NCBI GenBank assembly: GCA_963676395.1
Contig: OY781066.1
Location: 992,001-1,056,000, forward strand
DNA length: 64,000 bases
Direction of reading: 5' to 3'
Source: a bacterium
GTDB lineage: Bacteria; Fidelibacterota; Fidelibacteria; Fidelibacterales; Fidelibacteraceae
Shown here one piece after another: positions 1-64,000 of this stretch (within the stretch, counting starts at the first letter, position 1; every line of letters starts with the position of its first letter). The translations under genes were made by a program, and so were the position numbers. Below the pieces are notes generated by a model that did no database searches, was not told where the DNA came from, and saw only the letters and a program-made list of their open reading frames with translations.

Positions 1-1486
1 CGGATAAAACATTCATCCGCCAGATTCTACTATCACTCAACTCACCATCAGATACCATGACCTCCAACGAATCGAAGCCAAACCAGTTATTAGGTGCTGA
101 GCATCGGACACGCGCTCCATTATAATGTGCACGAATATTGCCAAGGCGACGGATCTGCCATTTCAACTCGCCGGCATCGCTTTCTACATCCTCTGCATAC
201 TTTTCCAATTCCTCACGAGCAATGACCAATCGTTCATCCTCCAGAAACATGGTGTCCGGCAAAACGCTCAATACAGGCGCATCATTCACCGGAGTCAATT
301 CTATTTTCCAGAGGGTACTGTCTTTTAATTCGCCGTCGCTGACTGTAAGTAAAAGTTTTTCGGTACCGTACCAGTTTTCATCGGCAATCAATGTCACCTT
401 TCCACCTTCTGTAGAAATACTGATATGCTCACTGGAAAACACATGAATTTTTAATAGAGAATCCGCTGACTCAACATCGGAAGCATAATCATAAAGCATC
501 TCCAAGGGAAATTGGCGGTACTCATCTTCAGGGAAACGAAATGAGGTTATACTTTTCCATTGAGGCGCATCATTCACCGGATTGACTTGGATATATTGGA
601 CTAAGGTATCGTGCGATTCCCTGTCACCTACCCAAAAATACAGGGTATCTTTCCCCGACCAGTTTTCCCGTGGCCTGTAAACATATGCATTCTTGAAACG
701 ACGACAATTACGAACACCAAATAAAAGACGAAGTTTCAAATCGTCTTGACCATCTTTATCTTCAACACATGCCAGGAGCGAGTCGATAGGCATGCTGATA
801 TCTACATCTTCGGGGGTTTCTAAAATAGGTCGCTCGCGAACAATACGAGGCAGATCGTTTACGGGCATGACCATAATGGAATAATCAACAGTATCGGAGA
901 AAATACCTTTTGAATATGTGAGCCTTATATTTGCGTTACCATGCCAGTCGGGCGAGGGAACAACAAACAAGCCACTGTCACTCTGTTCAAGAGACATTAC
1001 GTTTTTGTCGACGGTTGGAGTAAATGCTACTCCTTCAAAAAGCCCATCATTCGGTAGTGCGATAAATAGCGAGTCATCTTCTTGCATTGGAAAAAGTCGG
1101 GTATTCAATAAAGGCAAGGCAGCATTCTCATATACCATCCATTCCTTATCTACCTTCTGAACAAGATCGGGAATGCTATCGCCATTGCAATCAAAGCTAA
1201 GGATAGGGCCACTGTTCTCAGAGAGCTTTAGCGTATCGCCATTATCCCAGGAAATGATAAGCCCTTGCAGACCTACAATTTCTTCGTTCACTCCATTAAG
1301 ATCCAAATCCACCCAAAGCGTATCTGAAAATTTTAATTCTTTTTGATCTCTGATACTTTTTTTTACATCTTTTGTCAGCTTAACGGCCGCTTGCATATCT
1401 CCTGCCAAAATATTTTCCACACCAAAAGCATACACTAAGCAAAATGCTGAAAAAACAAGTATTTTTAAGAGGTTTTGAGATCTCAT
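1..1486 (-). CDS. Secreted protein with cadherin/Ig-like (tandem-95/Big_9-type) repeats; C-terminus runs off the window
   Basis: Not in the ORF track. Manual translation from ATG at 1486: MRSQNLLKILVFSAFCLVYAFG (signal peptide), then P.PDWHG, PVNDLP and PVNDAP motifs typical of cadherin-like repeats. Confidence 0.75.
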   Translation of the reverse strand, partial: MRSQNLLKILVFSAFCLVYAFGVENILAGDMQAAVKLTKDVKKSIRDQKELKFSDTLWVDLDLNGVNEEIVGLQGLIISWDNGDTLKLSENSGPILSFDCNGDSIPDLVQKVDKEWMVYENAALPLLNTRLFPMQEDDSLFIALPNDGLFEGVAFTPTVDKNVMSLEQSDSGLFVVPSPDWHGNANIRLTYSKGIFSDTVDYSIMVMPVNDLPRIVRERPILETPEDVDISMPIDSLLACVEDKDGQDDLKLRLLFGVRNCRRFKNAYVYRPRENWSGKDTLYFWVGDRESHDTLVQYIQVNPVNDAPQWKSITSFRFPEDEYRQFPLEMLYDYASDVESADSLLKIHVFSSEHISISTEGGKVTLIADENWYGTEKLLLTVSDGELKDSTLWKIELTPVNDAPVLSVLPDTMFLEDERLVIAREELEKYAEDVESDAGELKWQIRRLGNIRAHYNGARVRCSAPNNWFGFDSLEVMVSDGELSDSRIWRMNVLS

Positions 1487-1686
1487 TTTCTTCCAATTCA
1501 AGAACCGTTTTACAAACGCCTAAATGTAATTTTAAATGATAACTTGCACAAAGCTTTTTTACACATAAACGTAGTCTTTAAAGCTTGAAAGCATCGTAAT
1601 AAGCTAACTTTAATATTAAAAATTAAATCGTTATTCTCATCTCACTCTCACCCCCCGGTGTTCAGCACAAAATATCATCTAAAAAC

Positions 1687-1708
1687 AAAAAGGCTCCCTT
1701 CGGAGCCT
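1687..1708 (-). terminator. Rho-independent terminator after ileS-dksA
   Basis: AGGCTCC-cttc-GGAGCCT hairpin with a T-tract on the minus strand. Confidence 0.75.
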
Positions 1709-1745
1709 ATCTTTATACTACCAATCACTGATTTTCAGTTAGCAG

Positions 1746-2141
1746 TTACACTATTTTTGATTTACACTTAACGCAATGTGTTGTATGAGGCACTTCTTCT
1801 AGACGTTCATCGGGAATACGAACACCACATTCTTTGCAGTATCCGTAGTTTTCATCATTTTCGATGCGATCTAACGCCTTATCGAGATAGGTCAAGAACT
1901 TGTTTTCACGCGCATATTGCATGAAAGCCTTTTCTCGTTCCTGAGCATCGGTACCCACATCAGCCATATGATAGGCATAGTTGGAATCCAACTGTGAGCT
2001 TCCGGGCGAGGAATCCATGAAGGATTCGCGCTTGGTCTCGATCTGTGCCACAGCTTCTTCGCGTTTATTGAGAATTACTTCTCTAAAATGCTTGCGTTGA
2101 GCTTTTGTCAGTTTTGGGCCTTGGCGTTTAACTTCCGGCAT
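1746..2141 (-). CDS. dksA: TraR/DksA C4-type zinc finger protein
   Basis: Coiled coil with HMADVGTD tip and CKEC...CVKC zinc finger; directly downstream of ileS. Confidence 0.85.
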   Translation of the reverse strand: MPEVKRQGPKLTKAQRKHFREVILNKREEAVAQIETKRESFMDSSPGSSQLDSNYAYHMADVGTDAQEREKAFMQYARENKFLTYLDKALDRIENDENYGYCKECGVRIPDERLEEVPHTTHCVKCKSKIV

Positions 2142-2165
2142 AATGTCTTCCTCTTAATGTGTGAA

Positions 2166-5100
2166 TTATTTTACGCGAATAATATTAAGAATTATTCCGT
2201 CATTTCCAACTTTTATTTCTTTACTGGCATCGTATTTATCTGCCTTCTCTTCAAGGAAAGTCGCAAGTGTCTCAGCTTCAAGATATTCACGATACGATTC
2301 AACCGCAGTCAATACATCATTATTTGCATCAATATAAAGCTCAATACGATCGTCAACCTGGAAATCGGCTTCTTTTCGCAGTGTTTGTATATGACGAACA
2401 AGGTCACGAACCAATCCTTCTTTAGCCAGTTCATCCGTGATATTCACATCAAGAATTGCAACATAACCTTTATCTTCTACCGCAACCACGCCATCTTTCT
2501 CATTAACCACAACATTCAGGTCTTGAGGTTCAACGGTGATACCTGCAATAAGCACAGATTCTCCGGCATGAACTTTGGCGGCCAATTCACCACCATCAAG
2601 TTGTTTAATGCCGGCGGCAACCACTTTCATGTCTTTGCCCAATTTCTTGCCAAGCGTATTGAAGTTGGGTTTAACATCGTATGATACATATTCATCAATA
2701 GAGTCCACGAGTGAAACTTTCTTGATATTCAATTCTTCTTTGATCTGATCGGCCAATTCTGTGATGTATGCTTTTTCTTTATCATTCTTGGCTTTAAACA
2801 GCATCTCTGCCAAAGGTTGACGAGTACGAATATTGGCTTTATTACGAGCGGAGCGACCCATCTCAACGGCCTTAATGATGGTATCGATCTTATTTAAGAG
2901 ATCCACATCCAACATGCTTTCGTCGGCAAGCGGGAAATCCTGCAAGTGCACAGATTCGGGGGCAGTCTTGTCTACCGACAACACAAGGTTCTGATAAATG
3001 TCTTCCGTTGCAAAAGGCAAAATAGGTGCAATAGCTGTAATAAGCGTGCGCAATACGGTGTACAGTGTATAATAAGCACCGAATTTATCATTATCGTTTT
3101 CGCTTTTCCAAAAACGGCGGCGTGAACGACGAACATACCAGTTTGACATTTCATCGAGGATCTTTTCGAATTTTCGCATCAGGCGTTCAACGTGATATTC
3201 GCTAAAGTCTTTATTGGCTTCTTTAACGAAAGCGTTCACTTTGGCCAAGGCCCATTTATCCAACTGAGACAAATCGTCGTAAGCAACGGGATCTTTGGTA
3301 GGATCATAGCTATCTATCTCGGCATACGTAATATAGAATGAATACATATTCCAAAGGGTGAGCAGTTTTTTGCGAATTTCATCGGCAGGGCCGTAACCGA
3401 AATTCAAGTTATGCTCGGGATTGTGAGCCGTGTACATCCAGCGCATCACATCTACACCCATCTTGTCTGCAGCTTCGTGGAAAGGAATAGAATTTCCGGC
3501 AGACTTATGCATGTCGTTGCCTTTTTCATCCTTAACAAGTGCATGACCAAGCACGGTTTTAAAAGGTGCGGTATTTTCAAGAACGGTACTCATGGCAAGC
3601 AAGGAATAGAACCAGTTACGGAACTGACCGGGCAGTGATTCTGTAATGAATTCTGCAGGGAACCATTGCTTCCAGTATTCTTTGTTGGTGATATAGTTCA
3701 TGGTTGAATAAGGTACAATACCTGCATCTAACCAAGGGTTGCCTACATCGGGAATACGGTGCGCTTCGGCGCCGCATTTGGAACATTTAATACCAATGTT
3801 ATCAATATAAGGTTTGTGCGGTGAATGGCCATCAAACTCTTCATAACCGCTGATTGCACGATCTTTCAATTCGTCCTTACCGCCGATCACTTCAAAATTA
3901 CCACATTCTTTACATTCCCAGATAGGAAGTGATAAACCCCAGTAGCGTTTCTTAGAGATCATCCAGTCGCCCATGTTGCGCAGCCAGTCCATCTCACGAT
4001 CGTGACCCCAACCGGGGATCCAATTGATCTGATCGACAACTTTCATCATTTCGTGTCGAAGCTCGTCCATAGAGATAAACCATTCATCCACAAGACGGAA
4101 CACCAATTCCGATCCATGGCGCCAACAAGTTGGATAACGGTGTTTGATCTGATCGATCTTATAACAAATATTTTTTTCTTTTAAATTGTCAAATACTTCG
4201 GGTGTGATCTCCTGGCAATTCTTGCCGGTGAGGTAATCAAAGCCATCAACATAGTTACCGAATTCATCAATGGGCGCCAAAACGGAAATATCGTTTTCTT
4301 TAGACAGCTGAAAATCTTCCTTACCGCAACCGGGAGCAATATGCACAATACCGGTACCATCGCTGTCGCTGACTTCATCCCAAGCGATCACAAAATGATC
4401 CACATCTTTTTGAGCCGTTAATTCATCAAAAGGACCATGATATTTTAAGCCAAGAAGATCTTTACCTTTGAGCTCTTCAACAACTTCATGGTCGCCATTT
4501 AAAATGGAAATAAGATTTTTTGCAAGATAGTGATATTCGTCGCCTTGTTTGACTTTAACATAATCCATATCCACATTCACGGCTGCGGCAGTATTCGCGG
4601 CCAGCGTCCAGGGTGTGGTGGTCCATACCAATAGAGATTCGTTTTCTTTGTCTTTTAGTTTAAATTTTACAAAGACGGTTTTATGAGTCAGGTCTTTATA
4701 ACCTTCGGTGGCAATTTCGTGTTCGCTCATGGCAGAACCACAGCGAGGACACCAAGGCATCACATCGTGACCTTTATAAATTAGGCCGCGGTCATAGGCT
4801 TTTTTCAGGAAATGCCAGATCGTGTAATTGTTCTCATCGCTCATGGTGTAATAGGAATTGTCCCAATCCATCCAATAGCCCAGGCGTTTAGACTGCTCGG
4901 TCTGAATACCCGAATACTTGATCACGCGGTCTTTACAAGCCTGCACAAAATTTTCGATCCCGAAGGCTTCGATATCGGTTTTTGATTTAAAGCCATGTTC
5001 TTTTTCCACTTCGACTTCCACCCAGAGACCCTGGCAATCGAAACCATTCTGGTAGCGCAGCTTTTGTCCCAACATAGAATGATAGCGGTTGAACACATCT

Positions 5101-5294
5101 TTTAACGTACGACCCCAGGCATGGTGCACACCCATGGGATTGTTGGCCGTCATCGGACCATCTAAAAATGACCAGCGCGGACCGTTCGCGTTTTGTTCGC
5201 GGCGTTTATTAAAAATAGAATTGTCTTCCCAGAACTTCAGCTGATCATGCTCAAGTTTAATAAAATCCACCTTGGAAGAGACCGGTTTGTACAT
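2166..5294 (-). CDS. ileS: Isoleucine--tRNA ligase (type 2)
   Basis: GPMTANN, GFDCQGL, WTTTPWTL, GTGIVHIAPG, DWMISKKRYWG and NWYVRRSRRRFW motifs; signature motifs read GVHH and DMHKS. Confidence 0.97.
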   Translation of the reverse strand: MYKPVSSKVDFIKLEHDQLKFWEDNSIFNKRREQNANGPRWSFLDGPMTANNPMGVHHAWGRTLKDVFNRYHSMLGQKLRYQNGFDCQGLWVEVEVEKEHGFKSKTDIEAFGIENFVQACKDRVIKYSGIQTEQSKRLGYWMDWDNSYYTMSDENNYTIWHFLKKAYDRGLIYKGHDVMPWCPRCGSAMSEHEIATEGYKDLTHKTVFVKFKLKDKENESLLVWTTTPWTLAANTAAAVNVDMDYVKVKQGDEYHYLAKNLISILNGDHEVVEELKGKDLLGLKYHGPFDELTAQKDVDHFVIAWDEVSDSDGTGIVHIAPGCGKEDFQLSKENDISVLAPIDEFGNYVDGFDYLTGKNCQEITPEVFDNLKEKNICYKIDQIKHRYPTCWRHGSELVFRLVDEWFISMDELRHEMMKVVDQINWIPGWGHDREMDWLRNMGDWMISKKRYWGLSLPIWECKECGNFEVIGGKDELKDRAISGYEEFDGHSPHKPYIDNIGIKCSKCGAEAHRIPDVGNPWLDAGIVPYSTMNYITNKEYWKQWFPAEFITESLPGQFRNWFYSLLAMSTVLENTAPFKTVLGHALVKDEKGNDMHKSAGNSIPFHEAADKMGVDVMRWMYTAHNPEHNLNFGYGPADEIRKKLLTLWNMYSFYITYAEIDSYDPTKDPVAYDDLSQLDKWALAKVNAFVKEANKDFSEYHVERLMRKFEKILDEMSNWYVRRSRRRFWKSENDNDKFGAYYTLYTVLRTLITAIAPILPFATEDIYQNLVLSVDKTAPESVHLQDFPLADESMLDVDLLNKIDTIIKAVEMGRSARNKANIRTRQPLAEMLFKAKNDKEKAYITELADQIKEELNIKKVSLVDSIDEYVSYDVKPNFNTLGKKLGKDMKVVAAGIKQLDGGELAAKVHAGESVLIAGITVEPQDLNVVVNEKDGVVAVEDKGYVAILDVNITDELAKEGLVRDLVRHIQTLRKEADFQVDDRIELYIDANNDVLTAVESYREYLEAETLATFLEEKADKYDASKEIKVGNDGIILNIIRVK

Positions 5295-5461
5295 CTTAAA
5301 TTCCTTTGCTTCAAATTCATGTCAATAGCCCAGTAAAATATAATTGTATGTGCTGAAAAACAAGTAATTATCTATTGTTGAAAGAGTTATAAAAATGTTG
5401 CTTTGTAGAAACACAGCACTGCTGCGCCTGTACCAGATTATCATGTAAAATTCAGCATGTT

Positions 5462-5597
5462 ATTATCGCAGGAAAGACTATCAGCCGTCAGCCATCAGCT
5501 ATTCAAGACGCATTTGCTGAACGCTATTTGCTGAGAGCTGTTTGCTGTTTGCTGATTGCTGATTGCTGATTGCTGATTGCTGATTGCTAAAAGCTAA
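5462..5597. repeat. Heptamer stutter repeat element (TCAGC arm, unique loop, (GCTGATT)n arm); second copy at 15669-15734
   Basis: Tandem GCTGATT units; 27-bp core ATCAGCTATTCAAGACGCATTTGCTGA is identical in both copies. Confidence 0.85.
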
Positions 5598-5712
5598 AAA
5601 AAGAAATACACAGAATCCAGAAGCCAGTAGTTAGTAGTCAGAATAAGAATTCAGAAGTCGGAAATCTTCGATATTCTAGCTGCTAAATTCTGGCTACTGA
5701 CTTCTGTTTGTC

Positions 5713-5759
5713 TGTCATTTCGACCGAATCCGCCAGCCGGCGGAGGAGCGTAGAGATCT
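5713..5759. repeat. REP-like palindromic element
   Basis: TGTCATTTCGACCGAA-TCCGCCAGCCGGCGGA-GGAGCGTAGAGATCT; the inner palindrome recurs near 13478 and 19761. Confidence 0.65.
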
Positions 5760-5873
5760 ATTCATGAGACAGAGAAATTGAAACGCCTCTATCCACAGAT
5801 CTCGAAAATTTAAAAAATAATATGTTTTTCAGCACCAGTGTGCATAAATTGCTTATAACAAAGAGGAATAAAT

Positions 5874-6329
5874 ATGAAAAAAACACTTTTACTTCTATTA
5901 TCGCTATGTCTGATAGCCTTCTCCTGCCACATGCCCATCCCAGAGCCCACCCTCTCTGAGCTCCCGCTCAACCCTGTGGCTTATGAGCATTACGATTTTT
6001 CATATTGGGCGGATACGGTTCATTATAGCCCGGATAATACGCCCACCGGTGTGAAAATCTTTATTATGGATGACACACTTGTTGTAGATGTCTGTTTTTG
6101 GGACAAAATGGAAGCGACCGATATAGACATGTCTGCTGCCAATAAAGGAGATACACTGGTTCTTAACTTAAATGGCAATTTCAATAAGATCGTCTGCGCC
6201 GATTCGCACTATCTATTCCGATATAAATTTACCGATTTTATCTCTCAAAACTTTTATTACAGAGTGTGGTTTAACAATTCCGAGAACAAATTTGAGGGTT
6301 ACTCGTCTGATGCCTTTGTATTTGAGTAA
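5874..6329 (+). CDS. Hypothetical lipoprotein
   Basis: GAGGA RBS; signal peptide ending in an AFSC lipobox-like motif. Confidence 0.75.
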   Translation: MKKTLLLLLSLCLIAFSCHMPIPEPTLSELPLNPVAYEHYDFSYWADTVHYSPDNTPTGVKIFIMDDTLVVDVCFWDKMEATDIDMSAANKGDTLVLNLNGNFNKIVCADSHYLFRYKFTDFISQNFYYRVWFNNSENKFEGYSSDAFVFE

Positions 6330-6547
6330 AGTTAATCCGTTCGATTAACTCAGTTTTCTTACTCTCTACTCTTTTGCATTACGAACGAAGTGGAGGTGTC
6401 ATCGCGGACCCCGAAACGTCGGGGCCGACGGATTGTTGATTCAGGATCGGCTCCATTCCACCCGGGCGTGTTTTTCGCGATACATGCACTATTTATTGCA
6501 TTTTTAGTACACGTTTGAGAAATATGTCCCATCCGGCACCATATCAT

Positions 6548-6644
6548 TATCGTATCATATCGTATATTATCGTATCATTTTTAAAACTATTTACATTATT
6601 TTAATATTTGTATCGTATCGTATCATATCGTATATTATCGTATC
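6548..6644 (+). promoter_or_regulatory. Two identical 29-bp direct repeats upstream of the fic gene (putative operators)
   Basis: TATCGTATCATATCGTATATTATCGTATC at 6548-6576 and 6616-6644, with internal 10-bp periodicity. Confidence 0.6.
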
Positions 6645-6670
6645 GTTTTAACAAAAAGCAATAAGATATT

Positions 6671-7714
6671 ATGGTAAGTAAAATTCACACTTTTTCGCTG
6701 GATCTTCAATGGAAGCTGATCAATGACATTTCTAAGATCGATCGTTTCGATGCATCATGGACATCTATAGAAAAAAAGGAAGGTTCCAGTTTACATCAAT
6801 TAAAACAAATTGAAACTGTAAGAAGCGTGGGCGCATCTACCCGAATCGAAGGTTCGCTGATGTCGGATGATGAAATACGGATCTTTCTTGAAAAAGAGAT
6901 CGACATAACAAAGCTCGACGACAGGGATTCCCAGGAAGTTCTGGGCTATTTTGATACCCTGGATATTATCTGTGATTCTTACAACAATATCAATATCACA
7001 GAAAGCGCCATTAAGAACTTGCACAACATCCTCTGCAAATACAGCGAAAAAGACCATTGGCATAAAGGCGATTATAAACAACAGAATAATGCAGTAGAAG
7101 CCACACTGCCGAATGGAGAGAAAAAAACATTGTTCAAAACAACGCCGGCAGGTATTCCTACGGAAAGCGCTATGAGAGAATTGATCGAATGGTATCATGC
7201 CGACAAGAACACACATCCATTGGTCAAATGTGCAAGCTTTGTTTACGATTTTGTGAGCATTCATCCCTTTCAAGATGGGAACGGACGCTTGAGCCGTCTC
7301 TTGACGACTTTATTATTGCTGAAATCCGGATATAAATGGATACAATATGTCAGTTTTGAACATGAGATCGAAAGCAGAAAGAGTGAATATTATTCTGTAC
7401 TAAGGACGTGTCAGGCTAAACGCCCGAATGAAAACATCACACCCTGGAACGAATTCTTTTTCTCGGCTTTATCTAACATTCAAGAACAATTAATGGCCAA
7501 ACTTGAACACGAAGGATCCGGATCGGAATTATCAATGAGGGAAAAAATCATTGTCACGTATATTGCAGGGCACCCGGGGTGCAGATCCGGAGACATTTCA
7601 GATAAACTTGATATCCCTCTGCCCAGTGTTAAACGATTACTCGCCGAGCTTTACAGGAAAAACCTGATCGACCGGCATGGGTCCGGTCCGGGAACACATT
7701 ATACCGCCAATTAA
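6671..7714 (+). CDS. Fic family protein with C-terminal winged HTH
   Basis: HPFQDGNGRLSR Fic motif, STRIEGS inhibitory-helix-like motif, C-terminal wHTH (SVKRLLAELYRKNLIDRHGSGPGTHY). Confidence 0.92.
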   Translation: MVSKIHTFSLDLQWKLINDISKIDRFDASWTSIEKKEGSSLHQLKQIETVRSVGASTRIEGSLMSDDEIRIFLEKEIDITKLDDRDSQEVLGYFDTLDIICDSYNNINITESAIKNLHNILCKYSEKDHWHKGDYKQQNNAVEATLPNGEKKTLFKTTPAGIPTESAMRELIEWYHADKNTHPLVKCASFVYDFVSIHPFQDGNGRLSRLLTTLLLLKSGYKWIQYVSFEHEIESRKSEYYSVLRTCQAKRPNENITPWNEFFFSALSNIQEQLMAKLEHEGSGSELSMREKIIVTYIAGHPGCRSGDISDKLDIPLPSVKRLLAELYRKNLIDRHGSGPGTHYTAN

Positions 7715-7898
7715 TAATTTACGATCTTAAACCATAAACATTAAACGTTTACGCCCCCGCTCGGAACGAGAGCATGAGTGTAAGTGAATACGATGGTACG
7801 AAATTCAACCTCCCGATCGTACTACGTACTGTCGTACTTTCGCACCCTCGAAATTCTCAATCGCACGCTCTTCCCCACCTGCTCTCGTACGCTCGTTT

Positions 7899-7914
7899 TG
7901 TGATGCCCGTCACA
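7899..7914. promoter_or_regulatory. CRP/FNR-family-like box
   Basis: TGTGA-tgcccg-TCACA, a perfect TGTGA-N6-TCACA. Confidence 0.55.
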
Positions 7915-7931
7915 CAATCAATCACAACACA

Positions 7932-8002
7932 TCTGCCTACTGCTTACCGCCTACACTCTGCCTACCGCCTAGTGCATAGTGCATAGTGCATAGTGCCTAC
8001 TG
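7932..8002. repeat. Heptamer tandem repeats (CTGCCTA-like and TAGTGCA units)
   Basis: ctgcctactgcttaccgccta... followed by tandem tagtgca units. Confidence 0.8.
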
Positions 8003-8010
8003 ATCCTTAA

Positions 8011-8085
8011 TTCCCTGATTTCCAACAATTTAAATTACTATTTGCAAAGTTCAGCTAATTTCCACATATTGTTCCTTTAATTAAA
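8011..8085 (+). promoter_or_regulatory. Repeated promoter block family 1, copy A
   Basis: About 75 bp aligning with 8891-8965 and 15883-15957; TTGCAA-17bp-CATATT. Confidence 0.7.
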
Positions 8086-8096
8086 TTCAAAATACT

Positions 8097-8867
8097 ATGA
8101 ACGATTTAGCAATTATTCAAAAACAGCTTCAAACCCATTCCGGTATTACAATTCAATCTTTAAATGAATTGGAACTGTATAAAAATAAGTTTTTTCTTTA
8201 TAGGGGTAATATTGTTCTTGTATACATAAGAGATCAATACTCTAATTCCAAGAATAAAAAACACAGAGAGTATAAATATCATATTACCAACTGTAAAACC
8301 CTTTTGGAGATGGCCAATAATGATCGATTTGATAGGTATGTTATTTCAACCCGAATTGATGGATATTTTTTGATAAATTTGCGGGATGTCGAAACACATA
8401 AATTAATTAAAAAAGGAGTTGTAGAACATTTAAACGTATGTAAAAATTGTTTGTTAAAACTTGGCTACCGTGGTTATAAAAATCATAAAGAGGATAAGAA
8501 TATTTATCATAACTTTAACTTCAATGACTTTCTAAAAGAGAATTATACTTTCTTTAAACAACAGCCTAAATATAATAATTTTAATGCACCTCAAGACGAA
8601 TACACGAAAGATTTTGAACAAATATCATATTCATTTAGGGCAATAAATGATTGGCGATGCAGTAACTGTGGAATTGGGCTTGAGAATAATAAAGAATTTT
8701 TAGACACACACCACATCAATGGTATAAAATCTGACAACAATTTAACTAATTTGGAATGTTTGTGCGTATGCTGTCATGCTAATAAATATCTCCATGATCA
8801 TATGAAAAAATCAAAGAAATATGCAACCTTCATTAACAAATTGATGAAGGGAGGTAAGACAAAATAG
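8097..8867 (+). CDS. HNH endonuclease (ZorE-like architecture)
   Basis: C-terminal CSNC...THHINGIKSDN...NLECLCVCCH HNH; N-terminal YIRDQ..KYHITNCKTL..RFDRYV..VCKNCL region recalled from Zorya-associated HNH proteins. Confidence 0.8.
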   Translation: MNDLAIIQKQLQTHSGITIQSLNELELYKNKFFLYRGNIVLVYIRDQYSNSKNKKHREYKYHITNCKTLLEMANNDRFDRYVISTRIDGYFLINLRDVETHKLIKKGVVEHLNVCKNCLLKLGYRGYKNHKEDKNIYHNFNFNDFLKENYTFFKQQPKYNNFNAPQDEYTKDFEQISYSFRAINDWRCSNCGIGLENNKEFLDTHHINGIKSDNNLTNLECLCVCCHANKYLHDHMKKSKKYATFINKLMKGGKTK

Positions 8868-8890
8868 AATTTTCTCAAATAATCATCGAA

Positions 8891-8965
8891 CTCCCTGAAC
8901 ACCAACTAATTAAATTATTATTTGCAGAATTCGACTATTATCTACATATTATTGTCATGAATTAA
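8891..8965 (+). promoter_or_regulatory. Repeated promoter block family 1, copy B
   Basis: ctccctgaacaccaactaattaaattattatTTGCAGaattcgactattatctaCATATTattgtcatgaattaa. Confidence 0.7.
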
Positions 8966-9108
8966 TAAATAATCAAGCAAATGAAACATTTTATGTTTAT
9001 AGTGTTTTATAATAAAGCTATCGAAATAATAACGTTGGAGTTGGTATGAAAAAAATGAACATGTCGATAATTAGTATAAGTACTGAATTAATTTAAAGGA
9101 AAATTATT

Positions 9109-9474
9109 ATGAATTGTACAATGGACTATGAAATATTTATTAGAACAGCGTTTGGGTATACCACAAATAAAGGTGAAATAATCAATCGCTGGGATGATCC
9201 CGCTGGATTAGCGACCACTGATATTTTTACTCTAGATAATATCTTCAGTGTTAAAGCTGCAACAAGTTATTGTATGGAAATATTTTCTCATGCAATAATT
9301 AATAAACATGGTGAAAATATTAATGATGCCGAACATTCACGGCTTAAGGATTTTACAAAAAAAATTCTAAATGCCAAAGATCTTGATACAATATGCAAAT
9401 TAATTAATGAGTATAATGAAACTGTTATTAAGAAATATTTCGATTTTAATAATGGCATTATTAATTTGAGATAA
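9109..9474 (+). CDS. Hypothetical protein
   Basis: 121-aa ORF with AAAGGA RBS, downstream of promoter block B. Confidence 0.65.
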   Translation: MNCTMDYEIFIRTAFGYTTNKGEIINRWDDPAGLATTDIFTLDNIFSVKAATSYCMEIFSHAIINKHGENINDAEHSRLKDFTKKILNAKDLDTICKLINEYNETVIKKYFDFNNGIINLR

Positions 9475-9994
9475 CTGTTATAGCAATTGTATTAAATAAT
9501 TCATTTTCCCAGCAAATTACAAAATACTTGTACCTAAAAGAAAATGCTATATTTTATTTGAATACAAATAAAATATGTTACAAATATGCGATTATATTCT
9601 CATTTTTTCTTATTTCGTCACCTTGGGCCTCATTCATTACTTATACCTCTCCTTGTATTCTAGTACCGTGAATGGCGCCAGTTAAAAAGCGCTGGCTCTG
9701 AGCGCTGAGAAAAATCCCTTCAATATATCCCCCATTTTCAATTCTTGCTTCTCCCCCCATCATTACCAACAATTGAAAATTGACAGAGGACAATTGACAA
9801 TTAATTGGTCAATCTTAAATGGATAATTATCTGTGTAATCTGCGAAATCTGTGGATATAATTTGTTTTATTTTCTTCTCCCATTCTTCCATTTATCGTTC
9901 ATCGTTTATAGTTTCTTCCGTTGACTTTACCCCATCAATTCCTCAAATTGCACTTGCTTAAATTATTAATACCTGCAAGCGGAAAAGGATAAAG

Positions 9995-11011
9995 ATGGAT
10001 AAAAGAATCGACCTTATTTTAAAGAAAATTAAACTTACTGAAAAACAAAAACTGTGGTTACAAGTTTGCTATGACTTTTTTAGTATTGGTAAGAAAACAA
10101 CAGATGTAAACATTAGAGTTGCTTTGTATAATAAAATCGATAAAAAATTCAATCCAAAATTAATAGACCAGAAATTGCTTGATAACGGTAACAGAATTAC
10201 TCTCCTTGGAGTTTTGTATCTAGATAAAACAAATACAATTTTAAACGATGCAAATAAGCTGATTAATCTTATTAGAAAAATGATTTTAAAAAATTCGGAT
10301 TGTGAAGAATTGTTAACAGATGAATTAGCAAATATAACGGGGTTTTCTCAAATATATATAAACAGGATATTTGATCTTATTCGTGAATTTGGGTATTGGA
10401 ATGGTGCAAGTGGAAGCAATCATATTTATACTAAATATTCTATAAACAAGGAAAAGATTGCCGATTTATATTTATCTGATGACAAAATTGAAGATGTAAT
10501 TATTCAACACTACAAGTCGCTTGAAGAGAGAAGCTTATCTGATGATTATTTTGATTATTACGATCAAATTTATATTGTACATACACCTTGGAAAGAAATA
10601 AATAAATTACAGAATAAATTATTTGAATTGTTAAAAATCAGTAATGATTCGATTGATTTTCAAAATATTGGGAATACTGCACGAACAATTATGTTAAATA
10701 TTTCTGAAGAAGTATTTGATGCTCAAAAACATAAACCACAGAAAGCAGGTATAGATTTAAGTAAAGACAAATTCAAAAACAGATTACATACTTATATTGA
10801 TTCAGTACTAAGCGGAACTTCAAACAGAGAATTTAGACAGCTGGCTGAAGTTTCTATTGAGTATGTAGAAAAATCAATTGATCTTATGAATAAAACAACC
10901 CATAAAACTGATGCGGAGAAACACTTAGCTGAAGTTTGTGTAATTGGCACAATTAGTGCTGTAAATATTATTAAATTAATTGCTGAAATCGAAAATAAAG
11001 AAGAAGTATAG
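9995..11011 (+). CDS. Hypothetical defence-like protein; helical C-terminal domain resembling abortive-infection (AbiJ-associated) domains
   Basis: 338-aa AT-rich ORF with AAGGA RBS; C-terminal W..I......FQNIG..AR......VFD..KH...K.RL..YI...LSG.SN..FR pattern (recalled, not searched). Confidence 0.6.
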   Translation: MDKRIDLILKKIKLTEKQKLWLQVCYDFFSIGKKTTDVNIRVALYNKIDKKFNPKLIDQKLLDNGNRITLLGVLYLDKTNTILNDANKLINLIRKMILKNSDCEELLTDELANITGFSQIYINRIFDLIREFGYWNGASGSNHIYTKYSINKEKIADLYLSDDKIEDVIIQHYKSLEERSLSDDYFDYYDQIYIVHTPWKEINKLQNKLFELLKISNDSIDFQNIGNTARTIMLNISEEVFDAQKHKPQKAGIDLSKDKFKNRLHTYIDSVLSGTSNREFRQLAEVSIEYVEKSIDLMNKTTHKTDAEKHLAEVCVIGTISAVNIIKLIAEIENKEEV

Positions 11012-12077
11012 TGAAATTCCACCCAAATAAAAGAATAACTAAAATTCTTATTTCATCAACCAGTAGATTCGTAGGAGAATTTATTGATAATGATTTATTG
11101 ATAACACATGCTCGGGCAAGTAGTTACAATCAAATTGAAGGAACCTCTGGATTTCATGAAAATCCATTAAGCCGTAATTATTATGTTATTGTAATGGAAA
11201 CTCCTGAAACAAAAAAAGGAACAGTAGTTATACCAAATTATACGTATATGGGTGATGCCGTTACTATTCTTATGAGTATTCTTTTCGGTAAAAGATTTGA
11301 TAATCATGGACGGATAGAAAGCACAGGTAATTTTTATTTACCGGATATATCAAGTAAAACAACTCCATGTATTTCTTCTTTAGCCTATAATAACCATAAA
11401 CCAAGAAAAAATTTAAACATAGCATTAAAATTAAATGAATTTGAAAGAATTTTTCCCTTGTTAACAGATAATTTTAAAGATGAAATATTTTTAAAAATAT
11501 TGTTTTCTGCTGGCCGTTTTTACGTACACGCACTTCAAGAAGCTGAGCAACAGCCTGCGGTGAAATCCTTTCGAATTATTATCAATATTCTGATGATGAA
11601 ATTATTGACGATGATATGAAAAAAGATTTAGAAATTATTGAAACTCAAATTGATAATGGAGACATTATTGCAAAAAGAATAAGAAACCGTTTATTTCAAG
11701 TCAGAAAAAGACACAATCTCACAATACAAAAATTACTAACATCTGATTTTTTTGCTAATTCTGAATCAACTTCCGAGTTTTTTTCTTTAACAATTGAGGG
11801 ATTCACTAAAAGAATAAATGCAGCATATGATTTGCGAAGTCTCTATGTTCATACTGGAACAGAATTTGGCCCATGGTTAACTATCGGCATGCGTGATAAT
11901 TACGAGATTAATTTGGGACAGCCTGTAATCAAAGACAAAACACTAAAAAAACTCATACAGGATTGCCCAACTTTATTTGGACTCGAAAGAATAATGAGAT
12001 ATTGCTTATTGCGTTTTATTCATTTACATGGTTGTAAAATTGATGATTCACTTGAAGGAGATGGATTAATAAAATAA
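11011..12077 (+). pseudogene. Frameshifted HEPN-domain (ApeA-like) gene split into 11011-11619 and 11616-12077
   Basis: The second frame is open from 11547 (ACGEILSNYYQYSDDEIIDDDMKK) and holds the HEPN motif YDLRSLYVH (RxxxxH); the tail of the first ORF looks out-of-frame. Confidence 0.65.
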
Positions 12078-12150
12078 TTTTTAACTATTGTAATTTAATG
12101 TAATTTATTGATAACTTTATTTGAAGAACTGATAACTTAGAAAGAATGAA

Positions 12151-12435
12151 ATGACAAGTAAAGCATATATAATAAGTTATGACCTAAATTCACCTGGGCA
12201 GGATTATTCTAAATTATATGAAAAAATTAAAAGTCTGGGCAAGTGGTGGCATCATTTAGATTCCACATGGATTGTTAAATCTGATAAAAAAGCATCTGAG
12301 ATTAGAGATTATCTTGCTGATTATTTAGATAAAAATGATGAACTGATTGTTATAAAATTAGGAGATTCATGGGCAGGCATCGGGTTTGAAAAGAGAGCTT
12401 ACGATTGGCTTCATGATAACGCATATGAGAAATAA
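12151..12435 (+). CDS. Small Cas2/VapD-like ferredoxin-fold protein (stand-alone)
   Basis: YIISYDL N-terminal strand, STWIV, LDKNDELIVI; 94 aa. Confidence 0.7.
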   Translation: MTSKAYIISYDLNSPGQDYSKLYEKIKSLGKWWHHLDSTWIVKSDKKASEIRDYLADYLDKNDELIVIKLGDSWAGIGFEKRAYDWLHDNAYEK

Positions 12436-12438
12436 ATA

Positions 12439-12963
12439 ATGATATTAAACTTTGAAACCATAGCTTTAATCGTATCCATAACATCAATAATTTTGGCTAT
12501 TGTATCATTACTGTTTTCCGTAATATTTTATTGGTGGTCAAACAAATCAAATAGACAAACTTTTGAGTTATCAAAAGAAATTGAACAAAACACAAATAGG
12601 ATTCATGAATTATTTAATAGATTTTATTCTGATACCTTTGGTTTAATGAAAAGCAATTATTTGGCGATGCAATCTAGTATTTTCAGCCAGCAAGTAAGTT
12701 CGGGTGATTCTTCTTTTTCCCCAGAGGAACAGATTGAAAATATTATTATTTCTCTGTTGTTAAAGTCAAAAGTGTTAACACGTGAAAATATTTGCACTTA
12801 TTTTGAAAACACATATCCATCAAAGCAAATTTCACGACAATCAATTTTGGACGCAATAAATTCCCTTAAAGATAAAAACAAAATTTTCATTAATGATAAT
12901 TTGATTTCAATTTCTACTGAAAAAAAATCTTCTTCTAATGAAGATGAGAGCAATAGTTCATAA
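12439..12963 (+). CDS. Membrane-anchored hypothetical protein
   Basis: One N-terminal TM helix, coiled coil, possible C-terminal wHTH; 3 bp after the previous gene. Confidence 0.7.
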   Translation: MILNFETIALIVSITSIILAIVSLLFSVIFYWWSNKSNRQTFELSKEIEQNTNRIHELFNRFYSDTFGLMKSNYLAMQSSIFSQQVSSGDSSFSPEEQIENIIISLLLKSKVLTRENICTYFENTYPSKQISRQSILDAINSLKDKNKIFINDNLISISTEKKSSSNEDESNSS

Positions 12964-12974
12964 TACCTTCCAAA

Positions 12975-13452
12975 CTCTGTTCCCTTGCTTTTAGTAAACA
13001 TTCCACCTATATTCTTTTACCTGAATCTGTGTGGCGCAGTGAAATGGTTCCTATGAAACGTTTTCCGTTTTTCAAGATCATATTACTAAGCCTGGTCATT
13101 TCCCCGGTATTTTTAAGCGGGTATTCGCGGACGGCACGTTATGATGCGGTGATATCGCGGGAGGGAGAGCGCCGGTGTTTCAGGATGACGATTCTTTTTG
13201 TTATTTAGATTATCCCAGACCTCCATTCTCAACCCTTGATCCTCCCCCGCATCATTACCTATATTCATTTAGCCGAGAGGCTGTGTGGCACACTTCAAAG
13301 AACACTGGGCGCTGAGCGGTGCCTGCCCTGCGTAGCCTTGTGCGAAGCAGGGGGCTCTGTGAAAGGGTGCGTATGAAAACGACTCCATTTTATAGATCTA
13401 TTTGCTAAGCCTTGTCATTACCCTGCTTTTTTTGTGCGGGTGTTCGCGGGCG
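12975..13452 (+). repeat. Tandem degenerate duplication of a promoter, leader and 5' signal-peptide gene fragment (family 2)
   Basis: acctatattcttttacctgaatctgtgtggcgc...gtgaaatggttcctATGAAAcg... vs acctatattcatttagccgagaggctgtgtggcac...gtgaaagggtgcgtATGAAAac...; both reading frames are truncated. Confidence 0.7.
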
Positions 13453-13823
13453 AAAAATTGAAAATTGACCAGCCTCCTTCGCCAGCTGGCGGATTGTTAA
13501 TTATAAAGAAAATGCTGCTTATACTCTTCTTTGACCCCTCGAAATCAATAAAAGTCATTAATTCCGAATCATGATACTTGGAAAGGTCGCGCCTCAGCGG
13601 CGACGCGTGAAGAAAATCCGATGAGGTAGGCTTTGATCGTTATCGGGGTGCTTTGAGTTCTGTCACATACTAAATAATATTCATCTATCCTGAATCCATA
13701 ATACTGAGCACGTATAATAAATTGAATGAATATAAAAATTAACAATTAATCAATTTAAACTTTTGTCGTGCTTCTATTTTTCATTATCTTAATTACTACA
13801 AACAACTAGATATTGGATAATGT

Positions 13824-14771
13824 ATGAATTTTAAATCAACTACCTATGTATTACTTATTGCGATCGCGCTGACATTAAGTGCTTGTAATAGTGAAAATCC
13901 TTTTGACTTGGACAATGTTATCGCTGCGCTTCCGGCTGATACGTTGTTAAGTATTTCAACTTATGACGGCAGTGGCCAAGCAGTACATCCTGATATTATA
14001 TTATCAAATAACATTTTTTATCTGGCAATTACGCCCTATCCTTTCAGCAATGATTCATATGAAAATCCCTGTTTATATTCCAGTATTGATGGCCTTGAAT
14101 TTAATCCTTGTGTATCAAATCCTTTAGTCAAGACTCCGAAAAACGGCCATAATTCTGACCCTGATATATTTATTGACAACAGTGGAATTCTGAATATTTG
14201 TTATCGTGAAAGCATATCAAATGATGCAGACAATATAATCTTGCTAAAAAACAAGGGGAATTTACGCTTCAGAAGTTCGACCATTCTTCATTATCCAATA
14301 ATTGACCCCAAAAACAGAGTATTATCTCCTTCTATAACCTATTATCAGGATCAATATTATTTGTTTTACATGAGAAAATATGAAATAAAATACCTAACCA
14401 GTTCTAACTTGGATTCTTTGGATAAAACCAATGAGCATGATATTAATATTCATATGCCGGAAAACTACCGTTGTTGGCATGTGGATGTATTCAAAGCACA
14501 GGATACAGATGAATATTATATGCTTTTACACGGTTATTTGGGAGCTTATAATTATTCCCTTACCTTTGCTACCAGCACAGACCTTACTAACTGGACCGTT
14601 CAGGGCGAAATTATTAATAATGATAATTTGACGGATGAAGAAGCTTGGTATGTGTATCGCTCAACGGGGATTGTAAATAATAATATCCTCGTGATTTGGT
14701 ATTCGTATCGAACATACAACAACTATTGGAAATTGGGTTTGAAAAAGATCGATATCAATACTTTATCATAA
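13824..14771 (+). CDS. Lipoprotein with beta-propeller glycoside-hydrolase-like domain
   Basis: LSAC lipobox; YDGSGQAVHPD, TPYP..ENP, HNSDPD, SPS, WHVDV and YRST blade motifs. Confidence 0.7.
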   Translation: MNFKSTTYVLLIAIALTLSACNSENPFDLDNVIAALPADTLLSISTYDGSGQAVHPDIILSNNIFYLAITPYPFSNDSYENPCLYSSIDGLEFNPCVSNPLVKTPKNGHNSDPDIFIDNSGILNICYRESISNDADNIILLKNKGNLRFRSSTILHYPIIDPKNRVLSPSITYYQDQYYLFYMRKYEIKYLTSSNLDSLDKTNEHDINIHMPENYRCWHVDVFKAQDTDEYYMLLHGYLGAYNYSLTFATSTDLTNWTVQGEIINNDNLTDEEAWYVYRSTGIVNNNILVIWYSYRTYNNYWKLGLKKIDINTLS

Positions 14772-14962
14772 CTTTAATGTGATTATTCAATTTCTAAAAC
14801 AAAATTTTGCATAGTTACAAGACATTATTTATTTAATCGTGATAATTTCACATTGAAATATGACGCAATATCGGGTTAATTTAATTACTCATAATAAATA
14901 TAAACCCCATCTACCCGGCAACTATTAATTGTTAAGCGATAAAACCATGATGGGGAATAAGT

Positions 14963-15394
14963 ATGAAATCTCAATATATCGCACCCTGCGGGATGAATTG
15001 TGCCTTGTGCATCGGCTTCATTCGTGAGAGAAACAAGTGCCATGGTTGCAACGAACACGATCAGTCAAAGCCCGAATACTGCCGTTCCTGCAAAGTCGTT
15101 GTCTGTGAAAAACGCAAGGCTTTGCCGCTCGGGCCGGGGGAAGTTGTTGCTCTGTGCTACGACTGCCCTGACTTACCGTGCGCGCGCATCAAGCAGCTGG
15201 ATAAACGCTACCGCGCCCGCTATTGGATGTCCATGATGGAGAATTTGGCGTATATTAAGGAGCATGGAATGGTTGCGTTTCTCGCGCGGGAAGAAAAACG
15301 ATGGAAATGTACTTCTTGTGGAGAAACATTGAGCGTTCATCGCACAGAGTGTCTGCAGTGTGGTCACCCGCGCGAAATTATGAATGATGGATGA
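14963..15394 (+). CDS. DUF3795-like Cys-rich protein
   Basis: IAPCGMNCALC, C..C, CYDCPDLPC, ENLAYIKEHG, WKCTSCG. Confidence 0.8.
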   Translation: MKSQYIAPCGMNCALCIGFIRERNKCHGCNEHDQSKPEYCRSCKVVVCEKRKALPLGPGEVVALCYDCPDLPCARIKQLDKRYRARYWMSMMENLAYIKEHGMVAFLAREEKRWKCTSCGETLSVHRTECLQCGHPREIMNDG

Positions 15395-15668
15395 TGGATT
15401 ATGAATAAAGTGACTGGACAGGTCACCGATCACTATATTCTGGATTCCGGCTTCTGATAAGACGGTTCCCTTCCACCCAAGAATATTCTCCTGGATCTGC
15501 CACGCCTCTTCCCTGTCCGCCGACTTGTGCGTCGAATCGGTCGACTGGCGGAGAAAACGGAAGCTTTAGCGAAGGCTGGAATTACAAGCATTTATATGAC
15601 GTAACATGTGACGTGCGACGCACTCGTTACGAGTTACGAGTCACGAAAAAAGTCATAAAATACAAAGA

Positions 15669-15734
15669 ATTATCGTAGGAAAAGCTATCAGCTATTCAAG
15701 ACGCATTTGCTGATTGCTGAAAGCTATTTGCTGA
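15669..15734. repeat. Second copy of the heptamer stutter element at 5462
   Basis: attatcgtaggaaaagctatcagctattcaagacgcatttgctgattgctgaaagctatttgctga. Confidence 0.85.
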
Positions 15735-15795
15735 AGGCTATCCCGAGCTTTAGCGAAGTTGAGCGAAGGCGGGTTCGCCTCCCCGCCTCCCAAAT

Positions 15796-15811
15796 TGTGA
15801 TCCCCGTCACA
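15796..15811. promoter_or_regulatory. CRP/FNR-family-like box
   Basis: TGTGA-tccccg-TCACA. Confidence 0.55.
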
Positions 15812-15882
15812 CTTTTAACAAATAAGTCTTATTCATCCTCTTAATTGGCTGTTTGCTGTAAGCTGTGGGCTGATAGCTATAT

Positions 15883-15957
15883 TCTCCTGATTTCCAACAA
15901 ATTAAATTTCCATTTGTAAAGTTCAAATTTTATGCACATATTATTGTCTTGAATTAA
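15883..15957 (+). promoter_or_regulatory. Repeated promoter block family 1, copy C (upstream of the Lamassu-like operon)
   Basis: tctcctgatttccaacaaattaaatttccatTTGTAAagttcaaattttatgcaCATATTattgtcttgaattaa. Confidence 0.7.
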
Positions 15958-16034
15958 CTTTACATAAATTTATCTTAATTTGATATTATTCGTTAAATCT
16001 AAAAAAAGTTTAATTAACTTTTCGGAGGGTTATT

Positions 16035-16385
16035 ATGGATCCAATCACATTATCAAGTGCAGCTATTTCAATTATTACTCCTTTTATTGTAAAAACTGGG
16101 GAGGCAATAGTTCAAAAAACAGGAGAAAAACTTTGGAAATGGTTAAATATCAAGTTTAAAAAAGATGAAATAAAAACCAAAACAGGAAATATGAATACAG
16201 GTGATTTTGATATAATTAAAGGTGTAATACTTGATAAAATAAATAACGATAAAGAATTTAAAATAGCACTTGAGAAAGAAATAGAAAAAGCTAAAACATC
16301 AATATCAAAAATGACTGTTATTAATAAAGAAACTGTTGAAAAACAAATCAATATTAACAAGAATTTTGGTGATATTACTATGTGA
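16035..16385 (+). CDS. Small Bell/HeLo-like helical protein with C-terminal amyloid-like motif
   Basis: GGAGG RBS; MDPITLSSAAISIITPFIVKTGEAIVQKTGEKLWKWL N-terminus; ends TVINKETVEKQININKNFGDITM. Confidence 0.7.
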   Translation: MDPITLSSAAISIITPFIVKTGEAIVQKTGEKLWKWLNIKFKKDEIKTKTGNMNTGDFDIIKGVILDKINNDKEFKIALEKEIEKAKTSISKMTVINKETVEKQININKNFGDITM

Positions 16386-16408
16386 TACTATTGAAAATAC
16401 TTATTAAG

Positions 16409-16936
16409 ATGAAGCAATTAAACATTAACAAAAATTTTGGGGAAATCTATCTAGAAAAAACAACCAGATTTTCTAGCCGATTCAAGCGATTAAACGAAGA
16501 AATTGAAAAGGATCAAAAAATTGATGAAGTTATCGATAAACTTCAAACTTATAATAAATCAGCTGATTTAAGAAGTATGCCAGAAAAACTAGAAGATGGT
16601 GGTTTTTCGAAAGAAGAAATTTATCAAGCAAAATTAAGAAAACAACAATATTGGATGAGTTTTGAAAAACATAAATTCTACAAAACAGCTCAAATAATTG
16701 ATTCAGAAATATTTGCATTGTTGAAATTTAATTTTGACACTTATATTTATCCTTTAATTTTGCAAAACGAACCAAAAAATAAAATCTTACTTGAATTAAA
16801 TTCAAAAGTTATATTGCCAATATTAACATTATTGAATAAAGAAGGCGAGGAAGATACTTATCTAAACTATAGTGTTGATGATTTACTTGGCATGTTATAT
16901 TTTATTACTGGCAAGTGTCATATTAATTGGAAATAA
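16409..16936 (+). CDS. ABC-three-component C-terminal-domain protein (LmuA position) with an N-terminal motif and no enzymatic effector
   Basis: EKLEDGG, A..RKQQY, GMLYFITGKCHINW pattern; first gene of the 3-gene ABC-3C unit; ATG at 16409 preferred to GTG at 16382. Confidence 0.75.
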   Translation: MKQLNINKNFGEIYLEKTTRFSSRFKRLNEEIEKDQKIDEVIDKLQTYNKSADLRSMPEKLEDGGFSKEEIYQAKLRKQQYWMSFEKHKFYKTAQIIDSEIFALLKFNFDTYIYPLILQNEPKNKILLELNSKVILPILTLLNKEGEEDTYLNYSVDDLLGMLYFITGKCHINWK

Positions 16937-16937
16937 A

Positions 16938-17459
16938 ATGATTGTATATAATCAAGCTTATGATGTCTATTACACAATTTTTAGGATGATTCATTTACTT
17001 TATAGTATCAGAAAAAGTAATAGTATAGATTTGGATCGATTAAGAATTTACGATTTTTATTTATTATTTCCCAGTGCGAGTCATAACATGACTATAAAAC
17101 GTAATGAAGGTGATATTCGCCAGTTGAGAAAAGATTTGATTGACAAAAATAAAAATCCCTTCGAAATTCTTTATAACCAGAAAAAAATATTCGATAATAT
17201 AAAGAATTTTCAAATAACTTCATTAAGATGTCTATCTTCTTTTGGGCTAATAAATAATGATTTTGAAAAATCAAAGACGATTATTATTGAAGATAATTCT
17301 CTTTTGGAAGAAGCTATAGATAATATTGGGAAGCTGACTTCAAGGCAAAAAAACATGTTAATCTTTATTCAAGAAAGTTTCTCAAAATTCCCTATGACGG
17401 GCGTAGATGGAATTAAAAATCGTACCAAATTAATGGAAAGCAAGTATGATGCAGAATAA
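16938..17459 (+). CDS. ABC-three-component middle component (MC5-like; LmuC position)
   Basis: MIVYNQAYDVYYTIFR, RLRIYDFYLLFP, G.DGIKNRTKLMESKYD; lies between the CTD gene and the ATPase. Confidence 0.8.
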   Translation: MIVYNQAYDVYYTIFRMIHLLYSIRKSNSIDLDRLRIYDFYLLFPSASHNMTIKRNEGDIRQLRKDLIDKNKNPFEILYNQKKIFDNIKNFQITSLRCLSSFGLINNDFEKSKTIIIEDNSLLEEAIDNIGKLTSRQKNMLIFIQESFSKFPMTGVDGIKNRTKLMESKYDAE

Positions 17460-19368
17460 CTTATTTGTAAATCGATTATTAATTTATACCGAAGAGGGTC
17501 GAATAGCTTACGATGAAGAATTCCATAAAGGTATAAACATTATTAGAGGACATAATAGTAGCGGAAAATCCACAATTACTCATTTTATATTTTTTGCATT
17601 AGGGGGTGCTTTCAATAATTTTGTTCCAGAAGCCAAAAAATGTTCTACTGTATATATTGAAATTGAAGTCAACAATGCGGTCATTTCCCTTAAGAGAAAT
17701 ATTGAGAAAGATATTTATGATAAAATTAATTCGAAATCATCTTTATACTTTTATTGGGGTTCCTTAGAAAAAGGATTAAGAAGTAGTAAGGATTGGTATA
17801 AATTTGGTTATAACTCAACCAAGAATACAAAGAGTTTTTCAAATGTGCTTTTTGAAAACATGGATTTACCTATAATATATGCTGATAATAATATAACTTT
17901 TTATCAAATTTTACGACTCTTGTATATTGATCAAGAATCTCCAACAAGTTCTTTATTTTATTATGATCAATTTGATAGTCAAATTACCAGAGAAACAGTA
18001 TCAGAAATATTATTAGGATTATATAGCAATGATCTTTACACAAAAAAAATGAGATTGAGAACAGCGAGAAAGGAACTTGAAAGTATAAATGATGAAATTA
18101 GAGTTACAAAACGATTTTTCAAGGACCCGAACTCACTTGACTCTGGGTTCTTAGAAAGTAAAATCAAGAGCCTAGAAGAACAAATATCCTCTATTGATAA
18201 TCAAATAACAAATATTCGTAATGGAAATAAAACCGTTGAATTTAAAAAAACCTCTAAGATGGAATTTGAAAATATTGAAGGCGAAATAATAAATACAAGA
18301 AAACATCTCACTGAAACAAAAAATAAAATTGCAACACTAAATAGTGAAATTGAGGATACAAGCTACTTTATCTATACTTTAAAAAGTAAAATTGAAGCGT
18401 TAAGAAATTCAATCAAAACAAGAAATTTTTTAGATAATATTGATATTGAATTTTGTCCAAAATGTTTATCAAAAATAGATTCTAAAGCAAATATTGGGCA
18501 ATGTAATTTATGTAAACAAGAAATTAGTATAGATAATACTGGAGAAGCTGAAGCAAGAAAGATTGAACAAGAAATTAGTTTTCAAATACTTGAATCAACT
18601 CAAATTCTTGAAAAGATTCAAAGAGAACGTATAGATTATAAATCTGTGTATAAAGGAATTCAAGCTAAGTTGTTTGTCCTTCAACAGAAACAAAACTCTA
18701 TTATCAAAGATGTAAAATCATATCAACAAGAAGTACTTGACAGTCTTTTTACTAAAAAAGGGTTTATTGAAGGAGAATCTTTACAGTATCGAACCATGCT
18801 TGAAAAAGCTACATTATATGACGAATTGCTTGACATTAAATACTCCTTAAAAAAAGAAATTGAGTTACTGGATAAACAAATTTTACAAATTGAATTTACT
18901 CAAAACAGGCTCAAAGTTAGAATAAATGATACGATCAAAAAAGAAGCTCTTTATTTACTAAATAATGATTTAAATCGGCAAGATGAGTTTCGCAATGCAA
19001 GTGAATTCTATATTAATTATTCAAATAATATCGCTTTTTTATCAAGTAAGTATGCAAAATACTCAGCAAGCTCTAATTTTTACCTGAAAATCACTGCGCG
19101 TTTTGCAATATTTTTAGCATCCCTATCTATTCCTGAAATGAGATTTCCTAGATTTATATTTGCTGATAATATGGAAGATAAAGGAATTGAAATAGGAAGA
19201 GCTCAAAATCTTCAAAAAGTTTTAATAAAACGTTTAAATGAGTTTGATTCCAAAAATTATCAATTGATATACACTACCTCGTATATTACAGATGAGCTTA
19301 ATGAGAGTCCTTATGTCGTAGGTGAATTTTATACTGAAACTAATCGGAGTCTTAAAAATATTTCATAA
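17446..19368 (+). CDS. lmuB: SMC/Rad50-like ABC ATPase of the ABC-3C (Lamassu-like) system
   Basis: Walker A GHNSSGKST, YIDQ Q-loop, long coiled coils with CPKC...CNLC zinc motif, YSASS signature, FIFADNMEDKG Walker B. Confidence 0.85.
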   Translation: MMQNNLFVNRLLIYTEEGRIAYDEEFHKGINIIRGHNSSGKSTITHFIFFALGGAFNNFVPEAKKCSTVYIEIEVNNAVISLKRNIEKDIYDKINSKSSLYFYWGSLEKGLRSSKDWYKFGYNSTKNTKSFSNVLFENMDLPIIYADNNITFYQILRLLYIDQESPTSSLFYYDQFDSQITRETVSEILLGLYSNDLYTKKMRLRTARKELESINDEIRVTKRFFKDPNSLDSGFLESKIKSLEEQISSIDNQITNIRNGNKTVEFKKTSKMEFENIEGEIINTRKHLTETKNKIATLNSEIEDTSYFIYTLKSKIEALRNSIKTRNFLDNIDIEFCPKCLSKIDSKANIGQCNLCKQEISIDNTGEAEARKIEQEISFQILESTQILEKIQRERIDYKSVYKGIQAKLFVLQQKQNSIIKDVKSYQQEVLDSLFTKKGFIEGESLQYRTMLEKATLYDELLDIKYSLKKEIELLDKQILQIEFTQNRLKVRINDTIKKEALYLLNNDLNRQDEFRNASEFYINYSNNIAFLSSKYAKYSASSNFYLKITARFAIFLASLSIPEMRFPRFIFADNMEDKGIEIGRAQNLQKVLIKRLNEFDSKNYQLIYTTSYITDELNESPYVVGEFYTETNRSLKNIS

Positions 19369-19615
19369 AATGATTTATTTTATTCTAAATTTGGCACATA
19401 CTGGTTGAGAACTAATTAATGGTGACAATCAAAATATTTTCCCTATATAACATTATACTCGAAAAAAAACATCACTTAGGTCAAAACTCCTAAATATTGT
19501 ATGTTATTTTTTCTAAAATACATAGAGACGATTCTATCAAGTGCCCGTAAAGCAGTAGTATATATAAACTTGTAACTGGTAACTAGAAATTAAATACCAT
19601 TCAAAGGTTATATAT

Positions 19616-19681
19616 CTTTTCAATCCTTGATTCCCACCCCACCATTATTTATATTCATTTAGCCGAGAGGCTGTGTGGCAC
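19616..19681 (+). repeat. Family 2 promoter/leader repeat; 32 bp identical to 13260-13291
   Basis: TATATTCATTTAGCCGAGAGGCTGTGTGGCAC at 19650-19681 and 13260-13291. Confidence 0.85.
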
Positions 19682-20048
19682 TTTCTAGTAACTAGTGACC
19701 ATCCTTCGCTGAAGCTACGGCCGGCAGGCAAAGGACAATCATCTGTGCTTGCCGGGCGACTCCGCCAGCTGGCGGAGTAGACTGGAAATCTATGGATAGA
19801 TATTGTATTTAACTTTCCCAAATGAAAACCCCAAATTACACTTGGTTTAAATTATAAAAATATGCAGCGAGAATCGTAAATAGAACCCAAAATTTCGATT
19901 TCATAATAGAAACTCCATCTGTTAAGCGAACGTCGACAAAACTCGATAATAATCAATGTTAATAAATATTAAGTATAATAGTATTTGTTGTCAAGCGACA
20001 ATTTTATATATTATTTAACAATAGTAAAATAATATTCGAGGACACAAG

Positions 20049-21053
20049 ATGAAAAAATCACTATGCTTATTGATCATACTCAGCTTATTTCTCTCTGCTT
20101 GCCTTTTTACACCGCCAGCAAGTGACGAAACCTTTGGCATTTATATGTTACAAAATAAAAACCTGGATATTTATGATGATCTTGAGGATGAAGTGCTCAG
20201 CAAACCTTTGGACTCCGCGGCGGTACTCACAGCGGCGGACATTGATTTTTATGATTGGTCCTCCCATTGCATCTACCTAAAAAACAACAAAGACCAACTC
20301 AAGGAACGCCTGTTGGATGACCGTGGCTTTTTAGTCAAGAACCCAGGGGCGGCCTTTGTTGTCAGTACCAATGGTGCTTCACAATACTATGGCTGTTTTC
20401 ACAGTCTGATCATGAACCTTGCGCCAACAACACCAACTATCGATGAAATGTCACTTACTTATTATCCAGAGGATGTTCTGTCTATTGGCAGATCCTGGAT
20501 CAGCGACGATCTTGATACCCGAAATAACGACGATGTAAAACAAGCCTTGATCAATGCCGGATTGTTCCATGCGGGGATCTCGGTGGAGATTGATACGGCT
20601 TTTGGACTGAATTTCTATCCGTTTGCCGGTGATTCCTCACAAATGGAGTATCGTTTTATTATTAGCAACCATGACGAGGATGCGCTCTATGTGCTGGATC
20701 CTGACAAAATTGGCACGGAACTTTTCTTTTACTTCAATGTGGCACCATCGATCTATAATTTGGATACCGACGCTTATCTGCATCCCAATCACAGTTACGA
20801 CCCGAGCATGACGCCCGATACCAGCAATTTTGATAATTTGAATTGGTACACCCTGCTGTCCTCCGGAGAATCGATAACCCGAACTGTCCGCACAGGCAAC
20901 TATACCAATGTCACTGCCGGTCGCTACGAACTTGCGCTAGATTATAGCACCCCGATTAACACCCTGAGACAAGCACGCCGAAATAAACCCCTTGGCAGAA
21001 TATGGATCGGGAATGTAAAATCTGACAAATACATATTGAGTGTTGAGTTGTAA
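20049..21053 (+). CDS. Hypothetical lipoprotein, paralogue of 25229-26254
   Basis: LSAC lipobox; DIDFYDWSSHCIYL and LYVLDPDKIGTELF motifs shared with the paralogue. Confidence 0.8.
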   Translation: MKKSLCLLIILSLFLSACLFTPPASDETFGIYMLQNKNLDIYDDLEDEVLSKPLDSAAVLTAADIDFYDWSSHCIYLKNNKDQLKERLLDDRGFLVKNPGAAFVVSTNGASQYYGCFHSLIMNLAPTTPTIDEMSLTYYPEDVLSIGRSWISDDLDTRNNDDVKQALINAGLFHAGISVEIDTAFGLNFYPFAGDSSQMEYRFIISNHDEDALYVLDPDKIGTELFFYFNVAPSIYNLDTDAYLHPNHSYDPSMTPDTSNFDNLNWYTLLSSGESITRTVRTGNYTNVTAGRYELALDYSTPINTLRQARRNKPLGRIWIGNVKSDKYILSVEL

Positions 21054-21094
21054 GAGGCGAGTAACTGAAAAAATACAAGAATCTGAAAGCCACG

Positions 21095-21247
21095 GTGAAA
21101 TAACTTATACCCATATGCATTTTCATGATATTCATATCATGTTTTATGCCCCGCTCAGAAACCATGCTCTCTGATTGCCCTCTCACACCTGTGGCTTATC
21201 AATATTACGATTTTTCGTACCGGGGTACAGATCTTTACAAGAATTGA
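21095..21247 (+). pseudogene. Truncated 5' fragment paralogous to lipoprotein 5874-6329
   Basis: GTG AAA TAA then LIPICIFMIFISCFMPRSETMLSDCPLTPVAYQYYDFSY, versus SCHMPIPEPTLSELPLNPVAYEHYDFSY. Confidence 0.75.
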
Positions 21248-21423
21248 ACGTTAGTCTCTTGCATCCCTATTGATTTAATATCTTAATAATTTTGTCATTC
21301 GGCTAATGGGACCCGGTTCGTTATCAACTATTCATTGTAAATCTTTGCTATCACAACGTTTACTGTTTAAATTATTCTGCCGGTTTGGTAAACACAACTT
21401 AGTCACCTGACGGAGCCTGACAC

Positions 21424-22281
21424 ATGGATTTTCTTACATACGCGATCATTATATTTTTGGTCTTGGAAACCGCTAACGTTCTTATGTTATATTTTACACC
21501 GGGAACTCAGCGGGGTAATGGTCTTGGCGTATTTAAAGCCTATGAAGAATCAAAATCTGACCCCGACGTCCATGCTCTGGTAAAATATTTGATCAACTGG
21601 GTTGCCAATACAAAGTTAATCTTTATTGCCATCATGATCGTCATTATCGTGGTTGGAAATGATCACACAAAACTCTATGCCGTTGGTGCTCTTTGTATTT
21701 CTATTTCAGCCTACTATTTTTCTTTGTACCCCAATATCAAACGACTTGATGAAGCGGGCAAGATAACACCCCGTGGTTATTCAAGAACACTGTCTTACAT
21801 GATCACAGCCTTTCTTGCTATCTTTTGTCTTGCCATTATTTGGGTAGCTTTACCCAAGCTAAATAATAAACCGCTTACTATCAATGGTAGTTGGCGACTT
21901 ATCCATAGCGTTGAAATAACTGAGCAAGATACAAGTGTAACCATCTATGAAGAAGGTCGCGAATTGTATAAAATCATCAATACGGCACATTTTTCATTTC
22001 TTGAACATGATCCCAGTCTCCGACTGAACGGCATCCCCTACTTTATTGTTGGTGGTGGCCGATATACGTGCAAAGGTCAAACCTATACCGAATGTATCGA
22101 TTATTGCAGTGACCCCACGCTTCAAAATACCACGACCGTTTATGATATTGAAATAGTCGAAGATACCCTCAAATTGAAAAATATCGAAATTATGGAGAAA
22201 AACGGGGTTGACCGCTTGACGATCAAAACCTACTTAAAGATCCCGGAAGAAGCTTGTAAAGACATAAACTTAGCCAAATGA
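21424..22281 (+). CDS. Membrane protein with C-terminal lipocalin-like domain
   Basis: About 4 TM helices followed by INGSWRL...GGGRYT..G.TYTE. Confidence 0.65.
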   Translation: MDFLTYAIIIFLVLETANVLMLYFTPGTQRGNGLGVFKAYEESKSDPDVHALVKYLINWVANTKLIFIAIMIVIIVVGNDHTKLYAVGALCISISAYYFSLYPNIKRLDEAGKITPRGYSRTLSYMITAFLAIFCLAIIWVALPKLNNKPLTINGSWRLIHSVEITEQDTSVTIYEEGRELYKIINTAHFSFLEHDPSLRLNGIPYFIVGGGRYTCKGQTYTECIDYCSDPTLQNTTTVYDIEIVEDTLKLKNIEIMEKNGVDRLTIKTYLKIPEEACKDINLAK

Positions 22282-22416
22282 TCACATCTTGCAAAAACAC
22301 ATTACGACTTTATTATATTTTATAAACCATTTTGTATATCTGAATATTTTTCCGAAACATTCCTCATATAAAAAACCTATATAAAGTGTAACATTAAATC
22401 ATCTCGGAGTAAAAAT

Positions 22417-23148
22417 ATGAAAAAAAATCTCTCGTCATTATTAATTGGTGTCTCCATCGTTCTGGCGGCCCTCATTTTAGCCAGTGCATTTTTAAACCGT
22501 AATGCCGCAAGCGAAACCATTTCGGTTACCGGCTTAAGCAAAGTTGATTTTACTTCGGACCTCATCGTGTGGGAAGCTTCTTTTAATAAAAACAATTATG
22601 ATCTTAAAAAAGCCTATACAGAGCTAGATAAAGATAAAGAAATCGTACTGGATTATCTTAAAAGCAAAGGTATCAGCGAAGATGAAATCGTTTTTTCTGC
22701 CGTAAACACACGGCGTAACACTCGCTCTAATTATTCAGACGATGGTAAATATATTGGCGATAAATTTACCGGGTATACACTGACCCAAAAAGTAGAGATC
22801 CAATCCAAAAAAGTCGAAGATGTTGAAAAGATCTCACGCGAGATCACCGAACTTCTCTTTAAAGGTGTTCAACTCTACTCCTACTCACCTCGTTATTATT
22901 ATACAAAATTATCCGACCTAAAAGTTGAGATGATCTCAAAAGCTACCCAAAATGCCAGACTACGTGCCGAAATGATCTCCGACAATTCTAATGCTAAACT
23001 TGGTAAACTATCTTCGGCAAAAATGGGCGTTTTCCAAATTACCGGTCAAAACTCAAACGAAAACTACTCATGGGGCGGCACATTTAATACCTCTTCCAGA
23101 GAAAAAACCGCTTCTATTACCGTAAAGTTGACTTACAGATCAAAATAA
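22417..23148 (+). CDS. SIMPL (DUF541) domain protein
   Basis: TISVTG, A..RAE.I, LGKL.SA.MGVFQITG motifs. Confidence 0.85.
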   Translation: MKKNLSSLLIGVSIVLAALILASAFLNRNAASETISVTGLSKVDFTSDLIVWEASFNKNNYDLKKAYTELDKDKEIVLDYLKSKGISEDEIVFSAVNTRRNTRSNYSDDGKYIGDKFTGYTLTQKVEIQSKKVEDVEKISREITELLFKGVQLYSYSPRYYYTKLSDLKVEMISKATQNARLRAEMISDNSNAKLGKLSSAKMGVFQITGQNSNENYSWGGTFNTSSREKTASITVKLTYRSK

Positions 23149-23186
23149 TAAACTGACCTTATTAATTTAAATCAGTAAAAACAATG

Positions 23187-23209
23187 AAGGCGCAGAAATT
23201 GCGCCTTTT
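23187..23209 (+). terminator. Rho-independent terminator
   Basis: AAGGCGCA-gaaat-TGCGCCTT followed by T-rich sequence. Confidence 0.7.
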
Positions 23210-23295
23210 GATTTTTAGGATAAATAAAAAATCATTTCCTTTATATAAATATTTGCCTTAATATATATCGTTAACAACTAATCAAGAGGCAGGTT

Positions 23296-24111
23296 ATGGA
23301 TAAAATGCGAAATAAAATTGATATTCATTTCCCGACACTCATTGCGATTTCCGTAATTGCATATATTTTGGCAGTCATTTCTTACCAATTTTTGGGACAG
23401 GCTATCGCCGTATTGTTGGTTAAAGGAAGGCTTTTAGAAGTATCTTCAACTTTCGTTCAATATGAGTTGGCGGCTAGAAACACGTTTCAAAGCAAATACA
23501 TTGCTTCCGCTGGATTTGCTGTTACCTTTTTTATTTCCGGAATTGCAGTTGTACTTCTTCAAATGCGAGCAAAACGCGATAATATAAAATACTTCCACTG
23601 GGTATTTATGACGGTAAACCTTTTAATGGCCATCAGTTGTTTTTTATTCTCTGGTCTTACCGGTTTAGGAGATTGGCATATCTTAATTGAAAGCAGCGAT
23701 ATGTATATCCTCTGGCGCTTAATGTATATTTTTGGAGGATTCTCCCTCTATATCATTGCTGTTGTCATGCCAATGAACCGACTTAATACCTATATAGGCC
23801 GTGATTCGCTAAGATCTTTGCGTGGCTTTTATTTAACCTTCGTCCCATTTATTACCGGTAGTTTAGCTGTAAGTTTACCCGGCTTTTTAAACAGCAAATC
23901 AATGAATTTGGCTTTTACCATGGGTGCATTCATCATTTTTGGCACCTCTGCCATGGCGTGGATGAGTCAATTATTTAAAACAAACATATATCCCCCTGAA
24001 CGCGGAGGTGATATTTTAGTGATCACCCCCTCAAAGAAATGGATTATTGCTGCGATCATTCTTTTCATTCTATATACCATCTTCTTCGGTTTCGGGATGA
24101 AATTCTCATAA
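23296..24111 (+). CDS. Integral membrane protein
   Basis: About 7 hydrophobic segments, GDW motif. Confidence 0.75.
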   Translation: MDKMRNKIDIHFPTLIAISVIAYILAVISYQFLGQAIAVLLVKGRLLEVSSTFVQYELAARNTFQSKYIASAGFAVTFFISGIAVVLLQMRAKRDNIKYFHWVFMTVNLLMAISCFLFSGLTGLGDWHILIESSDMYILWRLMYIFGGFSLYIIAVVMPMNRLNTYIGRDSLRSLRGFYLTFVPFITGSLAVSLPGFLNSKSMNLAFTMGAFIIFGTSAMAWMSQLFKTNIYPPERGGDILVITPSKKWIIAAIILFILYTIFFGFGMKFS

Positions 24112-24121
24112 GCCATATAAC

Positions 24122-25132
24122 ATGAACATATTAATTATCGGTGGAACCGGTTTAATTGGCTCTGCTTCAGCACAAGAACTAATTAAACGCGGGCATCAAG
24201 TCAGTACGCTTGCCTTGCCTCCTCTTCCCAAGAATGCCAAATTTCCCGCAGAATTAAAAATCCGCTTTGGGGATATGTTTAAGCTTAGCGATAAGGAACT
24301 TATCAAAAAAATGCACGGGTTCGATGCGCTTGTATTTGCTGCCGGTGTTGATGAACGTGTTCATTTCCCAAAACCTTCCTATGATCATTTCAAAAAATTC
24401 AATGTTGATATTCTCGTTCGTTTACTCACATTGGCTAAAGCTTGTGACATTCGCAAAGCGCTGATATGTGGGTCATATTTTTCTTATTTTGATAAAAAAT
24501 GGCCGCATTTAAAATTAGAGCAACATCACCCCTATATCCGATCCAGACGAGAGCAAGAAAGGCGGGCAATGGCCTTTAACGATGCATCGTTTTCAGTTTC
24601 GGTCCTGGAATTACCTTATATCTTTGGCATACAAGCCGGAAGAGAGCCGGTTTGGACCATTCTTGCCAAACAAATATCCGGCATGAAATTTTTTACTTTT
24701 TATCCCCGGGGAGGTACCGCTATGCTAACGCTCAAACAAACAGCGCAGGCCGTAGCGGGGGCAATTGAAAACGATCGAGGTGGAAAAACATATCCTGTAG
24801 GTTGGTTTAATATGAACTGGAAAGAGATGTTGAGCATTTTTCATAAAGCAATGGGGAAAGCAAACAGAAAGGTTATTACCGTGCCCGATATCTTTGTACG
24901 CATGAAATTTAAACAAATACAAAAATCACTTGAAAAACAAAGCATTGAGCCGGGTTTACACCTACCCGAATTTACAAAATTAATGTGCCGTGAACTTTTT
25001 ATCGATAAAGCTACCATTCAACATGAGCTTGGTGTGCAAGATGACGATATATATGCTGCGATCGCAGATTCAGCTATGCTTTCATTAAAAGCTATAAAGA
25101 AAGATCTGCATTTATTGACCATGCAACACTAA
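24122..25132 (+). CDS. NAD-dependent epimerase/dehydratase family protein
   Basis: GGTGLIG Rossmann motif, extended SDR length. Confidence 0.85.
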   Translation: MNILIIGGTGLIGSASAQELIKRGHQVSTLALPPLPKNAKFPAELKIRFGDMFKLSDKELIKKMHGFDALVFAAGVDERVHFPKPSYDHFKKFNVDILVRLLTLAKACDIRKALICGSYFSYFDKKWPHLKLEQHHPYIRSRREQERRAMAFNDASFSVSVLELPYIFGIQAGREPVWTILAKQISGMKFFTFYPRGGTAMLTLKQTAQAVAGAIENDRGGKTYPVGWFNMNWKEMLSIFHKAMGKANRKVITVPDIFVRMKFKQIQKSLEKQSIEPGLHLPEFTKLMCRELFIDKATIQHELGVQDDDIYAAIADSAMLSLKAIKKDLHLLTMQH

Positions 25133-25228
25133 AAAACACTTTAAATATTTATTGAATTAATTCTTTTTATGGAAGAACTTTGGCTATGAAAGATAAATGT
25201 AAAAACATATGTTTAAATCGGAGCACGA

Positions 25229-26254
25229 ATGAAGATATTTAAATTCCCTTTCTATATTATAATTCTATTGCTGTTTACCTCTTGTATAAAACCCCCTATC
25301 CCCCAACCGGTGGAAAACACGATTGCCTATTACTTTTTACAAAATCCCGAACAACATACAAATCATTTGGATAGCTTGCTGCTTTGTGAGGACCCATGGT
25401 TAACTCATGATGATATTGAGCTTTACGACTGGTCCTCGCATACCATTCATTTGAATAAAAACAAATACGAACTGCTAGACGAATACTTTTCCGGGGATAC
25501 GTTGATCTATCCTCTTAAAGAGCAAGCATTTGTGATATGCGTCAATGATTCTGCTGTTCAAAAAGGTAGCATTACACCTTTTTTTCGTGCGGGATCCCCC
25601 GATCATCCCTGTATCACCGAGATAGAATTAAGGCTCTTCCCTAAAGATCAGTTATCATATTTTTATCCTTTGAATTATGAAAACGATAAACGAAACAATG
25701 ATAAATTGAAAAAAGCATTGGAAAACCTGGAGCTTTTACATCAGGGACTTGAGGTGGAGTTGGATAAAGTTTATGGCATACATTTTAAAGATGTCAATGG
25801 CACAAAAAGTATATCTTATCAGATCAAAGTCAAAAACAACGACGAAAATGATCTGTATATCTTAGATCCGGAGAAAATCGGTTCAGATCTTTTTAGACAC
25901 TATAACAATACGATTCACTTTGAAGCATTGGATGGGCAAAGCGATGCCACCTGCTCTGATTATCCTGCAGTAGATAATCCACCGGATAGCAGTCAACATG
26001 CAAACCTTAACATGTATCAATGCCTGGCTTCCGGAGATTCCTGCTCGTTAAAGATCAATGTTGATCATTACTCAAACTTTCAAAATGGTCGATATGCCTT
26101 TTATCTTTGGTATTGCTCACCATTAGAGGCAATGGATCATAGCAAGATCATTTTAGAGGATGCCCGAATTTGGACCGGATGGATGTGGCTGCCATATTAT
26201 GAAATGACGTATACGGGTGATAGCATTGCGCAGGTTATTGAAATGGAGCTTTGA
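25229..26254 (+). CDS. Hypothetical lipoprotein, paralogue of 20049-21053
   Basis: FTSC lipobox; DIELYDWSSHTIHL, LYILDPEKIGSDLF. Confidence 0.8.
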   Translation: MKIFKFPFYIIILLLFTSCIKPPIPQPVENTIAYYFLQNPEQHTNHLDSLLLCEDPWLTHDDIELYDWSSHTIHLNKNKYELLDEYFSGDTLIYPLKEQAFVICVNDSAVQKGSITPFFRAGSPDHPCITEIELRLFPKDQLSYFYPLNYENDKRNNDKLKKALENLELLHQGLEVELDKVYGIHFKDVNGTKSISYQIKVKNNDENDLYILDPEKIGSDLFRHYNNTIHFEALDGQSDATCSDYPAVDNPPDSSQHANLNMYQCLASGDSCSLKINVDHYSNFQNGRYAFYLWYCSPLEAMDHSKIILEDARIWTGWMWLPYYEMTYTGDSIAQVIEMEL

Positions 26255-26350
26255 GATATAACACCCACAACATCAATGGAACCCGTCAATAATTATAAAT
26301 TATGTATCATAAATGAATAGCCTTAGATTTTTTCTTCCCCGATATATAGG

Positions 26351-26929
26351 CTAATACGAATTGTATTTATCTTCCCAGCGAATGATTCGCCATTTGCCGT
26401 CATTTCCTTTTCGAAAACGAAAATCCGCATTCCCGATCAAGGTTGTGTAATCTCCAAGTGTCAACTGATAACTTTTAGAAATATCGGCATAGTTTGCCAA
26501 TTCAAACAAGGAATCACGCTCAGATAAGATCTCATCTCCCTGCATTTCATAAAATGAGCTGTCCAAAGTCGTTTGCCAGATAAGATCGATATAATTAAAA
26601 GCCGACAAAAAACGGCCTGTCGTCTTTAATTCTACAGAGCGCATCCAAGAATCGTAGTGCCCGGTTCCCGAACCCTCACCCGGCTGATAATAAACAAAAA
26701 CAAATTCCGAATCAATGAGATTTGAATAGATAAGAGAATCACGATAAATATAAGCATACTTAAAGTTATGTAAGACATCTGCGGGTGTTGCCTGATCACT
26801 GCGATAAATAGAATTACCTCCATCAAGATTACCCAGTGCCGGGGCAAAGATATTATTGCAAGCGCTTATCGCCAAAAGTGATAAGACCAATAAAAAATAA
26901 ACCGCAAATGTAAATCGCTTTAAACACAT
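26351..26929 (-). CDS. Hypothetical lipoprotein (NTF2-like), start approximate
   Basis: ISAC lipobox; NFKYAY.YRDSL.Y..L, WRIIRWED. Confidence 0.7.
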   Translation of the reverse strand: MCLKRFTFAVYFLLVLSLLAISACNNIFAPALGNLDGGNSIYRSDQATPADVLHNFKYAYIYRDSLIYSNLIDSEFVFVYYQPGEGSGTGHYDSWMRSVELKTTGRFLSAFNYIDLIWQTTLDSSFYEMQGDEILSERDSLFELANYADISKSYQLTLGDYTTLIGNADFRFRKGNDGKWRIIRWEDKYNSY

Positions 26930-27078
26930 ATGAGAATATACGAGGGAATTTAATACAGCACAAAGAAGAATTCCATATTCCATTATCATCTAAATATTGA
27001 GACAGCGTCTCAATTATATTCTTTTCATTGTCATAATTTTTTATTATATATTCTATTGAAATCAAAAGGAAGTAAATC

Positions 27079-27891
27079 ATGTTTAACGAAAATGTTCTAT
27101 TTGCACTTGGATTGACTCTTTTTGCCGGCTTATCTACAGGCATCGGTTCTCTTATGGCATTTATGTCAAAAAAATTCAATCCTAACTTTCTATCGGGTGC
27201 ACTTGGCTTTTCCGCGGGTGTCATGATCTATGTTTCCTTTGTGGAAATTCTTGCTAAGGCCAAAAATTCTCTTTCTATGTCACTGGGCGACAAACCGGGA
27301 TATATTTGGACAGTTATCGCTTTCTTTGCCGGTATTGCCTTAATCGCATTGATCGATAAACTGGTGCCGTCCTATGAAAACCCGCATGAAATCGGCAACA
27401 TGGAAGTCAGTAATTTAAATAAAGATAAAATGAACGATAAGCGCTTACTCCGTATGGGCTTATTCTCAGCACTTGCTATTGCAATCCACAACTTCCCGGA
27501 AGGTCTTGCAACATTCATGGGAGCTTTAAGCGATCCTACTCTCGGTATCAGTATTGCCGTTGCGATCGCTATCCACAATATCCCCGAAGGTGTCGCTGTT
27601 TCCGTACCTATATATTATGCAACAGGAAGTAGAAAAAAAGCCTTCTGGTTATCATTTCTCTCAGGACTTGCAGAACCTGTCGGTGCAATTGTGGGATATT
27701 TCATTCTACGCTCGGTATTCAATGACACAACCTTTGGCATTGTCTTTGCCGCTGTGGCAGGTATCATGGTTTATATTTCTCTCGATGAGCTCTTGCCCAC
27801 CGCTGAAGAATACGGTCGCCACCACATTGCCATTGGCGGTTTAGTCGGCGGTATGGCTGTGATGGCAATGAGTCTATTATTATTTGCGTAG
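27079..27891 (+). CDS. zupT: ZIP family zinc transporter
   Basis: [10 protein letters not shown] and AIHNIPEG motifs, [14 protein letters not shown]. Confidence 0.93.
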
Positions 27892-28055
27892 AAAATCCTT
27901 TAATATTGATTAATTATTTTTTTCTCTTTACCTCTCGTGTTAATGACACTGAGATGTCATTGATTTTCCCCTAGCTTACCCTGTCGTTTTATATTTTAGC
28001 TATTCATCACTTTCTACCTTTGAGAAGCAGTTTAAGCTAATTATATTCATTCACT

Positions 28056-28538
28056 ATGATGAACATCATTATCTGGACAGCTTCAATTATTCTTTTAATC
28101 ATTTCACTAATCAAAAACCGTGAAAAAACTCTACGCGCTTTAAAGATCGCCTGGAAATCATTTTCTAATATTGTGTCGATCTTTGTCCTGGTATTAGCTT
28201 TGTACGCTCTTCTTATCACCTACATTTCACCGGAAAGCATTCAACAAGCCGTCGGCGTTGACTCTGGAATCATGGGGACTGTGATCGCTATTGGCTTAGG
28301 ATCTATTTCTGTCATGCCGGGTTTTGCGGCTTTCCCTCTATGTGCGGCACTCTATACACAAGGAATTCCATTTTACATCCTTGCCGCATTTTCTGTTTCA
28401 TTGATGAATGTTGGCGTGGTCACCTTCCCCATTGAAAAAAAATTCCTTGGGACAAGAGTGGCTCTTGTACGTAACCTGCTCGGACTTTTTGTTACCATTA
28501 TAACAGTCATCATCGTTAAACTGGTATTCGGAGAGTAA
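28056..28538 (+). CDS. Permease subunit (DUF318/ArsP-like, first half)
   Basis: Hydrophobic; PGFAAFPL and E.KFLG...A..RN motifs. Confidence 0.75.
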   Translation: MMNIIIWTASIILLIISLIKNREKTLRALKIAWKSFSNIVSIFVLVLALYALLITYISPESIQQAVGVDSGIMGTVIAIGLGSISVMPGFAAFPLCAALYTQGIPFYILAAFSVSLMNVGVVTFPIEKKFLGTRVALVRNLLGLFVTIITVIIVKLVFGE

Positions 28539-28539
28539 T

Positions 28540-29058
28540 ATGAAAAGATCAAAGCTTATAAATTTCATTCTCGCGGGCACCTTTTTGGTCTTTGTTGCTT
28601 TATCTTTTCTTCTTGAATATGATAAAGGCGTACAAAGCGGTAAGGAGTTTTTCAAAATCATCATTGAAATGTTGAAACTCTTACCGCCGGCCTTCATCTT
28701 GATTGGATTATTCGAGGTTTGGGTCAGCCGCGAGACGGTAATTACTCATCTTGGTGAAGAAGGTGGTTTTAAAGCCTACCTTTTGGCCCTACTGTTGGCC
28801 GGTATTACCATTGGTGGACTATATGTTGCCTTCCCGATCTCTCAATCATTGTATAAAAAAGGCGCCTCTCTTAAGGTGATCTTTGCTTATCTGGGTTTTG
28901 CGGGTGTTTTTCGTATTCCCATGAACGTCTTTGAGATCTCCTGTTTGGGACTTCCCTTTACGATGACCAGATTGATGGTTACCATACCTATGTTTCTGCT
29001 GATCGGTATTGTTATGGGACATGTGTTAAAGAAAAAAAGCTTTTCTATTAAAGAATGA
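28540..29058 (+). CDS. Permease subunit (DUF318/ArsP-like, second half)
   Basis: FILIGLFEVWV, GGLYVAFP, KKGA, IPM.VFE. Confidence 0.75.
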   Translation: MKRSKLINFILAGTFLVFVALSFLLEYDKGVQSGKEFFKIIIEMLKLLPPAFILIGLFEVWVSRETVITHLGEEGGFKAYLLALLLAGITIGGLYVAFPISQSLYKKGASLKVIFAYLGFAGVFRIPMNVFEISCLGLPFTMTRLMVTIPMFLLIGIVMGHVLKKKSFSIKE

Positions 29059-29174
29059 GTAATGACTGACCTTAATTACCACGTACTACATTCTGATTAC
29101 TATTTTCTTCTTTCCTTGAAACGTCCCTCTCGCTATATTATATTAATAAACACTGATAAAATAAGGAATATCTC

Positions 29175-29651
29175 ATGAAAGCATTACTCGTTGTTGATAT
29201 ACAAACACAATTTATTAAAGGTAGCCATGCTTACGAGGAAGAGCGTTTCATCAAAACGGTTAATCATACCATTGACACATTTCGCAAAGCGGGTAACCTG
29301 ATCGTTTTCGTACATCATCTGGATAAAAATACCGCTCCGGAAACGCCCGGTTGGGAGTATGATGAACGTATCCATATGAACGACACAGACCCTAAAGTCT
29401 GGAAACGAAAAGGCAATGCGTTTGAAGGTACCGATCTGCGCGAGATACTGGATAAACATGATATCAATGAATTGACCGTCTGCGGACTGGTAACGCAAAA
29501 CTGCATCCGCTCCACAGCTATCGGTTGCATAGAGGAAGGATACACCACCCGACTCGTAAAATATGGTACGACCAATTGGACTGATGACCCACAGAAAACG
29601 ATTGATGACGTGGAAAAAGAACTGAGAAAAATTGGAATTGAAATTTCTTAA
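29175..29651 (+). CDS. Isochorismatase-family cysteine hydrolase
   Basis: ALLVVDIQ, K...NAF.GTDL, GLVTQNCI. Confidence 0.9.
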   Translation: MKALLVVDIQTQFIKGSHAYEEERFIKTVNHTIDTFRKAGNLIVFVHHLDKNTAPETPGWEYDERIHMNDTDPKVWKRKGNAFEGTDLREILDKHDINELTVCGLVTQNCIRSTAIGCIEEGYTTRLVKYGTTNWTDDPQKTIDDVEKELRKIGIEIS

Positions 29652-29782
29652 ACATTTAACAAAAGATATTTAATTCATACAGAATTATTCACGATATACC
29701 TGTGGAATACATCCTGTTGATACTTTAATTATATTTTAAAATACTTTTGCATTTTATACGGTAATCCACTACACTACATTGC

Positions 29783-29940
29783 ATGTTAAAAACAACACAT
29801 AACACAGCGGTATAAAAGACGGGAGCGGTCGAAACCTTCGGCACGCATCTTGTCGCCCACTTCATTTAATCGATGGTGCACCATCGATATTATTGCATTA
29901 TATAAATAAAATATCAGGCTTATGCTAAAGCCGATGTATT
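29783..29940 (+). promoter_or_regulatory. Structured leader with uORF (candidate attenuator)
   Basis: uORF MLKTTHNTAV* (29783-29815), hairpin 29818-29854, perfect 20-bp palindrome 29869-29888, further hairpin before the AAGGAG RBS. Confidence 0.5.
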
Positions 29941-29956
29941 GTAAAAGGAGAAACAA

Positions 29957-30514
29957 TTGAATTTTAACGATATTAAGATCATTAAAACCGACGACTCACA
30001 TTTTAACGATATCATGACAGTCGAAAAACGCGCTTTCGGATATGATAAAGAGGCCAATCTGACCGCTGCCTTGCTAAAAGATAAAACAGGTGAACCAACT
30101 ATTTCATTACTGGCTTATCACAAAGATAAGGCCGCGGGTCATATTCTTTTCACTCGCGGTTATGTTGATGAAATGACGACGGATCAACCCTTATTCCATT
30201 TTTTGGCACCCTTGGCGATCATTCCCGAATACCAGAAAATGGGACTTGGCGGACGTCTGATCAAAGAAGGCCATAAGCTTTTAAAAGAAATAGGTTCGCT
30301 TATGGTGTTCGTGCTGGGACATATTGATTATTATCCCAGACACGGCTATATCAATGATGCCGCACAGTTCGGATATTCACCCACCTACCCCATCCCCGAA
30401 AAGGTCAAGGATGCCTGGATGGTTCAATCATTGACAGGGGTAGAGTTTCCAATCAAAAAAGGACGGATCCTCTGCTGCGAGGAACTGAACCGGCCGGAGC
30501 ATTGGCGGGAGTAA
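29957..30514 (+). CDS. GNAT family N-acetyltransferase (YhbS-like)
   Basis: GHILF, LAPLAIIPEYQKMGLGGRLI, VLGHIDYYPRHG; TTG start with AAGGAG RBS. Confidence 0.9.
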   Translation: MNFNDIKIIKTDDSHFNDIMTVEKRAFGYDKEANLTAALLKDKTGEPTISLLAYHKDKAAGHILFTRGYVDEMTTDQPLFHFLAPLAIIPEYQKMGLGGRLIKEGHKLLKEIGSLMVFVLGHIDYYPRHGYINDAAQFGYSPTYPIPEKVKDAWMVQSLTGVEFPIKKGRILCCEELNRPEHWRE

Positions 30515-30518
30515 GCAC

Positions 30519-30923
30519 ATGAATAAAAACATCCCCTCTGAACCGGGATTCTCTCATGGCTTTACGTGCGCCTCATGTGGAAAGGAGATTTCTCCTTTGG
30601 CTTACGGTGGCCGGCATCGTAACCACTGTCCCCATTGCCTATGTTCTTTGCATATTGATCATAAACCCGGTGATAGAAAATCCTCTTGCCGGGGTATCAT
30701 GAAAGCCATCGGTATCCATGTCCAGCAGAACGGAGAATGGTCCATCATTCACAAATGTTCTCAATGCGGCACAGTGAAAGTGAACCGGATCGCATATGAT
30801 GACAACGAACTGTTGTTATTGACCATTGCGGCCGAGCCGCTGATGTCCCTGCCTTTTCCATCGAAGAATTTGATCGAAACACTGCAGAAATTGAGCATGG
30901 AAAAAGAAACGAATATACCGTAA
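30519..30923 (+). CDS. RNHCP domain protein
   Basis: FTCASCG...HRNHCPHCLCSLH...GDR...C.G.M. Confidence 0.9.
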   Translation: MNKNIPSEPGFSHGFTCASCGKEISPLAYGGRHRNHCPHCLCSLHIDHKPGDRKSSCRGIMKAIGIHVQQNGEWSIIHKCSQCGTVKVNRIAYDDNELLLLTIAAEPLMSLPFPSKNLIETLQKLSMEKETNIP

Positions 30924-31024
30924 TGTGTTTAAGCTTCATTTAACGTGTCAATAGAATAAAAACAATTAATTTGGCAAATAACTGCTGTTTCCCTTAAATT
31001 GAATCATCATTTAAGGGAAACGGC

Positions 31025-31570
31025 ATGAGCTATTATTTTAAACAGTACAGTAAGATCTGCCTACTATTTGTTTTATTGGCAGGATATTTAGCAGCCCAAA
31101 ACGAAACAGCTGTCGATACGCTTGATAAAACGATGATCAGTGAAACAGAATTCATCGCCTTCTGGTCGGAATTCAAGGACTTTTGCCAGAGCAAAGACAC
31201 GTCGCTTGCCGGGCGTTTTATAGCACCGACCGTTATAAAAACATACTTGCCCTATGAGCAGGGGGCTGTGTATGAAACACACGCTCTCGACGAGATCGTA
31301 AAAGCCATGAAAAGGCAAGAAGGACCTGGTTGCGTGCTGCCCTCGTGGCAACCCGAAATGGACAGTATTCAGATCGGCCATCCTTTGCTACGATACCTTG
31401 ATCAACGAACTGCGCTTGAATGGGGCATTGGTCCATCCTATGAAGACCCTGAACATGTATACAATTATAGATACTTCATAGGCGGGCCCGTCAGCATATC
31501 TATATATTATTATTTCAAGAAGTTCGATGGACAGATCAAATTCTTCAAAAAACATCATGATGAATATTGA
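31025..31570 (+). CDS. Secreted hypothetical protein
   Basis: N-terminal signal peptide, 181 aa. Confidence 0.7.
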   Translation: MSYYFKQYSKICLLFVLLAGYLAAQNETAVDTLDKTMISETEFIAFWSEFKDFCQSKDTSLAGRFIAPTVIKTYLPYEQGAVYETHALDEIVKAMKRQEGPGCVLPSWQPEMDSIQIGHPLLRYLDQRTALEWGIGPSYEDPEHVYNYRYFIGGPVSISIYYYFKKFDGQIKFFKKHHDEY

Positions 31571-31762
31571 ATATATTCCTTTTAATCATACTATATCCCG
31601 AAATATTATTCACTTGCAAATCATATATTGTTTCATTATTTTTTTCTAATAGAAATACAATAATGAAGTGACAGAGTGGAAATTTTATTTATTCTATAAC
31701 TTTGTTTTATAGGACTTAAATGAAGTTATTTGGATTGAGAAATATAAAACTGTGAGGTCAAT

Positions 31763-32593
31763 ATGAAAAATTATATTCCTTTGAGCGGTTCAATGTCTGG
31801 TTTCATAAATAATCAGAAAACGTATAAGAATATCTTTAAAATTGATAATCCTTCAGCTTTAACTGAAATCGACAACTTCACTCAACCCCAGCCCCAATCA
31901 CTACAAGAACTTACAAATGAAAAAACTGAAACCATTAAATTGTCTGTTGATGCAGCATTAAAACTTAATATACCCATCGGATCGACAGATAATAAGTTAT
32001 CAAGAATTGTACTAATTCAAGAGTATAAAAAATTTAAAGAAATAACCAAAAACACTGAAACCGTTCATTATGGCATTGGCATAAGATGGATTATTAATAT
32101 TCAAAAACTCTGCTCATCGGCAAATATTTCATCTTTGCCGATGGTTGCGGCATCAGGTCAATTTAATTATGTTAATGCTTCTGCTCGATTTGAAGTAAAC
32201 GGCATATCATCACAAGAAATAACAAAATTAATTCCTGCGCCAAAAGATTTAACAACTGAAACTTTTTTTGAATTAAATGAAGCATTTATTGCAATAAAAG
32301 AAAAAATATGGGCTCCCGAAACAAGTATTACCCCAAAGATATTGGGAGTGTATGCGGATTATCAAAATGAGCAAACATCCCTGTTTGAAGAATCAATTTC
32401 AATAGCACACGCCTTGAATTGTATCGCCAAGGGTAAAAAACTTGAAAAAGCAACCTTGGGCATCACAGATAACTCTTTAATTGATCAAATTAAAGCAGTG
32501 TACATGGAAATTACCAACACAAACGAACTAAATAAAACTATCACCGAGGCTCAGAAGAGCAAAGCAAAAAAATATTTATCAATTATCCCATAA
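31763..32593 (+). CDS. Hypothetical protein
   Basis: 276-aa AT-rich ORF with GAGG RBS and downstream terminator. Confidence 0.7.
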   Translation: MKNYIPLSGSMSGFINNQKTYKNIFKIDNPSALTEIDNFTQPQPQSLQELTNEKTETIKLSVDAALKLNIPIGSTDNKLSRIVLIQEYKKFKEITKNTETVHYGIGIRWIINIQKLCSSANISSLPMVAASGQFNYVNASARFEVNGISSQEITKLIPAPKDLTTETFFELNEAFIAIKEKIWAPETSITPKILGVYADYQNEQTSLFEESISIAHALNCIAKGKKLEKATLGITDNSLIDQIKAVYMEITNTNELNKTITEAQKSKAKKYLSIIP

Positions 32594-32669
32594 TTCCTTT
32601 TTAATAAAACTGACACCTTCTTTAACACCAATCAATGATAGTCGGATTAAAATAAGTAATTTATTTTTT

Positions 32670-32703
32670 TAACAAAGGGTTGAAAACATTCAACCCTTTG
32701 TTA
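32670..32703. terminator. Inverted repeat / terminator
   Basis: TAACAAAGGGTTGAA-aaca-TTCAACCCTTTGTTA. Confidence 0.7.
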
Positions 32704-32875
32704 TTGCCTATATTTTTCGTACGCGTTACTCGTCACGTCTTTAAGTTTTCACTTCCCTCACTACATCAATCACCATGACGTTTACCTAATGAATTGTGAG
32801 AACCTAACTCAATCTAAAAACTTCTTGTATTGTTTTACCATACTATTGTATATTAACACCATACATTAGAGGCGT

Positions 32876-33493
32876 ATGAATACTTTAGCTCAAATACTTT
32901 CATCAAATACCCGTGCAGAATTCTTCCGTCTGCTTTTTGGACTGAACCAAAAAGAATATTATTTGAGAGAACTCGCAAAATGCTCCGGTCTTGCCATCGG
33001 TACGATCCAACAGGAAGCGTTGAAATTAGAAAATCTTGGTCTGATCCATAAACGCAGAGACGGCAATCGTACTTATTTTAGAGCAAATACAAATCACCCC
33101 ATTTATATGGAAATCCACCGTCTTGTCCTTAAAACGACCGGACTTCGGGATGTTCTAAGATCATATTTGTCTGATAATACAATCCGGTTTGCTTTCGTTT
33201 TTGGATCCATTGCATCTGGGAATGAAAAACCCAACAGTGATGTAGACCTTTTTATCGTGGGTGATATTGGACTTAGATCTCTAAGTAAATATTTGCTGGA
33301 ACCCAGTCAAACAATTGGACGAGAGATCAATTCATATACCATCAGCAAAAAAGAATTAACGGATAAGATCAAACAAAATGATCATTTTATATCAACAGTA
33401 ATCAATTCACAAAAACTTTTCATCAAGGGAGACGAAAATGAGTTTAAGAAATTGGTTGAAAAATGGCTGGCTCAAGCCACATCAGACAAGTAA
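32876..33493 (+). CDS. wHTH plus minimal nucleotidyltransferase (MNT) protein
   Basis: N-terminal ArsR-like HTH; FGSIASG...SDVDL NTase motif. Confidence 0.88.
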   Translation: MNTLAQILSSNTRAEFFRLLFGLNQKEYYLRELAKCSGLAIGTIQQEALKLENLGLIHKRRDGNRTYFRANTNHPIYMEIHRLVLKTTGLRDVLRSYLSDNTIRFAFVFGSIASGNEKPNSDVDLFIVGDIGLRSLSKYLLEPSQTIGREINSYTISKKELTDKIKQNDHFISTVINSQKLFIKGDENEFKKLVEKWLAQATSDK

Positions 33494-33878
33494 GCAGGAA
33501 ATTGAAAATTTATTCAATATTGTAAAGCGTGATCTAGAGGATGCGCAAAGACCGGATATTTCTGCAGATTGGAAATTTGGAATTGCCTATAATGCGACAT
33601 TAAAATTATGTACCATCCTTCTGTATATCAAAAATTATAAACCAGAAAAGTCCTATACCCATTATCGAACAATACAAGCGTTACCACTAATATTGGGTGA
33701 GGAAAGATCTGATGATACTGCTTATCTTGATGCATGCCGAGTAAAAAGAAATATTGTTGAATATGATTATGTGGGCAGTACATCGGAAACTGAAGCGGAA
33801 GAATTGATCAAGTTTGTGAAAGAACTTCGGTTTGAAGTTCAGATTTGGATAAAAAAACATTACCCGGAATATCTTTAA
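33438..33878 (+). CDS. HEPN-like partner of the MNT (toxin-antitoxin pair)
   Basis: Overlaps the MNT gene; RDLEDA, AYNA, R.KRN..EYD pattern. Confidence 0.78.
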   Translation: MSLRNWLKNGWLKPHQTSKQEIENLFNIVKRDLEDAQRPDISADWKFGIAYNATLKLCTILLYIKNYKPEKSYTHYRTIQALPLILGEERSDDTAYLDACRVKRNIVEYDYVGSTSETEAEELIKFVKELRFEVQIWIKKHYPEYL

Positions 33879-33910
33879 AGACCAATCCAGTCTTGAAATT
33901 TGATAAATAT

Positions 33911-33939
33911 AAAAAAGGGGCCGGATATACCCGGCCCCT
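33911..33939 (-). terminator. Rho-independent terminator after citF
   Basis: AGGGGCCGG-atatac-CCGGCCCCT with an A-tract on the plus strand. Confidence 0.8.
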
Positions 33940-33957
33940 ACATTTTACATCTTACGT

Positions 33958-35511
33958 TTAACGTTTCACTTCCCTTACCACATCAATCACCGTGCCATCC
34001 ACCCATTTGATGGCGGCGACGACCTTATCACCCAATTCAGGCTTCTGCGGTTTTCCGCAAATGCGCTCGGCTTCTTCTTTGAGCTCTTCGATGGTCTTTA
34101 ATGGCAATCCGGAATCCTTGACCTTATCGATCAAATCCTGGCGTTTCGGGTTGATCGCGATCCCGCGTTCGGTCACGATCACATCGACCAATTCGCCGGG
34201 CCCCACCAGTGTGGTAACCTCATCACAAATAATCGGAATGCGGTTTCTGAATAACGGCACCGGTAAAATGGTGCACTTGGCGAACAGGCAATTCTGCCAA
34301 CCGCCGATACCGTGCAACATGTAGCCATCGGAGTGTGTGACAACATTACCGTTAAAGTTCACATCCACTTCGGTGGCACCCAAGATCATTACGTCCATCA
34401 TGGTCGTAAAATTACCTTTGGCGTGATAATCGTAACAGTGGAAAATAGAAATATCGGGATGTTTCTGCCGGTTCTCACGCATAGAGCGTACCGCTTCGAG
34501 ATCGAAGGTCTGAGCATCCAGCATATAATCCAGACAACCGTCTTCGAGCATTTTTGCCGAATACTGCGTGGATCCGCCGACAGCAAAACGTGCTTTGATC
34601 TGGCGTTCTTTTAACATCTTATGAAAATAAAGTCCGATAGCCAGCGAAGTTCCCCCGGCGCCCATCTGGAACGAAAATCCATCCTGTACCAAGCCGGCGG
34701 CATCACAAAATCTGGCTGTTAGTTCAGCTATTAATAAACGATCCGGACTCTTGGTGATCTGCGTGGTACCGGAGACGATCAGTTCGGGGATGCCGATTTT
34801 GTCCATCTCAACCACATAATCAACATAGTTACCGACAATCTGCATAGGGATAGCCGGAAAGGGAACTATATTATCCGAAACAACAATCACCTTATCGGCA
34901 TACTGATAATCGGCCAAAGCATAACCCAAACCGCCACAGGCCGACGGGCCGTCCAGTCCGTGTCCGTTCCCAAAAGGATCCGCTGTGGGGGCTGCCAAAA
35001 CCGCAATATCAATTTCCACTTCGCCATCCTGAATGGCCTGATAGCGACCACCGTGCGAACGAAGCACACCCATACCCTTCATTTTCCCTTCGGACGTAAA
35101 GCGGCCCAATGCTCCATTCATCGAACCTTCGATATGATGAACCACGCCACTTTCAAGGTGTTTTATAATATCTTTATGGCAAGGAAAAGATGCCGAAGGC
35201 AGCCAAACAAGATCTTTGACGCCCATTTCGGCGGCAATATCAAATACCTGATTAGCAATCAAGTCGCCATTACGTAAATGATGATGAGTGGAAATAACCA
35301 TCCCGTCTTTCAATCCGGCCTTGATCAGTGCGTCTTTCAGGGAGTCAACCCGTTTATCTCCATCGGCCGGAAAATCTATTGCTGTGGTAATTGTGGGTGC
35401 GTGTTTTTTCCCACTTGGTCGATGTTTTCCAACGCCCATAAAGGGGACGACTTTTTCTCCATTGATCTCGGTCGGCACCATTCTACCAACTGCATTTTTG
35501 ACCATTTTCAT
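33958..35511 (-). CDS. citF: Citrate lyase alpha subunit (citrate CoA-transferase)
   Basis: STHHHLRNGD, RSHGGR, FQMGAGG, ILGATEVD..FN.NV, VTERGIAINP. Confidence 0.93.
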   Translation of the reverse strand: MKMVKNAVGRMVPTEINGEKVVPFMGVGKHRPSGKKHAPTITTAIDFPADGDKRVDSLKDALIKAGLKDGMVISTHHHLRNGDLIANQVFDIAAEMGVKDLVWLPSASFPCHKDIIKHLESGVVHHIEGSMNGALGRFTSEGKMKGMGVLRSHGGRYQAIQDGEVEIDIAVLAAPTADPFGNGHGLDGPSACGGLGYALADYQYADKVIVVSDNIVPFPAIPMQIVGNYVDYVVEMDKIGIPELIVSGTTQITKSPDRLLIAELTARFCDAAGLVQDGFSFQMGAGGTSLAIGLYFHKMLKERQIKARFAVGGSTQYSAKMLEDGCLDYMLDAQTFDLEAVRSMRENRQKHPDISIFHCYDYHAKGNFTTMMDVMILGATEVDVNFNGNVVTHSDGYMLHGIGGWQNCLFAKCTILPVPLFRNRIPIICDEVTTLVGPGELVDVIVTERGIAINPKRQDLIDKVKDSGLPLKTIEELKEEAERICGKPQKPELGDKVVAAIKWVDGTVIDVVREVKR

Positions 35512-35533
35512 CTATCTGATCTCCTTTAAGGAA

Positions 35534-36724
35534 TTATACTTCTTCCGCCAATTCCATCACACGAAGTGCACGCTTAACTACCGGCGGATCGATCATTTTT
35601 GATCCAACAGATACAACACCCAGCCCCTTGGCTTCGGCTTCTTTAAAAGCATCCACGATCTTCCTGGCTTTTTCAATTTCTTTTTCAGTCGGCGCAAAAG
35701 CCTCGTGAATTACCTTGATCTGCCTGGGATGAATACACCCCATTCCATCAAAACCAAGTGCCTTCGACGCCAAGACATTCTCGCGAAGCGCGGCCATATC
35801 GGATACATCCGAAAAAACCGAATCAATAGCTTGAATACCATTCGCTTTAGCCGCATTCACCAGCATACAACGTGCAAAGAAAGTCTCATTCCCGTCCTTG
35901 GTTCGAGGTGAGCCAATGTCCGCGGTATAATCTTCCAAACCAATGGCTAAACCAATCACATTTTTCGATGCGGCGGCGATCTCATAAGCTTTGATCACTC
36001 CTAAGGCCGATTCAATGATCGGCATGATCCAGACTTCATTTTCAATATTGTTTTTATCACGAAGGTCCTGAATACGTTTATCCACAGCCAATAACTGTTC
36101 GGGTGTTTCGCATTTTGGCAAAAGGATCACATTGGCATGATGCGGAATCACGGCATCCAGGTCTTTTAAACCACGCTCACCCTGATTGATACGCACCATA
36201 CGTTCGGCACCATAAAAATCAACTGCTCGCAAAGAGTTACGAACCAACAATCTCGCTTCATCTTTTCTATCGGGGGCAACAGAATCTTCAAGATCAAGAA
36301 TAATTCCATCACCACTATGCAAGCCGGCATTCAGCGCCAGCTTAGGCGTATTCCCGGGTAAATATAAACGCGAACGTCGCATTCTTTCACGGGCGGTTCC
36401 CGAAGTATTTTGCTCAAGCATTTCAGGTAAATATTCCACATCGGTATCAATCAATTTTTTAATACATGCTTCCAATCTGGCCGTAATAACATAATCGGGG
36501 GCACCGTTATCATCAATGGTAATTGAAGCGTGATCAATCGAAAAAGTGTCCAATACTTTGTTGATACTCTCTCTGATCAAATTTTCAAATAGAAGTTTGA
36601 CCTTAGAATTGACGGTAATATCGCGACCGCCGCTATTTGCTAGCGACAGGCTTATCTTACAGTCTGAACGGTCAGCTCTTTCGTGTTGTCCGGCATACGC
36701 GATTTTCACATCAAGCTCCTTCAC
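35534..36724 (-). CDS. citE: Citrate lyase ACP (CitD) - beta subunit (CitE) fusion
   Basis: N-terminal AG...RSDC, DNGA.DYVI.ARLE (CitD-like), followed by RRSRLYLPG, LDLEDSV, VRIN, GCIHPRQ, MIDPPVV (CitE). Confidence 0.88.
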   Translation of the reverse strand: MKELDVKIAYAGQHERADRSDCKISLSLANSGGRDITVNSKVKLLFENLIRESINKVLDTFSIDHASITIDDNGAPDYVITARLEACIKKLIDTDVEYLPEMLEQNTSGTARERMRRSRLYLPGNTPKLALNAGLHSGDGIILDLEDSVAPDRKDEARLLVRNSLRAVDFYGAERMVRINQGERGLKDLDAVIPHHANVILLPKCETPEQLLAVDKRIQDLRDKNNIENEVWIMPIIESALGVIKAYEIAAASKNVIGLAIGLEDYTADIGSPRTKDGNETFFARCMLVNAAKANGIQAIDSVFSDVSDMAALRENVLASKALGFDGMGCIHPRQIKVIHEAFAPTEKEIEKARKIVDAFKEAEAKGLGVVSVGSKMIDPPVVKRALRVMELAEEV

Positions 36725-37025
36725 AATTAGTCATTATTATTACCATATAGATTACAAAAGTTTTACCTGATTGGGTATTTATTTTTCAATAAACCCAACT
36801 TTGCTCTAGAGATTCGAAGAAAAAGCAAGGGACATATCTCCAAAAATAAAAAATGGTGTTTAATACAAATACAAGCAGGGTATCCATTTAAGTCTTACGA
36901 CCTCTATTTATAATTTTTATTAATTGCCAACCTCTTCTCCTCAATTATTAATTGAGTCTTGTTAATCTCTACTTTTTCCTTTATTTTTGTCTAGCATTAT
37001 AAACAGCAGGCGGACTTGAGGTAAT

Positions 37026-38999
37026 ATGGAAAAACATAACATCACCATTCTCATTGTCGATGATACAGCGGCCAATCTACAGATCCTAACGTCGATCGTA
37101 ACCAGTGAAGGCTATAACATACTATTAGCTCAAACCGGAGAAGAAGCCATAAAAATTGCGAATGATTATCATCCCGACATTATTCTTCTTGATGTAATGA
37201 TGCCTCAAATGGATGGTTTTGCTGTTTGCCGCCAATTAAAAGCCAACCCTGCCACTCGCCCTATCCCGGTAATCTTTGTAACCGCCAGAACAGATGTTGA
37301 AGCGGTAGAAAAAGGTTTCGATGTTGGTGGTGACGATTATGTTCCTAAGCCATTTAATGATCGAGTGCTTCTTGCTCGACTCAAAAACCACGTAGAACGT
37401 TTTCAAAGAGAGCGTGAATTATCCATTAACCGCGAGCGTTTAAATACAGCTCTTGATGCTGCCCAAATCGGTTCGTTCACCATCAAATTACCGGAAAGAG
37501 ATTGGATTCCCGATGAACAGTTACGACGCTTATTCGGTATTGAAAGCGATGAAAACAGCTATGACCTGAATACATGGTACGACCAGATCTTAGATAAAGA
37601 CAAGGAAAATACCATTCTCAAGATCGAGCGTTGTATTGCAAAAAGCACATTCAGCAAATTTGAATTCCGCATTAAAAACAAACAAGATGACATAAAATGG
37701 TTTCGCTGCTCAATGCAGGTCTCCGAACGAAACGAAAAAGGAGAAGCCGTTCTACTGGTTGGTGTAAATGTAGATACAACCAAAGAGCAGAACATGCTTG
37801 AAACCATTCGCAAGCAAGAAGACACCCTGGCACAATCAAGAAAACTAAAAGCGATGGGACAATTAACCGGCGGTATTGCTCATGATTTCAATAACATGCT
37901 AGCCACAATTTTAGGTTTCTCCGAATTGCTGGCCGATGAACTTGAAGACAATGAAGAGCTGAGCTATTATTGTAAAAACATTACCGACACATGTGAACGG
38001 GCAGCCGCCTTAACAAGTCAGCTCCTTACTTTTTCCAGAAAATCCGGTAATATTACCACAGTTATTGATCTACACGCCCTAATTAAAAACACGCTGGAAT
38101 TATTACGTCACTCAATTAGTAAGAACATTGAATTAAAATATGATCTGAAAGCAAATGAACATTTCATTCTTGGAGAAAACTCTCCTTTACAGAACATACT
38201 CCTGAACATGGGATTTAATGCTCGTGACGCAATGGGTGATAAAGGCTCTATCATTATCAGCACACAAAACGTAACCTTTAATGATGAAGAAGCCAAAAAA
38301 ATGCCTATGGAGATCAACGCCGGTCACTACATTTGCATGGATGTACGCGATACAGGTTCGGGTATGAAAAAAGAAGTACTTGATAAAATCTTTGACCCAT
38401 TCTTTACAACTAAAGGTCAGGGTAAAGGAACCGGTTTAGGATTATCATCCGCTTACGGTACTATTAACGCACATAATGGATCTATTCGTGCGGAGAGTGA
38501 AATTGGTGCTGGTACGGTTTTTCATATTTACTTTCCTCTCACGGATCTCAAACCGAAACAAGAAGTCCAAGCCGGTAAAGTTGTTAAAAGTGAAAATATT
38601 GAAGGTGGTTTGGTTCTTGTTATCGACGATGAAGTTGCCATTAGAAAGATGCTGTGCAAAACCCTCGAATATGTTGGTTATGATGTGATCGAAGCTAAAA
38701 CCGGACGCGACGGTATAGATATTTACCAAGAAAAACAAGATAGTATTACAGCTGTCATTTTGGATGTGATCATGCCCGAAATGGACGGAGTTGCGGTTTA
38801 TCGTGAACTCCGGAAGATCAACCCGGATGTTAAAGTGCTTATTTCCACCGGCTATGCCAGCAACAAACAAACTCTCGAACTGGAGAGCATGGGCGTTCTT
38901 GGCTTTTTACGTAAACCATATCGTCAAAGTGATCTTGTCTCAGCGGTCAATGCCATACACGAAGACAAACTATTACCTGAAAATGACAAATACAGATAA
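37026..38999 (+). CDS. Hybrid sensor histidine kinase (REC-PAS-HisKA-HATPase-REC)
   Basis: LLDVMMP, GIAHDFNN, NARDAM, FDPFFTTK, GTGLGLS, C-terminal receiver domain. Confidence 0.93.
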   Translation: MEKHNITILIVDDTAANLQILTSIVTSEGYNILLAQTGEEAIKIANDYHPDIILLDVMMPQMDGFAVCRQLKANPATRPIPVIFVTARTDVEAVEKGFDVGGDDYVPKPFNDRVLLARLKNHVERFQRERELSINRERLNTALDAAQIGSFTIKLPERDWIPDEQLRRLFGIESDENSYDLNTWYDQILDKDKENTILKIERCIAKSTFSKFEFRIKNKQDDIKWFRCSMQVSERNEKGEAVLLVGVNVDTTKEQNMLETIRKQEDTLAQSRKLKAMGQLTGGIAHDFNNMLATILGFSELLADELEDNEELSYYCKNITDTCERAAALTSQLLTFSRKSGNITTVIDLHALIKNTLELLRHSISKNIELKYDLKANEHFILGENSPLQNILLNMGFNARDAMGDKGSIIISTQNVTFNDEEAKKMPMEINAGHYICMDVRDTGSGMKKEVLDKIFDPFFTTKGQGKGTGLGLSSAYGTINAHNGSIRAESEIGAGTVFHIYFPLTDLKPKQEVQAGKVVKSENIEGGLVLVIDDEVAIRKMLCKTLEYVGYDVIEAKTGRDGIDIYQEKQDSITAVILDVIMPEMDGVAVYRELRKINPDVKVLISTGYASNKQTLELESMGVLGFLRKPYRQSDLVSAVNAIHEDKLLPENDKYR

Positions 39000-39867
39000 A
39001 GAAAAACTCTCTTTAAACGAAGGCCGTTTATCATTATTCGGCAATATCCTTCTTTTTGGGATAAAGCTTTGGGCCGGTTTAAGCTCAGCATCTTCCGCCC
39101 TTATCGCCGATGCATGGCATACCTTATCGGATTCAATTTCTTCATTGGTGATCATTATTGCCGCAAAAATATCAAATAAAAAGGCTGACAAAGAGCACCC
39201 TTTTGGTCACGGTCGTGCCGAATTGATTGCCGCTCTGATCGTTGGTGTTTTACTATGTATGATCGCTCTGGAATTTTTCATTGAAGGTATTCATCGTCTC
39301 GGTGAACAACAAGAAGCGCAATATGGCATTCTTGCGATTGTAATTACCTTGGTTTCCGTTATTGTAAAAGAACTCATGGCACAATATGCCTTATTTGCTT
39401 ATCGCAAATGCGAATGCCTCTCACTCAAGGCTGATGCTTGGCATCATCGTTCAGATGCTATTTCTTCATTGGTTCTGCTGGTAGGTGTGATCTTTGGTAG
39501 AAGTATCTGGTGGATGGATGGTATATTGACTTTGATTGTCTCTGTACTCATTACTTGGACAGCCTATCATATCATTCGGGATGGCGTTAAACCTCTGATG
39601 GGGGAAGCACCGGATGATGAAATGCTGACCTACATTTCAAATACTTGCGACCAAATTTTAAATACCCCCTGCGATGTACATCACTTACACCTGCATCGTT
39701 ACGGAGATCATATTGAGATTACCTTTCACCTTCTTCTTCCACCTGACATTTCCTTAAAAGAAGCACATGATCTAATCACGAAGATCGAACATCATTTACG
39801 AAAAGATAAAAATATTGAGGCAACCATCCACCCTGAGCCACATGCGCCGAAGGAAAAACAATCATGA
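38983..39867 (+). CDS. Cation diffusion facilitator family transporter
   Basis: ADAWHTLSD, HPFGHGRAE, ADAWHHRSD; ATG at 38983 preferred as start. Confidence 0.9.
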   Translation: MTNTDKEKLSLNEGRLSLFGNILLFGIKLWAGLSSASSALIADAWHTLSDSISSLVIIIAAKISNKKADKEHPFGHGRAELIAALIVGVLLCMIALEFFIEGIHRLGEQQEAQYGILAIVITLVSVIVKELMAQYALFAYRKCECLSLKADAWHHRSDAISSLVLLVGVIFGRSIWWMDGILTLIVSVLITWTAYHIIRDGVKPLMGEAPDDEMLTYISNTCDQILNTPCDVHHLHLHRYGDHIEITFHLLLPPDISLKEAHDLITKIEHHLRKDKNIEATIHPEPHAPKEKQS

Positions 39868-40262
39868 AAATTAAATTTGACATGATCGGGCTTTTTGTAT
39901 CTGATTTAAAAAGATCGGTTGAATTCTATCGTGATGTTGTTGGGTTAGAGATCGACTGGACAGGTGAAAGACCTTATGCCGAATTCAAGCACGAAGGTAT
40001 ACGTTTCTCGATGTTTGAACGCAAAATGCTCCCTGATTTACTTAAACAAGAGCCTACCTTTCCATGCGGCTTAAATGGCACATTTGAATTGGCATTAAAT
40101 GTCGGAAAACCAAAAAATGTTGATATTACTTTCGAATCTATGGTCGCTAAAGGTGCTAAATCTGTATATACCCCCCGTAATGAACCATGGAACATGCGAT
40201 CTGCCGTCGTGTTGGATCCAGATCACAACATAATTGAAATTGCATCTGATTTCTGGAAATAA
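39864..40262 (+). CDS. VOC/glyoxalase family protein
   Basis: V.DL.RS..FY..V.G, PWNMR.A...DPD.N.IEI. Confidence 0.88.
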   Translation: MKIKFDMIGLFVSDLKRSVEFYRDVVGLEIDWTGERPYAEFKHEGIRFSMFERKMLPDLLKQEPTFPCGLNGTFELALNVGKPKNVDITFESMVAKGAKSVYTPRNEPWNMRSAVVLDPDHNIIEIASDFWK

Positions 40263-40291
40263 TCATAAATAAATTTATTAATTCATCAAAT

Positions 40292-40328
40292 AAAAAAAGA
40301 GCAAATGATAACACTTGCTCTTTTTTTT
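40292..40328. terminator. Bidirectional terminator
   Basis: A7-GAGCAA...TTGCTC-T8 between convergent genes. Confidence 0.75.
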
Positions 40329-40367
40329 ATTAATACAAATTTTTGTCAGCGCACATAGCGCAGCGAA

Positions 40368-41339
40368 CTATTTTTCTTCCATCATTTCAATTAAGTAAGA
40401 CTCAATTGTTTTTCTTGTTATCTCTTTTTCATCAACTTCCTTAAGAAGAGAGATCTGTTTACTTAATATAATACTTTCATCCATTTTTTTGACAACGATA
40501 TCATAATAACCGATTTCTCCGTCAACCGCTATATAATATTTACCCGTATAGTTTGCCTTCAATCTTAAAAGTTGATTTTCAGTTGACTCCATTACCTCAA
40601 GTGAATCAACACTTTTTGAATATCTCAATTTATGGCCCAAACTGTCATACAGAGCAGCGATGGCCTCCATATTAGACATCACATGAAAGTTATAAGTGGA
40701 ATCTTTTTTAGCAGAAAATTCGAATATATCCCTATCATGGTAACTTAAAGAATGTGATTGTCTGGCATCTAAAGTGATTGTTGTGGTATCTACAGTAACA
40801 CTATCAATTTCATAACTATCTTTTTCCATATAGTTTAGCCAACTATCGCGGGGAAGACTTCCAATATATTCTTCAAATTTTGCTTCGATAGATAGTCCAG
40901 GTATATCCAAATGATCATCCATAATCTGATACAACAATGATAATTCGCCATCACTACTTAGATCATATGCCACACCAAAAGTATCGGTCGGCAATAATGA
41001 TGAAAGAAGCTCCACTCCTACTACGCTAAGATATAAAGAGTCTTCGGAAACGATAATATCGGAACCCATTCCCACCATACCAAAAATTGGAGATGATGTT
41101 AAATTCATATATAACGCCAACATCTCATCATTAACTTCCATAACAGGACTGGAATAATAATTGTCAAATCCCGGATAAAAATTAATTACATCGGTTTCGT
41201 AACCAGTTTCGTAACCTCGTAGAATCTTCACCGTCAATGAAGATAACGCCCATTTGCCTTTAATGGAATTTCCATTTTCAGGAACCACCATACAACTAGC
41301 AATTAATACAACCAACAGTAACATACTTAGTTTTTTCAT
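40368..41339 (-). CDS. Hypothetical lipoprotein (possible PPC-like C-terminal domain)
   Basis: IASC lipobox; D.D.F.F.A and TGKYYIAV. Confidence 0.7.
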   Translation of the reverse strand: MKKLSMLLLVVLIASCMVVPENGNSIKGKWALSSLTVKILRGYETGYETDVINFYPGFDNYYSSPVMEVNDEMLALYMNLTSSPIFGMVGMGSDIIVSEDSLYLSVVGVELLSSLLPTDTFGVAYDLSSDGELSLLYQIMDDHLDIPGLSIEAKFEEYIGSLPRDSWLNYMEKDSYEIDSVTVDTTTITLDARQSHSLSYHDRDIFEFSAKKDSTYNFHVMSNMEAIAALYDSLGHKLRYSKSVDSLEVMESTENQLLRLKANYTGKYYIAVDGEIGYYDIVVKKMDESIILSKQISLLKEVDEKEITRKTIESYLIEMMEEK

Positions 41340-41494
41340 ATTTAATCCTTTTGTTTATTACAATTCAGTATAATATATAGTGATATTTCATAATTTCAAT
41401 AACTTTTTTATAAATATCATACAACAATCCAAAGTCATTGTAATGGTGAAAAATATAAATCTTCGAAATAAGCTAAAATATTTTAACGAGAATA

Positions 41495-42649
41495 TTATTC
41501 CCAGGTACGTCTTGTATGAAATGATTCATATTCTTTCTTGTCGGCCTCGGGAATATTTAAGAGAGGAAATTTTCTTCGAAGATAATTGGAAAACATATAA
41601 TCCAAATCCGGATTATCTTCAGGAGAGAATCCCATAACCTGCTCCCAAACATCGGCATCTTCCATACAAAAATAAATAAACAAATCTTCACCGCCATATT
41701 TTCGCAAACAGTTATATAAATGCTTATAAACCTTTACTCGCAATGGTTTAAAATAGCGCTGTTTATTATCATTACCGCGAATCATTTCACCGTCTAGCAG
41801 ATCAGTCTTAGGGAATTTATCTCTTACCTTGTCTGCCATTTCGGGCGGAAAACGCAAAGATCCAATGGATATCCAGGCAATACGTGAGGGATCGGCATGC
41901 ATAAACAAATCTCTGACCAATTCTTCATAATCCTTTTCCCAATCTTCATAGATCAACATGGGGTCAAAATGAAAACCTGTCATAAACCCGGCTTTTTGTA
42001 CTTTTTCCAATCCCATCATGCGTTGTTCAAATGTTGCTGCTCTAAATTCATGTTTACTAATACGATCCAGAGGATTCAGCGACCAGGAAATCACAGTGCG
42101 ACCTTTATGCTCGCTTCCCAGCAAATGGTCTACTTTATCTGATTTTGTTTTAAGTTCAAGGATCATATTGCTTTGTTCGGCAGCGTAATCTATCAATTCG
42201 GGACCCGCTTGTGCAATATCATCAATAGCCAGGCTATCAGCCAGCTCTCCCGTACCAACGCGAAAAAATCGTCTCGGTTCTTGAGAAATTCTCTCACTTA
42301 TCATCGTCTTAAGATCATCAAGATTGGAAAAAACAGTCAACAAGGGATTATTTAAATAATACTGTAAAATACAATAAGTGCAGTCGAAAGGACAATTGGT
42401 TGCCTGATGTAAGGTCCAGTAATTACAACAGATATAAGGCTCTGCCGTACCGGGGCAGACTTTAAAATGCTGACCTTTAGCGAGCGTAATAAATACATTA
42501 TGCTTCCCACTTTTACTCTCTTTTTCAAACAAGGCTTCCTTTGCTTCCTCGGTATCGGGGATTATGACCTCTTCCGCTCGGGGATAAGCCTTCCTAAAGC
42601 GCTGAGCCATGATAGTATTTTCACAACCTTGTGTTAGATATATGATCAT
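41495..42649 (-). CDS. Spore photoproduct lyase-like radical SAM protein
   Basis: NCPFDCTYC.LQ, GE..DSL, ELKTKS, SWSLNP, GFHFDP, YFCME. Confidence 0.85.
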   Translation of the reverse strand: MIIYLTQGCENTIMAQRFRKAYPRAEEVIIPDTEEAKEALFEKESKSGKHNVFITLAKGQHFKVCPGTAEPYICCNYWTLHQATNCPFDCTYCILQYYLNNPLLTVFSNLDDLKTMISERISQEPRRFFRVGTGELADSLAIDDIAQAGPELIDYAAEQSNMILELKTKSDKVDHLLGSEHKGRTVISWSLNPLDRISKHEFRAATFEQRMMGLEKVQKAGFMTGFHFDPMLIYEDWEKDYEELVRDLFMHADPSRIAWISIGSLRFPPEMADKVRDKFPKTDLLDGEMIRGNDNKQRYFKPLRVKVYKHLYNCLRKYGGEDLFIYFCMEDADVWEQVMGFSPEDNPDLDYMFSNYLRRKFPLLNIPEADKKEYESFHTRRTWE

Positions 42650-42651
42650 AA

Positions 42652-45600
42652 TTATTTTAACCAAACATTATTACCGCCCAATACTTCCCGAAGCTTATCA
42701 ATCATTTCGGGGGCGCCGTTTATTCCAAAACCGGCAATAAAACTCATGGGATCTCTCTGATCCGGATAAGTCAAATGTATATATAAACGCTTGTTTCCGG
42801 GATATTGCTTAATAATATCCTTGATCTGTTTTTGTTTAAAATCAAAAGTATCATCTTGTGAAAATCGCACATGAACAGTTTTGATCATTTTTTCACGCAA
42901 ATTTGATAAAGGCATCGCAGAATTCATAAATACTGTAACTTGATTATCACGTTCACGGTCGATCTTCAAGGCACCTTCTATAAATACCCTTGAATCTTCC
43001 TTGAGTAATTCTTTGTGATCGTTGAAAGATCTAAAAGCAAGAACAGTAAGTTGATTATTCAGTGATTCCAATTGAAATCTTGCGTAGGGCTTGTTCTTTT
43101 TATCGTAACCCACCATAAAGCTTTTTATTAAACCACCGATCTTGATCTTTTCCGGAAGTGGCCCGTCTAGATCACTTAATACCTTTTCATTTGAAAAAGC
43201 TTCTAGCTCATCGCGATATTTTTCCAAGGGATGACCGGTTAAATAAAAACCGATGAATTCTTTTTCTTTTTCCAGCTTTTCCTGCTCATCCCAATCAGGA
43301 AGTTCTTCCAAAGTAGGTTCATTAATAACTACCTGGCCGGTCGCAGCCCCAAAAAGTGAAACCTGAGCAGCCTGTTTTTCTTCCTGGAAACGCTGTCCAT
43401 ATTTAATTGCCAGATCTATGGCTTTAAATTTTTGAGAGCGATTACCTTCCAACTCATCCATAGCTCCGGCATAGATCAGTGCTTCAAATGTTTTTCGGTT
43501 TACCGTTCGCAGATCAACTCGGGAAGCCAAATCAAAGATAGACTTGAATTCATCACCTTCTTGACGAGCGCGCGCAATCTCAGCCGCTGCTTTTTCACCA
43601 ATACTTTTTAAAGCTGACAGTCCGTAGGTAATATCACCGTCCAAGACTGAAAAATAGGCTGTAGAGGTATTAACATTTGGAGGTAAAACTTTCAGATCAA
43701 TATTTTTTGCCTCGTTTACCAACTCAACAACGCGCTTGATCTCACCACGCTCTGATGTCAGGTTAGCTGCCATAAACTCTGCAGGATAATACGCTTTAAG
43801 GTAACCGGTTTGGTAGGCAATATAAGCATAAGCCACAGAGTGACTTTTATTAAAACCATAATTCGCAAATTTAATCAAAAGGTCAAAAAGCTCTGTCGCC
43901 TGTTTTTCTGTCAAGCCGCTTTTTTTACAACCATCTTTGAATTCCGCTCCCATCTTTTCCATCACTTCGAGCTTTTTCTTGCCCATAGCTCGGCGTAACA
44001 TATCCGCTTTAGACAGAGGGAAGCCCGCAAGATCGGAGGCTACACGCATCACCTGTTCCTGATAAACAATAATGCCATAGGTAGGTTTAAGGATAGGTTC
44101 CAGGAGCGGGTGTAAATATTCGAGTTTTTCTTTGCCATGTTTACGACGAATATATGTAGGAATATTCTCCATAGGACCGGGACGATATAAAGCATTCATC
44201 GCAACAAGATCATCTAAGGCCGAAGGTTTCAACTGCTTGAGGTATTCCCGCATACCACCGGATTCAAACTGAAACAAACCAAATGTTTTACCCTCTGAAA
44301 ACAACTTAAAAACCGCTTCATCATCTAAAGGGATCTTATTGATATCAAATTCAATCCCTCGCATTTTTAATAGATCAAGTGTGTGTTTCATCACGGTTAA
44401 TGTACGCAAACCCAGGAAGTCCACTTTCAACATACCCACCTGTTCCAAACAACCCATATCGTACTGAGTGGTCACATCATCACGAGTAGATTTGAACAGT
44501 GGAAGATAATTCATCAGATCGTCGGGAGCAATTACAACACCGGCAGCATGAATACCAACCTGGCGATTCATGCCTTCCAGCACATTGGACATTTCCCAAA
44601 GCTTTTCATAGTCTTCGTTTTCATGAATAAGTGTTTCAAGATCTTTATTCAGTTCTTCGGCATCTTTAAGTTTTTTTACTCCTTCGGGAATAGCTTTAGC
44701 AAACTGATCACCCACCGAGTATGGCATGCCCATGACCCTGGCAATATCTCTAACAACCGCTTTAGCCTTCATCCTCCCAAAGGTAATGATCTGAGTCACC
44801 GAATCTTCACCGTAAAAATCTTTAATATAATCAATCACCTCGGGACGGCGTTCATAACAAAAATCAATATCAATATCAGGCATGGTAACACGCTCTGGAT
44901 TCAAAAAACGTTCAAAAAGCAGATCATAATCCAACGGATTGATCGTAGTAATATCCAAAGCATAGGCTACAATGGAACCGGCAGCCGACCCACGACCCGG
45001 ACCGACCGGGATATCATTATTTTTTGCCCAACGAACAAAATCCTGAGTAATCAAAAAGTAACCCGGAAAACCCATTTTCTTAATAACTGAAAGTTCGTAA
45101 TCTGCTCGTTCCTTGACCTCATCACTTAGATCTTTTGAGATCTTTTCTCGCAATCCCTCATAAACAAGAAATCTTAAATATTCATCGGGATCATCTGTCC
45201 CGGCATCCTTGGGGATAGGGAAATTTGGCAAATGGTAAATCGTTTTTTCGGGTAAGGGATTAAAATTACATTGATCAGCAATTTTAACGGTATTTTCCAA
45301 AGCCTCGGGGACATCTTTAAAAAGCTCTGCCATTTCTTCATAGCTTTTATAATAAAATTGATCATTGGCATAGCGCATACGATGTTCATCTGAAATATTA
45401 TTTCCGGTACCAATACACAGCAAGGCATCATGTGCTTCGTAATGATCCTGTTTAGCATAGTGAGAATCATTGGTACAAATCAGCGGAATACCGGTTTCCT
45501 GAGAGATTTTGATAAATGCATCGTTGACAATGTCTTCTTCGACCATACCGTGACGTTGTAATTCAAGGTAAAAACGACCATCAAAAATCTCATTGTACTC

Positions 45601-46086
45601 CAATGCAATCTCTTTGGCTTCGTCGTAACCTTTCTTGCGTGCAGCAACGGCAGCTTCACCCTTAATACAAGCTGAACAAGCAATAATACCTTCGGAATAT
45701 TTACGTAACAATTCTTTATCAACACGTGGTTTATAGTAAAAACCTTCCAGATAACCATAAGATGATAGGCGGATCATATTTTTATAACCTGTCTCGTTCA
45801 TCGCAAGAACAACCAGGTGAAAATATTTTCCCTCATCTTCTCTAATGCTGATTCTATCGTGACGAGAACCCTGAGCAACATATAATTCACAACCATATAT
45901 AGGTTTTATATCATGTTTCTTGGCTTGATTTGCCAATTCAATAGACATGAACATATTGCCGTGATCAGTGATCGCCACAGCAGGGAAACCCATTTCTTTT
46001 GCGTTTTGAACAATAGTGGAGACCTTTTGAGCCCCATCTAAAGTGGAATAATCGCTATGTGTGTGAAGATGAACAAAATTCGCCAT
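42652..46086 (-). CDS. dnaE: DNA polymerase III alpha subunit
   Basis: FVHLHTHSDYSTLDG PHP domain, GPGRGSAAGS, PDIDIDF, YGFNKSHS. Confidence 0.97.
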   Translation of the reverse strand: MANFVHLHTHSDYSTLDGAQKVSTIVQNAKEMGFPAVAITDHGNMFMSIELANQAKKHDIKPIYGCELYVAQGSRHDRISIREDEGKYFHLVVLAMNETGYKNMIRLSSYGYLEGFYYKPRVDKELLRKYSEGIIACSACIKGEAAVAARKKGYDEAKEIALEYNEIFDGRFYLELQRHGMVEEDIVNDAFIKISQETGIPLICTNDSHYAKQDHYEAHDALLCIGTGNNISDEHRMRYANDQFYYKSYEEMAELFKDVPEALENTVKIADQCNFNPLPEKTIYHLPNFPIPKDAGTDDPDEYLRFLVYEGLREKISKDLSDEVKERADYELSVIKKMGFPGYFLITQDFVRWAKNNDIPVGPGRGSAAGSIVAYALDITTINPLDYDLLFERFLNPERVTMPDIDIDFCYERRPEVIDYIKDFYGEDSVTQIITFGRMKAKAVVRDIARVMGMPYSVGDQFAKAIPEGVKKLKDAEELNKDLETLIHENEDYEKLWEMSNVLEGMNRQVGIHAAGVVIAPDDLMNYLPLFKSTRDDVTTQYDMGCLEQVGMLKVDFLGLRTLTVMKHTLDLLKMRGIEFDINKIPLDDEAVFKLFSEGKTFGLFQFESGGMREYLKQLKPSALDDLVAMNALYRPGPMENIPTYIRRKHGKEKLEYLHPLLEPILKPTYGIIVYQEQVMRVASDLAGFPLSKADMLRRAMGKKKLEVMEKMGAEFKDGCKKSGLTEKQATELFDLLIKFANYGFNKSHSVAYAYIAYQTGYLKAYYPAEFMAANLTSERGEIKRVVELVNEAKNIDLKVLPPNVNTSTAYFSVLDGDITYGLSALKSIGEKAAAEIARARQEGDEFKSIFDLASRVDLRTVNRKTFEALIYAGAMDELEGNRSQKFKAIDLAIKYGQRFQEEKQAAQVSLFGAATGQVVINEPTLEELPDWDEQEKLEKEKEFIGFYLTGHPLEKYRDELEAFSNEKVLSDLDGPLPEKIKIGGLIKSFMVGYDKKNKPYARFQLESLNNQLTVLAFRSFNDHKELLKEDSRVFIEGALKIDRERDNQVTVFMNSAMPLSNLREKMIKTVHVRFSQDDTFDFKQKQIKDIIKQYPGNKRLYIHLTYPDQRDPMSFIAGFGINGAPEMIDKLREVLGGNNVWLK

Positions 46087-46312
46087 AAGTCGCCGGAAGT
46101 TTAGCATTAAAAACAAACAATTCGAACTCAAATGTAAGCAAGAGGAATTAAAAGGCGAAAGGATTTCTTGGAATAAAGGATGTTTTTTTAGCTGTACTAA
46201 AAAATAATTTGCTCCATAATATTTAAAGTGTAATAAATCAAATTTTCCTCAGCCAGAAAACTTAACAAGCCATATTAAAAACTATTTATTTTGTGACTAT
46301 TTAGTGTTTTAT

Positions 46313-48787
46313 TTATTCACTGGTACCCAAAGAGTTAAAGCCATCACCATCTAAAGCATTAATACTTCGTTGCCTTTTGTAATTGTTGATCTTTAATGAT
46401 AAAGACAAAGATATCTTTGGGATTGCACTGGAACTTTCAGTATAGGTATATGTCGTTGGTGTGTAGTATTCAACTTTAGTGGAGCTTAAGCCCAAAAAAT
46501 TACTGGCAGATAAGCTGGCAGATAACTTACCTTTTAAAAAATCGTGACTCAAACTAAGGTTGGGCATTAAACCCATTGTAAACGAACCTTGGAGCGTTGT
46601 GATTTTCGGCATGTATATTAAAATGATTTGAATGCGGGTTTTTGTTGGCAAAACAAATGAGCTTCTCATATTGGCTGAGTAGCTCATTGTCTCTTTTGAG
46701 ATATCTTCACCCAACAAGGTCCCTTCAATTTTATGATAATATATATTTCCCGACACATTAAGCCTCCACCAGGAAAAAAGATTTAAATCTACCATCGTAT
46801 AAACACCTAAAGACTGATCTTTGCCAACATTTTCGTAGCGGCCCAAAATAACATTTTCATCTTCTTGATAGAGGGTTTGAATTCTTTCAACCCTATCGCT
46901 ATTACGGCTATAATAGGTATTTAATGAGAGTGAACATTTTTTAAAACTCTTTTGAATACTTAAAGAATATAAATCAATCATTTCCGATTTTAGCGCCGGA
47001 TTACCAATACTGACATGATATGCATCCTGCCAAGTATAAAACGGTTGCAACTGATAAGCAGATGGACGTTCAATCCGCCTTGAATAGGATGCCATTAAAT
47101 TTATATCACCGGGTAAGAGGTAAGATAAATGCAAACTTGGAAATACATTTAAACTATCAACAACAAATACAGAATCAACGGCATCACTATTGATCTCTCG
47201 ATAAGTATATTCTGCACGAATTCCGGGCTGAAAACCCAATTTCCCAATTTCTGTACTGTAAATACCAAAAGCTGACATGGTATTTTGTTTATATGCCGTC
47301 AGATTAGAAAACTGTTCTTGTAAAATATAATTTCTTGTAGAAGCCTCATAATCATAAACGTTTTTCCCGTCACTTTTCCAATTAAAATTTACACTGGCTC
47401 CTGTCTCGAAATATGAACTACTTCTTAAAGGGCGCTTATAATTGAACTTTCCATTAAGGCTGCTCGTGGGCCCCAAATCAATTGACCATTTTCCTCCGGT
47501 CGTATCTCCAAATTCATCAAGCAAAATATTTCTTGTTTCCCTGTTCGAATTTTGCTCTGAATACGATGCGATAAATTTCATTTGATGCTTAACAGAGGAA
47601 GATTTTCTTTTTACATCTGTCGTTGTAGATTTTGAATTATTGTTCTTTTCTTTTTCTGGAAAGGTATGCGAATAATCCACGACTGCATTAAAGATCATGC
47701 CACGACTCAAAGAATTATCATAATTCATATAATTTTGAGTGTTGAAAACCGTTCCATTTATAGGATCTTTATGAATTACAGTAAAATCTCTCATATAAGA
47801 TCTTACTGAATTCCGGGGACTATAATTCGTTGAGAAACCTATGACATCATTTTTTGTGAGATGCCAATCTAAACCACCTTTAATGCCTCCACCATAGCTT
47901 TTACTCTCCCTAATACCCTCAGAAATATTATTTACCGTTGTGTCGGCCAAATACAAATAGTGATCTCTAAAAGAATCCGATAGATTTTTCCCTAATCTAT
48001 AATCCAAGGAAAGGTAAGTCGAGATCTTTTTATTCCGATAACTTAACAAAGCCGTGCCGCTCATATTGTTTGTGCCCCCCCTTAATGAAGCCAAGCCACT
48101 AATTCCTTTAAGTTTATTGCGCTTTGTTACAATATTAATAACACCGCCTCCACCTTCGGCTTGATATTTGGCCGAAGGGTTAAGCATAATCTCAATATTA
48201 TCAATTAAATCTGCGGGGATGGTCTCAAGAGCGTTTTGAGGTTCAAGTATAGATGGACGCCCATCTATCATCACCGTAAAGCTTGAGCTGTTCAGTAATT
48301 TTACTTTCCTGTCAATATCCACGATCACAGTGGGGACATTTTCAAGAATATCAATCGCTGTACCACCTCGAGCCGAAGGGAATTGCGTTGCGTCAACCAC
48401 CTGCTTATCAATTTTATAAGTGATCGCTGCTTTCTCTGCCTCGACAATGACATTCTCCATTTCCACCAAGGCAGGATTTAAATGAATAGCACCTAACTTG
48501 ACTTTTTCACTGTCGACAATAATATTATCTACTTGTTTTTTTTCATAACCCATGTATGAAATTACAAGATAGTATTTACCTTCAGGTAGATTAAATATGC
48601 GGAAACAACCATCAACACCTGACATGGTTCCGGTTTTAATTGTTTCACTTTCTTTTTCATAAACCGCTATATTAGCAAAATCTAAAGCTTTTTTCGTTTT
48701 ATTATCTTTGACCACACCAGAAAGTGTCGCAGCTGACAAAACAGAGACACTTATGAGAGCAAATATAAATAAATTTTTAATCTTCAT
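46313..48787 (-). CDS. TonB-dependent receptor
   Basis: Signal peptide, carboxypeptidase-regulatory-like N-terminus, plug motif NPSAKYQAEGGGGVINI, GNPALKSE. Confidence 0.88.
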   Translation of the reverse strand: MKIKNLFIFALISVSVLSAATLSGVVKDNKTKKALDFANIAVYEKESETIKTGTMSGVDGCFRIFNLPEGKYYLVISYMGYEKKQVDNIIVDSEKVKLGAIHLNPALVEMENVIVEAEKAAITYKIDKQVVDATQFPSARGGTAIDILENVPTVIVDIDRKVKLLNSSSFTVMIDGRPSILEPQNALETIPADLIDNIEIMLNPSAKYQAEGGGGVINIVTKRNKLKGISGLASLRGGTNNMSGTALLSYRNKKISTYLSLDYRLGKNLSDSFRDHYLYLADTTVNNISEGIRESKSYGGGIKGGLDWHLTKNDVIGFSTNYSPRNSVRSYMRDFTVIHKDPINGTVFNTQNYMNYDNSLSRGMIFNAVVDYSHTFPEKEKNNNSKSTTTDVKRKSSSVKHQMKFIASYSEQNSNRETRNILLDEFGDTTGGKWSIDLGPTSSLNGKFNYKRPLRSSSYFETGASVNFNWKSDGKNVYDYEASTRNYILQEQFSNLTAYKQNTMSAFGIYSTEIGKLGFQPGIRAEYTYREINSDAVDSVFVVDSLNVFPSLHLSYLLPGDINLMASYSRRIERPSAYQLQPFYTWQDAYHVSIGNPALKSEMIDLYSLSIQKSFKKCSLSLNTYYSRNSDRVERIQTLYQEDENVILGRYENVGKDQSLGVYTMVDLNLFSWWRLNVSGNIYYHKIEGTLLGEDISKETMSYSANMRSSFVLPTKTRIQIILIYMPKITTLQGSFTMGLMPNLSLSHDFLKGKLSASLSASNFLGLSSTKVEYYTPTTYTYTESSSAIPKISLSLSLKINNYKRQRSINALDGDGFNSLGTSE

Positions 48788-49063
48788 ACATTTCCATATA
48801 CCTACCAAAATGATTACTTTACAACAACTGACTATTTAATTTAAAAACATACTAATATCATACCTAACAAAAATAATATTTGTTCCTCGTAAATACACGT
48901 AATCTCGACAACCAACTTCCAATTATAAACCGGATCTGTTTCTATCTTCTTACTTCGAGCTTCCGAATTTATCTTGTATATCCTATTTTAAACAACTATT
49001 TTAATCCTTCAAAAAATTAACTATTGCATACCCGCTCAAACGATCCTTTAGGGAGGGAATCTT

Positions 49064-50785
49064 ATGAAACGTTTTGCAAGTATAGACTTTTTACGTGGCT
49101 TTGCCATCTTCATGATGCTTATTTTGCATATGGTCAGTCATATTATCGATGTTGACACGCTAACGGCTGATATGTCACAAGTCAAATTCATTGAATTATT
49201 TCTCATGATCTTACTACCCTTTGGCGGTGGCCTGGCAGGTTTTTTTCTTATGGTATCTGCTATGGGAAATACGGTCAGCATGGAGCATGAGTTACAACGC
49301 AATACGGCAGGCAATGTTGTTGCCACCCGGCAGGTTGTCGGTGGATTAATTCTCCTCTTTTTTGCCATGTTGGTGGAGGGTTTGATCGGTTACCATGGTG
49401 CGGTAGGCGAAAACATCCATGAAGCATTGATGGCCGCCTCAAACCCTGCAATTGGCACTCACTCCTGGAGTTGGGATATTGCCACTTGGCGTTTTAATCA
49501 CTTCGAAACCATCCACACCATTGCCTGGGCGATCATTATCAATGGCTTGATCCACGGCATTTTGAGCTCAAAAGAAAAATATCGCGACAAAACAAAGCTT
49601 ATACGTACTTATATCATTATGGCTATCGTTGTATTGGTTCTTACACCGCTTATCTGGGGACTTGTAAAAGTTATTTCCCCCGGTTATCCCGCTCATCTTG
49701 GAAACTATTATCATTCGTATCCTCGTATTGGCGTTGATCCTTTCGGTCGCTTTGTTGCGGTTTTCTTTTTACAACCTCTTGCGGGATACCCCGAACCGCT
49801 CTTTCCCTATCTTGCAGCATCCTTTATTGGGACGATCTTCGGCATTTTCTTGACCATGCCAAAAGAACAACGAAAAGTAAAACTCTTTACAAAAACAACC
49901 CTGCGTATCGGCGTAATCATGTACTTGATTGGACTCGCAGGTCTCATCGCAAATATCATTTATGTTATCAACACAAAAGGTTTTGATGCCGGCTTGGATG
50001 TTTACATGCATATCTGGGATCATCGTGGATGGGTGCCCGAATTACGCGGCACACCCTGGCTGGGATGGTATTTCCAGTTCATGATCCTGAATGGTATGGG
50101 CATCCTTATTATTATGAGTATGCTTCGAATGGTTGAATTGCGGGGAATTGCCAAAGCATTTGGAAACAAAACACGCTTTATACGTCGATTTGGCTTTGTT
50201 GCATTTACCAACTACACAATACAATTCATATATTACATTGCGGCTTTTATTGCCGTAGACTGGGTCTTTGGTAATGTATACGGACCAAATGTCGGTCTTT
50301 GGGGTGAAACCATTTTGACTATTATCATCGGTATAAGTATGATGTATCTTATAAATATTCTTTGGGAAAAAGCACGTTTTGCCGGATCGCTTGAATGGAT
50401 GGTTAAACAAACAAATTATTTGTTCAATCCTGTACGTCGCAAAATTCTTAAAGAAAAAGGAATTAAGTGGTATCAAGCAGGTCTTCTTAATGTAAAAGAC
50501 GGTCTTTATGATGCTAATTGGGTCAATATTGTAGAAACCCATGAAATAGATCACAGTAAGGGTGAGGAATCTATTCTTGCAAGAAAACTTGCGCAAGTTG
50601 GTATCGTTTTCCCTTTCTACGCATACGTGAGTTACTTTATAGCAAAATTAGCCAAGAAAACCGAAGGTGAAACAAAAGAATATAAACATGCTATTATTTG
50701 GACAACCGTCATCATTATTATCGTCACACTCTTTCTTTTGGCTTCTTTCTTTATCTCACCGGCCACATTGGGTATTAGCTTATAA
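49064..50785 (+). CDS. Membrane acyltransferase-like protein (DUF1624/HGSNAT-like)
   Basis: SIDFLRGFAIFMMLILH N-terminal motif, many TM helices, PLFPYL, GSLEW. Confidence 0.7.
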   Translation: MKRFASIDFLRGFAIFMMLILHMVSHIIDVDTLTADMSQVKFIELFLMILLPFGGGLAGFFLMVSAMGNTVSMEHELQRNTAGNVVATRQVVGGLILLFFAMLVEGLIGYHGAVGENIHEALMAASNPAIGTHSWSWDIATWRFNHFETIHTIAWAIIINGLIHGILSSKEKYRDKTKLIRTYIIMAIVVLVLTPLIWGLVKVISPGYPAHLGNYYHSYPRIGVDPFGRFVAVFFLQPLAGYPEPLFPYLAASFIGTIFGIFLTMPKEQRKVKLFTKTTLRIGVIMYLIGLAGLIANIIYVINTKGFDAGLDVYMHIWDHRGWVPELRGTPWLGWYFQFMILNGMGILIIMSMLRMVELRGIAKAFGNKTRFIRRFGFVAFTNYTIQFIYYIAAFIAVDWVFGNVYGPNVGLWGETILTIIIGISMMYLINILWEKARFAGSLEWMVKQTNYLFNPVRRKILKEKGIKWYQAGLLNVKDGLYDANWVNIVETHEIDHSKGEESILARKLAQVGIVFPFYAYVSYFIAKLAKKTEGETKEYKHAIIWTTVIIIIVTLFLLASFFISPATLGISL

Positions 50786-50805
50786 ATTCTTTTTATAAAC
50801 AAAAC

Positions 50806-50832
50806 AGCCGTCATGTATTTGGCGGCTTTTTT
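50806..50832 (+). terminator. Rho-independent terminator
   Basis: AGCCGTCA...TGGCGGCT followed by a T-tract. Confidence 0.65.
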
Positions 50833-50937
50833 ACTTTGTTCAATTCTCATTTGCCGGTTTTAAATCTCTGATGACCGTTTACCGTTCACCGGCAACCGAT
50901 TTCTTGCTTCCGACTATTGTTTTCTGTAACTTAAGTC

Positions 50938-52515
50938 ATGAGAAAAATATCCTTCGTATCAATATCTATCATTTGCACCCTCCTTGTTTTGCTGATCGGC
51001 TGTGCCGCCGAAATGGCTCCGGGCGGGGGACCCTCCGATAAGACACCACCTGAACTTATATTACAAAACATATCTGATGCATCCGTCAATACTGACCCAA
51101 AACAAACATTTTTGTTTACGTTTTCTGAAAAGTTGAATTCTGATGTTATTAAAAGAAACGTAAGCCTTTTCCCAATAAAAGAAAATGTCTTTGATGTGAG
51201 TTATCGAAATAAAACCATTGCAATTTCACCTGTCCAAAGCTGGGAAGACAGCACTATTTATACATTGATCTTTGAAAAAGGGATAAGTGATCTACGCTCA
51301 AATGCTCTTAGGGCGCCAATTCAATTTACTTTTTCCACCGGAGATCAAATACCCAAAAACATGATCAATGGAAAAATATTTAATCTCCCATCAAACAAAA
51401 CCGCTAAGATCTTTTTAAGCCGTGTGGTCCAAAACGCTCCCCAAATTATTTCAAAGCCGGAATATTTTACTCAAAGCGATAATGAAGGAAATTTTTCTTT
51501 TTCATATATGCCGGCAGATACCTTTTATATTGCGGCTTATATAGATGAAGACAATAGTAACAGTTATAAAGAAACCTTTGACTTCCCCTGCATTCCCGAA
51601 TCAGAATATATTATCCCGGACACATCCGGTAATACTTTTCGCCTTCAAGCCGTACCCGATAATTTTGCACAAGCCAGGTTGATACGGGCGCAAAGCATAT
51701 CCCCTTGGGAAAGCGAATTGTCATTTTCAAAAATTCTCTCAGATAATACATCAAAAGAAAATATCACACTTGAGGGCATGTCGATCGACACAATAATAAT
51801 TAAAGATAAAACTATCTCGCTCTACCATGCAGAAGCGAAAGATAGTCTTCTAATAACATATTCAGGGTTAAATGACCAATTAAATGTTGAACTTGACGAC
51901 AGTAGCTTTTATATCATGATCGAAAAATGGGAAAACGATTATTATCAGTTTAAACAAATGGAGACTGCATTAAGAGTATATCCTCACCTTGGCTTAAAAA
52001 AACTTTTAGGAACTTTCCAATCTCAAGATACTACAGAAATTTCCCTGACTGAAACCTTACCGGGTTTTTATTCATTACCCGAAGTAAAAAAAGAGAAAAA
52101 AGGAAAACTTATTCTGGATCTTTCGAAGAATATGGTCCAAGAAACCTCAAGCTCCGACAGTATATATAATATTGATCTCAAACTGCCGACGAAACCAGAA
52201 TATGGTCGCGTATTGGCTTATTGCCAAGAAAAGCAAAACCCTCATGTCCGGTTTGTTCTGGAAAACAAAAAACAAAAATACGAAACAATAGCAAACGGTC
52301 AAGATATTCTATTTAATGAAGTTTTGCCGGGAACATATACACTAAAATACTATGTTGATAAGAATGCCGATCTAAGGAGAAACTATGGATCTTTAACTCC
52401 CTTTAAAAGCCCGGAATTCTTATTCTTTCTTGATGAAAATATTGATGTAAAAGCACGTTGGGATACAGAGTTAACCGATCCATTCAAGATTGAGATTGAA
52501 AACAAAAAACAATAG
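50938..52515 (+). CDS. Ig-like (Big_5) domain lipoprotein
   Basis: LIGCA...P.GGP.DKTPP, F.FSE, FSTG. Confidence 0.8.
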   Translation: MRKISFVSISIICTLLVLLIGCAAEMAPGGGPSDKTPPELILQNISDASVNTDPKQTFLFTFSEKLNSDVIKRNVSLFPIKENVFDVSYRNKTIAISPVQSWEDSTIYTLIFEKGISDLRSNALRAPIQFTFSTGDQIPKNMINGKIFNLPSNKTAKIFLSRVVQNAPQIISKPEYFTQSDNEGNFSFSYMPADTFYIAAYIDEDNSNSYKETFDFPCIPESEYIIPDTSGNTFRLQAVPDNFAQARLIRAQSISPWESELSFSKILSDNTSKENITLEGMSIDTIIIKDKTISLYHAEAKDSLLITYSGLNDQLNVELDDSSFYIMIEKWENDYYQFKQMETALRVYPHLGLKKLLGTFQSQDTTEISLTETLPGFYSLPEVKKEKKGKLILDLSKNMVQETSSSDSIYNIDLKLPTKPEYGRVLAYCQEKQNPHVRFVLENKKQKYETIANGQDILFNEVLPGTYTLKYYVDKNADLRRNYGSLTPFKSPEFLFFLDENIDVKARWDTELTDPFKIEIENKKQ

Positions 52516-52553
52516 AATTATATTACACGGCTATAAATATTAATGAGGAAAAC

Positions 52554-53648
52554 ATGAAACACTACTATAGTGTCATTCTCGCCGGCGGCGTTGGAAAACG
52601 CTTTTGGCCTTTGAGTAAAAAAAGTCATCCCAAACAATTATTAGATATTGTTGGTTCTAAAAGTATGATCAATTTAACGATTGATCGATTAAAAACACTA
52701 ACGCCTTTAGATCATATATTTATTATGACCAATGCAAACATGGCCAAAATGATCCTTGCACAAAACGATGAACTTAGTTATGACAACTTTATCATCGAAC
52801 CATCGGGCAAAAATACAGCACCGGCAATTGGTCTGGCGGCACACCATTTACTAAAAAAAGATAACCGTGCCATCATGGGATTATTTCCTGCTGATCATTT
52901 GATTACTGATATTGATAATTTTAATAAAACCGTTTCTTCGGCTATCAAAGCTGCCACAATACATGAATCACTATTTACTTTTGGAATAAAACCCACATAT
53001 CCTGCCACAGGATACGGTTATGTACAGGTAGATAAAGACATAGAAATAAATGTATCTCCGGGAACCAGTGACGCACAAATCTTTAAATCAAAAACTTTTG
53101 CAGAAAAACCAGATATTAACACCGCAAAACTTTTCCTGAAATCAGGAGAATTCTTCTGGAACAGTGGCATGTTTGTGTGGAAAGCTCAAACCATTATAAA
53201 TAAGATCAATAGATACCTCCCGGAAACTGGCGATATTCTTAAAGACATATCAAAGCTCATCGGCCAGAATAACTACGAGAAAGATGCAAAAAAATTGTGG
53301 AAAACGATTACACCCATATCAATTGATTATGGTGTGCTTGAACAATCTTCACGAATTAATGTTGTAAAATCTGATTTTGACTGGAATGATGTTGGTAGTT
53401 GGGACACTGTTTATAAGATAGAAGATAAAGATAAAAACAAGAATGTTTTTAGATCAAAGGGCTTAATGCTTAGATCAAGTGGAAATTATGTTTACAGTAA
53501 TGATCTGAAAATCTTTGCATTGGGTGTTAAAAATCTTGTGATCGTTGAGAGCGAAGGCGCATTGCTCATTATGCCTCGTGCTGAAGCGGAAAACATCAAA
53601 GAGATTGTTGATTCTCTGCCCGTAATTGGCGAAGAGGAATTATTATAA
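52554..53648 (+). CDS. manC: Mannose-1-phosphate guanylyltransferase
   Basis: LAGGVGKRFWPLS..PKQ, EP.GKNTAPAI, TGYGY, WNSGMF, WNDVGSW. Confidence 0.9.
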   Translation: MKHYYSVILAGGVGKRFWPLSKKSHPKQLLDIVGSKSMINLTIDRLKTLTPLDHIFIMTNANMAKMILAQNDELSYDNFIIEPSGKNTAPAIGLAAHHLLKKDNRAIMGLFPADHLITDIDNFNKTVSSAIKAATIHESLFTFGIKPTYPATGYGYVQVDKDIEINVSPGTSDAQIFKSKTFAEKPDINTAKLFLKSGEFFWNSGMFVWKAQTIINKINRYLPETGDILKDISKLIGQNNYEKDAKKLWKTITPISIDYGVLEQSSRINVVKSDFDWNDVGSWDTVYKIEDKDKNKNVFRSKGLMLRSSGNYVYSNDLKIFALGVKNLVIVESEGALLIMPRAEAENIKEIVDSLPVIGEEELL

Positions 53649-53899
53649 TGAAAGCAAAAACCATACTGGAACATATCACAAAATTTATGAAAGAAAATGA
53701 TTTTGATGTAGTTTTTGGGAGGGGTGCCTTTACCGGCGGACATTGTATTATAAATGAAAATCGTGTTATTGTCGTTAACAAACGTGTTCCGGCCGAAGAA
53801 CAGATTCGCGTGCTTTCAATGGTTATACATGAATTAGATATGGATTATTCAAATTTACGTAAAGAAGCTAAAGAATTTGTGGATAGGTTTGTGCAATAG
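53648..53899 (+). CDS. Hypothetical protein
   Basis: TAATG overlap with manC; G.F.GG.C motif. Confidence 0.7.
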   Translation: MKAKTILEHITKFMKENDFDVVFGRGAFTGGHCIINENRVIVVNKRVPAEEQIRVLSMVIHELDMDYSNLRKEAKEFVDRFVQ

Positions 53900-54063
53900 T
53901 TTTATTCAAAACTATAATCTTGAATTTTAAAATATCGGGGTGCAATAAATTTGTACCCTTTTTATTTTATTAAAAATCCCGGATCAATAATAAACCGGAT
54001 GCTGCATATCCGGCCCCTATGTAATACACCCGCTTATTATATAATAGAAATTATTCTTTCGCT

Positions 54064-54771
54064 TTAAAAACCCGAACGCGCCTTCACCAGCTTCTCGGGA
54101 TAATTTGTAAAAAATCCATCTACACCGTCAACATATAAGATCTTGGCTACCTTGGGGTCATCAACCGTCCACACATAGACCTTTAATCCATAATCGTGCG
54201 CCAGGTCTATCCACTTTTTCTTAACGGTCCGTACATTATAATGAACAGCAATGGGCTGAAGCACTTTTACTCTTTTCTTTATTTTCTTAGGCCTTCTGTT
54301 GTACAAAAGCGCCGTAGATATTTCGGGACAAATTTCATGAAAGCGTTTTAATTCTTTGTAATTAAATGAGGAAATAAAAAAATTCTCTGCCTTCCATTGC
54401 CCGGTTCGTATCGCATTTTGTATAAGCATTCCGGTCGGAACGGACGTTTTCTTTGATTTCAATTCAATATTCAAATCAATATTAGCATCAAGGTGTACCA
54501 GCATTTCTTTAAGGGTAGGAATTGTTTGCCCTTTGCCCGCATCTAATTTTTTCAAACCGGCTAATTTCCGCTTTTTAATTTTACCTTTAGCGCCCGTTAT
54601 CCGCTTCAATTTGCTATCATGAAATACCATAATTTCACCGGATTTACAAATTTGGACATCACATTCAATTGCATCCGCCTTTTCTTCAACAGCCTTGCTA
54701 AAAGCCACTAAAGTGTTTTCCGGTTCGCTACCTGAAGCTCCACGATGTGCAATAATTGGGATTTTATGCAT
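54064..54771 (-). CDS. Glycerophosphodiester phosphodiesterase
   Basis: IAHRGAS..PENT, E.DVQ, HD, NIELK, VWTV. Confidence 0.92.
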   Translation of the reverse strand: MHKIPIIAHRGASGSEPENTLVAFSKAVEEKADAIECDVQICKSGEIMVFHDSKLKRITGAKGKIKKRKLAGLKKLDAGKGQTIPTLKEMLVHLDANIDLNIELKSKKTSVPTGMLIQNAIRTGQWKAENFFISSFNYKELKRFHEICPEISTALLYNRRPKKIKKRVKVLQPIAVHYNVRTVKKKWIDLAHDYGLKVYVWTVDDPKVAKILYVDGVDGFFTNYPEKLVKARSGF

Positions 54772-55777
54772 AACCGTTCGGGTTTTTACTTTGCCAGTTC
54801 CATGAATGCTTTACCATATCTTCGAGATTATAACTCGCCTCCCATTTTAGCATTTTTTTTGCTTTGCTAACGTCTGCATATGAACTTGCAATATCTCCGG
54901 GACGTCTTTCAATCAATTTATATGGTATTTTTATGTTATTTACTCTCTCAAAAGCATGCACAACTTCCAATACGGAATTCCCTTTGCCGGTACCCAAATT
55001 ATAGATCGCAGGAGCACAAGATTCCTTGGGACCTTGTAATGCCTTAACATGTCCATCGGCAAGATCCATAACATGGATATAATCCCTGACTCCCGTACCA
55101 TCCGGTGTAGGATAATCATGTCCAAAAATCTTTAATTCTTTAAGTTTTCCAACCGCAACCTGAGCAATAAAAGGCATTAAGTTATTGGGGATGCCATTGG
55201 GATCTTCTCCAATCATACCACTTGGATGAGCGCCCACAGGATTAAAATACCTTAACAGAGTAACACTCCATTGCGGGTCAGCAACTTTAATATCCGTTAA
55301 TATTTTTTCAATAAATAATTTTGTTCTGCCGTAAGGATTTATTGCCGAGGTGGGATAATCTTCAACAAAGGGCACATCTTCATTCATGCCATATACTGTG
55401 GCAGATGAAGAAAATACAATATTTTTAACACCGGCCTCAAACATTGTTTCACACAACACTAAGGTACCGTTAATATTATTACTATAGTACATCATAGGTT
55501 TAGCGACCGATTCACCAACCGCTTTATAACCGGCAAAATGAATGACCGCATCAATCTTATTCTCATAAAAGATTCTTCGCATTGCTTCTTTATCACAAAC
55601 ATCATTCATATAAAACTTAACGTGTTTTCCAGAGATCTCATTTATGCGCTTAACAGCCATTTCCTTACTGTTGGTCAAATTATCTACAATAATAACATCA
55701 TATCCGACTGCCAGCAGTTGGGTGCAAGTATGGGATCCGATATATCCGGCCCCTCCGGTTACAAGTATGGTTTTCAC
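54764..55777 (-). CDS. galE: UDP-glucose 4-epimerase
   Basis: GGAGYIGSH, KAVGES, SSSATVYG, YGRTK, LRYFNPVGAH, RDYIHV. Confidence 0.96.
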   Translation of the reverse strand: MKTILVTGGAGYIGSHTCTQLLAVGYDVIIVDNLTNSKEMAVKRINEISGKHVKFYMNDVCDKEAMRRIFYENKIDAVIHFAGYKAVGESVAKPMMYYSNNINGTLVLCETMFEAGVKNIVFSSSATVYGMNEDVPFVEDYPTSAINPYGRTKLFIEKILTDIKVADPQWSVTLLRYFNPVGAHPSGMIGEDPNGIPNNLMPFIAQVAVGKLKELKIFGHDYPTPDGTGVRDYIHVMDLADGHVKALQGPKESCAPAIYNLGTGKGNSVLEVVHAFERVNNIKIPYKLIERRPGDIASSYADVSKAKKMLKWEASYNLEDMVKHSWNWQSKNPNGYA

Positions 55778-55993
55778 GCTGTCTCCTTAAATGTGGAATA
55801 AAATATTATTTTCAATCTTGATTTCCAAGATTTTACAAGCTTTATTTAAATCATTACATGTCGTATTCTACAACTTTGGAATTTTTTTACATGATTTTCT
55901 TAGCTGTGCCTAAATAAGTACTATAATAGAAAGCCAAAAAACAATAAACCTAAACACTGAAACTATCTTTAATGTTATTTATTGTTCAAAAAA

Positions 55994-56009
55994 TGTGACC
56001 TGCATCACA
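55994..56009. promoter_or_regulatory. CRP/FNR-family-like box in the galE/comM divergent region
   Basis: aaaTGTGA-cctgca-TCACActtt. Confidence 0.6.
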
Positions 56010-56061
56010 CTTTAAAATCTGCTATTTTTTTAGCAGTATTTTTATAGTATTTTTTGTTGGG

Positions 56062-57603
56062 ATGAAAACAATTACGCAATGCTTTTCTGCGGCTTTACAC
56101 GGGATCAAAGCCTACGAGGTCACGATTGAGACTCGCCTAGACCGATCTACACCCAAATATTTTATTGTCGGATTAGCCGAAAAAGCTGTTAAAGAGAGCT
56201 TCTCAAGAATGCTTTCTGCCATAAAATCCAGTAATTATCGAATGCCGGGGTGTAAAATCACTCAAAACCTGGCTCCCGCCGATATACCTAAAGTCGGAAC
56301 GGGGTTTGATCTTTCTTTGGCTCTCGGACTTCTAGCCGGTGGTGAGATAGTTGATGATGAACGCTTGCAAGATTTTATCTGTATTGGTGAGTTAGCCTTA
56401 GATGGTACAATCAGACCTTCAAAAGGCATCCTCCCCATCGCTATAGGTATGAAAGATTTCAATCAAAAAAATTTGATTGTACCCAAAGTCAATGCCCGAG
56501 AAGCTGCAATGCCGGGTTTTTGCACCGTTTGGGGAGCAGAGACGCTCACCGATGCGGTAAATATTATTAATGGTCAAACCGATATTAAACCTGAATCCGT
56601 GGATATTAAAAGCTTCTTTAGAGGGGGCGAAAACCATCAGGTAGACTTCAGTGAAGTCAAGGGACAAGCGCATGTAAAACGCGCTCTGGAAGTCGCTGCG
56701 GCCGGTGGTCATAATATTGTACTCATCGGCCCTCCCGGCTCCGGTAAATCAATGCTTGCAAAGCGATTCCCAACCATACTTCCCGACCTTACTTTGCAAG
56801 AAGCGATGGAAACAACTGCGATCTACTCCGTAGCAGAAGACATTTCGGAAACCAGCCTGATTACCCGAAGACCGTTTCGATCACCACATCATACCGTATC
56901 AGATTCAGCACTGGTGGGTGGTGGCAGAATACCACGTCCGGGAGAAGTAAGTCTTGCCCATAATGGCGTGCTCTTTCTTGATGAATTCCCGGAATTTAAA
57001 AAGAATGTGCTCGAGGTTCTTCGACAACCATTGGAAGATGGGCAAGTTACCATCAGTAGAGCTTTAACCTCCCTGACGTATCCCGCATCATTTATGCTGG
57101 TTGCGGCCATGAATCCCTGTCCCTGCGGTTATGCCAGCGACCCGGATCATGATTGCTCGTGCAGTATCGGTCAAATACACAATTATCTTGCCAGAATTTC
57201 CGGACCATTGTTAGATAGAATAGATCTCCATGTAAATGTACCGCCCGTCAGTTATGAAGAGATCAGTAATAGAGAAGATAGCGAAAAATCGGCTTCTATA
57301 AGGCAAAGAGTGTCAACAGCAAGAGACATTCAAACACAACGATTCAAAAACTATAAGCGAGTGCATTGTAATGCTCAAATGGCAGCAAGAGATATAAAAA
57401 AGTATTGCGAATTGAATGCCGAGTGCAGAGATTTGTTAAAGGTGGCAATTATACGTTTAGGCCTCAGTGCTCGTGCTTACACTCGAATCCTGAAAGTGGC
57501 TCGCACCATAGCAGATCTTGAAGGAATAGAAAATATAAATGCTTCGCACATTTCAGAAGCAATCCATTATAGGAATTTAGACCGACACGAAGGATTGTAT
57601 TAA
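56062..57603 (+). CDS. comM: YifB/ComM Mg-chelatase-like AAA ATPase
   Basis: [51 protein letters not shown]. Confidence 0.92.
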
Positions 57604-57672
57604 TACATCATTTCCTACCATGTCTAGCCTTAACAAATGAAGAAAAGTTGACAATTAAATTAAGGCTTAAAA

Positions 57673-57705
57673 TAAAAAAGGGTGGTCAACCGACACACCC
57701 TTTTA
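57673..57705. terminator. Bidirectional terminator
   Basis: AAAAGGGTG...CACCCTTTT between convergent genes. Confidence 0.7.
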
Positions 57706-57721
57706 TAATAACCAGACAAAA

Positions 57722-58582
57722 TTAATAAATCGATAAGCCCATAGTAAAACTTGAGGTTGCCAAGTAATTCTCGCCATAACGCTGATTACTTTCACTCCAA
57801 TTTCTATCAGGATATTGCGATTCACCTTTTGAAGTGCCTCCAAGAAATCTCAGATTGGCAAAAACATCCAAACCGGGAATAAGTGTATATCCTGCCCTTA
57901 AAGACGCATCAAGCAGTGAGCCTTCAAACGCAAAACTTGCTCCATTAATGATAGCGGATGATGCATATAATCCGGTCACATCAAAACCAAGAAATGCTCC
58001 CTTTTTAAAATTGTATCGACCACTGACATGTAATGAAGGTACGGGACCCACATTGTTGGCAACTGTCATTTTTTCACCATCTAATGCCTTAAATACTATA
58101 TTGGCATTACGAGCCTGTAATGCAACGCCGGCCGCAATATTTAACCTTTCATTATTCACAAAAGCGTAAGAATAAGTAACCCTGTAAAAAGGGAAACCAT
58201 ACTTAAGTTCCATAGGTGTTCCCGCTGTAAAGGTTATACTATCCATCATAACATCTTCTTTAAATGTTACGTTGCTAATAATTGTCAAAGGTTGATATAG
58301 CAGAGATACCTTATGTTTTTTATTAATTTCCACATTTGCATTGTAGCGATCAAATGGAAACAAAATATCCTGTCCACCTTGTTTTACAAAATCAAAACGT
58401 GTGGCTCCTTCTTCTGTTCTACCTGTTTGAAAGGTGTGGCTTAACACACCAAGCAGACCCGTTTCTATATCAAAAGATATTGTCACATTCTTGTCTGAGT
58501 TATTAATCAATGTCTTTTCAGATGCCATGCCAAATGAAAAGATCAGAACCAAACTCAAAAATATTTTAACAAAATTCTTCAT
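57722..58582 (-). CDS. Putative outer-membrane beta-barrel protein (paralogue 2)
   Basis: Signal peptide, alternating strands, terminal aromatic residue (GLSIY). Confidence 0.7.
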   Translation of the reverse strand: MKNFVKIFLSLVLIFSFGMASEKTLINNSDKNVTISFDIETGLLGVLSHTFQTGRTEEGATRFDFVKQGGQDILFPFDRYNANVEINKKHKVSLLYQPLTIISNVTFKEDVMMDSITFTAGTPMELKYGFPFYRVTYSYAFVNNERLNIAAGVALQARNANIVFKALDGEKMTVANNVGPVPSLHVSGRYNFKKGAFLGFDVTGLYASSAIINGASFAFEGSLLDASLRAGYTLIPGLDVFANLRFLGGTSKGESQYPDRNWSESNQRYGENYLATSSFTMGLSIY

Positions 58583-58597
58583 ATTATCCTCCGTTCA

Positions 58598-59455
58598 TTA
58601 ATATATGCTTATACCGATAGTAAAGGATGATGTAGATAATACATTTGATGTATAAGATTCTGTAGCTTCGGTCCAAGTCCGTTCAATATATTCCGAATCA
58701 CCTTTCGCAGTACCTCCAAGAAATCTTAGATTTGCAAATACATCTAAGCCTTTACGCAAAGGATAGCCTACTCTGAAAGAAGCATCCAAGATTGATCCTT
58801 CAAAAGAGAATGTTGCACCATTAATAAGCGCCGATGATGCGTATAAACCGGTAGCATCAAGACTTAGATATAAACCATTATCAAAGTCATATCGCCCAAA
58901 TAGGTTGATTGCCGGAACGGGACCAACATTCTGACTGACCTCCATTTGATCGCCGGAAACTTCTTTAAATACAATGGATGCGTTTCTTGCTTGCAAAGCC
59001 AAACCGGCGGCCAATTCGAGATTTTCATTATTTAAAAATAAATATGAATATGTAAACCTGTAAAATGGAAATCCATATTTAATCTCCATCGGCGTGCCAT
59101 CAGCAAAAACCGTTCCATCAATCTGTACATCATCTTTAAAGGTAACATTGCTTATGATCTCAAGAGGTTGATATAAGAAAGACAATTTATGCTTATCGTT
59201 TATTTTCAATCCTGCTACATAGCGATCAAAAGGATATAAGTTATCCTGACCGCCTTGAGTAACAAAATCAAAAGAAGTTGCCCCATCAACTGTACTACCA
59301 GATTGGTAAGTATGTGCTAAAACACCAACTAAACCCGTTTCAACTTCAAAGTTGAATTTCACCTTTGAACCGGAGGTGTTGATCAATGAGTTTTCTGCAA
59401 AGAGGGGAAAGGTTAACAGTGAGAGAGCCATACCAAGAATGATTAATCGTTTCAT
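58598..59455 (-). CDS. Putative outer-membrane beta-barrel protein (paralogue 1)
   Basis: Collinear with the neighbour (FDFV.QGGQD, YGFPFYR, ANLRFLGGT); ends GISIY. Confidence 0.7.
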   Translation of the reverse strand: MKRLIILGMALSLLTFPLFAENSLINTSGSKVKFNFEVETGLVGVLAHTYQSGSTVDGATSFDFVTQGGQDNLYPFDRYVAGLKINDKHKLSFLYQPLEIISNVTFKDDVQIDGTVFADGTPMEIKYGFPFYRFTYSYLFLNNENLELAAGLALQARNASIVFKEVSGDQMEVSQNVGPVPAINLFGRYDFDNGLYLSLDATGLYASSALINGATFSFEGSILDASFRVGYPLRKGLDVFANLRFLGGTAKGDSEYIERTWTEATESYTSNVLSTSSFTIGISIY

Positions 59456-59694
59456 ACTTCGCTCCTTTTTTAATGTATTGTTATAATTAACAATCACTTA
59501 TAAAGAATATTTTTCCACTCGTGTTCCCGAATAATAACAATATACACTATTTTGTTAATTTAATGTTATTATTTTTACCAAAGTGACTGATATTCATTTT
59601 ATTGAGTTTTCCCGCATTCACCAAAATTGTTGTCATTGAGTAGATCAACAAGTATATTGAAGTATAAAAAATATAGTTATTCCAGGAAGTCAAC

Positions 59695-60543
59695 ATGAAG
59701 TATCTCATTAGCTTATTATCACTCTTTTTTCTTACATCCTGTTCGCCGGAATATAAACCTGAAAAAGACCTCTCCTTATATGAGTTAAAAAGCAAAGTCA
59801 ACCATGTCAGCATCTATCACTTCAAAGCCTATGAAGAAAACAGCGAAATAAAAAAAGGCAAGAAAGATCTTAGCGGAGAGCAAGATAAAACTATTTCCTT
59901 TAACAAAAAGGGATTTATTACGCAAATTTACTTTTACGGACAAAGTGACAGTTTAGATACCAAAGTAATTCGAGAGCTTGACGACAAAGGAAATTGTTTA
60001 AAAGAATTAAAATATAATGCCAACGAACAACTCATCGGCGAATGGAATATGACATATGATGAACGTGGTCGTAAAATCCAAAAAGGACGACTTTTAAATA
60101 ACGGTAATATATTCAATTATGCTTTCTTTCATTATGACGATAAAAACAGATTGATCTCAAGAAAAGATTTTTTATATCTGGATTCTCAGCTATATGATTC
60201 TCTTGTATGGACCTATGATAAACGGGATCGTCAAGTCACAGAAGAAAGGTATGGATACCGTGGTAAAACAAGCATGACGAAATTATCATATATCGGTCAA
60301 AGCGAATTAGCAGATTCATTATTTCTATATGACAATAAGGGGGATCTTGCAAATATTATTTTGATAGAATACAATAAACAGGGGCACATGACTAAAGCTA
60401 TTCAATATAATGCCGACACCATCCTTATCGCCAACGTAGAAATCGATTACAAATACGACTCTAAAAAGAACTGGATTAAAAAAACTCAATTCTTTAATCA
60501 GAAAGCTCAACAAATCATTGAACGCAAAATTATTTATTATTAA
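59695..60543 (+). CDS. Lipoprotein with YD-like repeats
   Basis: LTSC lipobox; repeated YD..G/N motifs, YDSKKNWIK, ER.I.YY. Confidence 0.75.
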   Translation: MKYLISLLSLFFLTSCSPEYKPEKDLSLYELKSKVNHVSIYHFKAYEENSEIKKGKKDLSGEQDKTISFNKKGFITQIYFYGQSDSLDTKVIRELDDKGNCLKELKYNANEQLIGEWNMTYDERGRKIQKGRLLNNGNIFNYAFFHYDDKNRLISRKDFLYLDSQLYDSLVWTYDKRDRQVTEERYGYRGKTSMTKLSYIGQSELADSLFLYDNKGDLANIILIEYNKQGHMTKAIQYNADTILIANVEIDYKYDSKKNWIKKTQFFNQKAQQIIERKIIYY

Positions 60544-60558
60544 AGCAAAGGAGATAAA

Positions 60559-60768
60559 ATGAACTCAAAATTATTAAAGATCATTAATCCATTAATGGGT
60601 CTTGCCTTATTTACTGTAATCGTGGTTTTAGCGATCATGAAATTCGGTGAAGTCAGCAAAACACTCGTAGAGATACATGAAATTGCAGGTTACTCATTTA
60701 TTGCCTTAATCCTCATCCATATTTTTCTTAATAGAAAATGGTACAAATCTCTTTTTAAGAAAAAATAA
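60559..60768 (+). CDS. Small membrane protein (DUF4405-like)
   Basis: IHE..G......IHI.LN..W; AAGGAG RBS. Confidence 0.75.
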   Translation: MNSKLLKIINPLMGLALFTVIVVLAIMKFGEVSKTLVEIHEIAGYSFIALILIHIFLNRKWYKSLFKKK

Positions 60769-60833
60769 AATGTTTTCGGGAACTCCAAACTAAAATCCGC
60801 TTATACAGCTGATACACAAAGGAGGAGTACGTC

Positions 60834-61874
60834 ATGAAGAAGATAGCATTTTTTGATACCAAACCTTATGACAAGCGTTCATTCGAAGAAGTAAATAAAA
60901 ACTTTGGATTTGAAATTAAATATTTCAAGGCGCATTTGCGCGAAGAAACACTTGAATTAACAAAAGGCTTCGATGTCGTATGCGCTTTTGTAAATGATGA
61001 GATCACTGAACCGGTTTTGAATTATCTAAAAAATCATGGAATTGAGCTCATTGCTATGCGCTGTGCGGGTTATAATAACGTCGACCTAAAGGCGGCATAC
61101 AATAATGTTCATGTCATGCGTGTACCTTCCTACTCTCCATATTCTGTAGCTGAACATGCGGCAGCTTTAATTTTGGCATTAAACCGAAAAACACATCGAG
61201 CCTTCTATCGAACCAGAGATAACAACTTTTCAATTGACGGATTAATGGGATTTGATCTTTATCAAAAAACAGCCGGCGTTATTGGAACGGGCAAAATTGG
61301 TCGTATTATGATTGACATTCTTAATGGTTTTGGCATGAAGGTGTTGGCTTATGATCTATACCCCAACGAAGACCATGCAAAAAAACACAATTTTGAATTC
61401 ACAAACCTTGATACCTTATACAAAGAATCAGATGTCATCTCCCTACATTGTCCATTAACACCGGAAACCCATTATTTGATCAACGACGATGCTATTAAGC
61501 AAATGAAAGACGGGGTCCTACTTATTAATACCGGGCGCGGACAACTTATCAATACTAAATCATTGATACATGGCCTTAAATCAGGAAAGATTGGCGGTGC
61601 CGGTCTTGATGTGTATGAAGAAGAAGCCGATTACTTTTTTGAAGATTTTTCTTCTTCAACGATCTCAGATGACATTCTTGCAAGATTAATGACATTCCCA
61701 AACGTTCTCATCACTTCTCATCAGGGATTTTTTACCAAAGAAGCACTGCATAATATCGCAGAAACAAGCCTTCAAAACATCAAAGACTTCTTTGAAGATA
61801 AACCCCTCCATAATGAAATTTGCTACAAACGAGATGGAAATTGTGTAAAACCCGGAAAAAACCGCTGTTTTTAA
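60834..61874 (+). CDS. ldhA: D-lactate dehydrogenase (D-2-hydroxyacid dehydrogenase)
   Basis: RCAGYNNVD, YSPYSVAEHA, GTGKIG, SLHCPL, LDVYEEE, TSHQGF. Confidence 0.88.
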   Translation: MKKIAFFDTKPYDKRSFEEVNKNFGFEIKYFKAHLREETLELTKGFDVVCAFVNDEITEPVLNYLKNHGIELIAMRCAGYNNVDLKAAYNNVHVMRVPSYSPYSVAEHAAALILALNRKTHRAFYRTRDNNFSIDGLMGFDLYQKTAGVIGTGKIGRIMIDILNGFGMKVLAYDLYPNEDHAKKHNFEFTNLDTLYKESDVISLHCPLTPETHYLINDDAIKQMKDGVLLINTGRGQLINTKSLIHGLKSGKIGGAGLDVYEEEADYFFEDFSSSTISDDILARLMTFPNVLITSHQGFFTKEALHNIAETSLQNIKDFFEDKPLHNEICYKRDGNCVKPGKNRCF

Positions 61875-62158
61875 GTCAGAAAACACTTCTCCATTATAGA
61901 ATCTAAAACAGTAATCGAAATTCAATATTCGAAATTAACTGAGAAGGTTGAACATTTTTCTGCGAAAATGCTATGTAAAGACAGGTATCCCATCACCGCT
62001 TATGACTTTTTTCCTAAATTTCCAACACTCTCCTCTTTGCTAATGCCGTAGAAAAGCAGACAATTTATAATTCGTAATTATTTTTTTCTTAAAATTGTTT
62101 CTTGTCTCTTGACATTGTAAGTAGTATTTTACTGTTTAGAATTTTTTAGGAGTAAATT

Positions 62159-62878
62159 ATGAACAAGCATTTTGAGATTATTATTCTCATGGGACGCCCC
62201 GCAGCGGGAAAATCAGAAGTAATTGATTATTTAAAGAAAACACCGGTTAATGAACGCCTGGATCGCTTTCATGTTAACAATTTTGAGGAAATTGATGATT
62301 TCCCAATGTTGTGGACTTGGTTTGAAGAAGATGCCATTCTTGAAAAGATCATGAACAAACCTCGTGTCCATTCCGATTCAGATGGTTATTTTCTACACGA
62401 CTATCAATGGAATCTTTTGATCGAGCGAATTTCTTTTGAATATCAAAAGAAATTACGTGACGAAGAATATGCAGAAAACACAACAACTATTCTTGAATTC
62501 AGCCGTGGCTCTGAACATGGCGGCTATGAATCAGCTTTCCAATCTTTGTCTGAAGACATTCTTAAAAAAGCATGTATCCTTTACATAGACGTTCCCTATG
62601 AAGAATCACTTCGTAAAAATCGTCGTCGTTTTAACCCTGATCGCCCCGATTCAATTTTGGAACACGGTTTACCCGATGAAAAAGTTGAACGACTTTACAA
62701 AGAGATAGACTGGGAAACATTTAAAGGTGATGATCCCGAATTTATCCATTTTGGTGACCACAAAGTTCCCTATGTTGTTTTAAATAACATGCCGGAAGTA
62801 ACGATCTATCCAGAAAAACTAGGTCCTGCTCTCGAAGAACTGTTTACTAAACTTTGGGATATTAAAAACAAAAAATAA
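62159..62878 (+). CDS. P-loop kinase-like protein
   Basis: GRPAAGKSE Walker A; NMP-kinase-like layout. Confidence 0.65.
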   Translation: MNKHFEIIILMGRPAAGKSEVIDYLKKTPVNERLDRFHVNNFEEIDDFPMLWTWFEEDAILEKIMNKPRVHSDSDGYFLHDYQWNLLIERISFEYQKKLRDEEYAENTTTILEFSRGSEHGGYESAFQSLSEDILKKACILYIDVPYEESLRKNRRRFNPDRPDSILEHGLPDEKVERLYKEIDWETFKGDDPEFIHFGDHKVPYVVLNNMPEVTIYPEKLGPALEELFTKLWDIKNKK

Positions 62879-62888
62879 CGAGGTAATT

Positions 62889-63926
62889 TTGGGTAAATCA
62901 AAATTCGCACAATTCTTATCAAACAACAGTATATGGGGCTTTGCTTTTGGTTATTTTGCTTGCTACGTCCCTTACAGTTTGCTTACAAAGATCATGAGCA
63001 AAGGGTTGCTCCCATCTTTAGATGGTCATGGGCTTGCAGGCTTCTCCATTCTACCTGTAACGGCTATTGCAACACTTCTTACGATGATTATCGTCATCTC
63101 TGTTTTGGGTTGGTGGAAGTATGCCAAACATTCAACAGTGTTTGGTATCTCAATACCTCATCCCACAAAGTGGACATTACTATCAGGTATTTTCACATCT
63201 CTGATCATTGGTACTACCACACTCGCTTATACCTTTGAAGGTGTCAGTATTGTATTTGCCATGCTTCTAATGCGTGGTGGTGTATTAATTATTGCTCCCA
63301 TTGTTGATACATTGACAAAACGTCATGTTAGATGGTTCTCATGGATTGGTCTTTTAGGTGCATTATGTGCGCTTCTTGTGGGAATTGCCGGAACAAAAGA
63401 TTTTAACATTCCTGTTATGCTTGCTGCTGTTATCGCAGTATATCTTTTCTCATACTTCATGCGTTTTCAGTTTATGAGCAAGAATGCTAAATCTGATAAA
63501 AAAGAAGTAAATCTTAGATACTTTGTTGAAGAACAAATGGTTTCCACTCCTGTTCTTGTGATCTTCCTCGCCTTAATGACTTTGCTTAAAGGTGATGTTG
63601 GAGAAGCACTTAGAATGGGTTGGACAATACACTGGGGACAGCCTTATCTATGGGCACTATTGCTGATAGGTATGCTTTCGCAAGGAACCGGTTTCTTTGG
63701 AACTTTGGTATTTCTTGATAAATCAGAAAATGCTTACTGCATACCCGTCAACCGTTCCTCAAGTATTCTTGCCGGTGTTATTGCATCGTTTCTATTGTCA
63801 CTCTTTCCCAATCAGAGCATGCCGGGCACGTCTCAGTTGATTGGAGCAGGTATTATTATTATATCTATCCTCTTCCTGACTATCCCACCTGTTCTTCAGG
63901 CAAGAAAAGACAAAGCAAAGGTGTAA
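62889..63926 (+). CDS. Multi-pass membrane protein (DMT/EamA-like)
   Basis: About 10 TM helices; TTG start with GAGG RBS. Confidence 0.65.
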   Translation: MGKSKFAQFLSNNSIWGFAFGYFACYVPYSLLTKIMSKGLLPSLDGHGLAGFSILPVTAIATLLTMIIVISVLGWWKYAKHSTVFGISIPHPTKWTLLSGIFTSLIIGTTTLAYTFEGVSIVFAMLLMRGGVLIIAPIVDTLTKRHVRWFSWIGLLGALCALLVGIAGTKDFNIPVMLAAVIAVYLFSYFMRFQFMSKNAKSDKKEVNLRYFVEEQMVSTPVLVIFLALMTLLKGDVGEALRMGWTIHWGQPYLWALLLIGMLSQGTGFFGTLVFLDKSENAYCIPVNRSSSILAGVIASFLLSLFPNQSMPGTSQLIGAGIIIISILFLTIPPVLQARKDKAKV

Positions 63927-63944
63927 TTAAAAACCTAATATATT

Positions 63945-63974
63945 AAGCCCCGGAAATCAATCCGGGGCTTTTTT
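63945..63974 (+). terminator. Rho-independent terminator
   Basis: AAGCCCCGGA-aatcaa-TCCGGGGCTT followed by a T-tract. Confidence 0.85.
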
Positions 63975-64000
63975 GTTTATCATATTGCACCTCCAACAAA

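Follow-up and report, generated by a model that had tools for sequence, protein, structure and literature searches.

How could a Lamassu (ABC-3C) sensor act if its LmuA protein carries no effector domain? This question is raised by four tightly packed ORFs at positions 16035-19368 (+ strand) of the window, the 64,000-nucleotide stretch of Fidelibacterota DNA analysed in the current study. All four ORFs, in the order P1-P2-P3-P4, were found to be intact and on the same strand and form one operon, in agreement with the preliminary description of the locus. The coding regions and their surroundings are as follows:

15800-19600, no strand: low-GC island carrying the operon, with about 24-28% GC versus a genome mean of 38.1%
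16035-16385, + strand: P1, 116 aa, candidate in-trans cell-death effector, a small Bell/Babybell-like helical protein
16382-16384, + strand: alternative GTG start of P2, in frame, overlapping the P1 stop codon (GTGA) and giving a P2 of 184 aa
16409-16936, + strand: P2, 175 aa from ATG, LmuA-position adaptor consisting of a motif, a helical linker and a CTD9 docking/oligomerisation domain
16577-16930, + strand: CTD9 domain of P2 (residues 57-174, Pfam)
16938-17459, + strand: P3, 173 aa, middle component MC5/LmuC
17446-19368, + strand: P4, 640 aa, short LmuB-type SMC/Rad50-like ABC ATPase

P1 and P2 are separated by 23 nt if translation of P2 begins at the ATG, or overlap by 4 nt if it begins at the GTG, in which case the N-terminal motif described below is preceded by nine hydrophobic residues (MILLKILIK). 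Four of 37 homologous clusters share the -3 geometry of the GTG-type junction, and in 32 of the 37 the distance between the upstream partner gene and the CTD9 gene was -3 to 11 nt. Only 1 nt lies between P2 and P3, and P3 and P4 overlap by 14 nt. CTD9 was found in one of 61 related genomes and the P1 family in one of 401 from this phylum, the present genome in both cases. The operon is probably a short Lamassu (ABC-3C) defence system that was acquired horizontally and whose effector is separate from the LmuA adaptor.

Searches with Pfam and PADLOC profiles identified sensor components of the kind proposed in the preliminary description. P2 matched CTD9 (3.3e-26, exceeding the 27.9-bit cut-off), P3 matched MC5 over residues 3-171 (3.4e-36) as well as PADLOC LmuC (3.7e-5), and P4 matched PADLOC LmuB (4.4e-33), AAA_23 (2.6e-11) and SMC_N (1.1e-4). 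In P4 a Walker A sequence (GHNSSGKS, residues 35-42), a Walker-B-like sequence (FIFADN, 570-575) and two CxxC motifs (CPKC at 337-340 and CNLC at 353-356) were found. No Pfam family above the cut-off was detected in the 56 residues which precede CTD9 in P2, and none of the PADLOC LmuA models matched this protein. This agrees with the earlier remark that the LmuA-position protein (175 aa) leaves no room for the nuclease, protease or hydrolase domain usual there. Its CTD9 homologues were 184-207 aa long in every complete case, and none of the CTD9 proteins examined carried an enzymatic domain; a search for longer fused forms, which is weak evidence, revealed none.

The operon shares with the Lamassu/ABC-3C/DdmABC systems, as described in PMC10586767, 10.1101/2025.03.14.643221 and PMC12663957, a short LmuB-type ATPase with a Walker A sequence and two CxxC motifs (P4, 640 aa), a middle-component gene (LmuC/MC5) between the LmuA-position and LmuB-type genes, a C-terminal docking domain on the LmuA-position protein, and the usual gene order. 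In contrast to these systems, P2 carries no N-terminal enzymatic domain (nuclease, protease, Sir2, lipase or others), a fourth gene lies upstream, and the proposed output is a separate membrane-acting protein. A Lamassu clade without an effector domain (clade O) is on record in PMC12663957, whose passages on it offer no explanation and name no upstream partner gene.

The connection between P1 and P2 is a short sequence which occurs in both proteins:

16311-16340, + strand: weak first pseudo-repeat of P1, MTVINKETVE (residues 93-102), which aligns with ..QQNINNNGNIE.. of the homologues
16341-16376, + strand: C-terminal motif of P1, KQININKNFGDI (second repeat, residues 103-114, in the low-pLDDT tail)
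16412-16447, + strand: N-terminal motif of P2, KQLNINKNFGEI (residues 2-13)

The coordinates of this pair, which were already given in the preliminary description, proved to be exact. Ten of the 12 residues are identical and the two changes are conservative. The consensus G is lost from the first pseudo-repeat of P1, and the N-terminus of P2 lacks the first of the two pseudo-repeats found in its homologues. When the whole genome (2,335,625 bp) was scanned in six frames for the patterns N[ILVM]N[KRQ]NFG and [ILV]N[ILV]N.N[FYW]G, both were found at the P1 and P2 sites only, indicating that the match is not due to chance. At the DNA level 28 of 36 nt are identical, with five identical, five synonymous and two non-synonymously different codons, which argues against a fresh duplication; the pair is maintained at the protein level despite these synonymous differences. 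The motif is rich in N, Q and G with alternating hydrophobic residues, and is disordered in the model of the P1 monomer. It is short in the window (12-13 residues, a single repeat in P2, three charged residues), compared with the 23-24 residues of the BASS11 peptides assayed by Ibarlosa et al. (bioRxiv 10.1101/2024.11.07.622273). Most homologues have two pseudo-repeats, as in known amyloid signalling sequences.

The CTD9 profile matched all 88 sources (87 loci and the window). Loci with cut or split CTD9 ORFs (L016, L065 and L086) or with less than 200 nt of upstream sequence (L010, L014 and L048) were left out, and 82 remained. Local alignment over the whole locus showed that in 80 of the 82 the best in-locus match to the CTD9 N-terminus was the adjacent upstream gene on the same strand. 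The two exceptions have a partner gene as well, which in L007 is located 777 bp upstream, beyond an insertion, and in L081 is frameshifted or deleted. Homologous operons generally carry both the small gene and the paired motif, and the architecture put forward in the preliminary description, an effector-less LmuA beside a motif-sharing Bell-like protein, holds and is general.

Four unrelated motif classes were distinguished, and the class was matched within every locus. Co-variation of the motifs, which the preliminary description had left to be checked, was evident in a permutation analysis of 37 clusters, where the summed score of the own pairs (2393) was not reached by any of 10,000 permutations with shuffled partners (1393 +/- 107). 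Within class I (25 clusters) the corresponding values were 1339 and 1232 +/- 32, the former being reached by 6 of 10,000 permutations, and within classes II and III fine co-variation was not significant (1272 and 4570 of 10,000). The window P1 motif ranked first among the 25 class-I partner motifs as a match to the P2 motif; many of the own partners in this class took middle places, with ranks extending from 1 to 19 of 25.

The upstream partners, which were sorted by eye, are of several types. Bell-like proteins of 117-121 aa were found in 20 clusters. Five clusters have partners of 90-96 aa, in which an additional hydrophobic segment is present at the N-terminus, and five others have peptides with a single hydrophobic segment, 53-57 aa long except for one of 91 aa. 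The class III partners have about 172 aa, carry the motif at the N-terminus and are not obviously hydrophobic; they do not look like membrane effectors, so that not every partner in the family can be read as a membrane killer. Entire motif classes are exchanged between loci in a cassette-like manner. Interchangeable effectors would be expected to behave in this way, with one CTD9 scaffold having differing small hydrophobic partners. The hosts of the related loci include Bacteroidota, a Holdemania MAG and gut Prevotella. It was also observed that related loci adjoin ApeA-HEPN and sacsin/HATPase-NOV_C genes; together with the low-GC setting of the operon, this would indirectly favour a role in phage or plasmid defence.

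P1 itself matched no family in Pfam, PADLOC or NCBIfam, and its character was judged from the following feature and from its predicted structure:

16041-16091, + strand: N-terminal hydrophobic helix of P1 (residues 3-19, after M-D at 1-2; P1 begins MDPITLSSAAISIITPFIV)

A Kyte-Doolittle peak (15-residue mean of 1.82, from residue 4) and an AF2 helix over residues 3-19 (pLDDT about 90) bear out the hydrophobic N-terminal MDPITL helix noted earlier. The AF2 model (62 sequences; mean pLDDT 74.5, pTM 0.63) contains five helices (residues 3-19, 24-40, 43-50, 55-71 and 73-95) and a disordered tail (residues 96-116, pLDDT below 50). Dyrka et al. (bioRxiv 10.1101/2020.01.06.895854) give as a signature of Bell proteins a hydrophobic helix together with an acidic residue in second or third position. 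P1 has the size of these proteins (about 110-140 aa), an acidic residue 2, a hydrophobic first helix, four further helices and a disordered tail with the motif, and is encoded in a collinear abutting gene pair; the compact helical bundle was seen in the AF2 model.

A HeLo match below the Pfam threshold (E 0.042) fell on P2 and not on P1, and HetE-N was found below threshold in 5 of 62 P1 relatives and in 11% of the members of one of the nearest Atlas clusters. Sequence and fold searches of the PDB with P1 returned nothing specific, and no Bab sequence or structure was among the results. Of the earlier view that P1 is Bell/HeLo-like, the agreement with published Bell/Babybell features stands; homology to HeLo, Bell or Bab could be shown neither by sequence nor by fold.

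A P1-family profile built from five homologues collected 408 proteins (E<=1e-3) with a common N-terminal domain. Among 11 longer relatives this domain was fused to EAD11 in three and to CHAT in one, which places it among the effector modules of conflict systems. Effector-associated domains (EADs) reportedly couple effectors to NTPase conflict systems, a principle said to have been set out by Kaur et al. in 2020. The arrangement in the window is similar in that one small module is present on both effector and sensor, with the genes side by side, and in that an EAD is fused to the domain itself in some relatives of P1. It differs in that the shared element is an unstructured motif of 12-25 residues and not a globular adaptor domain.

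In E. coli ECOR25 the Bab/Agp system combines a Bell-type protein with a non-NLR sensor through a common terminal motif, and abortive-infection defence via amyloid conversion was demonstrated experimentally (10.1101/2024.11.07.622273); exchange of the motifs for an unrelated amyloid pair such as R0/HET-s has also been carried out in that system. Like Bab (BASS11), P1 is a helical protein of roughly 110 aa with a hydrophobic N-terminal helix, and its N-terminus (MDPIT, or MEPIT in homologues) is close to the 'MEPIS' motif of Bab. In both systems a motif of about 20 aa at the C-terminus recurs at the N-terminus of the product of an adjacent collinear non-NLR gene, in a defence context. Unlike the Agp motif, that of the window is located on a 175-aa adaptor which is part of an SMC-like DNA sensor with three components; the motif sequences differ, and the window system is known from its sequence whereas Bab/Agp is known from experiment. 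The Bab/Agp precedent indicates that an NLR partner is not obligatory for a Bell-type effector.

Bell/NLR pairs (BASS1-10; 10.1101/2020.01.06.895854) and fungal HET-S/NWD2 (as summarised in 10.1101/2024.11.07.622273) likewise place an effector with a C-terminal motif beside a receptor with an N-terminal one. The genes of such pairs are collinear and abutting or overlapping, and the effector may have two repeats and the receptor one, which is also the number of pseudo-repeats in P1 and P2, respectively. In the window, however, the receptor is the CTD9 adaptor of an ABC-3C system instead of an NB-ARC/NACHT NLR, and the hosts of CTD9 loci lie outside the filamentous Actinobacteria and Cyanobacteria on which the BASS1-10 paper concentrates.

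Taken by analogy with Bab/Agp, the window operon is more likely than not to be a Lamassu system that obtains its effector in trans, by way of a motif of the amyloid signalling type. In the proposed mechanism P4 (LmuB-like), P3 (LmuC/MC5) and P2 (the CTD9 adaptor) would form the sensor complex, in which P2, with no enzymatic head, would present only its N-terminal motif of 12-13 residues on a helical linker. In P1 the hydrophobic N-terminal helix would be sheathed by the four further helices. On sensing of foreign DNA by LmuB/LmuC, P2 would be released and would oligomerise via its CTD in the manner of LmuA from the solved Lamassu systems. With the P2 motifs brought together, a cross-beta or other higher-order fold may arise, which would recruit the matching motif on P1 and convert it; the P1 bundle would open, the N-terminal helix would enter the membrane, and the infected cell would die by abortive infection. 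LmuA is sequestered in monomeric form, and activation makes it tetramerise via its C-terminal oligomerisation domain (10.1101/2025.03.14.643221; PMC12663957); such tetramerisation would supply the proximity that an amyloid nucleus needs. The core of this scheme, from nucleation through conversion to membrane attack, is modelled on Bab/Agp and on the published tetramerisation switch of LmuA. We infer for the operon that its products form a complex, that the conversion is of the amyloid type, that the membrane is attacked and that the result is defence against phages.

The pairing and co-variation of the motifs would fit equally well if P1 and P2 were the two halves of a split LmuA, effector head and CTD, which dock stoichiometrically by a beta-zipper, with P1 being activated by clustering on the P2 tetramer and no amyloid templating taking place. 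Tetramerisation alone activates an LmuA with a nuclease effector (10.1101/2025.03.14.643221; PMC12663957), and so short a P2 motif, with charged residues in it, would suit a docking tag. On the other hand, the composition of the motifs and their mostly two pseudo-repeats resemble amyloid signalling sequences, motif classes are exchanged between loci as cassettes, and the Bell-type partners described so far in 10.1101/2024.11.07.622273 and 10.1101/2020.01.06.895854 carry amyloid motifs. We regard a split LmuA as a possible but somewhat unlikely explanation.

It is improbable that P1 is instead a membrane anchor or regulator which tethers or restrains the CTD9-LmuC-LmuB complex via the motif, e.g. 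at the site of DNA entry, with killing taking place elsewhere or not at all and the DNA being sequestered. An acidic residue and a hydrophobic helix buried in a soluble bundle are the signature of conditional membrane attack and not of a constitutive anchor, relatives of the P1 domain occupy effector positions in fusions to EAD11, and Lamassu is described as acting through the LmuA effector (PMC10586767), even though many partners are small and hydrophobic, the operon has no enzymatic effector, and membrane activity is not obvious for the class III partners. Chance similarity between low-complexity AT-rich coding sequences (the 24-28% GC of the operon enriches for N, K and I codons), or a recent functionless local duplication, was rejected as the source of the match, in view of the genome-unique pair with its synonymous codon differences, the pairing across four motif classes and the outcome of the permutations.

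Lamassu combined with a motif-paired Bell-like effector in trans was not found in the literature searched, consistent with the remark of the preliminary description that it is not known as a characterised system. Since amyloid signalling in phage defence has already been demonstrated with another sensor, the step is smaller than a categorically new one. Lamassu systems occur in about 10-15% of prokaryotic genomes (PMC10586767; PMC12663957), and their activation by LmuA tetramerisation was solved only recently. As PADLOC finds no LmuA in the window operon, annotators of defence systems probably miss or truncate such operons.

The proposal offers a concrete explanation for the effector-less Lamassu clade, in which the effector would be a separate gene product recruited via a short matched peptide. 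There is perhaps an even chance that the CTD9 branch of Lamassu, and possibly clade O as well, has replaced its attached effector by interchangeable prion-like motif cassettes, with the tetramerising CTD of LmuA nucleating an amyloid that converts separate membrane killers (Bell-like proteins, proteins with one or an extra N-terminal hydrophobic segment, or the 172-aa domain). Amyloid signalling in bacteria has to date been shown once (Bab/Agp) and predicted for NLRs. If the proposal is true, amyloid signalling would extend to a third, unrelated sensor class, a multi-subunit SMC-like DNA sensor, and SMC-type DNA sensing would be linked to a form of signalling whose coupling has so far been reported for NLR/TGP sensors only. 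The family also provides natural material for rewiring, in the form of four motif classes and no fewer than four types of partner, all on a single conserved scaffold.

Window positions 16035-19368 are occupied by four intact ORFs, tightly packed on one strand. The ORFs and the two copies of a motif shared by P1 and P2 are as follows.

P1: 16035-16385, + strand; 116 aa; no matches in Pfam, PADLOC or NCBIfam.
P1 C-terminal motif: 16341-16376, + strand; residues 103-114; KQININKNFGDI.
P2: 16409-16936, + strand; 175 aa from the ATG; Pfam CTD9 (3.3e-26), residues 57-174.
P2 N-terminal motif: 16412-16447, + strand; residues 2-13; KQLNINKNFGEI.
P3: 16938-17459, + strand; 173 aa; MC5 (3.4e-36) and PADLOC LmuC (3.7e-5).
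P4: 17446-19368, + strand; 640 aa; AAA_23 (2.6e-11), SMC_N (1.1e-4) and PADLOC LmuB (4.4e-33); Walker A motif GHNSSGKS, two CxxC motifs (CPKC and CNLC) and Walker-B-like FIFADN.

CTD9 is C-terminal domain 9 of the ABC-three-component (ABC-3C) systems; these systems, CTD9 and MC5 were reportedly defined by Krishnan et al. in 2020 in NAR. With intact ORFs and matches to CTD9, MC5 and LmuB, the preliminary description of a four-gene operon with a CTD protein, a middle component and an SMC-like ATPase was borne out, and both copies of the motif, at the end of P1 and the start of P2, lie exactly where it had placed them. The start of P2 is ambiguous between the ATG at 16409 and an in-frame GTG at 16382, which overlaps the P1 stop and would give a protein of 184 aa.

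The two motif sites are the only occurrences in the genome (six-frame translation, 2.34 Mb). At the DNA level 28 of the 36 nucleotides are identical, and the 12 codon pairs comprise five identical, five synonymous and two conservatively different ones, indicating that the match is preserved in the protein sequence and does not stem from a fresh duplication. Most homologues have two pseudo-repeats; P2 has the second only, and the first pseudo-repeat of P1 is degenerate, its consensus G being gone.

In the word-indexed database P2 had only two close relatives (52% identity), with N-termini that were a longer form of the motif. Scans for relatives of the CTD9 protein gave seven loci in species genomes and 157 relatives in metagenome contigs, the best 80 of which were used; scans of viral contigs with the CTD9 and P1 alignments gave no relatives. 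A CTD9 profile built from nine proteins matched all 88 sources (these 87 loci and the window, the metagenome part being the best 80 of 157), and the complete CTD9 proteins in this set were all 184–207 aa long. This length leaves no room for an enzyme, as had been proposed for the protein in the LmuA position; that no longer or fused form of P2 was found by search is weak evidence.

Loci in which the CTD9 ORF was cut or split (L016, L065, L086) or with less than 200 nt upstream (L010, L014, L048) were left out. In 80 of the 82 loci left (metagenome part: best 80 of 157), the best local match to the CTD9 N-terminal segment (score of at least 30), sought across the whole locus except the operon itself, was the adjacent upstream gene on the same strand; homologous operons thus do bear a small upstream gene with the paired motif. 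The two exceptions still fit the pairing: at L007 an insertion packed with short tandem repeats puts 777 bp between the CTD9 gene and the matching gene upstream, and at L081 the partner gene (the upstream gene sharing the motif) is there, frameshifted or deleted across the motif. Two small ORFs also lie within this L007 stretch (L007:4541-5316), a possible small mobile insertion. Decayed copies were seen at L081:1-1203, through this damage to the partner gene, and at L065:3423-4040, where the CTD9 gene is in two ORFs.

Among 401 genomes centred on the genome with L003, the P1 profile had matches in three, genome G401 included. One new match, L095, is a complete operon of Bell-like, CTD9, MC5 and ATPase genes; the other, L096, is an unrelated weak match at a contig end. 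There (L096:2228-3149), two adjoining proteins of 153 and 125 aa have a similar tail, ..QIN.G..STYNE.K, a possible further shared-motif pair unrelated to CTD9. The related loci whose titles name an organism were from MAGs of Bacteroidota, plus one MAG of Holdemania and one of Prevotella. Defence-type genes lie beside related operons at L002:836-5407 and 9117-10502 and at L006:4566-5546; they encode a 1523-aa sacsin/HATPase-NOV_C protein, an ApeA_NTD1-HEPN_Apea protein and a CBS protein with a sub-threshold Swt1-like HEPN match (E 0.023).

The 81 partner-bearing loci (the 80 and L007) formed 37 clusters at 90% CTD9 identity, with four mutually unrelated motif classes.

Class I: ..Q.I.N.G.IEKQINIQ.N.G.I..; 25 clusters including the window; motif at the partner C-terminus.
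Class II: NINAGGDVAGRDI; 5 clusters; partner peptides with a single hydrophobic segment and a C-terminal motif, 53-57 aa long apart from one of 91 aa.
Class III: GNPGTGN.F....NYNPNA; 6 clusters, mostly human-gut contigs; partners are about 172 aa long and themselves bear the motif N-terminally.
Class IV: SGG.NQ.LPNAT; 1 cluster (L007); 152-aa partner with the motif near the N-terminus.

By eye, 20 class I partners are 117–121 aa long and start MEPITL or MDPITL (one is cut by a contig end). The other five (L006:5684-5965, L015, L017, L024 and L034) are 90–96 aa long; in these, ..MEPIIL.. is preceded by an additional hydrophobic segment at the N-terminus, and they look like a Bell N-terminal helix with a second hydrophobic helix ahead of it. 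The class II partner genes lie just upstream of the CTD9 gene in L050, L069, L077, L083 and L084; ..NINAGGDVAGRDI.. closes the partner peptide and opens the CTD9 protein, and these peptides are candidate minimal membrane effectors. The class III partners (L008:2572-3087, L046:1323-1841, L042, L054, L085 and L088) do not look membrane-active. Their C-terminal domain of about 120 aa, which matched neither a Pfam family nor a named Atlas cluster, is possibly a new effector or regulator domain.

Co-variation of the two motifs within loci, raised in the preliminary description, was found. The own-pair scores summed to 2393, compared to 1393 ± 107 for partners shuffled over the 37 clusters, and none of 10,000 shuffles reached the observed sum; since related loci are not independent, the permutation figures overstate the number of separate events. 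Mean scores were 64.7 for a locus's own partner, 52.1 for partners of the same class from other loci and 22.3 for those of other classes. A finer signal was present within class I (1339 versus 1232 ± 32, reached by 6 of 10,000 permutations), and was not significant in class II (1272 of 10,000) or class III (4570 of 10,000). Individual ranks in class I spanned 1 to 19, the window pair ranking first of 25. Four class switches, each wholesale and made in step by both genes, are nevertheless difficult to account for other than by selection for matching ends.

A word-index homologue search with P1 found P1 alone. With a HMMER profile built from five P1-type proteins, 408 relatives were detected at E<=1e-3 and 69 at E<=1e-10 among 1.84 billion representative proteins. 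The class I tail is common to the top 40 or so, and the others end in different G/N/S/Q-rich tails, with the N-terminal domain kept (M-D/E-x-x-x-L-A...L-x-P-Y-L-x-K-x-G-E..A...G..LW..IK..F). An AlphaFold2 model of P1 from a 62-sequence alignment (mean pLDDT 74.5, pTM 0.63) has helices at residues 3-19, 24-40, 43-50, 55-71 and 73-95 and a tail disordered from residue 96; helix 1 is the protein's most hydrophobic stretch. In the accessible part of Dyrka et al. (10.1101/2020.01.06.895854), Bell domains are described as about 120–140 aa long, with an acidic residue 2 or 3 and a hydrophobic N-terminal helix plus a helical bundle, encoded in collinear and often overlapping gene pairs. The Babybell domain of Bab is shorter, according to the accessible text of Ibarlosa et al. 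(10.1101/2024.11.07.622273), with a conserved 'MEPIS' N-terminus and four helices that cup helix 1; class I partners start MEPIT or MDPIT. As modelled, P1 fits these published descriptions, as far as the accessible texts give them.

The upstream protein had been called Bell/HeLo-like, and the features of Bell and Babybell domains support this; direct homology of P1 to Bell, Bab or HeLo was not established by Pfam, PDB sequence and fold searches. The P1 profile hit only FtsY and Med4 in the PDB sequence search, at the level of noise (E at least 0.05), and Foldseek with two P1 models gave no matches at E<=0.001. HetE-N came up only below threshold, in five of 62 P1 relatives (best E 0.0028) and, within one of the nearest Atlas clusters, in 11% of the proteins. 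Of 11 longer P1 relatives, three have EAD11 and one has CHAT (Pfam); the P1 domain therefore sits among effector modules of conflict systems.

The GC content of the operon island is 24–28%, compared to 38% for the genome. CTD9 was absent from the other 60 related genomes searched, and the P1 profile had no other match in 400 further genomes of the phylum; the operon is therefore a recent horizontal acquisition. No mobile-element borders (flanking direct repeats, tRNA genes or Rfam families) were found around it. Most of the neighbouring ORFs (window 9995-14771 and 20049-22281) fall outside any Pfam family. Short GC-rich segments (46–51% GC) at 13000-13600 and 15000-15600 flank AT-rich stretches, and 13000-13800 is free of ORFs longer than 60 aa, of Rfam families and of tRNAs. 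The four intact ORFs, together with the first rank of the second repeat pair in class I, argue for a functional system.

Lamassu effectors are described as N-terminal domains of LmuA in the part consulted of a review (PMC10586767). In a search of literature other than the founding ABC-3C paper and supplementary files, no publication was found that links ABC-3C or Lamassu with amyloid signalling; papers naming both Lamassu and amyloid were unrelated, judging by title and abstract start. The text of Ibarlosa et al. (10.1101/2024.11.07.622273) does not contain 'Lamassu', 'ABC' or 'SMC', and a 2025 motif-detection paper does not contain 'ABC' or 'SMC'.

According to the accessible portions of two structural studies from 2025, Li et al. 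(10.1101/2025.03.14.643221) and Haudiquet et al. (PMC12663957), two LmuB protomers together with LmuC keep the C-terminal oligomerisation domain of LmuA sequestered; when DNA is sensed, the freed LmuA forms a tetramer, which activates the N-terminal nuclease. In NWD2/HET-S and Bab/Agp, as far as the text of 10.1101/2024.11.07.622273 could be consulted, motif clustering is held to nucleate an amyloid fold; this fold converts the C-terminal motif of the effector, whose membrane-targeting helix is thereby set free. In the present operon, by transposition, P2 would be released and oligomerise, gathering several copies of its N-terminal motif; these would nucleate the amyloid fold, converting the P1 C-terminal motif and freeing the membrane-targeting helix. 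By transposing the control of LmuA and the logic of these pairs, P1 may be read as an effector acting in trans, with P2 as the adaptor that nucleates the fold.

While pairing of the P1-P2 type is itself close to certain, a self-templating, amyloid contact is, by this analogy, only slightly favoured. The main rival, in which the motif is simply a stoichiometric docking tag of a 'split LmuA', appears rather unlikely. A complex predicted between P2 residues 1-60 and P1 residues 70-116 scored 0.02 against a mark of 0.32, in a run without controls, and has no bearing on binding either way. The idea that readthrough or frameshifting yields a programmed P1-P2 fusion was rejected because the junctions vary from -3 to 43 nt (777 nt in L007) and the motif of class III partners is N-terminal. 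For the effector-adaptor reading, the architecture of the operon is well supported, and the mechanism, in which amyloid nucleation by P2 would convert P1, is offered as a proposal by analogy.
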